64,000 nt of DNA. Source: Chlamydiae bacterium RIFCSPLOWO2_12_FULL_45_20 (GTDB taxonomy: Bacteria; Chlamydiota; Chlamydiia; Chlamydiales; SM23-39). Position numbers and translations under genes: made by a program. Each line of letters begins with the position of its first letter. Position 1 is the first letter of the stretch. This document shows, one piece after another, positions 1 to 64,000 of the stretch. The stretch lies in assembly GCA_001796285.1 (NCBI GenBank), contig MGMD01000001.1:10143-74142 (forward strand), written 5' to 3'. The notes under the pieces were generated by a model. It was given only the letters and a program-made list of their open reading frames with translations, had not been told where the DNA came from and ran no database searches.

Positions 1-218
1 TGTTCTCCAGGCTTAACCGATTTTAGAACAACTAAGCCAATCGCCTTTTCTTTCACTCTGTTGACGAACTGACTGACAACAGCGAAATTTACGTCCGCTT
101 CCAAAAGAGCTAACCGCACTTCGCGAACTGCTTCTTTGATATTATCTTCGGTCAGTTCCTTTTGGCCCCTTAAAGTGGAGAAAAGAGCTTGGAGTTTATC
201 TGTTAACGCACTAAACAT
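1..218 (-). CDS. ffh: signal recognition particle protein Ffh, N-terminal fragment (gene runs off the window start)
   Basis: Reverse strand from ATG at 218..216 reads MFSALTDKLQALFSTLRGQKELTEDNIKEAVREVRLALLEADVNFAVVSQFVNRVKEKAIG, the canonical SRP54/Ffh N-domain opening. Absent from the ORF track because it is open at the edge. Confidence 0.8.
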   Translation of the reverse strand, partial: MFSALTDKLQALFSTLRGQKELTEDNIKEAVREVRLALLEADVNFAVVSQFVNRVKEKAIGLVVLKSVKPGE

Positions 219-288
219 AATTAGGAAGCAGGATACTAGAGGGAGAAGAGATTTTCAAGAGAAATCCAGCACCTATATTCTTTTCTGC

Positions 289-1518
289 CTATCTCTGGAG
301 GTTAGAATATTTTTTAATCAGATGATAGAGATAGACTAGGATATCTTCAGCAGAAAGATTCTCCTCCACAAAAGCCGTGGCATGGCGAGCAATTTCTTCA
401 GCCTCCCGATCATGTGTACGGGCCCATTGGATCTTCTCCAATAGATCAGAGAGGTCTTCTTGAATGGGAATAAAATGTTGATAAGGCTTGAGGGCGCTGT
501 AATACCATTGGACGTTAGGGGTGATTTGCTTTAACACAACAGAATTTGAAAGAAGAAGCCAAAAAAAACGCTCATAGGAGCATGAGTTTCCATCTACATC
601 AACTAGATACTTATATTTTAAATGATCAGGACGGGAAACGCTCGGAGAAACCATCCCCTTAGCCTTCAAGAAACTTGGCACTTCTCGATCGCACTGAACA
701 ACGTTATGGAACCGAGCATCGATTTCTGTAGGATGGTTTAAGGAAAGTAGAACCAACTTTGCCCGAGCGAGCTCCTGCCAAGAGGTCAGGGTAGAATACC
801 CCCCAGTTGTCGCTCCTCTCCAAAAACACTTGGCCACCTTTTGGCTCCAGCTCCACTTCCTTGTCGTTTTTGGAATCAATGTTCTCAACTTCTCATAGCC
901 AGTCAATGCCTTGATATCTGGAATCAAGATGAGATCTGTTACATGTTCTCGTTTGGCAAAAACAAAGCAGGGACCAATGCCGGGATTGCCGCTAAAGCCA
1001 TCCTCCAAAGAGACAATAAAGTCCACGTCAGGCAACGGGGCAAACTCCTGGAGTTTTTTGATGCACCCCAAAAGGCCTTTAAAATGCTTCGAGTCAAGGT
1101 TTTTTTCATCGTGCGAAAAAGAAATATGGCCCCTTTGAATAGAAAAACGAACCAGGCTAAAAGTATCTACTTTATCTCCACAAAAAGCCCGGTCTAGCAT
1201 CTCCTTAGTGATTCCCGATGAATAGGCGGCTAAATCATTCTCAATTTGATCGATCATCCATCGTGGTGGATCTTTCTGTAATTTTTTCTTTAACACAACA
1301 GGGCGGATCGATAGGGTACGAATTTCCCGCGTTTTTTGTTTCAGCTTATTGTAAAACATGCAGGTAGTAGAGCTTGTCGCGATAGATACAATCAGGAAAA
1401 ACGCAAGCCAGTATCTCACAGCCGCAAAGTCTAACAGAAGAAAAATTTTAACGCAATTTTTGAACCGCAAAAGGGCTACTGGCGCCGATAGATAAAAAAA
1501 CGAGGACGTCCAGCCCAA
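289..1518 (-). CDS. CAP10-domain glycosyltransferase (GT90-like), N-terminally anchored
   Basis: 409-aa ORF with CAP10/GT90-type motifs WRGATTGG and KYLVDVDGNSCSYERFFWLLLSNSVVLKQ and a hydrophobic anchor WLAFFLIVSIA. Paralog of 47174..48316. Start uncertain: ATG 1518 overlaps prmC by 43 nt; an in-frame GTG at 1419 is an alternative. Confidence 0.65.
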   Translation of the reverse strand: MGWTSSFFYLSAPVALLRFKNCVKIFLLLDFAAVRYWLAFFLIVSIATSSTTCMFYNKLKQKTREIRTLSIRPVVLKKKLQKDPPRWMIDQIENDLAAYSSGITKEMLDRAFCGDKVDTFSLVRFSIQRGHISFSHDEKNLDSKHFKGLLGCIKKLQEFAPLPDVDFIVSLEDGFSGNPGIGPCFVFAKREHVTDLILIPDIKALTGYEKLRTLIPKTTRKWSWSQKVAKCFWRGATTGGYSTLTSWQELARAKLVLLSLNHPTEIDARFHNVVQCDREVPSFLKAKGMVSPSVSRPDHLKYKYLVDVDGNSCSYERFFWLLLSNSVVLKQITPNVQWYYSALKPYQHFIPIQEDLSDLLEKIQWARTHDREAEEIARHATAFVEENLSAEDILVYLYHLIKKYSNLQR

Positions 1519-2294
1519 TCATTCAGTAACTCCCCACTGGGAAAAAGAGCAAAGAGCTGTTTGCCTTGGCTTTCCCCAATTTCGAGATACAGGGTTCCTT
1601 TCGGATTGAGATAGGCATCGATGTCTCTTTGAATTCTTTCGTAAAACTCAATCCCTTTTTCTCCAGCGACAAGCGCAAGCTTCGGTTCAAAATTTCTGAC
1701 AGATGGTTCGAGTTTGCTATATTCTGATGCCGCTATGTAAGGAGGATTACAAACAATAACATCCGCCTTGCCTCCTCGAAATGGCTCAAAAAGATCCCCC
1801 TGAACACATTGCACCTCTACCTCATTTCTTACTGCGTTTTCACGAGCTAGTGAAAGAGCCTCAGCCGATATATCTGATAGGATGACATTCAGCTTAGGAT
1901 TTGCCTTTTTTAAAGCGATGCCAATGCAGCCTGAGCCAGTACAAAGATCCCAAAGCGTTTCCTTCTGAACAGATGGAACAATCATATCCACCAAAAGTTC
2001 CGTCTCTGGCCTTGGAATTAAAGCCCTTGGATCCACGGCAATCAAACAATTGTAAAACTCCACTTCACCGAGAATATATTGAACAGGTTCCTCTTTAAGA
2101 CTCCTTTTCAGCTGTTCTCGAAACATACTCAATTCTTTTTCCTCAACCGGACGATCATACTGTACGTACAGCTCCATCCGAGTCAAGTTGAGTGCATGAG
2201 CCAGTAGATCCTCCGAAATGCGACGGGCCCGATCCATGTTTTTTGAGCTTAAATACTCAATGGAGAGCTTGAGAATTTCTCCGGCTGTCTTCAT
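1476..2294 (-). CDS. prmC: release factor glutamine N5-methyltransferase
   Basis: 272-aa ORF with SAM-binding [10 protein letters not shown] and the NPPY motif (VCNPPYI). Its ATG overlaps the prfA stop (ATGA), the classic prfA-prmC arrangement. Confidence 0.9.
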
Positions 2295-3355
2295 GATTTT
2301 AACTTTTGCTCATACAAACGGTTGACAAGGATAGTGACCAAAGCATCGAGATCGCCCTCCATAATTCGATCGAGTATATAAAGCGTGAGGTCAATACGAT
2401 GGTCTGTTACCCGATTTTGTGGATAGTTGTAAGTCCGAATCCTTTCAGAGCGGTCCCCAGTGCCGACCTGCAGCTGTCGAATTTCTGAAAGCTCTTGTTG
2501 GCTTTTTTTTCGGATTTCTTCGGCAATCCGGCTCTCTAAATAACGCATCGCCTTTTCCTTGTTTTTATGCTGAGAACGCTCTTCTTGACATGTGACCACT
2601 GTCCCAGTCGGAACATGCGTAATCCGAACGGCAGAATCTGTGCGGTTGACGTGCTGACCGCCCGCACCAGAGGCCCGATAGGTATCAATTTTTAGATCCT
2701 TTTCGTCGATTAGAACTTTTTCATCCTCATCAGGCTCCAAAAGAACGGCCATTGTGACAGCAGACGTATGGACTCTTCCTTGCGTTTCAGTCGCTGGTAC
2801 TCTCTGTACGCGATGCGTCCCAGCCTCATATTGCATGAGGCGAAATACATTCGGGCCAGAAAGTGACATGATATATTCCTTAAAACCTCCAATTTCCGAT
2901 TCCGATGTGGAAAGAACTTCTGTTTTCCACCCTTTCTGATTAGCGTAGTATTGGTACATTCGAACACAGTCGGCCACAAAAAGCGCTGCCTCATCGCCCC
3001 CTGTACCTGCACGAATCTCTAAAATGATATTGCGGCTGTCCCTGGGATCCGGGGGAACGAGAAGCGTCTCTATCTCCTTTTGGGCCGCTTCGACCTCGAT
3101 CAGGAGACGGATATTTTCTTCCTGCAGCAAAATGAGCATTGCAGGATCTTTTTCCAAAGACTCCAACTGCCGATTCTCGTCCAGTTCCTTTTCTGATCGC
3201 TGAAGGCGATCCCAAGCATCCTTAAGATCAGCCAGCTGGGAGTGCTCTTGCGTCAGCACACGATACTTCTTCTGATCAGAGAGGATTTCGGGATGGCCCA
3301 AGAGCTCTTCGACTTCTATCAGTCGATTTAAAAGGCGCTGGACCTTTTCCCTCAT
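2291..3355 (-). CDS. prfA: peptide chain release factor 1
   Basis: 354-aa ORF with the RF1 codon-recognition stretch [17 protein letters not shown] and the GGQ motif (SGAGGQHVN). Confidence 0.97.
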
Positions 3356-3657
3356 TTTGGCTTCTTTTTAGACTCTTTGATCTTCTCATTGGCCTTTTTC
3401 ATTTCAGCTCTTTTACGCTCATATTTCTTAGTGAATTTATCAACGCGTCCCTCTGTATCCATAAACTGAGAGGCTTTTGTGAAGAAAGGGTGCGAGGCAG
3501 AAGAGACAGGGACTCTATAGTGCGGGTACTCTTTTCCCTCAAAAACAGTCTTTTCTTTTGTCTGTAAGGTGCTGCCAATGATAAACTTGGTGCCGGTGGA
3601 GGAATCTTCAAAAAGAACTTCCTGATAAGGTGGGTGCTTCTTGTGCTGCATAGTCAT
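3352..3657 (-). CDS. rpmE2: 50S ribosomal protein L31, type B
   Basis: [23 protein letters not shown]...HPFFT...[10 protein letters not shown] matches L31 type B (no CxxC zinc motif). Start moved to the ATG at 3657, preceded by AAAGGA. ATGA overlap with prfA. Confidence 0.85.
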
Positions 3658-3732
3658 GTCCTTTAGGATTTTCCTACCAAGGATATAGGTGTTGCTAGAA
3701 ATATTCAAGAGATTCTGTTAAAAAAAGATCAT

Positions 3733-4527
3733 ATGAAGTCTCCTTTAAAAGTTTTAATAATGTCGACAGTAGTTATTGCTGTTGTAGGGAGCTTTTTTCC
3801 CCTTGTACGAAACCTTTTAGCCCTATCTTGGATCGGGTTAGAACGTTTTTATCTATGGCAGCTAGCCACCTATATTTTCGTTGAGAGAAGTAGTTTTTCT
3901 TTTCATTTTGCGCTATCTTTAGCCTTTGACATGTATCTTCTCTGGATCTTTGGTACCTCGCTTTTAGAAAGAGCGCGACCTAAGCTTTTTTTTATCCTCT
4001 ACTTCGGCGCCGCTATTGTTGGGGCATTGTCGGTGCTAGTTTTCCCCCGCTTTGTTCTCGCTGGAAGTTCCAATGCAGTATACGCCCTGATGGTTACTTG
4101 GGCTATGATCAACCCTCATTCCAAGCTGCTGCTTTTTTTTACCCTGCCTTTCCATTCCTATGTTCTAGTCTTCGCGATTCTCAGTATTTCCCTTTTTTTT
4201 CATGTTACCAGTGAAAATTGGGTTGCCGCACTCTCTCTAGTCAGTTCTTGCTTTTTCGCTTATCTTTTTGCTCTTTTTACCTGGCACACTACTGGGCCTC
4301 TCTCTTTTTTTCACTCCTTTGAAAGAAAACTCATCCGGCTTTTCGAGAAAAGAAGAGACAAGACCCATTCAAATATTTATGACATCCAGTCTGGGAAGCC
4401 CCTATCAGATGACGATCAGTTTATGGATGCTATGCTCGACCGGATCTCGCGCCATGGAGAAAGTTCTTTGTCTTCTCAGGAAAGAAAACGGATGCAAAAG
4501 ATCTCAAAAAAGCGAAAAGAGGTTTAA
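3733..4527 (+). CDS. rhomboid-family-like polytopic membrane protein (tentative)
   Basis: 264-aa ORF with about 6 hydrophobic helices. WQLATYIFVE...HFALSLAFDM...GTSLLE and AGSSNAVYALM resemble the rhomboid WR / HxxxN / GxSG layout but are degenerate. Basic C-terminal tail. Confidence 0.45.
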   Translation: MKSPLKVLIMSTVVIAVVGSFFPLVRNLLALSWIGLERFYLWQLATYIFVERSSFSFHFALSLAFDMYLLWIFGTSLLERARPKLFFILYFGAAIVGALSVLVFPRFVLAGSSNAVYALMVTWAMINPHSKLLLFFTLPFHSYVLVFAILSISLFFHVTSENWVAALSLVSSCFFAYLFALFTWHTTGPLSFFHSFERKLIRLFEKRRDKTHSNIYDIQSGKPLSDDDQFMDAMLDRISRHGESSLSSQERKRMQKISKKRKEV

Positions 4528-4528
4528 T

Positions 4529-4546
4529 CTCGACTTTGTACAATTT
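4529..4546. repeat. diverged copy of the CCTCGACTxTGTACATTTT motif
   Basis: ctcgactttgtacaattt lies 2 nt after the stop of 3733..4527. It is similar to the copies at 22231, 22371 (inverted) and 32637. Confidence 0.4.
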
Positions 4547-4730
4547 CATGACTTCCTCGCTGAAACTCGTCCGTCATGAGATTACAAATTTATTTGTTGC
4601 AACTGGTATTAGATCCCCCTGAATGCGTACAAGATTCTACGAGAAGACGCCAAAATAAAAAATTTTTGAAGATAAATATGTTCAAATTTGTTAATGATAA
4701 AAATAGAGGTTTTAAATAGGAGCGATCTCT

Positions 4731-5114
4731 ATGTGTATTTCTGTATTTTATGCCCAAGTAATGGGAATCTGGCTCTTCTTGGTTGGACTAGCGATGATCG
4801 TCCACCAAGCTCGTTTTAAAAAAACAGCGATGGAAGCGTTGAGCCATCCAGCTCTTGTAGCATTCACCGGCTTTGTCGGCCTAGCCGTAGGGCTTCTCAT
4901 TGTCATCAGCCATAATATCTGGGTTCCTGCATGGCCTGTGGTTGTCACACTGATTGGTTGGTTTATTTTAATTCAAGGCGTTTTGAGAATTTTTTGGCCA
5001 GAGACCTTTGGGAAATGGATGAAAGATTCGATGGCAAAAACTGGCTTTTCTATCTGGTCGTGGGCATGGTTGATCATAGGCGTCTATTTAATGTGGGCTG
5101 GATTTGCTAGCTAA
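4731..5114 (+). CDS. small membrane protein, unknown function
   Basis: 127-aa ORF with four hydrophobic segments. TAGGAG lies a few nt upstream of the ATG. No family recognised. Confidence 0.5.
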   Translation: MCISVFYAQVMGIWLFLVGLAMIVHQARFKKTAMEALSHPALVAFTGFVGLAVGLLIVISHNIWVPAWPVVVTLIGWFILIQGVLRIFWPETFGKWMKDSMAKTGFSIWSWAWLIIGVYLMWAGFAS

Positions 5115-5540
5115 AAGCTGTCTACAAACCCTTGCTTGAATCACGTTCGGTGTCGTAGACTTCTTGCATAATGCAGGTTCTACAAGGGGTCTATTGCGTA
5201 AAATTATGGGTGGTTAGATCTGAGGACTCCACCCTCCCACATGTGCGAAAAATGGGCATCATCGACCCGGGTCAAGAAGTCACACAGTTGCATTTTTAGA
5301 GTGCTTTCCCCAGCAACGTTGACAGGGAACAATCTGAGACATTTCTATCATTCAACAATAGACCAACGAGAACCGCTAAAAAAATTTCTTCCCTATGAAA
5401 TCCAAAAAGTATTTACGTTGCGTTTGCTTTTTCTTTACATTTATCTAATAGAATATATAATTTTCCGATCATAGTTAAGATGCCGCGAGGGCATATCCTC
5501 GCAAAAGTAAAACAAACCCATCTTGTGTAGGAGGTTACCA

Positions 5541-6029
5541 ATGAATCAAAGTATAACATCTGTTCAGCCAAGTAGCTGGAGCATCACCAATAAATTTACC
5601 GAGGCCAGCGCATGGTTGAGTAAAAACAGCAAAACAATGGCAGGTAGCGCGCAAGCACTTTTGCAAAGAGTGTGGAACGCTGTTTCTGAAGCCTTCTCAA
5701 AGGTGGCTATGTATCTCAGTTATGGAGTCAAGATAACAAAAGATGCGCTCGTTAATGCGAAAGACCATTTTACCGCTCTCCCACCCGCTACTAAAGTGAT
5801 CCTGGGTTGTTGTACTGCAGCCTCTCTTCTCATTGGAGGGATTGTACAATATTTCTTAAGAAGCGATGCTCCCGTACCGCAACCTCAGGCGAATGCTACG
5901 GCGACTGCTCCTACGGCGACTGTTCCTGCGGCGACTGTTCCTGCGGCGACTGTTCCTGCGGCGACTGTTCCTGCGGCGACTGCTCCTGCGGCGACTGCTC
6001 CTGCGGCGACTGATCCAGCCACCAAATAA
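5541..6029 (+). CDS. membrane protein with C-terminal (P-A-A-T-V)n repeat tail
   Basis: ATG at 5541 is preceded by AGGAGG (5529..5534), so the start is trimmed from the track's 5523. One TM (VILGCCTAASLLIGGIVQYFL), then ATAPTATVPAATVPAATVPAATVPAATAPAATAPAATDPATK. Confidence 0.6.
   Translation: MNQSITSVQPSSWSITNKFTEASAWLSKNSKTMAGSAQALLQRVWNAVSEAFSKVAMYLSYGVKITKDALVNAKDHFTALPPATKVILGCCTAASLLIGGIVQYFLRSDAPVPQPQANATATAPTATVPAATVPAATVPAATVPAATAPAATAPAATDPATK
5901..6020 (+). repeat. 15-bp tandem repeat, about 8 units (gcgactgYtcctRcg)
   Basis: Units start at 5901, 5916, 5931, 5946, 5961, 5976 and 5991, plus a degenerate unit at 6006. Four central units are identical. The array is in frame (5 codons per unit), and all three plus frames are open across it. 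Confidence 0.95.
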
Positions 6030-6092
6030 CTGGATAAAGCATTCTGAACGAAGGGGGGATGTTCAGTCTCCCCTTTCCCTTACAACCTGAAA

Positions 6093-8081
6093 TTATAGAA
6101 TTTTGATCGTTTGCCCATCTTCAATGATGAATGTATGGCTGCCCTGAAGATGGAGATTACGAGCAATGAATTTGCTCTTCCCTTTAAGAACGATTTTGAC
6201 GCTTTCTCGTGTTTTTAGGTTCATTTTCCAGTACGGACTGGAAGACTTCCAATCCACACCTGTATTTTCAATGGTCACATTTTCTAAGATGCAGCTTCCT
6301 GCTTCTTTTGAAAAGTGGAGATCTCCCTTAGAGCTGTAATGACCAATAGGCTTTTCTGCATAAATTTCTAAACAGCCATTTACTTCAAGATTTTTTGCAT
6401 ATAAATCTGCAAGCTCAAATAGAACGCTTGCTCCCAAATGAAAATGCCCTCCTTGGATTTTTCGTTGAATGATCGAATAAAGAGGCCCCAAAGCAGGATG
6501 ATAGAGGAAAAGAAGTTCTGGCCCTTGCTCTAAGTATTCGCCTACGGTTCGCTCCTTAGGAAGAGCCACCTGGCAGCGCTCTAAAAGCTCTCGATTTGCT
6601 TTGAGTAAGTCATAAAAACAATGTTCAGGCGTTTCACGCAGCGCTCTTCCTGAAACATAGGCTTTTTTGGCTGTAGAAATTGTCTTATGTCTTACGTTAT
6701 AGGTCACAAAGGTTCTCTCTGTTTTGAGTTCTTTACCTTTTTCTTCCACAAAAACATCGGCAATGTTTTGCATGGTCGATTCCAATCGAGCCATTTTGAC
6801 CTCCTGCTTCTTGCCACCTTCTCCTTGCAATGAGCTTTTTTTAAGATTCACTAAAAGCCCTGGGAATGGACACTCTTCTACAGCCGCAGACACCGCTTCG
6901 AGATCTGCAAACAAAATGTTGGTATTTGAGGAAAAACGGGAGTAGGGTTCTTCAGGATTCAAAGGCTTGTCTTGGATGCCATACTTGGCAAAATCACAAT
7001 ATTCAATATTCGTGAGTACAAGCTTTGCATTCCGCTCAACAAGGACATTTACACCTTCAACAGCCTTTAATAAACGGGGACACGAAGCAAAGCCAAATAC
7101 CATATTTTTTTTACATCCAATCCCAGTAAACGCTAAAAGACCATAGTCAAGCCCTGCAATTGGATTATTGATCTGCCGGATAAGAGCTTTTTTCCTCCCC
7201 AGTCCCTTAAGCCAATCAAAAACCCCCTCATCTTTGGCCAGCTTCCAAATCGCACCATGACCTCCGGGCTTGAGAAGGGGGGCAAGTGGCCCCTTAAGGC
7301 ACCAGTTGCCACTCTCATCGACAGCAGGCACAAGAGGTTGCGTAAAAAATCGGAAAGAGTCCGCTGGACGACCAAAAAAATGGTTCTCTTCACAAATTTC
7401 CATCACATGCGTATGATTCCTCTTTTCCTGTGAAGTCATAATAGCTATTGGAGTGACCATTTGACGCCCTGTCTTTTGGTAAAAAAGGTATTCTCGCGCT
7501 TCTAAATCCCGAATCAACAACTCCAAAAGCGTTTTACCAAGAAAAGGAAGTCTCGCTGCAGGCAGCTCCACTCCTGTTGCCTCCTCTACTAGATGAAGAC
7601 GGTCTGCTGCGCCTCCTAAAGGATAAATCTCCGCCATCTCTTCTACACTATCCACTCCCCATTCTATCGCTTGTCTCACATCCGCGCTGTCTTCAGAAAT
7701 ATTCAGAAAATGGGGCGCGTGAAATTTCAACTCTTGACACTCTCCTTCTTCACTTTTTTGCAAAAGCTCTAAAATTTTCGCCTGATATCCAACAATGCCG
7801 CCTATTTCCCTATAAAACCGATCCACCACTTCCAACTGATCAAGAAGGACGAAAAACTCTTTTTCATGCGCGTTAAATCCATCGAAAATACGCTCTGCTT
7901 GGCCAATAACAATTAGCTGCAAAAGAACCGCTGTTTGTTTCTCATTTAACTTCGCTGCCAAAGCTTGAATGTCAGGATGACTAGAAAAGAACACATCCAA
8001 AGAAGAGTATGCATGCAAGATCGCGGCCTTCTCAGGTGCGGAAGACGCATTCGCAAGCTCATCACTTAACCTACCGAGCAT
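6093..8081 (-). CDS. UDPGP-family (eukaryote-type UDP-sugar pyrophosphorylase-like) nucleotidyltransferase with long N- and C-terminal extensions
   Basis: 662-aa ORF. IYPLGGAADRL, IMTSQEKRNHT and LKPGGHGAIW match the UDPGP (UGP/UAP/USP) nucleotide-sugar pyrophosphorylase core. Confidence 0.7.
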   Translation of the reverse strand: MLGRLSDELANASSAPEKAAILHAYSSLDVFFSSHPDIQALAAKLNEKQTAVLLQLIVIGQAERIFDGFNAHEKEFFVLLDQLEVVDRFYREIGGIVGYQAKILELLQKSEEGECQELKFHAPHFLNISEDSADVRQAIEWGVDSVEEMAEIYPLGGAADRLHLVEEATGVELPAARLPFLGKTLLELLIRDLEAREYLFYQKTGRQMVTPIAIMTSQEKRNHTHVMEICEENHFFGRPADSFRFFTQPLVPAVDESGNWCLKGPLAPLLKPGGHGAIWKLAKDEGVFDWLKGLGRKKALIRQINNPIAGLDYGLLAFTGIGCKKNMVFGFASCPRLLKAVEGVNVLVERNAKLVLTNIEYCDFAKYGIQDKPLNPEEPYSRFSSNTNILFADLEAVSAAVEECPFPGLLVNLKKSSLQGEGGKKQEVKMARLESTMQNIADVFVEEKGKELKTERTFVTYNVRHKTISTAKKAYVSGRALRETPEHCFYDLLKANRELLERCQVALPKERTVGEYLEQGPELLFLYHPALGPLYSIIQRKIQGGHFHLGASVLFELADLYAKNLEVNGCLEIYAEKPIGHYSSKGDLHFSKEAGSCILENVTIENTGVDWKSSSPYWKMNLKTRESVKIVLKGKSKFIARNLHLQGSHTFIIEDGQTIKIL

Positions 8082-8398
8082 ATTCTTTTGAATTTGCCGG
8101 ATATATATAAAAAATACAACCAGAAGTTTTAAGGTTGATAAAAAGTCAACATCCGTTAGAATTTCAGAATCTTAAAGACCGAAAATAGATCTCTAAAAAT
8201 GGCTCAAGAAAAACTTTTCAGCGATTTATTTTGACTATTAAACCGGTTGAAGGATAAAAGTTTTCTTTTAAGGCGGCTTAGATCCTCTACACATCAGCGA
8301 GGTGATGCAGGCAGCCTGAAGGATAATCTGGAACAGGCTGGGGAATCTAGCTGTTCGAATAGTGAAATTCAAATTGAGCCTTTTAAAGGAGAATGAAA

Positions 8399-8659
8399 AT
8401 GGCAACTAAGCAAAAAAATTCAAAATTTATGCAACCTATGAAACCAAGCAAAGAGCTTGCTGCCGTTGTAGGCGACGGGCCAATGCCTCGTACAGAAGTG
8501 ACTAAGAAGCTTTGGGCATATATTAAAAAAAATGATCTGCAAGATGCAAAAAATCGCCGCAATATTAACCCAGATGAAAAATTGGGTAAAATATTTGGCA
8601 CTAAAAAAGCTGTCAACATGTTCGAGATGACTAAGCTCGTCAATAAACATCTTTCTTAA
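8399..8659 (+). CDS. SWIB/MDM2-domain protein
   Basis: ELAAVVGDGPMPRTEVTKKLWAYIKKNDLQDAKNRRNINPDEKLGKIFG...MFEMTKLVNKHL is a textbook SWIB domain. The second ATG (8399) sits 7 nt after AGGAG; the track start is 8393. Confidence 0.88.
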   Translation: MATKQKNSKFMQPMKPSKELAAVVGDGPMPRTEVTKKLWAYIKKNDLQDAKNRRNINPDEKLGKIFGTKKAVNMFEMTKLVNKHLS

Positions 8660-8748
8660 TTCCTTTCCTCCGGGCCTAGAAACTTTACTTCTGGGCCCAA
8701 TATTCTTAAGAGACTGTTAAACAATAAATTAAACCATGTCAGTATTCT

Positions 8749-9501
8749 ATGCCTCGCTACAAAATAATTCTCAGTTATGACGGGACAGAGTACTGCGGTT
8801 GGCAAGTACAACGCAACGGCATCTCCATCCAAGCTGTGATGCAAAAAGCGCTTCAAACTGTACTCCGCCACCCGGTAGAGCTGACCGGTTCTGGAAGAAC
8901 AGATGCTGGGGTGCATGCAAGAGGTCAAGTAGCCCATTTCGACTCAAACGCCTCTTTCGATACTGCTACCCTCCGATTCCATCTCAACTGCCTGCTCCCA
9001 TCCGATATCCGCGTCAAAAAGATTGAGCCTGCTGAAGGGGGATTCCACGCCCGCTATAGCACCAAGAGAAAAATTTATTATTACTATCTTTTTACACACC
9101 CTGTTATGAATCCTTTTCGCAAGCTCTATAGCTATCACATCAGAGGCCCTTTCAATGAAAAGCTTCTACAAACCGCTTCACAGCACTTTGTGGGCACACA
9201 CAATTTTACCTCTTTTGCCAACGTCAAGCCCAACGCTCCAGAGGATCAGATCCGCACGATCTTTCGTATCGATATTCGAACAAGCGAAGATCTTCTCTTG
9301 TTGGAATTTGAAGGGGATGGATTTTTATATAAAATGGTGCGCAACATCACCGGGACTCTTATCGACATTGCCACGGGGAAAATAGCACTAGAGGATCTTC
9401 CCACAATTTTTGCTGCAAAAGATCGTAGATATGCGGGGAGAACGGCACCGGCTCAGGGACTATTTCTAGAAACTGTTATTTATACCATTTGCGAGAAATA
9501 A
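8749..9501 (+). CDS. truA: tRNA pseudouridine(38-40) synthase
   Basis: 250-aa ORF. YKIILSYDGTEYCGWQVQ and GSGRTDAGVHARGQVAHF (catalytic Asp) are TruA hallmarks. The last 6 codons and the stop lie inside the inverted-repeat element. Confidence 0.93.
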   Translation: MPRYKIILSYDGTEYCGWQVQRNGISIQAVMQKALQTVLRHPVELTGSGRTDAGVHARGQVAHFDSNASFDTATLRFHLNCLLPSDIRVKKIEPAEGGFHARYSTKRKIYYYYLFTHPVMNPFRKLYSYHIRGPFNEKLLQTASQHFVGTHNFTSFANVKPNAPEDQIRTIFRIDIRTSEDLLLLEFEGDGFLYKMVRNITGTLIDIATGKIALEDLPTIFAAKDRRYAGRTAPAQGLFLETVIYTICEK

Positions 9502-18804: not shown

Positions 18805-19409
18805 CAGTAAGCACCTTTGGGGAAAATCATAATGAGAACCGTTTGAAAAATGAGTTTCAAATCCAGCCAAAACGACCGCTCATTTACGTACACTTCCTCA
18901 AGGTGAATCCGCTCTTCTAGGGAAAGATCATTTCGGCCTTGTGTGATCCAAAGCGTTGTCAATCCGGGGCGTAAGGAAAGGATTTTTTTCGCTTTATCCC
19001 TCAAGTAATGGGTGACCTCATGCTGCGTCAGGGGTCTTGGACCTACGATACTCATCTCTCCTTTGAGGACGTTCCACAGTTGGGGCAGCTCATCAAGGGA
19101 AGTTTTTCTCAAAAACTTCCCAACGGCTGTAATGCGGGGGTCTACTTTCAATTTAAAATAGGTCTTCCATTCTTCCATGAGAGAGGGGTTATGAGCTAAA
19201 AGCAGCTTTAACTTAGCATCTGCGTTGACATGCATGGTTCGAAATTTATAACAACCAAACGACCTCCCCCCGTATCCGATTCTGGCATGCGCGTAAAAAA
19301 CAGGGCCTGGAGAAGAGAGCTTTACAAGGGCTATGCAAAGAAGAAAAATAGGCGACACCAACCATAGAGCCAATGCAGCAAAGAAAATATCAAAGAGGCG
19401 TTTTGCCAT
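18804..19409 (-). CDS. monotopic phosphoglycosyl transferase (bacterial sugar transferase family, PglC/WbaP-C-like)
   Basis: 201-aa [27 protein letters not shown] re-entrant helix, [26 protein letters not shown] are signature motifs. Confidence 0.85.
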
Positions 19410-19541
19410 ATGAACCCATCATATCGTCTGTCGATCATATCGAAAAACAGCTGTCTTAGCAAGAGGCAGAACCTCGACGATAGAAATCCCCCCCAAAAAA
19501 AAATAGTCACCCACGATCTTTTTTGCTACCATCCAAAAAAT

Positions 19542-21047
19542 ATGCAAAATACTTCGAAAAAAGCATTTGCCGTCGTAGGCATCGGACTGGGTGTTGTGGT
19601 GCTAGGAATGATTTGGTCCCTCGTAAATACAGCGCTAGCTTCCATCCAAAAAGACCTGTTCGCCTCTATATTACAATTACAATGGATGATGAATTGTTTC
19701 GGAATTTTTCTATGTGTCCCTCTTTTGATGATGGGTAAATTAGGTGATGCATATGGGCGAAGAAAAATCTTTCTTTGCGGCCTTATTATAGCCCTTCTTG
19801 CCTCTGTCATTGGCGGCTTTGCTACACGCATGGAATTTCTCATCGCCTGTATGGGGCTTTTTGGATTAGCTGGATCCATGATCTTGCCGCTTTCTCAGGC
19901 TCTTCTTGTCCATCAATTTCCTGAAGACCGAAAAGAAAAAGCCGTTGCTCTTTGGTCGATCTTTGCATCCCTATCTCTTGCTTGCGGTCCTATTGTAAGC
20001 GGATTCATTCTTCATTGGCTAGATTGGCATTGGATCTATTGGATCGATATTCCTCTGATCATGATTGCTATCGCCATCGTTTACTATTTCGTCGATCAAG
20101 AAAGTGAATTTCATAAACCTCATTGCAACTGGACAGGCGTGGGAGTGCTAGCCCTCATCGTTGGATCTCTCGTCATGGGCATTATGCAAGGCCCTACATG
20201 GGGCTGGACTTCACTCAGCATCATCTCTCTTTTTGTTCTCTGGATGACGAGTCTGGGTCTTTTCATTGTATTAGAACGCACAACCAACACGCCCCTCTTC
20301 CGTCCCGATCTCTTTTCCAATCGCTGTTTTCTTTTCAGTGCAATCCCCAATGGGTGCACGATCGGATTTCTTTGGGTTGTAATCTTTACCGTCCCTCTCT
20401 ATTTACAACATATCCTTCAATTTTCCCCTCTTCAAACAGGGTTTTTCCTCCTTCTGATCACATTGCCTGTTTTTTTCTTCTCGGTCACTGTTAGCAAGTG
20501 GTACCACAAGTGGGGAGCCAAACGTCTGATGCTTCTAGGCTACACTCTTTTTCTCATTGGATTTTTTCTCCAAGCCTTCGTCCACCCAAACTATTGGTCT
20601 CTTGGCATTGGCTGCCTTGCGATCGGCATCGGCTGGGTCTTGACATGGGGACCTTCCATCTCGAATTCCCTGTCTTCCATTCCCCACCACATTGCTGGTA
20701 TAGCGTCTGGGATGTTCACAACGCTTCAAGAGCTGGGGGCGATTCTCTCTCTTGCCATTGCCGGCGTTTTTTTTCGGACTGTCCAGCAAAATCATCTTCA
20801 GCCGCACCTAGATGAAATCCGTTCTAGTCTCAATGCTGCCAAATTGGGAACCAATTTCGACGCACTCCTCTCTAATCCGGCTTCGGTGGAACAGCTCCTA
20901 GGACCAGACGCCTCGATTCTTCCTTGGCTGAACAACGCTTTCTTAGCTGGCTACGAAGCCACCTTTCAATTTCTTCTGGGCAGTTGTGTGGTGGCAATGC
21001 TTGTAACCAGCTTACTCCCCAAACGCGGCCCAACAACCAATTCTTGA
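19542..21047 (+). CDS. MFS transporter, 14-TM drug:H+ antiporter (EmrB/QacA-like)
   Basis: GKLGDAYGRRKIF (MFS motif A) and many TM helices. Start trimmed to ATG 19542. Confidence 0.8.
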   Translation: MQNTSKKAFAVVGIGLGVVVLGMIWSLVNTALASIQKDLFASILQLQWMMNCFGIFLCVPLLMMGKLGDAYGRRKIFLCGLIIALLASVIGGFATRMEFLIACMGLFGLAGSMILPLSQALLVHQFPEDRKEKAVALWSIFASLSLACGPIVSGFILHWLDWHWIYWIDIPLIMIAIAIVYYFVDQESEFHKPHCNWTGVGVLALIVGSLVMGIMQGPTWGWTSLSIISLFVLWMTSLGLFIVLERTTNTPLFRPDLFSNRCFLFSAIPNGCTIGFLWVVIFTVPLYLQHILQFSPLQTGFFLLLITLPVFFFSVTVSKWYHKWGAKRLMLLGYTLFLIGFFLQAFVHPNYWSLGIGCLAIGIGWVLTWGPSISNSLSSIPHHIAGIASGMFTTLQELGAILSLAIAGVFFRTVQQNHLQPHLDEIRSSLNAAKLGTNFDALLSNPASVEQLLGPDASILPWLNNAFLAGYEATFQFLLGSCVVAMLVTSLLPKRGPTTNS

Positions 21048-22220
21048 ATCATGTTCGGCATAAAGAGGTCTGTTACACATGGTGTCAGCAGGTTGTAAAC
21101 TAGCCAGGAGTTTGTCTTTGCTTAAGGTAACCAGCTTTATTCCAGAATCATTTTCTCCGCAAGAGACAAGGAGAGAGTCTCGTTCATCTTTAAGAACAAA
21201 CCCTGCAGGATAGATCGAACGCACTTTGGGATTTGCCATAGGCTGATGGAGTGTATCGTAAATGCCCTTGAAAAGAATCGGATATGGAGAAATACGAGTC
21301 ATTTTAAAGGGAGGAAAAGCTTCGAATGTGAAGGCCCCCATGACATACCAAATGATCCCCAGATGATCTTCAAAGGAACTATGAAAAAAAGAGAGATATT
21401 CTTTCTCCACCAGCAATGCTGGGGTTCCCCCTCGCAATATGCCCCACCGACTCGACCAGCTTGAAGAAGAAAAGAGCAAGCTGGGAAAGCTTTCTAAAGA
21501 GTCTTTTTGTGGATCGGACAGTGACAAAATTTTCTGCCTACCAATCTCATAGACGAAATGGATCTTTCCCGAGTGAGAAAAAGGCGTCCAGTTTTTTTCT
21601 ACTTTCTGAAATTGATGATGAAGTGGAGTGATATAGTCGAGCTTTTGCTCTTTTAAGTTCAACGCTCCAATCCGCAGTCCGCGCACATCTTTTGAATGGG
21701 AATGGATATCGCTGTAGATAAGGTAGTTCTCTTTTCCATGCTGAAAAAAACGAGGATCTTCTGAAAAAGGGCTGTTTGTTCGAATTTTACAAAAGGTTTT
21801 TTCCAGAGGATTGAGGTCTTGATCCAACTGAACACTGCCAATATTGGAAATAGAGAAGGGAAAGCCATGGCCAAAAAGAGGAAAATCATAGCGGAAGAAA
21901 AGATAGTGCCTTCCTTCAGAAATCCCAATGGAAGCATTATAGGGCGGTGTAAAAAGGGGAAAATGAAAGATTTTCACGTCGAGGACAATCCCTTCTTTTT
22001 CGGCCAAAGGAAGGTTTGAAAGAGAGGGAGGAAGAGAGCGGCTTTTGGTGAAGTTTTCCACGGAAAGATAAGCAGTGTGCAAAAGTCGTTCGTTTTTCCG
22101 CAAAATAGAGAGCTTTTTTTCGCGGGTTTTCCTATTCGCTTTAGTTAAGTTATGCAACTTAATGACTTGATAAATAGCCAAAAAAAATTGAATAGCAAAA
22201 AAAAAGAGAAGCATTTTCAT
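21012..22220 (-). CDS. N-terminally anchored beta-propeller protein, GH130/DUF377-like (tentative), paralog 1
   Basis: 402-aa ORF with anchor MKMLLFFFAIQFFLAIYQVI. SEDPRFF, VEKNWTPF, RGGTPALL, WYVMGAFTF and IYPAGFVL...LLVSCGENDSGIKLV resemble the GH130-type glycoside phosphorylase/transferase layout. Confidence 0.45.
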   Translation of the reverse strand: MKMLLFFFAIQFFLAIYQVIKLHNLTKANRKTREKKLSILRKNERLLHTAYLSVENFTKSRSLPPSLSNLPLAEKEGIVLDVKIFHFPLFTPPYNASIGISEGRHYLFFRYDFPLFGHGFPFSISNIGSVQLDQDLNPLEKTFCKIRTNSPFSEDPRFFQHGKENYLIYSDIHSHSKDVRGLRIGALNLKEQKLDYITPLHHQFQKVEKNWTPFSHSGKIHFVYEIGRQKILSLSDPQKDSLESFPSLLFSSSSWSSRWGILRGGTPALLVEKEYLSFFHSSFEDHLGIIWYVMGAFTFEAFPPFKMTRISPYPILFKGIYDTLHQPMANPKVRSIYPAGFVLKDERDSLLVSCGENDSGIKLVTLSKDKLLASLQPADTMCNRPLYAEHDSRIGCWAAFGE

Positions 22221-22230
22221 AAAGCCACTA

Positions 22231-22390
22231 CCTCGACTGTGTACATTTTTGGGACGAAGCTGCCGAAAGAGGCAAAATCCAGCTTAAGAAATTTCACAGG
22301 AAGGGTGTATTTTACCCTTCCGAGAAAATTTATTATGCTGGGCGCAGCATCATCTCGACAGATGAGTTCAAAAAATGTACACAGTCGAGG
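22231..22390. repeat. 160-bp unit bounded by a perfect 20-bp inverted repeat (cctcgactgtgtacattttt / aaaaatgtacacagtcgagg)
   Basis: 22231..22250 is the exact reverse complement of 22371..22390. The interior has a hairpin ggaagggt...acccttcc. It lies in the divergent intergenic region between the two propeller paralogs. Confidence 0.75.
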
Positions 22391-22564
22391 TTACGTTAAA
22401 CTGACATTTTTTAGGCAAGAATAGTGTGGATATTCATTTTTTGTATATACTCGTTCCACCTGAAAGGCATCCTACAACAGGGTTTTGACGAGTACAGAAA
22501 ACGCTTTACTCTTTATTTTAGTTTTGAGTACTCTCTACTCTCGTTATGAAAAACTGGGTATCTT

Positions 22565-23761
22565 TTGATGTCGATTCTCGAATGTATGACCTATTCTTCT
22601 TCTATCAAAAAAAGAAAAAAGGCTCTCCTATTCATTGTTCTCGGGCTTTGTTGTTTTGCTTTCATGGCCGGTTGGGTTCATTATCGTGTGAAGAGAATTG
22701 AAGCCAAACAAAAAAGGGGATTCCAAAAGCTTGCCAACAATTCCTCTTTCTTTTTGGAGCGTCTGGGTGGATTACCCATCCCCGTCCAATTGAGAGGAAT
22801 TCCTTTCGGAGAACAATTAGGAATCGTGCGAGAGGTCATCAACATCGGTATTCGAAATGTGACTGCGCCCTATAATCCAGCGATTATTAAAACCCCGGAT
22901 GGATACGATCTTTTTTTTAGATACGACATCTTTAACCCTAAACTGAGGTACGCGCTTTTTAATTCCCAGATCGGGGTCGTTTCTCTCGATAGCCGGTTTC
23001 AGCAAAAAGAAAAAGAGTTCAAACAGATCGATCTCCAAACGAATTACAGCGAAGATCCAAGAATTATATCTATCCAAGATCAGTTGTATCTATTCTATAA
23101 CCGGCTGGAGGAAAAGACCCCCTGTTGCCGGTTTATGTGCGTCGCCAACCTAACTCCTGACACTTATGAAATCAATTACAACACGCTCCTCGATATGAAC
23201 CTTCAATGGGTCGAAAAAAATTGGAGCCCCTTTGAATACGTTGGCCCTGATCAAAAGTCGTGTCTTCTCCTCGAGTATCAAATCAATCCCCGCAAGCTCA
23301 TCGAACTGCCCAACCCTCAGGTCAATGAAATCACGAACATTCCTATTCCTGCTTCTTTTGCCTATCTCAATCTAGTATGGGAAAAAAAATGGGGAAAAAT
23401 CAAAGGAGGAACCCCTTCTCTTTTGATTGGTGATGACTACCTTGGTTTCTTTCATAGCTGGTTTATCGATGACTGTAAACGTTCTTGGTATGTTATAGGA
23501 GCCTACACGTTTGCAGCCAAGCCTCCTTTTCAACTGACCCGTATATCTGGCTATCCCCTTCTCTTTAAAAACATTTATGAAACGCCCCCGATCAATACCG
23601 CCTCTCTAGATAAAAGAGTGATTTTCCCTTCAGGCTTTATCCTGGAAAAAAATAAGGATCAGGAACTGATTTCCTTGGTCTGTGGCGAAAATGACGCAGG
23701 CGTCAAAGTCATTATTATCGATAAAGAAAACCTCATTAACAACCTGGTGCACTTACAATGA
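22565..23761 (+). CDS. N-terminally anchored beta-propeller protein, GH130/DUF377-like (tentative), paralog 2
   Basis: 398-aa ORF with anchor ALLFIVLGLCCFAFMAGWV and the same motif series as paralog 1: SEDPRII, VEKNWSPF, KGGTPSLL, WYVIGAYTF, VCGENDAGVKVI. The track start is TTG 22565; an ATG lies at 22568. Confidence 0.45.
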   Translation: MMSILECMTYSSSIKKRKKALLFIVLGLCCFAFMAGWVHYRVKRIEAKQKRGFQKLANNSSFFLERLGGLPIPVQLRGIPFGEQLGIVREVINIGIRNVTAPYNPAIIKTPDGYDLFFRYDIFNPKLRYALFNSQIGVVSLDSRFQQKEKEFKQIDLQTNYSEDPRIISIQDQLYLFYNRLEEKTPCCRFMCVANLTPDTYEINYNTLLDMNLQWVEKNWSPFEYVGPDQKSCLLLEYQINPRKLIELPNPQVNEITNIPIPASFAYLNLVWEKKWGKIKGGTPSLLIGDDYLGFFHSWFIDDCKRSWYVIGAYTFAAKPPFQLTRISGYPLLFKNIYETPPINTASLDKRVIFPSGFILEKNKDQELISLVCGENDAGVKVIIIDKENLINNLVHLQ

Positions 23762-24444
23762 AAAAAATATTCTTCTTGTACGGATTATTAGCTGCTATTT
23801 CCCCCCTTTTTTCCTCTAATGCTCAGATCCATGAATGGCAAAACTACCAAAATAAAGTTCTCCGACACCAAAAAACTCTTGAAGGCTGGTGCTCGATCAC
23901 AAAAGCAAAAAGCATGATGGACTTGATCTATGAGGTCCAACCTACTCTTTGTGTAGAAATAGGAGTTTTTGGGGGTTCTTCGATTTATCCCACAGCCTGC
24001 GCTCTTAAATTTTTGCAAAAGGGAGAGGTCTATGCCATTGATCCTTGGGAAACAAGTTTTTGTCTTGAAGGCTATGCGCCAGACGATCCCAATTATGTGT
24101 GGTGGAAGCAGATCGATCTGAATGAGATTTATCTCGGCTTTTTGAATATGTTGGACTACTTCCAATTGAATTCCTATTGCACAGTAGTTCGAACAACAGG
24201 ACTCCAAGCTCTCGATCTCTTTCAAGATGAATCCATTGATATTTTGCATATCGATGGCAACCATACGGAAAATCCTGCTCTTACCGATGCGAAGCGCTAT
24301 TTTCCCAAAGTGAAACAAGGAGGCTATATTTGGCTAGATGACGTCAATTGGTCTACCGTATCCAGCGCGAAAGAATTTTTATTATCAAACGCTGAAAAAA
24401 TTGAATCCTTATCAACTGACGAATATTTCCTCTTTAGAAAATAG
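23758..24444 (+). CDS. class I SAM-dependent methyltransferase (Methyltransf_24/CmcI-like) with signal-like N-terminus
   Basis: MKKIFFLYGLLAAISPLFSSNAQ, then CVEIGVFGGSS, VYAIDPW, ILHIDGNHTE and YIWLDD. ATGA overlap with the upstream gene. Confidence 0.65.
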   Translation: MKKIFFLYGLLAAISPLFSSNAQIHEWQNYQNKVLRHQKTLEGWCSITKAKSMMDLIYEVQPTLCVEIGVFGGSSIYPTACALKFLQKGEVYAIDPWETSFCLEGYAPDDPNYVWWKQIDLNEIYLGFLNMLDYFQLNSYCTVVRTTGLQALDLFQDESIDILHIDGNHTENPALTDAKRYFPKVKQGGYIWLDDVNWSTVSSAKEFLLSNAEKIESLSTDEYFLFRK

Positions 24445-24454
24445 AAGGTTCTCT

Positions 24455-25390
24455 ATGAATATTTTGATCGTAGTGCATGTTTTTCTTGCTGTCTTTTCTA
24501 CCTGGAGCCTGCATGCAGGCCTCCAAACGCATTTCAGGCCGGTGGAAGGGAAAACAACTGACTGTTTCAATCAGGTCCAAAATATCGATTTCATCTATCT
24601 GATCAATCTTGATCAAAGACCCGAAAAATGGGCCCATTGCCTCAATGAACTGGCACCTTATCATATTCAACCTTACCGATTTTCTGCGGTCAATGGTTGG
24701 GAACTATCATTGGAGGTACTCAATCAACTCGGAGTAAAATATTCCCCGCAATTTTGCAAGAATCTATGGGGAACTGCCTATTTGCCTGAAGACAATTTTC
24801 AACCCCACCATGAAATCATGCAAGTGGTGGGCAGGAACTATTTTTGCCACTGCATGTCAAGAGGCGCCATTGGGATCGTCTTAAGCCATTTATCGATTCT
24901 TCAGGATGCCTATGATTCAGGCTACGAAACAATTTGGGTGTTGGAAGATGATATAGAAGTCATTCAGAATCCTCACCTGCTTTCTGATCTCATTACCCGA
25001 TTAGACAATCTCGTCGGCAAGGGAGGGTGGGACATTCTTTTTACGGATCAGGATACCAAAGGACAAGATGGAAATTACATCCCTTGCTACGATACAGCAC
25101 GCCGTCCTGATTTTATTCCTCTGGATGAAAAGAGGCTTCGCCTGAGAGGCAATGTCAGCGCCGATTTTAGAAGGATTGGGGTTCGCTATGGCGCTTATTC
25201 GATGATCATTCGAAGAAGTGGTATGAAAAAGATCCTCGATTTTTACCGAGAGCACAACATATTTTTACCCTACGATATGGAGTACTATTTTCCGCAAAAT
25301 ATCCTCTTCTATACCGTTAGATCCGATGTAATCTCTACTCAGCCCCGCGCACCTTCCGACAACGGCTCTCCTGGTTATTTGAGAAAGTAG
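24455..25390 (+). CDS. glycosyltransferase family 25 (LgtB/Lic2B-type) with signal-like N-terminus
   Basis: MNILIVVHVFLAVFSTWSLHA, then IDFIYLINLDQRPEKW, RFSAVNG, GAIGIVLSHLSILQDA and WVLEDDIEV. Start trimmed from 24338 to ATG 24455. Confidence 0.7.
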   Translation: MNILIVVHVFLAVFSTWSLHAGLQTHFRPVEGKTTDCFNQVQNIDFIYLINLDQRPEKWAHCLNELAPYHIQPYRFSAVNGWELSLEVLNQLGVKYSPQFCKNLWGTAYLPEDNFQPHHEIMQVVGRNYFCHCMSRGAIGIVLSHLSILQDAYDSGYETIWVLEDDIEVIQNPHLLSDLITRLDNLVGKGGWDILFTDQDTKGQDGNYIPCYDTARRPDFIPLDEKRLRLRGNVSADFRRIGVRYGAYSMIIRRSGMKKILDFYREHNIFLPYDMEYYFPQNILFYTVRSDVISTQPRAPSDNGSPGYLRK

Positions 25391-25529
25391 AGCTCTGAGG
25401 AGGGAGCCAAAGTCTCTAGGGACTACATACCGAACGTGATTGACCTGGCCCGAATGCCCGGGGTGAATTTCTATAGCAGCCCCAATCATCCATTTTTAAG
25501 GTATTCCCGCCTGATTATTCGAAAGAACT

Positions 25530-26435
25530 CTAGGGACTGTTGTTAGAGCTCTTCCAAAATGAATCATACATTTGGGGATGATATGCTTGGAGAAATTCAA
25601 TCATTTGCCTGTCTTGCATCTCACCAAAGTTCTTATAATGCTCCAGAAGAAGGCTGATCTCTCCATACTCTCTTGAAAGAGCTCTTGGAAGTCTCACTTG
25701 CTGAAAAAAATTCTCATCCCGCATGACGTAATGGTTGACCTGGATATAATCACCCGTATGTTGTGGATCTACCTGAAGGTCTCCCCCGATAAAAAAAAGA
25801 GGCTTGCCCGAACCATTGTAGTATTGGGCCCCTGTTTGCAAAGGAAGCTGATGAGGGGACCAGATTTGATTGATAACGACCTCATCGACTTTTACAATGC
25901 TTTTTCCCGCTGCATTTCTCGGATGCAACGGATGGGAAGCGGCGGTAAGGTGCATCAAAATAGGCTCTCCCGGTTTCACATAAACGCCGCCCGTACTAAA
26001 ATTCCTCCAACACATATATACGCCGGAAGCTGTAGGGAAAAACTCTTCCAAACAATCTAAAATAGTCCCATTTTTCTTAGGGAGGATAAACTCATCTACA
26101 TCGATAAATGCGAGCCATTTTGTATTCCCCTTGGATCGGTGCAAGCCATCTTGATAGGCCATCATCTGCCAAGTAGGGAATAGGGGGGTTCCCGGGGGTA
26201 GGGACCACTCGATGACTTCTACCAAATCGGAGTGGATGTATGGTGCCAATACTTCGCGCCATTGATCGGTACTCCTATCGTTATAGAGGATAAAATGATC
26301 TACTCCCAATAGGTGGTGATACTCAATCCATTCCTTGATATAGTTGGCCTCATTGCGAAACAAAGTCACAACGCCCAACTCATAGGAAAAAACGGAGTGC
26401 AGACTCCAAATGAACAACAAGAGGGATCTTTTCAT
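25530..26435 (-). CDS. GT-A fold glycosyltransferase, GT92/DUF23-like, with signal-like N-terminus
   Basis: MKRSLLLFIWSLHSVFS, then VVTLFRNEANYIKEWIEYHHLLGVDHFILYNDRSTD and the DxD context WLAFIDVDEFILP. Confidence 0.6.
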   Translation of the reverse strand: MKRSLLLFIWSLHSVFSYELGVVTLFRNEANYIKEWIEYHHLLGVDHFILYNDRSTDQWREVLAPYIHSDLVEVIEWSLPPGTPLFPTWQMMAYQDGLHRSKGNTKWLAFIDVDEFILPKKNGTILDCLEEFFPTASGVYMCWRNFSTGGVYVKPGEPILMHLTAASHPLHPRNAAGKSIVKVDEVVINQIWSPHQLPLQTGAQYYNGSGKPLFFIGGDLQVDPQHTGDYIQVNHYVMRDENFFQQVRLPRALSREYGEISLLLEHYKNFGEMQDRQMIEFLQAYHPQMYDSFWKSSNNSP

Positions 26436-26449
26436 ATATAAAAATGACC

Positions 26450-27328
26450 TTAAAAATCAACTTTTGTACAACATTTTTCTTGAAAACTTCTCGCCTGAAG
26501 TCTAATCCATGAACTGGGTCCTCCAATATCGGGATAGCCATCAATCCATTTTGCTGGTCTCACCACAATTTGTCTCTGATTTTGATTCAACCATGCCCCC
26601 CACCAACTAAAGGTAGAATTGCCAATAATATTATGCTTGCAAAGAGTTTGGAGGTAAAAATCAATGTAGTGGGGTTCCTGTTCAATAAAGAAGACATGTC
26701 TCCCCTTTGTTGAAATGATTTTTTTTGCAAACTCCATGTTGTCGCTGACAACGAGAAAAAGAGCTTCATTCGAGAAAAGGTTCATCGCCTTTTCATAATA
26801 TTCTTCATCATACTGCCTAAAGGCTGGCTCATCAGGCTTTTCAGCAAAGTAATAACGGATGTGGACGCAAACGCTCTCCGGATGATCCAACAACTTTCCA
26901 TACTTATTCTTAATATATTGTAAATCAGATTCTTTCGGCAGAAAAAACGCAATGAGCCGGTCTCGGTAGTGAGCAAAATATTTCTCATTTTGAGAATATC
27001 CTGAAAGCTTCATTCCATTGACAAAAGGGATCGGCTGATAGCCATACACAGGTGTCGACCACTCATAAGTAATCTCATTTGTCGGAGGATAAAGGGCGCA
27101 TCTGAATAGAACATGGTGAAGGCTTTGAGAATGGGGCAAAAGCGGAATGTAGTCGGGAAAATAGGGCTCAGCCCCGTGATCCCAGGCAAGAGCACATGTT
27201 GTTGCCACTTCAAATAACTGGTTGCCAAGGCCACCTAAAATAGAACCGATGATATAGGGTCTATTTTCTCCAAAGAGGCCAAAGCTCATGAAAACGGAAG
27301 AAAGAAAAATCAAGGTTCGATTCTTCAT
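26450..27328 (-). CDS. alpha-1,2-fucosyltransferase (GT11) with signal-like N-terminus
   Basis: GGLGNQLFEVATTCALA at the N-terminal end and NIIGNSTFSWWGAWL near the C-terminus are the two GT11 (FutC-type) signatures. Start at ATG 27328 overlaps the upstream stop (ATGA). Confidence 0.75.
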   Translation of the reverse strand: MKNRTLIFLSSVFMSFGLFGENRPYIIGSILGGLGNQLFEVATTCALAWDHGAEPYFPDYIPLLPHSQSLHHVLFRCALYPPTNEITYEWSTPVYGYQPIPFVNGMKLSGYSQNEKYFAHYRDRLIAFFLPKESDLQYIKNKYGKLLDHPESVCVHIRYYFAEKPDEPAFRQYDEEYYEKAMNLFSNEALFLVVSDNMEFAKKIISTKGRHVFFIEQEPHYIDFYLQTLCKHNIIGNSTFSWWGAWLNQNQRQIVVRPAKWIDGYPDIGGPSSWIRLQARSFQEKCCTKVDF

Positions 27329-28152
27329 GACTTTGTCCGATCCCAAGTAATTAAATGATTCCCGCTATAGGTAAATACAGGCTCTGGATGAATTTTGGGA
27401 TGAATCCCATTCTCTTGAAACAGTTCAATCCATTCTGAAAGGGACAGATGATCAAAAACATTGGTGTCGTTAAAAAGCATATACCCTCGTTTTGCTTTCA
27501 CAGCAACACGCTTAAAATAATCGAGTTGCGTCTCTTTGTCGCATTCAGAAAGAGCGTAATTACTAATAAACAAATCGACCTCTTCCAAAGGCAATTCTGC
27601 ATAGACATCAAGACAGCGGACATTCGGAACGCCTAAAGTTGCTACCATCCTCTCAATCAACATTTCCGCTTCAGGCAAATCGTACACGTAGTAGCGGGAA
27701 AAGGGGACCAGATGAGATAAAACATAAGCTTGTCCTCCAAACCCAGCCCCGATTTCTACAATAGTGCAATGATCAGGAAGGTCGAAGAGCCTCTTCATAG
27801 AATCAGCAAATACGATGTATCTCAAAGTCGTACCTGAAAAAAGACCAAAATTGGGGATCTCATTTCTCACTGGATCTCCATAGAGATCAAGCTTTCGCAA
27901 TGAGCCGATCTGCGAAAGTGTTTGATCCGTTGCGTTCTCCATCAGGTATTGGGCAAACTCTCCTCCCTGCCCACATTCTAACGCATCAAAATAAGGCTTG
28001 ATCGATCTAAACTTTTGAAACGTACAATCATCAAGCGCTGCCTCTTTACAAATTTCCCGATACGACGTGGACCTTCCAGTCATACTGTTTTGAGGGGGAT
28101 TGCTATGTAGTAAATGGCACAACAATATGCTGACAACAAGTAGTTTTTTCAT
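27325..28152 (-). CDS. class I SAM-dependent (sugar O-) methyltransferase with signal-like N-terminus
   Basis: MKKLLVVSILLCHLLHS, then IVEIGAGFGGQAYVL (GxGxG) and YVYDLPE. ATGA overlap with the epimerase gene. Confidence 0.6.
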   Translation of the reverse strand: MKKLLVVSILLCHLLHSNPPQNSMTGRSTSYREICKEAALDDCTFQKFRSIKPYFDALECGQGGEFAQYLMENATDQTLSQIGSLRKLDLYGDPVRNEIPNFGLFSGTTLRYIVFADSMKRLFDLPDHCTIVEIGAGFGGQAYVLSHLVPFSRYYVYDLPEAEMLIERMVATLGVPNVRCLDVYAELPLEEVDLFISNYALSECDKETQLDYFKRVAVKAKRGYMLFNDTNVFDHLSLSEWIELFQENGIHPKIHPEPVFTYSGNHLITWDRTKS

Positions 28153-36440: not shown

Positions 36441-37195
36441 TCCGAATCAAACATCTTTGGAAGCGTTATGGCAAAGTCGACGTCTTAAAAGGCCTGAATC
36501 TAGAGGCCCATGCAGGAGAAATCCTCGTGATTTTGGGAAGGTCTGGCGTCGGTAAAAGCGTTCTTCTTCGGCATATTATCGGTATTGAAGCACCCGATAT
36601 TGGCTCGATTGAAGTGAATGGCGTTCAGATAACCAATCTCAGAAAACATCAAATATATAGCGCTGTACAAAACATGGGAATGCTCTTTCAGGGCTCTGCC
36701 CTCTTTGATTCTATGAACATTGAAGAAAATACAGCCTTCTATTTGCAGCAGCACGGAGATCTGAAAACGGGCAAAAAATTTCCCCCCGCGGTCATTAAGC
36801 AAAAAGTACAAGAAGCTTTACAAGTGGTCGGTTTAGAGGGCACCGAAAAAAAAATGCCCGCAGATCTTTCTGGAGGGATGCGTAAGCGAGCAGGACTGGC
36901 TAGGCTCATTGTATATCGCCCCTCTATCTTACTCTATGATGAACCGACAACAGGCTTGGATCCCATTACAGCCCAGCAAATCAACGAGCTCATTGTCAAC
37001 ACACAAAAAGATCTCAAGGGAACCAGTATCGTCGTAACCCATGATATTCACTCGGCCCTTTTTATTGGAGATCGACTCGCTCTTCATGAAGATGGGCAGA
37101 TCAAACATATTGCTGAGCCAGAAACATTTTTAAAAATTGACGACCCCATCATCCATTATTTACGAGCACTCTATAAGAGGAAAGGTAGCACATGA
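36437..37195 (+). CDS. mlaF: phospholipid ABC transporter ATP-binding protein MlaF
   Basis: Walker A GRSGVGKS, signature LSGGMRKR, Walker B LLYDEPTTGLD. ATGA overlap with mlaE. Confidence 0.9.
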   Translation: MIRIKHLWKRYGKVDVLKGLNLEAHAGEILVILGRSGVGKSVLLRHIIGIEAPDIGSIEVNGVQITNLRKHQIYSAVQNMGMLFQGSALFDSMNIEENTAFYLQQHGDLKTGKKFPPAVIKQKVQEALQVVGLEGTEKKMPADLSGGMRKRAGLARLIVYRPSILLYDEPTTGLDPITAQQINELIVNTQKDLKGTSIVVTHDIHSALFIGDRLALHEDGQIKHIAEPETFLKIDDPIIHYLRALYKRKGST

Positions 37196-38412
37196 CGGAC
37201 CGGGTAAAAAACATCTTGATCGGCCTTTTTGTCACAGGGGCTTTTTCCATTATTATTGCACTCGTTCTTTTTTTAAAACCCACTATTGGCGACGGGAAAA
37301 AACACCTGAGTGTGCGCTTTACGAATATCGCAGGCATTTCCCTAGGGACTAGAGTCACCTTTGCCGGTAAACCAGTCGGCGAGGTCGTCAGAATTGAGGA
37401 ACTGAAAAACGCAAGGAATGAAGCTGACGATCGGGGACGCATTTATTTGTACCAGCTCACTTTAAAGCTGGATTCCAGCATCGATGTATATAATAGCGAT
37501 GAGATCGCCATCAAAACAACCGGTCTTATGGGAGAAAAATCCATTGCTATTCTCCCTAAAACTTCGTTTGGCCCGCCAGCCCACGTGATTCACAACGAAA
37601 TTGTTTATGCCAATTCAATCGACCCTCTCGAAAACACATTTAATGAGATCACAAAAGTCGCCTATCGTTTAGAAAAGGCAATTTCAAGACTGGATCTTTG
37701 GTTTGACGATAATCAATCCTTCCTGACCAGCGCGCTTCGCTCTTTTGATGGAGCGATGGGGCAAATCGATACAGTATTAAGTCTGATAGACCAAGAAAAA
37801 CTCCTTCCAACCATTCGGCAGTCCTCAGAGCTTCTCAATGACAACCTGAGTCTCATCCGTACCTCCCTTGAAGAAGGTCATTTACTCCAGAAACTAGTGT
37901 CTCTAACGGAGAATCTCGACCAAGCAACCGATCTTTTCAATACGGATGGCGCTCCCCTTTTGCGAAATCTCCATCAAATCTCTCGAGATATTTCCTCAGG
38001 CTCTGGCACAGTGGGGAGGTTTTTGACCAATGACGACTTCTACTTAAGAGTCACCTCCCTCATGAATAAGGGAGAGACTCTCATGAACGATCTCAACCAC
38101 TACGGCCTTCTTTACCAATATAATAAAACATGGCAAAAAGCGAGAACTCGGAAGGCAAATTTTGTCAAAGCCTTGGATACGCCTCAAGAATTTAGAAACT
38201 ACTTTGAAGGGGAAATCGATTCGATGACCACTTCCTTGGGAAGACTTTCAGAGCTTATGGATCGGGCTGGAAACGAAGACCGAGCGCAAATAGCACAAAG
38301 TAGCGCCTTTAAAAAAGACTTCGCCTCCCTCATGAGACAGGTGCAAGGGCTGACCGATTCGCTCAAACTCTACAATGAAGAGCTCATTGCTAAGAGCGAA
38401 CTTGAAGATTGA
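37192..38412 (+). CDS. mlaD: MCE-domain substrate-binding protein MlaD with long helical C-terminal extension
   Basis: N-terminal TM, then MCE core VRFTNIAGISLGTRVTFAGKPVGEVVRIE, followed by about 280 further residues of helical sequence. ATGA overlap with mlaF. Confidence 0.8.
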   Translation: MTDRVKNILIGLFVTGAFSIIIALVLFLKPTIGDGKKHLSVRFTNIAGISLGTRVTFAGKPVGEVVRIEELKNARNEADDRGRIYLYQLTLKLDSSIDVYNSDEIAIKTTGLMGEKSIAILPKTSFGPPAHVIHNEIVYANSIDPLENTFNEITKVAYRLEKAISRLDLWFDDNQSFLTSALRSFDGAMGQIDTVLSLIDQEKLLPTIRQSSELLNDNLSLIRTSLEEGHLLQKLVSLTENLDQATDLFNTDGAPLLRNLHQISRDISSGSGTVGRFLTNDDFYLRVTSLMNKGETLMNDLNHYGLLYQYNKTWQKARTRKANFVKALDTPQEFRNYFEGEIDSMTTSLGRLSELMDRAGNEDRAQIAQSSAFKKDFASLMRQVQGLTDSLKLYNEELIAKSELED

Positions 38413-40525
38413 CAAGCTCCCCCAATTGTTTAAGAATTTCGCCGCCCTGCTTTTTCATACACGCATCGACCCGCTCTAGCATAGAAAGTGTACGGTTGAG
38501 TCTTTCAGCATCGACCACCCTTTCTCTTATCAAAAGAGCGGGCGCATAAAGAAGCCATCGGAGAAAATCATGCTCCTCTTTGTTCGTCAAGCCAGAGTGA
38601 AGAAGCTGAATAAACCCATAAAAAGCCCCTGTTGCAGTAGCGCCTACATCAATCCCATCTTTACAGGTAAAGCTGATCGATGAAGGATCGATCATCTCAA
38701 TACACTTCAAAATAAAAAACTGATAAAAAATCTCGATAAAATCTTCCCGATTGGGCCTAGTCAAGGTCAGCTTACCTTCAAAAAAAAGCTCGTGAATGAG
38801 GGGCACAAGAGCCTCGGAAAAACGAGCCAGCTCCGCTTTCTTTAACCTTGGAGGTAAAAAGATGCCGCATTCCTCAGAAGAAGCAAATTGATCTCCCAAA
38901 GCCTTGAGAAAATCCTTCGCCTGATGCAAGTTGAGATACTCATGGTTCTGGTAGTAGAAAGCAGTATCCTTTGCAAGGGTCAGGACAATGAGTTCTGAAC
39001 TACATTCAGCACTCATTTGAAGCGCCTCTAACGCTTTACACCGTGCAAACTCTTTCCACGAAGTTCGATCTTGAAGGTTGATCATCAGATGCCTTTGTCC
39101 TTTTGTAAAAGACCTCAAAAACCCGCGGAACTCATCCACTATTTCAGCCTTATTGATCACGGATTGGCGAGTAGGACAAGGAAGCCTTATTACCTGGGTC
39201 TTCTTCGTTCCCCGCTCTAACTGAAATTGGGTCAAAGGCAAGTTCCCCTGCCCTATCGGGTCAAATGGAATATAACTGTCTTCCTCTTGTTCCTCACGAA
39301 TGAGATCCAATATTTTAAACAAAGGACCATTGGGAAACTTAGCCAAAAGAGCTCGCATCTTTTCATCATCAAGACTCAGCTGATTCCAAAGCCCCCCCCC
39401 CTTCAAAAGACGCTCCCCTTCCTTCTTTTTCTCATCTTCCCCACGGCGCATCGTGCGGTAAATGAGGCCGATCGTCTCCCGCTTTACACCACCAACGCGA
39501 TCGAAAAGACCTTTGGAAAGAGCATGGACAAGATGCAAAAGAACCAGCGACACTTTATCACTGGGATCAGGCGGATAGGCAATGAGCTTTTGATATTCTG
39601 CAGTGCGCATCGCACGTCTTAAAAAACTAAGAAAATCATCAAAATATTGAAAAGAGCTTTTCCCCAACGTATTTTGGAGAAGATGCCTCGGGTTGGCCGC
39701 TAAAAAAAGAGCCATCAGAGCCATCCCTAATTCTTCAGAAAATCCATGCCCTATCAAGCTATGGGCTTGTCGGTAATATTCCCCAATAGCCGAATGACAT
39801 TCCGCCAAAATTTGCCCTGCCGAAGCATGAACGTCACGATCTTGCATCGTTCGCACTTTTAACAAGGGATCTTCTTCAAAAGACTCTCCATTAAGATCAA
39901 AGTCGCAGGAGAGTTTAATATTGCGAACGATTTGCGGATCAAAATAAGGCTGCCCATCCTCCTTCCGAATGTAAAAAAGCTCATACTCTAAATCCCTCTG
40001 AATCGCCTCAAAATCCTTAAAACCGACCCCGCTAACATCGAGAAACCCCTCCTCTTCCCACCCCTCTATTCCTTCCGGAATACGACTGGCAAAATACTGA
40101 AAGTAAAACGTTTGAAGAGCTTTAAATGCTTCTCGAGAATGGATGGGAATCTCAAGAGGTTGTCCTAAACGAAAGGCTAAAAACGCATCCACCTTGTCGG
40201 CTGACTCCCCCACCAAATCCATCATCGCAGCAATCCCTTTTCGAATCTTGTCACTTTCCCAATCCACTTCAGGATTGTCATGGATAGCCAGAAGATGCTG
40301 GTGTATCGCCCGATACGTGAGATCCAAAATGGCCACAATAGGCTCACTCCCTTCCCCACTCAGCCATTCAACAGTATGGGGACCAAATTCTTCCTCACTT
40401 GTTACAATCCGTCGCTCTTTCACAATGCCGATCGGAAGTGGATTGTCCATGTCTAGGTTGGCGATAGCCGCTAGATTATCCATCGCGTCTTGAATTGCAA
40501 TTGTTTGCTTTTCTTTATATGCCAT
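38390..40525 (-). CDS. large soluble hypothetical protein (711 aa), no recognised domain
   Basis: Single long ORF with no TM segments. Contains a G10 homopolymer (39392..39401) encoding KGGGL. AT-rich promoter region upstream. Confidence 0.6.
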   Translation of the reverse strand: MAYKEKQTIAIQDAMDNLAAIANLDMDNPLPIGIVKERRIVTSEEEFGPHTVEWLSGEGSEPIVAILDLTYRAIHQHLLAIHDNPEVDWESDKIRKGIAAMMDLVGESADKVDAFLAFRLGQPLEIPIHSREAFKALQTFYFQYFASRIPEGIEGWEEEGFLDVSGVGFKDFEAIQRDLEYELFYIRKEDGQPYFDPQIVRNIKLSCDFDLNGESFEEDPLLKVRTMQDRDVHASAGQILAECHSAIGEYYRQAHSLIGHGFSEELGMALMALFLAANPRHLLQNTLGKSSFQYFDDFLSFLRRAMRTAEYQKLIAYPPDPSDKVSLVLLHLVHALSKGLFDRVGGVKRETIGLIYRTMRRGEDEKKKEGERLLKGGGLWNQLSLDDEKMRALLAKFPNGPLFKILDLIREEQEEDSYIPFDPIGQGNLPLTQFQLERGTKKTQVIRLPCPTRQSVINKAEIVDEFRGFLRSFTKGQRHLMINLQDRTSWKEFARCKALEALQMSAECSSELIVLTLAKDTAFYYQNHEYLNLHQAKDFLKALGDQFASSEECGIFLPPRLKKAELARFSEALVPLIHELFFEGKLTLTRPNREDFIEIFYQFFILKCIEMIDPSSISFTCKDGIDVGATATGAFYGFIQLLHSGLTNKEEHDFLRWLLYAPALLIRERVVDAERLNRTLSMLERVDACMKKQGGEILKQLGELVNLQVRS

Positions 40526-40643
40526 AATTTAATTATGTATTAGCAAGTTAATTATTTTCAAACAATAATACACATATCTTAATTGTAAATACTTACAATA
40601 CTTATTCCATTAAAATAATATTATAATTAAAATTTTAATTAGT

Positions 40644-41777
40644 ATGTGGTTGTTAATTAGAGCGCTCACCGCCCCGTTAATCAGTCTCATCTTTGTGATG
40701 ATTGCAAGCGGCTTTTTCAATACCTTTGTATCCATCCGCCTAGAGATAGCGGGAGTAGGGCCCGAGGGGATTGGCTTTGTGACTTCTGCACTCTATGCAG
40801 GCATTTTAATCGGCTCTCTTTATATGGATCGATGGGTCATGAAAGTGGGACACATCCGATCCTTTGTGACCCTGGTCAGTATTTTAACGAGTCTATGCTT
40901 ACTGCAAGCACTCTGGATTGCCCCTTGGTATTGGGCGACCCTTCGTTTAATGGGGGGAATTTGCACGGCCGGAGTTTTTATTATCATTGAAAGCTGGCTT
41001 TTGATACAAAGCGGGCCTAAGCTACGAAGCCGTATTCTTTCTGTCTACCTCATGATATTGTATGGCGCTGTTTCACTGGGCCAACTGCTCATCGATGCAG
41101 CAGATCCTTTAAGCTTTTTCCCTTTTATCCTTGCAGCACTTCTCGTCGCCTGTTCGATTTTGCCGATTACGGTCAAAAAAGTTACAGAACCTTTGATGAA
41201 GGAAGCAGAAAGACTCAATCTCCTTCAGCTCTTTCGCACCTCTCCCTTAGGATTTGTGGGGGGGATCATTTCGGGCATGCTTCTTTCTGTAGTATTTGGT
41301 CTTGCCCCTGTCTATGCTAAGGAAATGGGGATGAGTATTTCAGAAATTGGAACTTTTATGGCTGTTTTGATTTTTGGGGGGTTAAGCCTTCAATGGCCTG
41401 TGGGCAGATGGGCAGACAAGGCAGATCGCCGGTGCGTGATTAGAGCCATGGGTTTTCTTTCTTCTTTTATAGGGCTTGGATTTATATGGGCGGGAGATTC
41501 TTATCTTTTGCACCTTGTTCTTGCCTGGCTCTTGGGAGCCTTTTCCTTCACATTATATCCACTTAGCATGGCGTATGCTTGTGAGCGGGTCCAAGAATCG
41601 CAAATCATTGCAGCCACTGGAGGCTTTGTCCTTTCCTACGGGATAGGAGCCATCTGCGGTCCTTTGATGGCTCCCATTGCCATAAATCTGTTTGGACCTT
41701 TAGGGCTATTTTATTTTCTGACAGGAATTACGACTATCCTTGGCGTAGTTAGCTTTAAGAGTCAGTGCGCTTTGTAG
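40644..41777 (+). CDS. MFS transporter (12-TM type)
   Basis: 377-aa polytopic ORF with the MDRWVMKVGHIRSF loop (motif A-like) and a WADKADRR loop in the second half. Confidence 0.7.
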   Translation: MWLLIRALTAPLISLIFVMIASGFFNTFVSIRLEIAGVGPEGIGFVTSALYAGILIGSLYMDRWVMKVGHIRSFVTLVSILTSLCLLQALWIAPWYWATLRLMGGICTAGVFIIIESWLLIQSGPKLRSRILSVYLMILYGAVSLGQLLIDAADPLSFFPFILAALLVACSILPITVKKVTEPLMKEAERLNLLQLFRTSPLGFVGGIISGMLLSVVFGLAPVYAKEMGMSISEIGTFMAVLIFGGLSLQWPVGRWADKADRRCVIRAMGFLSSFIGLGFIWAGDSYLLHLVLAWLLGAFSFTLYPLSMAYACERVQESQIIAATGGFVLSYGIGAICGPLMAPIAINLFGPLGLFYFLTGITTILGVVSFKSQCAL

Positions 41778-42133
41778 TGCTTCCATTCTAAATGATTACT
41801 TAAAAAAGCAACGCTCCAAACCATCAGTCCCCCTATCACGACCCCCCAGGGACTCACCACTCGAACGCCAAAGGGAATCATCGCAATCACAAGAAATGCG
41901 CCAAAACTAACCACAAAAGTAGTCATCGCCAATTTGAAATGGGTGATCTTGAGCTCCAGGATCGCTAAAAAGAAAAAGACCGAAGCATTTAAAAATCCCA
42001 CAATGAGGGAAAAGAGAATATCAGCCCCAATATTCGGAACGTCTTCATAAGTCATCACCATTACCCCAGGGGCCACTCGATCAACAAAAAAAACAATGAG
42101 AAAATTGAGAAAAAAACTTCGGATATAACTCAT
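41762..42133 (-). CDS. 4-TM small membrane protein (DUF360 / holin-IV-superfamily-like), tandem paralog B
   Basis: 123-aa ORF. FLNFLIVFFVDRVAPGVMV...ADILFSLIVGFLNASVFFFL parallels the neighbouring paralog. Confidence 0.55.
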   Translation of the reverse strand: MSYIRSFFLNFLIVFFVDRVAPGVMVMTYEDVPNIGADILFSLIVGFLNASVFFFLAILELKITHFKLAMTTFVVSFGAFLVIAMIPFGVRVVSPWGVVIGGLMVWSVAFLSNHLEWKHYKAH

Positions 42134-42522
42134 GGAAAGGGGCTGGGATTTTTAGGTTGACTCTGTTTCATTTCGAAATAGTTGGAAAGAAAGCCAATGA
42201 CCGTCACAACAAAAGCTAGGATCACGTAGCCCTGTATCGTCATGATTTTAATCCCAGAAGAAGGGATCAGCTTAATAACGGCGTAGGCAACAAAGTTGAG
42301 AATCAAACAGGCGATCGCGACTTTTACCTCCCCCACTTCTTTCTGAAGCAGCCTAAGCACCGGATAGACCAGCATATTCAAAACGGCTAAGCTGGCCGCA
42401 AACATCACATCACCTCCTATGTGAGGCAATTTCGTCGGATAGACGATCATAGTCCCTGGAATCACGTGATTCGCAAAGAAAATAAGCAAAAAATTCATCA
42501 CTAAGCTCTTGAGATAAACCAT
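42130..42522 (-). CDS. 4-TM small membrane protein (DUF360 / holin-IV-superfamily-like), tandem paralog A
   Basis: 130-aa ORF. VMNFLLIFFANHVIPGTMI...GDVMFAASLAVLNMLVYPVL. ATGA overlap with paralog B. Confidence 0.55.
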   Translation of the reverse strand: MVYLKSLVMNFLLIFFANHVIPGTMIVYPTKLPHIGGDVMFAASLAVLNMLVYPVLRLLQKEVGEVKVAIACLILNFVAYAVIKLIPSSGIKIMTIQGYVILAFVVTVIGFLSNYFEMKQSQPKNPSPFP

Positions 42523-42572
42523 GGTAGTCCTGTTATACTCCTTGCCCAGGAAAAGGGCTCCTCAAATAGAAG

Positions 42573-44135
42573 ATGTACACGTTGTTACGTTACCAGAAAT
42601 TTCTTTACTTTGCCAAGAGATGGTTTTTTCTCCTCTTCCTCGCTTTAGTTACCTGTAGCCATCCCGCTCCCCAAAAAGCGAACCGCCTCAGGCTTTCCTT
42701 TAATACGCAACCCACGACCCTCGACCCAAGAAAATGCGCGGACTTCGTCTCATCCACCTTAGTTTGCATGACATATGAGGGGCTCACTCGCTGCCTTCCT
42801 GCAGGCGAGGTGGAGCCTGCCCTGGCAGATAAAGTGGAAATCTCCTCTGATCAGCTCGTGTATACCTTTCATCTGAGAAAAGCCTTCTGGTCAGACGGGC
42901 AACCCATAACTGCCTATGATTTTGAAAAGTCGTGGAAGGAGGTTCTAGAACCCCCGAGCGCTTCCGCATTTCTTTTCTATCCGATCAAAAATGTTGAAAA
43001 ATGTGTAAGCGGGGCAGTCAGCGTCAATGAAGTGGGGATTTATGCGCTTAATCAAGACACTCTAAGAGTAGTGCTTGAGTATCCAACTCCCTATTTTTAC
43101 AATTTGACCGCCTTTCCATCTTTTCTAGCAGCTCCTGCTCATGCCCATCCAGAAGAGGCATCGGTTGTCAGCGGTCCTTATCTTTACGCCAAGGCCCCTA
43201 AAATCAGCGACATTCTTCTGGTAAAAAACCCTTTCTATTGGAACTCTAACGCCATCTCCATTGATGAGATAGAAATCAGTATTGTCCCTGACGAGTCCAC
43301 AGCGCTAGAAATGTTTGAAAATGGAGAGCTAGATTGGCTAGGAGGCCCGCTTTGTCCATTACCACCGGACGCAGTAGAAAAGCTCAAAAACCAGCTGATT
43401 TTTGTTCCCAATGCCGCAACGACCTTTATAACCTTCAATACGCAAGAACCCCCTTTTAACAATCTTAAAATGAGAAAAGCGTTTTCTTGTGCAATCGATA
43501 GAGAAGAAATCGTAAAAAAAATAACGCAAACGGGCCAAATGGCAGCAACGTCCATCCTCCCCCCAACCTTCTCCAAGCAACGCTTTCTCCTTTCAGATTT
43601 AGAGCAAGCAAAAGGGCTATTTCGAGAAGCGTTAGAAGAGATGCACATCACGCCTCAAACCTTAAATGCCCTTGTCCTCTATTATCGTCCTACTCAAATG
43701 GAAAAAAGACTCGCTCAGACAATACAAAGACAATGGGAAGAGGCCTTTGGGATTTCTATCCAGCTCGCCCAACTCGATCACAAAAGCCATACCCATCGGC
43801 TCCAAACAAGGGATTACCACATCTCTTTAGCTTCTTGGATTGCCCAATTTGACGACCCCATCAGCCTTCTTTCCCGCTTTAAAGACTCTCAAAATCTGAA
43901 AAACTATCCTGGCTGGGAAGACAACTTCTATACGCGCCTTCTCACCCTCTCGAACACCTCAGACAATAGAAAGGAAATTCTCGCCCAAGCAGAACTGCTC
44001 TTTAAAGAAGCAATGCCTCTATCCCCCATCTATCACTGGAACTCTCCTGCAATCTGCAGCCCCCGCATAGCGTTCATCGCGACAACGCCTTGTGGTGGCG
44101 TTCTATTTGAAAGATTTAGACTTAATGCACAGTGA
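42573..44135 (+). CDS. ABC transporter substrate-binding lipoprotein, family 5 (OppA/DppA-like)
   Basis: Lipobox-like LALVTCS, then LRLSFNTQPTTLDPRK and the overall SBP_bac_5 pattern. No cognate permease or ATPase in the window. Confidence 0.8.
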   Translation: MYTLLRYQKFLYFAKRWFFLLFLALVTCSHPAPQKANRLRLSFNTQPTTLDPRKCADFVSSTLVCMTYEGLTRCLPAGEVEPALADKVEISSDQLVYTFHLRKAFWSDGQPITAYDFEKSWKEVLEPPSASAFLFYPIKNVEKCVSGAVSVNEVGIYALNQDTLRVVLEYPTPYFYNLTAFPSFLAAPAHAHPEEASVVSGPYLYAKAPKISDILLVKNPFYWNSNAISIDEIEISIVPDESTALEMFENGELDWLGGPLCPLPPDAVEKLKNQLIFVPNAATTFITFNTQEPPFNNLKMRKAFSCAIDREEIVKKITQTGQMAATSILPPTFSKQRFLLSDLEQAKGLFREALEEMHITPQTLNALVLYYRPTQMEKRLAQTIQRQWEEAFGISIQLAQLDHKSHTHRLQTRDYHISLASWIAQFDDPISLLSRFKDSQNLKNYPGWEDNFYTRLLTLSNTSDNRKEILAQAELLFKEAMPLSPIYHWNSPAICSPRIAFIATTPCGGVLFERFRLNAQ

Positions 44136-44922
44136 TCGTTTCAGATACATCGTTAAACTCACCTGGCACTCGCTTGTCCTGAGCGTCCAGCAACTCCAGC
44201 CGCACCGTATGCCTGCCCTTTTTCAGTCCATAGATATAATAGGGTTGCCATGCAGTGAGGAGACGATGAAAGGTGCCATCAACAGTTAGGCGTACCTTAT
44301 AACCGTCTTGGCTAAGCTCTGTATTGGTCACATAAAAATCTAAGAGTACAGGCTTCCCCTCAAGAAGAGGCATCAAAGGGCTGGGCTCATTATAAGTAAT
44401 ATAGGGTTGACTCAGATCCATCTTCCGATTGGATTCCTCAGCATTCACATAAAAGCTCAGCGCTACAAAAGTATTTTCTCCTTTTAAACTCTCCCCATAG
44501 GATCTCGCAGGGAACATGCGGAGGGTATGCATCCCCGATCCTAATCGATAGGGCAGATCAAACTTGTAGCTCATATCGTAATAGAATCCTGATTCATCCA
44601 GTGGGTCAATCGCTGGCTTGTTAATCGGAATATAAGAGCGATTGTCAAGGATGACGTGAATCGTTTGCCCCATGTCTGAATTCACAAGCTCCCCCGCTCT
44701 TTCAAACGGAGAGGGAGCACCAAGAGCAAAACCATCGATCCGAAATTGGATCCCAACGGGGTTACTAACAACCTGTCCCTCCTCTGGAATCGCAATTTTT
44801 AAGATAATAGTACTGGATTCGGGCGTGCTGGGAACTATCATCGTTCGAAGACTGGAATCCATCGATGATGGTTCCTTACTCGCAGCCATCGCGAATAAAA
44901 GAGTCGCCAAGAGATTTAGCAT
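44122..44922 (-). CDS. secreted hypothetical protein
   Basis: 266-aa ORF with signal-like MLNLLATLLFAMAAS. Beta-rich composition; no family recognised. Confidence 0.5.
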   Translation of the reverse strand: MLNLLATLLFAMAASKEPSSMDSSLRTMIVPSTPESSTIILKIAIPEEGQVVSNPVGIQFRIDGFALGAPSPFERAGELVNSDMGQTIHVILDNRSYIPINKPAIDPLDESGFYYDMSYKFDLPYRLGSGMHTLRMFPARSYGESLKGENTFVALSFYVNAEESNRKMDLSQPYITYNEPSPLMPLLEGKPVLLDFYVTNTELSQDGYKVRLTVDGTFHRLLTAWQPYYIYGLKKGRHTVRLELLDAQDKRVPGEFNDVSETITVH

Positions 44923-45009
44923 ATTCGCTCTATGTTAATAGACAAAACCCAGCCTACACAAGTTTTTGTAAACTTGATTAAATCTTACCGTTTCAGCTAG
45001 TTTCAAGCT

Positions 45010-45405
45010 ATGAGAAAGAGTTGGTTTTTGCTTCTTCTCTCTCCTTGCTGGCTGTTTTCCCAAAACACCAACACCTACTTCGGCCCTAATGAGCCCATCC
45101 CCGGAGATCCCCAACTGGTGAGGGTCCAGATTTTGGTCTATGACGACCCAAACCCAAAAGGGGTCCAGATGACAAGTGTCACTTTGAACCACGAAGATAT
45201 TCCCTTAAAACCGAGAGATATCTACGGGTATCGAGGGCAGGCCAGTTTTCAGCTACGCCCAGGCAAGTATAAGCTGTACTGGGAAGTCAACCAAGACGAT
45301 CAAACTTGGCCCCGAACGATACAACATGAAGAAGAGGTGTTCCTCGATCCACGGGATGCTTGGATTCAGATTACCGTCATTGGAAATGAAGCCTCCATTT
45401 CTTAG
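45010..45405 (+). CDS. small secreted hypothetical protein
   Basis: 131-aa ORF with signal-like MRKSWFLLLLSPCWLFS. No family recognised. Confidence 0.5.
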   Translation: MRKSWFLLLLSPCWLFSQNTNTYFGPNEPIPGDPQLVRVQILVYDDPNPKGVQMTSVTLNHEDIPLKPRDIYGYRGQASFQLRPGKYKLYWEVNQDDQTWPRTIQHEEEVFLDPRDAWIQITVIGNEASIS

Positions 45406-46187
45406 GGACTGTAAAATGAGGATATTTTTTGCGCTGTGCGCTTGGAGAAAAGTAAGCTCGCATGCCCGAGATCTTTAAAGATATAATGAGGGTTCTCTAG
45501 AAGGCATGCGCTGACCCCAGGAATCACGAGTTGGTCACTGTGTGTGGCAATGTGTTGAAAGCGAATAAGAGAATTTCCTTTAAGAGCTCTATGTAATTCT
45601 TCAATAAATGGAGATTTAGGTCGCATTTCTTTCGCATTAGGCCCCATTCCCAGCCACGCTACTGGAGTCCCTTGAAGCGGGGATGCAATCGTAACGATAT
45701 CCTTTATGAGCCGACCCTTATCAAGCTGAACGCCACACCAAAGAGCCACCAGTCCTCCCATTGAATGCCCAATTAAAATGATATCGTCCCGATGGGTGTC
45801 TTGGGCGATCTGATCCACTTTACTCTTTACTATTTCTGCATAGCGATAAATCGATTGAAATGGGTGGCCCAAAGAGATCGTATACAAGGGACCGAAGCCA
45901 AGGGATTTGAGCCACTTTTTTTGAAACCACCACACATTCGGGTGATTCATATACCCGTGCACTAGCAAGACAGGTCGCCCTTCTCCTAAAACCAGCGGTT
46001 TTGAAGGGAAAAATCTTAAAATAAATACCACAAAAAAGGCCATGCACTCCAACGTCAGGGCATGCGCCCAGTAAATAGGGCGGTTATAGGGAATATGCGG
46101 CGCCAGGAATTTGAGCACCTTCACACCCACTATCCAAGCAAAAAACCAAGCCCAACAGGGCACTCCTTGCACCATAAATCTACGCAT
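45402..46187 (-). CDS. alpha/beta-hydrolase (lipase/esterase-like) with N-terminal TM
   Basis: Nucleophile elbow LIGHSMGG, an upstream VLLVHGY oxyanion region, and N-terminal TM WAWFFAWIVGVKVL. Start set at ATG 46187; the track's 46280 would overlap divergent glk and would read through the (TG)7 tract. Confidence 0.7.
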   Translation of the reverse strand: MRRFMVQGVPCWAWFFAWIVGVKVLKFLAPHIPYNRPIYWAHALTLECMAFFVVFILRFFPSKPLVLGEGRPVLLVHGYMNHPNVWWFQKKWLKSLGFGPLYTISLGHPFQSIYRYAEIVKSKVDQIAQDTHRDDIILIGHSMGGLVALWCGVQLDKGRLIKDIVTIASPLQGTPVAWLGMGPNAKEMRPKSPFIEELHRALKGNSLIRFQHIATHSDQLVIPGVSACLLENPHYIFKDLGHASLLFSKRTAQKISSFYSP

Positions 46188-46230
46188 GCTAGCATCCAAC
46201 TCGGGGAATGGCAAGGATTTTGAACTTCCT

Positions 46231-46244
46231 TGTGTGTGTGTGTG
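46231..46244. repeat. (TG)7 dinucleotide repeat
   Basis: tgtgtgtgtgtgtg ends 4 nt upstream of the glk ATG, in the divergent hydrolase/glk control region. Confidence 0.95.
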
Positions 46245-46248
46245 GAAT

Positions 46249-55277: not shown

Positions 55278-55826
55278 TTAACTAGAAGTTTTTAAATAGG
55301 CCCTGACAATTTTAATCGGTTCTACGGGGCGATCTCCAGGGAGCGTGGAAGAGCGTTCGATTTTCTGAATGATCTCGTAACCCTTGGTCACTTCGCCAAA
55401 AATGGTATGCCGCATGTTGAGCCATGGGGTTAAAGCTGTAGTAATAAAAAACTGACTTCCATTCGTGTTCGGTCCACGGTTAGCCATTGCTAAGAGCCCC
55501 GGTTTATCAAATTTTACATCAGCTGTGCACTCATCTGCAAAGGGCTTTCCCCAGAGGGACTCGCCGCCGGTACCCGTACCTTTTGGATCCCCTCCTTGAA
55601 TCATAAAATTCTTAATAACCCTGTGAAAAACGATCCCATCGTAATAATTTTTGGCCACGAGTCCAAGAAAATTCTCGCAAGCTTTTGGGGCGACGTCTGG
55701 TTTTAAAGTAATCTCAAAATTTCCCATGCTTGTTTCAAAGATAACAATTGGGTTTTTCATGCTTGTCTCCTGGGCTGCGATAAATGTTGGAAGAATAGCC
55801 AGAAGGCAAAAGAAAAGTTTCCTCAT
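55278..55826 (-). CDS. ppiA: cyclophilin-type peptidyl-prolyl cis-trans isomerase, secreted
   Basis: Signal MRKLFFCLLAILPTFIAA, then FHRVIKNFMIQGGDP, LAMANRGPNTNGSQFFIT and FGEV. Confidence 0.9.
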   Translation of the reverse strand: MRKLFFCLLAILPTFIAAQETSMKNPIVIFETSMGNFEITLKPDVAPKACENFLGLVAKNYYDGIVFHRVIKNFMIQGGDPKGTGTGGESLWGKPFADECTADVKFDKPGLLAMANRGPNTNGSQFFITTALTPWLNMRHTIFGEVTKGYEIIQKIERSSTLPGDRPVEPIKIVRAYLKTSS

Positions 55827-55895
55827 ACATTTTCTCCTAGTTTCAAAACGAGATGAGATGGTGCCAAAAATTCCTTTTTATGCAAAGGTCATAAA

Positions 55896-56891
55896 ATGGA
55901 GATGATGATCCTTCTTGTTGTTATCTTGGGACTGGTCTTTGATTATACCAACGGTTTTCACGATGCGGCAAATGTAGTTTCCACGGTCATTGCCACAAAA
56001 GTTCTTGCGCCTATTTCCGCCATTGTATTGGCGGGAGTCCTCAATTTTATTGGAGCGACCCAAATTAGCGGTGTGGCGCAAACCGTTGCCTCAGGCCTGG
56101 TCGAAGCACAAAACACCAACATATTGGTCGTCCTTGCCGCTGTCATTGGAGCGATTTTTTGGAATCTTATTACCTGGCGTTTTGGAATCCCCAGCAGTTC
56201 ATCGTATGCCTTGATTGGGGGGTTGATTGGTTCAGCGTGGACCTATCAAGGAGCAGACATCATTATTTGGAAAGGGCTGATTGGCAAAGTCATTCTTCCC
56301 ATGGTTTTTACGCCCATTCTTGGGTTTATCATAGCCCATCTTTCGATGAAGGTGCTCTATGCCTACCTCGCCAATAAAGGGCACGGCCATGGAAAAGGTA
56401 TATTTCGGCATCTTCAAATTGGATCTGCCTGTATGATCGCTCTTTCTCATGGACTCAACGATGCTCAAAAGAGCATGGGGATTATCACTCTCGGCCTTTT
56501 TTCTGGAGGATATCTCTCCACCACACAGATCCCTTTTTGGGTCATTGTGGCCTGCGCTCTTGTGATGGGCTTAGGTACGGCAACTGGCGGCTTTCGGATT
56601 ATTCGGACGATGGCGTTTTCGATTACGAAAATCGAGCCAGCTCAAGGATTTGCCGCCGAGCTGTCCGCTTCCCTTGTGATTCTTGTTGCAAGCTTTATGG
56701 GAATGCCTGTGAGCTCCACGCAAATGATCGCGGGGAGCATTACGGGGGTAGGATCTGCGAAAAGCTTAAAAGCTGTACAGTGGAAAGTGCCCCAGAAATT
56801 TATCTACGTTTGGCTGCTAACCCTTCCCTGTGCAGCGCTGATGGGCAGCTTGGCCTATATGATCGTCTCCCGAGTCGGCAAAAGCTCTTGA
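55896..56891 (+). CDS. inorganic phosphate transporter, PiT family
   Basis: NGFHDAANVVSTVIAT in the first half and HGLNDAQKSMGII in the second are the duplicated PHO4/PiT signature. Confidence 0.88.
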   Translation: MEMMILLVVILGLVFDYTNGFHDAANVVSTVIATKVLAPISAIVLAGVLNFIGATQISGVAQTVASGLVEAQNTNILVVLAAVIGAIFWNLITWRFGIPSSSSYALIGGLIGSAWTYQGADIIIWKGLIGKVILPMVFTPILGFIIAHLSMKVLYAYLANKGHGHGKGIFRHLQIGSACMIALSHGLNDAQKSMGIITLGLFSGGYLSTTQIPFWVIVACALVMGLGTATGGFRIIRTMAFSITKIEPAQGFAAELSASLVILVASFMGMPVSSTQMIAGSITGVGSAKSLKAVQWKVPQKFIYVWLLTLPCAALMGSLAYMIVSRVGKSS

Positions 56892-56944
56892 AAAGAATCG
56901 CCTTCTTTGGCACCTTGTCCTAGCAAAAGACTCTTCTATCTCTT

Positions 56945-58636
56945 ATGAGAAAAAATCGAACTTTTGTCCCGAAATCTTGGGACTTCGTGTTTCGCCACTA
57001 CCAATGGTCATATCTTAAAAATGACTTGTTTGCAGGCATTACGGTCGGATTAGTCGCGCTGCCCCTCGCTATGGCCTTTGCCATTGCATCAGGGGCTCCT
57101 CCCGAAAGAGGTCTTTATACAGCCATTATTGCAGGTTTTCTCATTTCTCTATTAGGGGGAAGTCGGTATCAGATTGGCGGCCCTACAGGGGCCTTCGTCG
57201 TCATTATCTTTAGCATTATCCAAAGACACGGCTATGACGGTTTGGTATTCACTACGCTTGCGGCCTCTATTCTGCTTCTGATTGCCGCTTTTACCAAGTT
57301 AGGCGATTGGATCAAGTATATTCCTTACCCTTTAGTGACTGGCTTTACTACGGGAATCGCCGTTATTATCTTTTCATCGCAGGTGAAAGACTTTCTTGGG
57401 CTGAACATCGCCTACATGCCAGCCGATTTTATTCCCAAGTGGGCGGCCATACTTTCCTCTTTTTCTACGATCAATTACGCAGCTTTTGGCGTAGCTTCCG
57501 GAACGCTCATTCTCATCCTCCTCATTCGAAGGTTTACTCCTTTTCTTCCCTGGGGAATCACGTCTGTTGTCATTGCGACCTTCGCAACGTGGTTTTTTGA
57601 CTTACCTGTCGAGACCATCTATTCGAAGTTTGGTGAGCTAAAAAGAGCTTTCCCAACGCTCTCCTTACCCTCTTTTTCCTTCCATGCTAATGATTGGAGA
57701 TCGTTCGTGATGGACTCGTTTACCATCGCCTTTTTGGCTGGAGTCGAGTCGCTTCTTTCCGCAGTGGTTGCTGATGGGATGGGCGGGACTAAGCACAAAT
57801 CGAACTGCGAGCTCATGGCGCAAGGCATCGCGAACATTGCCGCCGTCTCTTTTGGGGGGCTCCCTGCGACGGGAGCTATAGCAAGAACAGCGACGAACGT
57901 GAAATCGGGAGCTAAAACTCCTCTTTCTGGAATGATCCATGCACTGACCCTGGTTTTGATTCTCCTCTTTTGTGCGCCGCTAGTCAGTCAAATTTCGCTG
58001 GCTTGTTTATCTGCAGTACTCGTGATGATTGCTTGGAACATGAGTGAAGTCAGCCATTTTCGCCGACTTTTCAAAGCCCCCATTGGGGACATTTCGGTCC
58101 TCTTGACAACCTTTTTGCTGACAGTTCTTGTCGATCTGACTGTAGCTGTAGCGATCGGCATGATCCTCGCGGCCTTTTTATTTATGAAAAGGGTCGGGGA
58201 CATTTCCGCTGTCATATCGCTATCTTCATTGCAAAAACAAGACACAACAGATGAGGAGACTTATGATCTCGATGCAATCGAGAGGAAAGAAGTTCCTCCA
58301 CATACGGAAGTCTATGAAATCGCGGGGCCGTTTTTCTTTGGTGTTGCAGACAGTTTAAAAAATATTCTTACCAATCTCGAACAGCCCCCAAAGGTCTTCA
58401 TCCTGAGGCTGAGAAAAGTCCCTGTTATTGATGCAAGTGGAATGCATGCTTTAATGGATTTTTACCTCAAATGCAAAAGGCAGGGAACCCTCCTTCTTCT
58501 CTCAGGAGTCAGCATAACCTTGATGGGGGCTCTTGAGAAATTCGGGATTGTCCAGCATATTGGCAAACACAACGTTTTCACTCATATCGACCACGCCCTC
58601 CATTTTGCTAGACAATTCCTAAATAGGTGCACGTGA
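56945..58636 (+). CDS. SulP-family anion transporter with C-terminal STAS domain
   Basis: DLFAGITVGLVALPLAMAFAIASG, the GAIARTATNVKSGAKT loop, and a C-terminal VYEIAGPFFFGVAD...ILRLRKVPVIDASG STAS domain. Confidence 0.88.
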   Translation: MRKNRTFVPKSWDFVFRHYQWSYLKNDLFAGITVGLVALPLAMAFAIASGAPPERGLYTAIIAGFLISLLGGSRYQIGGPTGAFVVIIFSIIQRHGYDGLVFTTLAASILLLIAAFTKLGDWIKYIPYPLVTGFTTGIAVIIFSSQVKDFLGLNIAYMPADFIPKWAAILSSFSTINYAAFGVASGTLILILLIRRFTPFLPWGITSVVIATFATWFFDLPVETIYSKFGELKRAFPTLSLPSFSFHANDWRSFVMDSFTIAFLAGVESLLSAVVADGMGGTKHKSNCELMAQGIANIAAVSFGGLPATGAIARTATNVKSGAKTPLSGMIHALTLVLILLFCAPLVSQISLACLSAVLVMIAWNMSEVSHFRRLFKAPIGDISVLLTTFLLTVLVDLTVAVAIGMILAAFLFMKRVGDISAVISLSSLQKQDTTDEETYDLDAIERKEVPPHTEVYEIAGPFFFGVADSLKNILTNLEQPPKVFILRLRKVPVIDASGMHALMDFYLKCKRQGTLLLLSGVSITLMGALEKFGIVQHIGKHNVFTHIDHALHFARQFLNRCT

Positions 58637-58784
58637 GACCTCTTGAATCCTGTCCAGGATAGCAAAAAAAAACACCACAAACTACTGAAAATAAATCGAT
58701 TGAATAATAATACGCGTATTCAAATGTTATTTAAATAAAAGCGGCCTTTGTTTATAATAATAACAAAACAAAAAAATACAACAA

Positions 58785-59063
58785 ATGAATAGCTTAAACC
58801 ACATACAAACAGTAATAATTAGTAGAGATTGTAGAATTTTTTATATAATTGAAAGCACAGAAAAACAACAACGAAACAATATCCAAAAAATCATATCTAA
58901 TCTACAAAAAGTTATAAAAAACAACTCCACATACGGAGGTCTCTTACCTCACTACAAACAGCTGAATAAGGAACAATTAAACAGTATCGTTCACGATCTG
59001 CAAAAAGCCCTTGCTATTCCAGACCATTCTGAAACTGAAATGACCGTATTGCGAAAAAAGTAA
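58785..59063 (+). CDS. small hypothetical protein (weak call)
   Basis: 92-aa ORF in AT-rich DNA. Its last ~15 codons lie in direct repeat 1, and the same reading frame is preserved in repeat 2. Confidence 0.3.
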   Translation: MNSLNHIQTVIISRDCRIFYIIESTEKQQRNNIQKIISNLQKVIKNNSTYGGLLPHYKQLNKEQLNSIVHDLQKALAIPDHSETEMTVLRKK

Positions 59064-59084
59064 TGCGAATCACTTAGGATATTA
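59018..59084 (+). repeat. direct repeat 1 flanking the RhuM islet
   Basis: tccagaccattctgaaactgaaatgaccgtattgcgaaaaaagtaatgcgaatcacttaggatatta recurs at 61266..61334 with one substitution and a 2-nt indel. Confidence 0.9.
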
Positions 59085-59199
59085 GACAAAGAGTACCACT
59101 TTAAGCAAGCAACGTGGCATGAAGAATGAAAAAAGGGGGTAAGTATGATCAGCGGACAAGGGTTCTTTTCCGCGGGGTCTATAATATTCTAGAGAAAAA

Positions 59200-59784
59200 T
59201 TACCATTCATTCCTCTTGCCTGGAACTCCTCCTCCTAGATGCCTTGTTGCATAAGGCTGGAAACAAGGGGCAAGCAATTCTTTCCCATAGGCGCAACGCT
59301 CGAAGGTAGCGTATAATTTTCTTCCATTATCAGGTAGGATTAGCCCGTATAAAGCTGACAATTCTAAACCTATATAAATGATTGGTGAGAAAGCTATACG
59401 TAGCAAATCCTTGCCAAAGGACCAGCTTTTTTCACTGAGCGAATAGTGGTCTGATGAAGAGTGCCAAAAGTGTGCAAAAGAAACAATTTTGGCAATTCGA
59501 TTTGCCAAGTTAAGTACAAGACCAATTGCATGGAGAATCGGTGTAGCTGCCACTAGTCCTAGACATTTTAATCGCGTGATATATGGATTGTCTTCCCAAT
59601 ACTGATCACCATTACTTAAATCGACACCACTTTCAAAGCTTGTATAGGGGAGAAAGTGAGAAAAAGAGACTGGACGATTATGTCGCTCATTGCAGTCATT
59701 CTTGACAACCTCACCAAACTGCTCACCTATATGTCGAGTTGCCGCTGGTAAAAAGTCAGTAAAAATAAAACGAATTGTTGACAT
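59200..59784 (-). CDS. hypothetical membrane protein (two hydrophobic hairpin-like segments)
   Basis: 194-aa ORF with CLGLVAATPILHAIGLVLNLA and IAFSPIIYIGLELSALYGLIL. No family recognised. It lies inside the repeat-bounded islet. Confidence 0.45.
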   Translation of the reverse strand: MSTIRFIFTDFLPAATRHIGEQFGEVVKNDCNERHNRPVSFSHFLPYTSFESGVDLSNGDQYWEDNPYITRLKCLGLVAATPILHAIGLVLNLANRIAKIVSFAHFWHSSSDHYSLSEKSWSFGKDLLRIAFSPIIYIGLELSALYGLILPDNGRKLYATFERCAYGKELLAPCFQPYATRHLGGGVPGKRNEW

Positions 59785-60121
59785 GCTCTTCCTTTTCTCT
59801 CTTTTCCGCGAGTTATTTTATCATGGTTACGCAAGATCTATTGTTATTCGTGGAGTGGAATTTATTTTTTTACTCTCTCTCAATGCGTTCATTATAAGGT
59901 ATATAGATGTAATTTCTAAAATCAGATGGTCATGCTGTGCTGTGAGAAACAGGCTTGTAAAAACTTGAGTAGTACATTTTTTACTTAATAGCCTTGCAAT
60001 GCAGCTGTGCCATTTATGATTTGGGTAGCTTCCCAGAGCTTACGATCAATTTTTGCTTTTCAGGCCCATTTTTCTGACGTCAGGAAAATGGTCATTCCCT
60101 TGTAAAAAGTCCTAGCCTCTT

Positions 60122-61132
60122 TTAATCTGTAGGAGCTTCGCTTCGCTTGGCTTTTTCTCGGATCGCCTCAAGAAGAGCAATATCTTCCTCATCAGCGCGC
60201 AGTCTCTCTTCTTTATGATTAAATTCCGAATAGCGCTCAAGAGAGAGTTTTTCTGCTACTTGTGCGGATATTTTACCTGCGTGATTTAAGAGATCTTTCT
60301 CGTTAAAGCTAAGAAACATGTCCAGTTTTTCTTCCCATTCTCTCATTGTTATCGTCTTCCGACGTTTTGCTTGTAACTCCGCATAATCCAAATACATGAC
60401 AACGATTTGATTTAGCTCTTCCAGCTCTGCTTGAGTAAGGTAATTTTTAGCGATAGTCACGTCTTGTTGACGCACACGACTTCCTTCCCAACTTGTCAAG
60501 CCCATATTAGGCAACTTTGGGTCTGCTCGCTCTATAATCAATTCGGCTGCTGTTTTATGGGTTGTAGCCCAGAGCATTTTATTCTGAACTTTTTTGAAAA
60601 ACAGTTGAGCTTGATCACTTTTAGCATCGTAATCGACCGCTGTTGCGTAAATATCTCGCACTTTCTGATAGAAACGCTTTTCGGAAGCTCGGATCTCTCG
60701 AATTCGAGCCAAGCACTCGTCAAAATAATCATTGCCCCCAGGCTGCTTCAAGCGCTCATCATCCATTACAAAACCCTTAACGAGGTATTCCTGGAGGTGA
60801 ATTGTTGCCCATTTCCGAAATTGCATACCGCGAGGAGAGCGAACGCGGTAGCCAATTGCAAGTATTACACTAAGATTGTAAAACTTGAGACTCCTCTGAA
60901 TCGTTCTTTTCCCTTCAGATTGAACTTGTAAGGATTCCTTACAAGTTGCGGCTTCATCCAGCTCATTGTCAGCGTAAATAGCTCGTAGATGTGTGGTTAT
61001 ATTTTGAGGAGTTGTCTGGAAGAGCTCAGCGATTTCAGCCTGGGTTAGCCAAACAGTGCCGTCTTGGGTCCTGAGTTGAATGGAAGCTGTCCCATCTTCT
61101 GTGGTGTATAGAACAATTTCTCCATTTGCCAT
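60122..61132 (-). CDS. rhuM: RhuM-family protein
   Basis: MANGEIVLYTTEDGTASIQLRTQDGTVWLTQAEIAELFQTTPQNITTHL...FYNLSVILAIGYRVRSPRGMQFRKWAT follows the RhuM family N-terminal pattern. Confidence 0.8.
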   Translation of the reverse strand: MANGEIVLYTTEDGTASIQLRTQDGTVWLTQAEIAELFQTTPQNITTHLRAIYADNELDEAATCKESLQVQSEGKRTIQRSLKFYNLSVILAIGYRVRSPRGMQFRKWATIHLQEYLVKGFVMDDERLKQPGGNDYFDECLARIREIRASEKRFYQKVRDIYATAVDYDAKSDQAQLFFKKVQNKMLWATTHKTAAELIIERADPKLPNMGLTSWEGSRVRQQDVTIAKNYLTQAELEELNQIVVMYLDYAELQAKRRKTITMREWEEKLDMFLSFNEKDLLNHAGKISAQVAEKLSLERYSEFNHKEERLRADEEDIALLEAIREKAKRSEAPTD

Positions 61133-61265
61133 GGTTTAGTACTCACATCTTGATAAAATTTTGAAAATAGCATAACTGAAGAGGCTAGTCGCTGCCAATC
61201 AAAAGTTGAGTCTGAATGCGTCCAGCCGCCTCCACCTCCAATGCTTTGTTCAATAGACTTGCCAC

Positions 61266-61334
61266 TCCAGACCATTCTGAAACTGAAATGACCGTATTGC
61301 GAAAAAAATAATGCGGGAATCACTTAGGATATTA
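61266..61334 (+). repeat. direct repeat 2 flanking the RhuM islet
   Basis: See 59018..59084. Its 3' end (taggatatta) coincides with the start of the duplicated gene fragment. Confidence 0.9.
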
Positions 61335-61493
61335 CAAACTCTTTCAGAACCCTCTGAAAAGAGCCGACGAACAATACATGCGCACCGTGCCAAGACTCGA
61401 ATATTCGCTTTGCCAGGAACTTATTCCTCTTCAAGTCTTTTTTAGACCCGGAAGCATACTATAAAGCCATTCGAAGACTTTGAAGCCGCCGCT
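61325..61493 (-). pseudogene. partial third copy (3' portion) of the tRNA-proximal small gene
   Basis: 61325..61439 aligns by eye with 61504..61619 (taggatattacaaactctttcag...caagtctt), and the following ~55 nt align with 61620..61670. There is no start codon of its own, and copy B reads into it. Confidence 0.65.
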
Positions 61494-61859
61494 GGAAGCG
61501 GGGTAGGATATTACAAACTCTTTCAGGACCGTCTGATCAAAGCGGACGAACAATACTTTCGCACCGTGCCAAGGCTTCAATATTTCCTTTACCACGGCCT
61601 CGCTCTGATTCAAGTCTTGTTCAGTCTCGAGACCATACCATAGATCCAATCGAAGACTTTGAGGCCGCTGAAAGCATCGAGCGAGATCTTCCAATATCGT
61701 TCCTAAATAGCCCTTTTTACCGGTAACGGTGATTGTTTGAAATATTCTCCCTCCGTATTGTCGGCATACCTCTTGGGGAATGCACTCCTCCATATTCTCA
61801 TTATTAAATATGATCGAGCCTCCAGATATTGTTACGCCTATAGGCAATACATTAGCCAT
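61431..61859 (-). CDS. small hypothetical protein, tandem copy B
   Basis: MANVLPIGVTISGGSIIFNNENMEECIPQEVCRQYGGRIFQTITVTGKK is highly similar to copy A. AGGAG lies 5 nt upstream of ATG 61859 (the track start at 61925 is a TTG). The C-terminal 24 aa derive from the adjoining duplicated fragment. Confidence 0.45.
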   Translation of the reverse strand: MANVLPIGVTISGGSIIFNNENMEECIPQEVCRQYGGRIFQTITVTGKKGYLGTILEDLARCFQRPQSLRLDLWYGLETEQDLNQSEAVVKEILKPWHGAKVLFVRFDQTVLKEFVISYPASSGGFKVFEWLYSMLPGLKKT

Positions 61860-61883
61860 TTTTTCTCCTTTAAAGGGGTTTGT

Positions 61884-61909
61884 CGAAAGAGGTAGGTGAA
61901 CCCCTACGG
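61884..61909 (-). pseudogene. decayed remnant of the tRNA-Ser 3' end (acceptor/T-arm)
   Basis: cgaaagaggtaggtgaacccctacgg compared with cggaagaggtaggattcgaacccacgg of the intact tRNA. It occupies the same position relative to the gene copy, and the tRNA 5'-flank sequence attataacRatacaaccattatttgg follows at 61928 as it does at 62600. Confidence 0.7.
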
Positions 61910-62027
61910 AATCATGACGACACAACGATTATAACGATACAACCATTATTTGGCAAGTGCTCATAAAGTTGAGCCGGAAGTATAATGGTACATATTGACC
62001 CCCTGACGCTTGTGGAAGAGACTTCTC

Positions 62028-62123
62028 TCAGGTGTTTTGGATCATCTTTTTGAAGTTTGCCCAGAAAACCTCAACTGGATTGGAATCTGGTGACTATGGG
62101 GAAAGAAAAAAAACCTTTACAAC
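62028..62123 (-). pseudogene. IS630/Tc1-mariner-family transposase C-terminal relic
   Basis: The reverse strand reads VVKVFFLSP*SPDSNPVEVFWANFKKMIQNT*, i.e. the LPPYSPDLNPIExxW motif with the Tyr codon mutated to TAG. Confidence 0.6.
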
Positions 62124-62480
62124 CTACCTAATTACAAAATTTTCCAGGATCTGCCGGTTGTTGCAGAGAAACAATACACACGCACCGCGCCAAGGCTGTA
62201 ATACTTGCTGTGCCACGGCCTTACTCTTATTCAAGTCCTCTGGAGTCTCGACACCATACCATAGATCCAATCGAAGACTTTGAGGCTGTTGAAAGTATTT
62301 AGCGAGATCGCTCAATATCGTTCCTAAATACATCTTTTTACCGGTAACGGTGATTGTTTGAAAGCTTCTTCCTCCGTATTGTTCGCATACCTCTTGGGGA
62401 ATGCACAGATCCATATTCTCATTATCAAATGTGATCGAGTTTCCAGATATTGTTACGCCTATAGGCAATACATTAGCCAT
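62124..62480 (-). CDS. small hypothetical protein, tandem copy A (adjacent to tRNA-Ser)
   Basis: 118-aa ORF with AGGAG 5 nt upstream of ATG 62480, which lies 24 nt from the tRNA 3' end. Its stop codon is in frame with the IS630-like relic. Confidence 0.45.
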   Translation of the reverse strand: MANVLPIGVTISGNSITFDNENMDLCIPQEVCEQYGGRSFQTITVTGKKMYLGTILSDLAKYFQQPQSLRLDLWYGVETPEDLNKSKAVAQQVLQPWRGACVLFLCNNRQILENFVIR

Positions 62481-62504
62481 TTTTGCTCCTTTAAAAGGGG
62501 TTGT

Positions 62505-62589
62505 CGGAAGAGGTAGGATTCGAACCCACGGACCCGTGAAGGTCTCCTGTTTTCAAGACAGGTGCAATCGGCCGCTCTGCCACTCTTCC
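62505..62589 (-). tRNA. tRNA-Ser (anticodon UGA), type II with long variable arm, no encoded CCA
   Basis: Reverse complement GGAAGAGTGGCAGAGCGGCCGATTGCACCTGTCTTGAAAACAGGAGACCTTCACGGGTCCGTGGGTTCGAATCCTACCTCTTCCG. Acceptor stem is 7 bp, the anticodon loop is CTTGAAA, and the GGTTCGAATCC T-loop is present. Confidence 0.93.
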
Positions 62590-62643
62590 AGAGCCAAAAA
62601 TTATAACAATACAACCATTATTTGGAAATCCATTCTTGCAAAA

Positions 62644-63729
62644 TCAAAATTGCGCAAGAAAACGGATATCATTTTCCGTAAAAAGACGAATATCTCGAAT
62701 GTCATAAAGCAACATGGTCAATCTTTCAATGCCCATCCCCCAAGCATAGCCTGAGTAGACTTCAGGATCAATCTTCCCCATCTTCAACACATTCGGATGC
62801 ACCATCCCAGCCCCTAACACCTCTAACCATCCTGTCTCTTTACAGATTCGGCAACCTTCCCCATCACAAGAAATGCACCGAACATCCACTTCCAGACCAG
62901 GCTCCACAAAAGGAAAATAGGAAGGACGATACCGAGTCTCCACCTTGCCACCCAGAAGTTTGCCCAAAAACTCGTCCATTGTTGCAAAAAGATCCCTAAA
63001 TGTCACGCCCTTGTCGATGTACACACCCTCAACCTGATGGAAAAACACATGGGAACGCGCTGAGATATCCTCATTGCGAAAACATCTACCAGGAGCAATG
63101 ATTCGAATCGGAGGAGCGTGTTTTTCCATTGCATGCACTTGGACGTTACTCGTATGTGTTCGCAAAAGTAAGTCAGCCATGATACCACGATTGGAACGGT
63201 CCTCAGAATCGTCGTTTTTTGCATCCCGTTCGGTATATAGATAAAATGTGTCTTGCGCATCACGCGCTGGATGATCGAGAGCAAAATTAAGCCCCCCAAA
63301 GTTGTAATAATCTGTGTCTACATCGGGGCCAAGTTGCACAGAAAATCCCATCCCCACCAAAATATCCACAATGCGATTCATGACTTGGGTGATTGGATGA
63401 AGTCTCCCCACCTTCCCCTTTCTCCCAGGAAGCGTAATGTCAATCCACTCGCCTTGAAGCCTTATGTTTTGCTCATCCCCCTTCATCCGAGCAAGGCTAT
63501 GGTCACAATGAGAAATCAGTTCCTCTTTGAGGTCATTGATCTCCTTGCCAAACTTCGGACGCTCGCTCGCATCTATGTTCTTTAACGAAACCATAAGAGC
63601 CTGAATCGGCCCTTTCTTGCCAAGATATTTGACCTTGAGATTCTCAACGTCTTTAGAATGAATGGCCTCTTTCAACTCTTCTAAGAACGCATTACGAAGC
63701 GCGCCCACTGATTGATGAAATGAAGCCAT
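62644..63729 (-). CDS. pheS: phenylalanine--tRNA ligase alpha subunit
   Basis: 361-aa ORF. HPITQVMNRIVDILVGMGF, LLRTHTSNVQV, FRNEDISARSHVFFHQVEG and GWLEVLGAGMVHPNVL are PheS class II motifs. Confidence 0.95.
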   Translation of the reverse strand: MASFHQSVGALRNAFLEELKEAIHSKDVENLKVKYLGKKGPIQALMVSLKNIDASERPKFGKEINDLKEELISHCDHSLARMKGDEQNIRLQGEWIDITLPGRKGKVGRLHPITQVMNRIVDILVGMGFSVQLGPDVDTDYYNFGGLNFALDHPARDAQDTFYLYTERDAKNDDSEDRSNRGIMADLLLRTHTSNVQVHAMEKHAPPIRIIAPGRCFRNEDISARSHVFFHQVEGVYIDKGVTFRDLFATMDEFLGKLLGGKVETRYRPSYFPFVEPGLEVDVRCISCDGEGCRICKETGWLEVLGAGMVHPNVLKMGKIDPEVYSGYAWGMGIERLTMLLYDIRDIRLFTENDIRFLAQF

Positions 63730-63738
63730 AGATCTACT

Positions 63739-64000: not shown

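Follow-up and report, generated by a model that had tools for sequence, protein, structure and literature searches.

A repeat-bracketed RhuM patch near tRNA-Ser in an environmental chlamydia is probably a fixed scar of recombination in a hotspot of gene shuffling

Genes, repeats, and occupancy of the locus

The window analyzed here is a stretch of 64,000 nt from contig MGMD01000001.1 (assembly GCA_001796285.1) of Chlamydiae bacterium RIFCSPLOWO2_12_FULL_45_20, and all positions are given in window numbering. Two direct repeats, at 59010-59084 (75 nt) and 61258-61334 (77 nt), bracket a patch of 2.2 kb and enclose 2.17 kb of cargo. The features of the patch and of the DNA leading to tRNA-Ser are as follows.

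58785..59063, plus strand: orf92, a 92-aa AT-rich ORFan that supplies most of the left repeat with its final 17 codons and stop
59010..59084, plus strand: left repeat, consisting of orf92 codons 76-92 plus TAA, a 12-nt spacer, and then TAGGATATTA
59085..59177, no strand: cargo piece of undefined source that joins the left repeat to the orf194 module, with no similarity in relatives
59178..59897, minus strand: orf194 module, a gene (59200-59784) for a 194-aa protein with its own flanks
59977..60096, minus strand: relic of a DinD-like/BRO-N-type cassette gene, with fragments matching aa 270-283 and 65-74
60122..61132, minus strand: intact RhuM-family gene, 336 aa (Pfam PF13310, E = 2.8e-112, full length)
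61187..61242, plus strand: attR-like element 5' of RhuM (match to a 36-copy profile, E = 5.5e-11)
61243..61257, no strand: 15 nt of filler from the att-like element to the right repeat, with a sharp junction
61258..61334, plus strand: right repeat, with the orf92 frame kept (LATPDHSETEMTVLRKK, then stop) and no gene body upstream, continuing directly into unit0
61325..61503, minus strand: unit0, 179 bp that repeat 61504-61682 in tandem at 79% identity and correspond to the C-terminal third of an orf118-like gene
61504..61956, minus strand: unit1, which combines a paralogue of orf118 with a decayed stub of tRNA-Ser and a duplicate of the tRNA promoter region
61974..62126, minus strand: IS630-type transposase relic and IS end, between unit1 and unit2 (DDE_3 positions 105-135, E = 0.002)
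62124..62480, minus strand: orf118, an ORFan that exists solely as 2.5 local copies
62503-62590, minus strand: intact tRNA-Ser(tga), the right anchor of the variable zone, followed by pheS-rplT

The repeat copies are ~94 to 95% alike, differ at four places (three substitutions and one 2-nt indel), and share a perfect core of 42 nt (59018-59059 and 61266-61307), which occurs twice in the window compared with an expectation of 0.00 from 100 shuffles. A preliminary description of this DNA had set the repeats at 59018-59084 and 61266-61334, differing by one substitution and a 2-nt indel, and this is exactly what those intervals contain (G/A at 59060/61308 and an extra GG in the right copy); the weaker similarity that it saw farther left is real as well, with 6 of the next 8 nt matching. 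The two genes that it placed between the repeats are there, one at 59200-59784 and the other, RhuM, in full length at 60122-61132, both on the minus strand, and the tRNA-Ser that it put 1.2 kb away lies 1,169 nt from the right repeat. In the 1.54-Mb genome, the repeat is present in two copies, both at the patch. A search for it as a degenerate pattern gave no match in metagenome and in genome collections, from which records of this genome itself were possibly left out.

In content, the repeat is a convergent gene junction made up of the orf92 3' end (17 codons and the stop), a spacer of 12 to 14 nt, and the terminal 10 nt of an orf118-like gene, with the 10-mer TAGGATATTA being the reverse complement of that gene's final codons (I-S-stop). 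A tRNA origin of the repeat is ruled out by this content. The right repeat was also considered as a longer relic of orf92, a candidate that was rejected when the tblastn alignment (45% over 51 aa) proved to contain six stops and to rest on the 17 terminal residues that are conserved, of which 16 are identical. orf92 itself matched no Pfam, NCBIfam, or PADLOC family. Homologues of orf92 and of orf118 were absent from all 102 genomes of the family, as was the locus containing them, and among 5.8 billion proteins, orf92 had no homologue outside its own population, its sole match being a 99% variant that comes from the same aquifer samples. The contig that carries this variant (863 bp, from another sample) terminates within the left repeat.

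To survey the population, contigs were looked up by exact protein, and the gene arrangement was read on long contigs. All population contigs read (~24 per gene) carried the insert in the same arrangement, and all nine that were fetched were identical in sequence (100%) to the window. Contigs with the occupied locus are 50 to 200 kb long and come from 24 collection blocks of JGI, ENA, and NCBI assemblies. No empty-site contig was found among those read, and an empty-site pattern (left flank, 65 to 90 nt, right flank) had no match among metagenome contigs, where records of this population were possibly masked. In the assemblies, the insert is fixed in the population.

As the preliminary description had stated, no integrase or transposase lies inside the patch: no ORF of the cargo matched a recombinase or transposase family in Pfam, and the nearest PF00589 and PF00239 matches are on other contigs. 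Inverted repeats of at least 20 nt are missing from the cargo ends, and there are no terminal inverted repeats or short target duplications there beyond a 6-nt pair (ACAAAG/CTTTGT) that is not significant. A composite transposon or IS-mediated insertion finds no support: there is no flanking IS or terminal inverted repeat (TIR), and the lone IS trace (61974-62126) lies outside the bracketed segment.

Relatives of the cargo and of its surroundings

The cargo is a mosaic of four separate pieces, and likeness to relatives stops at each piece's own boundary. Its GC content (0.39 to 0.44) does not differ clearly from that of the flanks. In close relatives of orf194, homology starts only at 59178-59203, at a point that varies by contig; compared with six contigs (L078 to L083), the module shows 80 to 87% nucleotide homology that ends at 59178/59897, and the neighbors there differ. 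Hydropathy analysis of the protein gives two hydrophobic segments, at ~aa 70-106 and 124-152. The gene had been described as a membrane orphan, which is refuted by homologues in 36 of the 102 family genomes, a paralogue in its own genome (G000:C1:119949-120473), and 74 clusters in a large protein database, of which the named ones are Rhabdochlamydiaceae, Chlamydiia, or Chlamydiales; its best matches among species representatives belong to other genera. These matches place orf194 in a widespread, chlamydia-restricted family of predicted membrane proteins. Chlamydial inclusion-membrane (Inc-like) proteins are characterized by a bilobed hydrophobic domain, a type III secretion signal, and a location in the inclusion membrane; with its two hydrophobic segments and chlamydia-restricted family, the orf194 product may be one of them.

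The RhuM gene matches PF13310 at 374.5 bits (cutoff, 33.7) over profile positions 1-249 of 252 and corresponds to PADLOC candidate PDC-S05 (E = 2.6e-147), making its product a candidate single-gene defense or toxin protein; the genome has no other full RhuM. Its nucleotide identity to same-genus homologues is 85% (G007) and 85 to 91% (G012, in two pieces). At the protein level, it is 89% identical to the G007 homologue, compared with 75% for PheS and 82% for RplT, and this excess over PheS supports, as a phyletic pattern and together with the best orf194 matches in other genera, the earlier proposal that the bracketed DNA is of outside origin. The DinD-like relic, recognized by tblastn with the G012 gene and by DNA matches to four related genomes (G011, G101, G118, and G012), contains a palindrome at 60066-60091.

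In the attR-like element upstream of RhuM, a conserved arm, CCAATCAAAAGTT(GAGT)CTGAATGCG, leads into GTCCAGCCGCCTCCA, a sequence similar to the tRNA-Tyr 3' end; the tail, CTCCACCTCCAAT, equals the tmRNA 3' end of the same genome plus 2 nt. This element is present in 42 of the 102 family genomes (38 copies were aligned), where it bounds integrase-less cassette arrays that are anchored at tRNA-Tyr or tmRNA wherever the anchor is in view, and in several array copies it is followed by the anchor gene's own downstream flank (tRNA-Tyr/tmRNA). The array cassettes contain RhuM, DinD-like, and toxin-antitoxin-like genes, matching the contents of the patch. No cognate integrase was found adjacent to the arrays, and several array-bearing genomes have only two Xer-type recombinases. 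In the genome studied here, tRNA-Tyr is on contig C23 and tmRNA is at C1:133701-134072, where it bears a 1.15-kb islet of the cassette-array type. The RhuM cassette is instead placed between SulP and tRNA-Ser, not directly downstream of tRNA-Tyr or tmRNA. The combination of arm and tRNA/tmRNA 3' end that marks a cassette occurs on one side of RhuM only, and no second copy of the element was found on its other side. From its junction element, the RhuM gene appears to be a displaced cassette from the family-wide integrase-less arrays at tRNA-Tyr/tmRNA. The sole att-like sequence of the patch belongs to those arrays and is unrelated to the 75-nt repeats.

Other identities for the 36-nt element upstream of RhuM were tried and rejected. 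A folding z-score of ~0 for the core speaks against a structured RNA or attC-like hairpin, Rfam gave only tRNA-Ser in the region and no other known RNA family, and a whole tRNA or tmRNA fragment does not fit, since just the last 13 to 15 nt match tRNA-Tyr or tmRNA 3' ends.

The DNA between the right repeat and tRNA-Ser is an unrelated tandem-duplication array. It holds at least two further local duplications, one of 179 bp and one of ~620 bp, and the duplicated units are 79 to 84% identical to each other, compared with ~94% for the repeats. The tRNA-Ser stub in unit1 (61880-61922) has lost ~50 nt internally, and 43- to 46-nt copies of the IS630 relic are found at the contig ends of C9 and C10. 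orf118 was considered as a possible decayed IS630 transposase; the DDE_3 match is confined to the relic past the stop codon, and orf118 itself matches nothing. TAGGATATTA coincides with three rearrangement boundaries, namely, where the left repeat ends, where unit0 starts, and where unit0 meets unit1; two independent junctions there are no more than 10 nt apart. Farther out, SulP occupies another, conserved slot in 4 of 4 relatives examined, the PiT-to-tRNA-Ser interval is 5.6 kb here compared with 28 to 33 kb of unrelated genes in two relatives (G013 and G009), and the 3' flank of tRNA-Ser differs in every relative examined. The patch thus sits in what these comparisons mark as a PiT-to-tRNA-Ser plasticity zone of the genus. 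The tandem duplications, the IS relic, and the relocated SulP are signs that the zone has been rearranged repeatedly.

Origin of the patch

We favor, with a probability of roughly 0.55, a one-off recombinational insertion that was not site specific and is now fixed, with the repeat pair as its scar. A single event would have put the 2.17-kb second-hand mosaic into a convergent junction of orf92 and an orf118-like gene, duplicating that junction. The sequences directly show the anatomy, the mosaic make-up, the lack of recombinases, the singularity of the repeat and of orf92, and fixation in the assemblies, while the kind of recombination that acted and the order of its steps are our inference. 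The insertion could have been illegitimate or by template switching, with target duplication, or could have occurred by homology-facilitated illegitimate recombination or by a single crossover of the Campbell type. Either of the last two routes requires a donor that already bore the junction sequence, and no such donor is known. The RhuM part would be a cassette torn from relatives' integrase-less arrays at tRNA-Tyr/tmRNA, and the orf194 part would be a stray member of the chlamydial membrane-protein family. Such a cargo would not be self-mobile, and the patch would now be an immobile part of the chromosome whose sole plausible exit is a rare homologous deletion over the 42-nt identical core, restoring orf92 and the junction. 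To this extent, the islet is potentially excisable, as the preliminary description had it, in that the core could in principle permit a rare RecA-type deletion; the site-specific att reading behind that proposal is unsupported. It also weighs against the insertion that we favor that a single fixed allele does not reveal its mechanism and that insertion by an integrase likewise regenerates the 3' end of the interrupted gene. A further such point is that the repeats are ~5% apart in a population without polymorphism, and either the event is old or the copies derive from different alleles.

An origin in two events is unlikely but comes next. Here, the local tandem duplication that gave units 0, 1, and 2 would also have made a second copy of orf92 with its junction, of which the right repeat would be the remainder, and the cargo would later have overwritten the DNA from the first junction to codon 76 of that copy. 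The neighborhood, with its two or more further tandem duplications, is suited to such a history; the end of the left repeat and the start of the unit0/unit1 duplication flank the same 10-mer, TAGGATATTA, which fits repeated slippage or unequal exchange; and the right copy is in frame, two of its three substitutions being silent with respect to orf92. However, this origin requires one additional event, there is no trace of orf92 upstream of 61258 (identity falls to the background level over the 24 nt that precede the att-like element), and the repeats are far more alike than the other duplicated units are.

Still less likely are true attL and attR sites of a small integrative islet that entered as a circle, whose tyrosine or serine recombinase was lost or lies elsewhere in the genome, whose attP contained the orf92 3' end, and which would be excisable in trans. 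In favor of such an islet, the repeat takes in the final 17 codons plus stop of orf92 and leaves the gene intact, as is classic for 3'-end integration, and a 75-nt repeat with a 42-nt core fits the known range of att identity segments. Moreover, relatives' integrase-less cassettes have at their borders long repeats made of a gene 3' end and its flank, and the genome encodes three non-Xer tyrosine recombinases (on contigs C2, C4, and C28) plus serine recombinases (on C14 and C4, with a fragment on C24). The search for a cognate integrase elsewhere in the genome, as proposed in the preliminary description, leads to these recombinases on other contigs, and no third copy of the repeat lies near any of them or anywhere else. 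A recombinase is also absent from the DNA adjoining the patch, the cargo is a patchwork of relics and not a coherent element, its lone att-type sequence comes from another system, and no contig with an empty site turned up. Both orf92 and orf118 are ORFans restricted to their own population, and therefore the locus offers no conserved integration target; an integrase specialized on the orf92 3' end is unlikely, and a dedicated attP seems implausible, because orf92 is confined to one population. The preliminary reading of the repeats as attL/attR of a tRNA-linked element is likewise unsupported, the repeat being non-tRNA, the target an ORFan, the tandem array intervening, and the att-like element a piece of another system.

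It is improbable that the clustering of boundaries at TAGGATATTA is more than coincidence and that the 75-nt repeats and this 10-mer are substrates of a trans-acting recombinase encoded elsewhere in the genome, which would make the patch an integrase-less, trans-mobilizable islet at a new, non-tRNA attachment site with a logic akin to that of the integrase-less arrays at tRNA-Tyr/tmRNA in this chlamydial family. An assembly artifact, in which a metagenome assembler fused unrelated pieces at a common 75-nt sequence, is very improbable: the genome is a metagenome-assembled draft and one 863-bp contig from another sample ends within the left repeat, but the 50- to 200-kb contigs from 24 blocks (JGI, ENA, and NCBI) are identical base for base where fetched, and four differences separate the copies, leaving no identical stretch longer than 42 nt, a length that ordinary reads span so as to distinguish them.

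The insertion that we favor makes the patch a well-resolved case of the shuffling of small sets of accessory genes in environmental chlamydiae, whose genomes are reduced and carry few mobile elements of the classic kinds; here, the shuffled genes are a candidate defense gene and a lineage-specific membrane protein. It would also mean that array cassettes can exit their arrays and become fixed elsewhere via ordinary recombination. The patch offers no evidence for a new mobility mechanism and is, in that respect, fairly ordinary.

Comparison with known systems

Like tRNA-linked islands with tyrosine integrases and attL/attR sites, the patch has accessory genes of probable foreign origin, including RhuM, near a tRNA in a variable region, and a direct repeat by which the interrupted gene regains its 3' end. 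Unlike those islands, it has a non-tRNA repeat located 1.2 kb from the tRNA, no integrase, an ORFan target, and a cargo of relics, and no second instance or empty site is known for it. CIMEs, elements of the ICESt1/ICESt3 family of Streptococcus thermophilus, are cis-mobilizable and flanked by att sites and lack recombination genes. The cargo of the patch resembles them in being flanked by repeats and in having no integrase of its own. However, the flanks of CIMEs are att sites that belong to a known ICE integrase, resident or incoming, whereas those of the patch are linked to no integrase and to no other repeat copy.

Campbell-type crossover, homology-facilitated illegitimate recombination, and template-switch duplication-insertion all yield insertions with flanking duplications. 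The patch is like such insertions in being what is probably one-off heterologous DNA with a duplication of tens of bases and with no recombinase, TIR, or short target-site duplication, and its region holds other scars of slippage and duplication. These are mechanisms and not families, and any one of them may have acted on the patch.

Tandem, often integrase-less island arrays at tRNA/tmRNA genes are represented by the ssrA islands of Dehalococcoides (PMC3146451), and the tycheposons and cargo remnants of Prochlorococcus form arrays of the same kind (bioRxiv 10.1101/2020.12.28.424599). The RhuM cassette of the patch is like the members of such arrays in keeping an arm-plus-core junction element on its 5' side and in its matching contents. 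Unlike them, it lies away from tRNA-Tyr and tmRNA and has a single junction element, with a gene relic on its other side. Compared with the arrays, then, the RhuM cassette appears as a displaced fragment and not as an array member in place.

A direct repeat at a convergent gene junction

The direct-repeat pair named in the preliminary description is present and, as described there, encloses RhuM and a second gene, contains no ORF matching a recombinase or transposase family, and lies near a tRNA-Ser.

Features of the patch (window positions)
56945-58636: SulP, next to PiT (55896-56891)
58785-59063, + strand: orf92, an ORFan left of the cargo
59010-59084: left direct-repeat copy, 75 nt
59178-59897: orf194 module, with the membrane-protein gene orf194 at 59200-59784, - strand
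59977-60096: DinD-like gene relic
60122-61132, - strand: full-length RhuM (PF13310, E=2.8e-112)
61187-61242: attR-type element, 5' of RhuM
61258-61334: right direct-repeat copy, 77 nt
61880-61922: tRNA stub
61974-62126: IS630-type relic
62503-62590, - strand: tRNA-Ser(tga), 1,169 nt from the right repeat copy

Three substitutions and one 2-nt indel separate the two copies, which have in common a perfect 42-nt core (59018-59059 and 61266-61307) that occurs twice in the window versus not at all in 100 shuffles. Only these two copies of the repeat were found in the 1.54-Mb genome. The left copy comprises the terminal 17 codons and stop codon of orf92, a 12-nt spacer, and TAGGATATTA, which on the opposite strand reads as the terminal I-S-stop of an orf118-like gene convergent with orf92. 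In the right copy the orf92 frame is kept (LATPDHSETEMTVLRKK, then stop), two of the three substitutions are synonymous, and no gene body lies 5' of the copy, which continues directly into unit0, a C-terminal fragment of an orf118-like gene. This composition indicates that the repeat is a duplicated convergent gene junction and not tRNA sequence.

The scars to the right, on the tRNA-Ser side, are set apart from the repeat itself. They include a 179-bp tandem duplication (unit0/unit1; 79% identity), a duplication of ~620 bp containing orf118, the tRNA-Ser, and its promoter (unit1/unit2; 84% identity), which left the tRNA stub, and the IS630-type relic. The 10-mer TAGGATATTA, with the terminal codons of the orf118-like gene, immediately precedes the left repeat's end and is also immediately preceded by the unit0/unit1 junction, placing two independent breakpoints within 10 nt. 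It is found at 59075-59084 (left-repeat end), 61325-61334 (unit0 start), and 61504-61513 (unit0/unit1 tandem-duplication junction); the three boundaries reflect either a breakpoint hotspot or coincidence. The promoter-like site of tRNA-Ser (TTTCCA-17-TATAAT) is likewise duplicated (61928-61956 and 62600-62628). The copy upstream of the decayed tRNA stub is the better promoter match (TTGCCA-17-TATAAT) and may now drive the orf118 paralogue.

A mosaic cargo

The 2,173 nt between the repeat copies form a mosaic, and no relatives were found for the piece at 59085-59177. The product of orf194 had been termed a membrane orphan, a label that does not hold: homologues are present in 36 of the 102 same-family genomes, a paralogue lies elsewhere in the window's own genome (G000:C1:119949-120473), and a large protein database holds 74 clusters, the named ones from Rhabdochlamydiaceae, Chlamydiia, or Chlamydiales. 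On contigs encoding orf194 proteins of 79 to 89% identity, nucleotide similarity is confined to 59178-59897, the neighbors are different, and RhuM is absent. The protein has two hydrophobic segments and may have an Inc-like role. The surroundings of the paralogue (G000:C1:119158-120705) look like another junk-rich spot, with what by eye resemble pieces of a group II intron maturase and of a transposase C terminus.

Within the DinD-like relic, a near-perfect 26-nt palindrome (24/26 positions; CCATTTTTCTGACGTCAGGAAAATGG) is located at 60066-60091; several related genomes conserve the same palindromic stretch within their DinD-like genes, and matches fall on both strands. RhuM also matches the PADLOC candidate PDC-S05 (E=2.6e-147), and a role as toxin domains has been suggested for RhuM-like domains found in restriction-modification and PrrC contexts (PMC3710099). 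The RhuM protein is 89% identical to that of the relative G007, versus 75% for PheS and 82% for RplT, which points to horizontal spread of RhuM within the genus.

A probable insertion into a plasticity zone

The genome is that of an environmental chlamydia from aquifer metagenomes, and the locus is identical in a sibling assembly (GCA_001796255.1). The block ending with PiT and the tRNA-Ser-pheS-rplT block are syntenic in relatives. The interval between them spans 28 to 33 kb in two of these (G013:C1:366635-394597 and G009:C8:24861-58198) versus 5.6 kb here (56892-62502). In those two relatives it holds about 25 to 30 genes, mostly absent from the window's genome and some common to both; the interval is a genus-level plasticity zone. 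SulP occupies another, conserved slot between two conserved genes in all four same-genus relatives examined. The corresponding slot in the window's genome (G000:C24:8730-9573) lacks SulP and carries a small Tyr/Gly-rich secreted-peptide ORF; with SulP beside PiT instead, the gene has evidently been relocated. The variable interval and the displaced SulP together indicate a patch in a plasticity zone that was rebuilt in the window's lineage.

We favor, with a probability of roughly 0.55, an origin in which a patchwork fragment was inserted once, by non-site-specific recombination, at the orf92/orf118 junction; the insertion would have duplicated that junction, giving rise to the flanking repeat copies. 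That the repeat is instead the relic of an older local duplication, overwritten later, appears rather unlikely. Less likely again is that the repeats form a genuine att pair, acted on in trans. No homologues of orf92 or orf118 were found among the 102 family genomes, and the sole match to orf92 among 5.8 billion proteins, a 99% variant, came from the same samples; because orf92 is private, a recombinase with an attP copying its 3' end is unlikely. The earlier view of an integrative islet is partly upheld: the patch appears to be foreign DNA, it lacks a recombinase, and its deletion across the identical 42-nt core would be possible in principle. Its reading of the repeats as att sites is unsupported.

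In indexed assembly blocks, orf92 occurs in 40 and RhuM in 33. The gene arrangement was identical in 24/24 of the longest contigs read for each gene, and all nine fetched contigs were 100% identical to the window over 8.5 to 11 kb. An assembly artefact is highly improbable. Neither the repeat nor an empty site was picked up by pattern scans of collections in which own-population records may be masked. One 863-bp contig (L077), drawn from a further sample in the aquifer series, encodes an orf92 variant (S38Y) and ends within the left repeat, 2 nt past the orf92 stop codon. Its first 140 nt are unlike the window; the contig probably reflects low coverage or chimerism and is uninformative about an empty site.

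Relation to tRNA-Tyr and tmRNA cassette arrays

The patch belongs to an ordinary type of genomic islet, here in a group that has been little studied, and its chief value is its link to tRNA-Tyr/tmRNA cassette arrays. The element beside RhuM consists of an arm, CCAATCAAAAGTT(GAGT)CTGAATGCG, followed by GTCCAGCCGCCTCCA. The general form, the arm CCAATCAAAAGTTCTGAATGCG followed by 13 to 15 nt identical to the tRNA-Tyr or tmRNA 3' end, is present in 42 of the 102 family genomes, often as arrays in which two to five copies share an orientation and are spaced 0.6 to 2 kb apart (loci L021 in G012, L046 in G105, L048 in G101, L049 in G011, L050 and L051 in G064, and L020 in G007). Among fetched loci, arrays start behind tRNA-Tyr (G012, G017, G011, and G081) or tmRNA (G105), and the final 13 to 15 nt of the element are those of the anchoring gene's 3' end. 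In G017, G012, and the window's genome, an element copy is followed by the downstream flank of the tRNA or tmRNA itself, and the copies are attR-type repeats. The cassettes carry RhuM, DinD-like, toxin-antitoxin-like (named by eye from the sequences), and further accessory genes, which lie in either orientation. The arrays showed no integrase, and in several array-bearing genomes the recombinases are limited to two of Xer type.

The window's own genome carries such an islet, of 1.15 kb (G000:C1:132532-133701), at its tmRNA (C1:133701-134072). It contains a truncated RhuM N terminus (80 aa) and a 149-aa ORF and ends in an attR-type copy (C1:132532-132576) made of the arm, the tmRNA 3' end, and the terminator flank. 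The presence beside the window's RhuM of the same arm element as in the arrays indicates that the RhuM piece is a displaced fragment of a tRNA-Tyr/tmRNA cassette array. Integration at tRNA-Ser was rejected as its source, the element being of the tRNA-Tyr/tmRNA array type. In the literature, these integrase-less arrays come closest to the Dehalococcoides ssrA islands (PMC3146451) and to tycheposon remnants (bioRxiv 10.1101/2020.12.28.424599).
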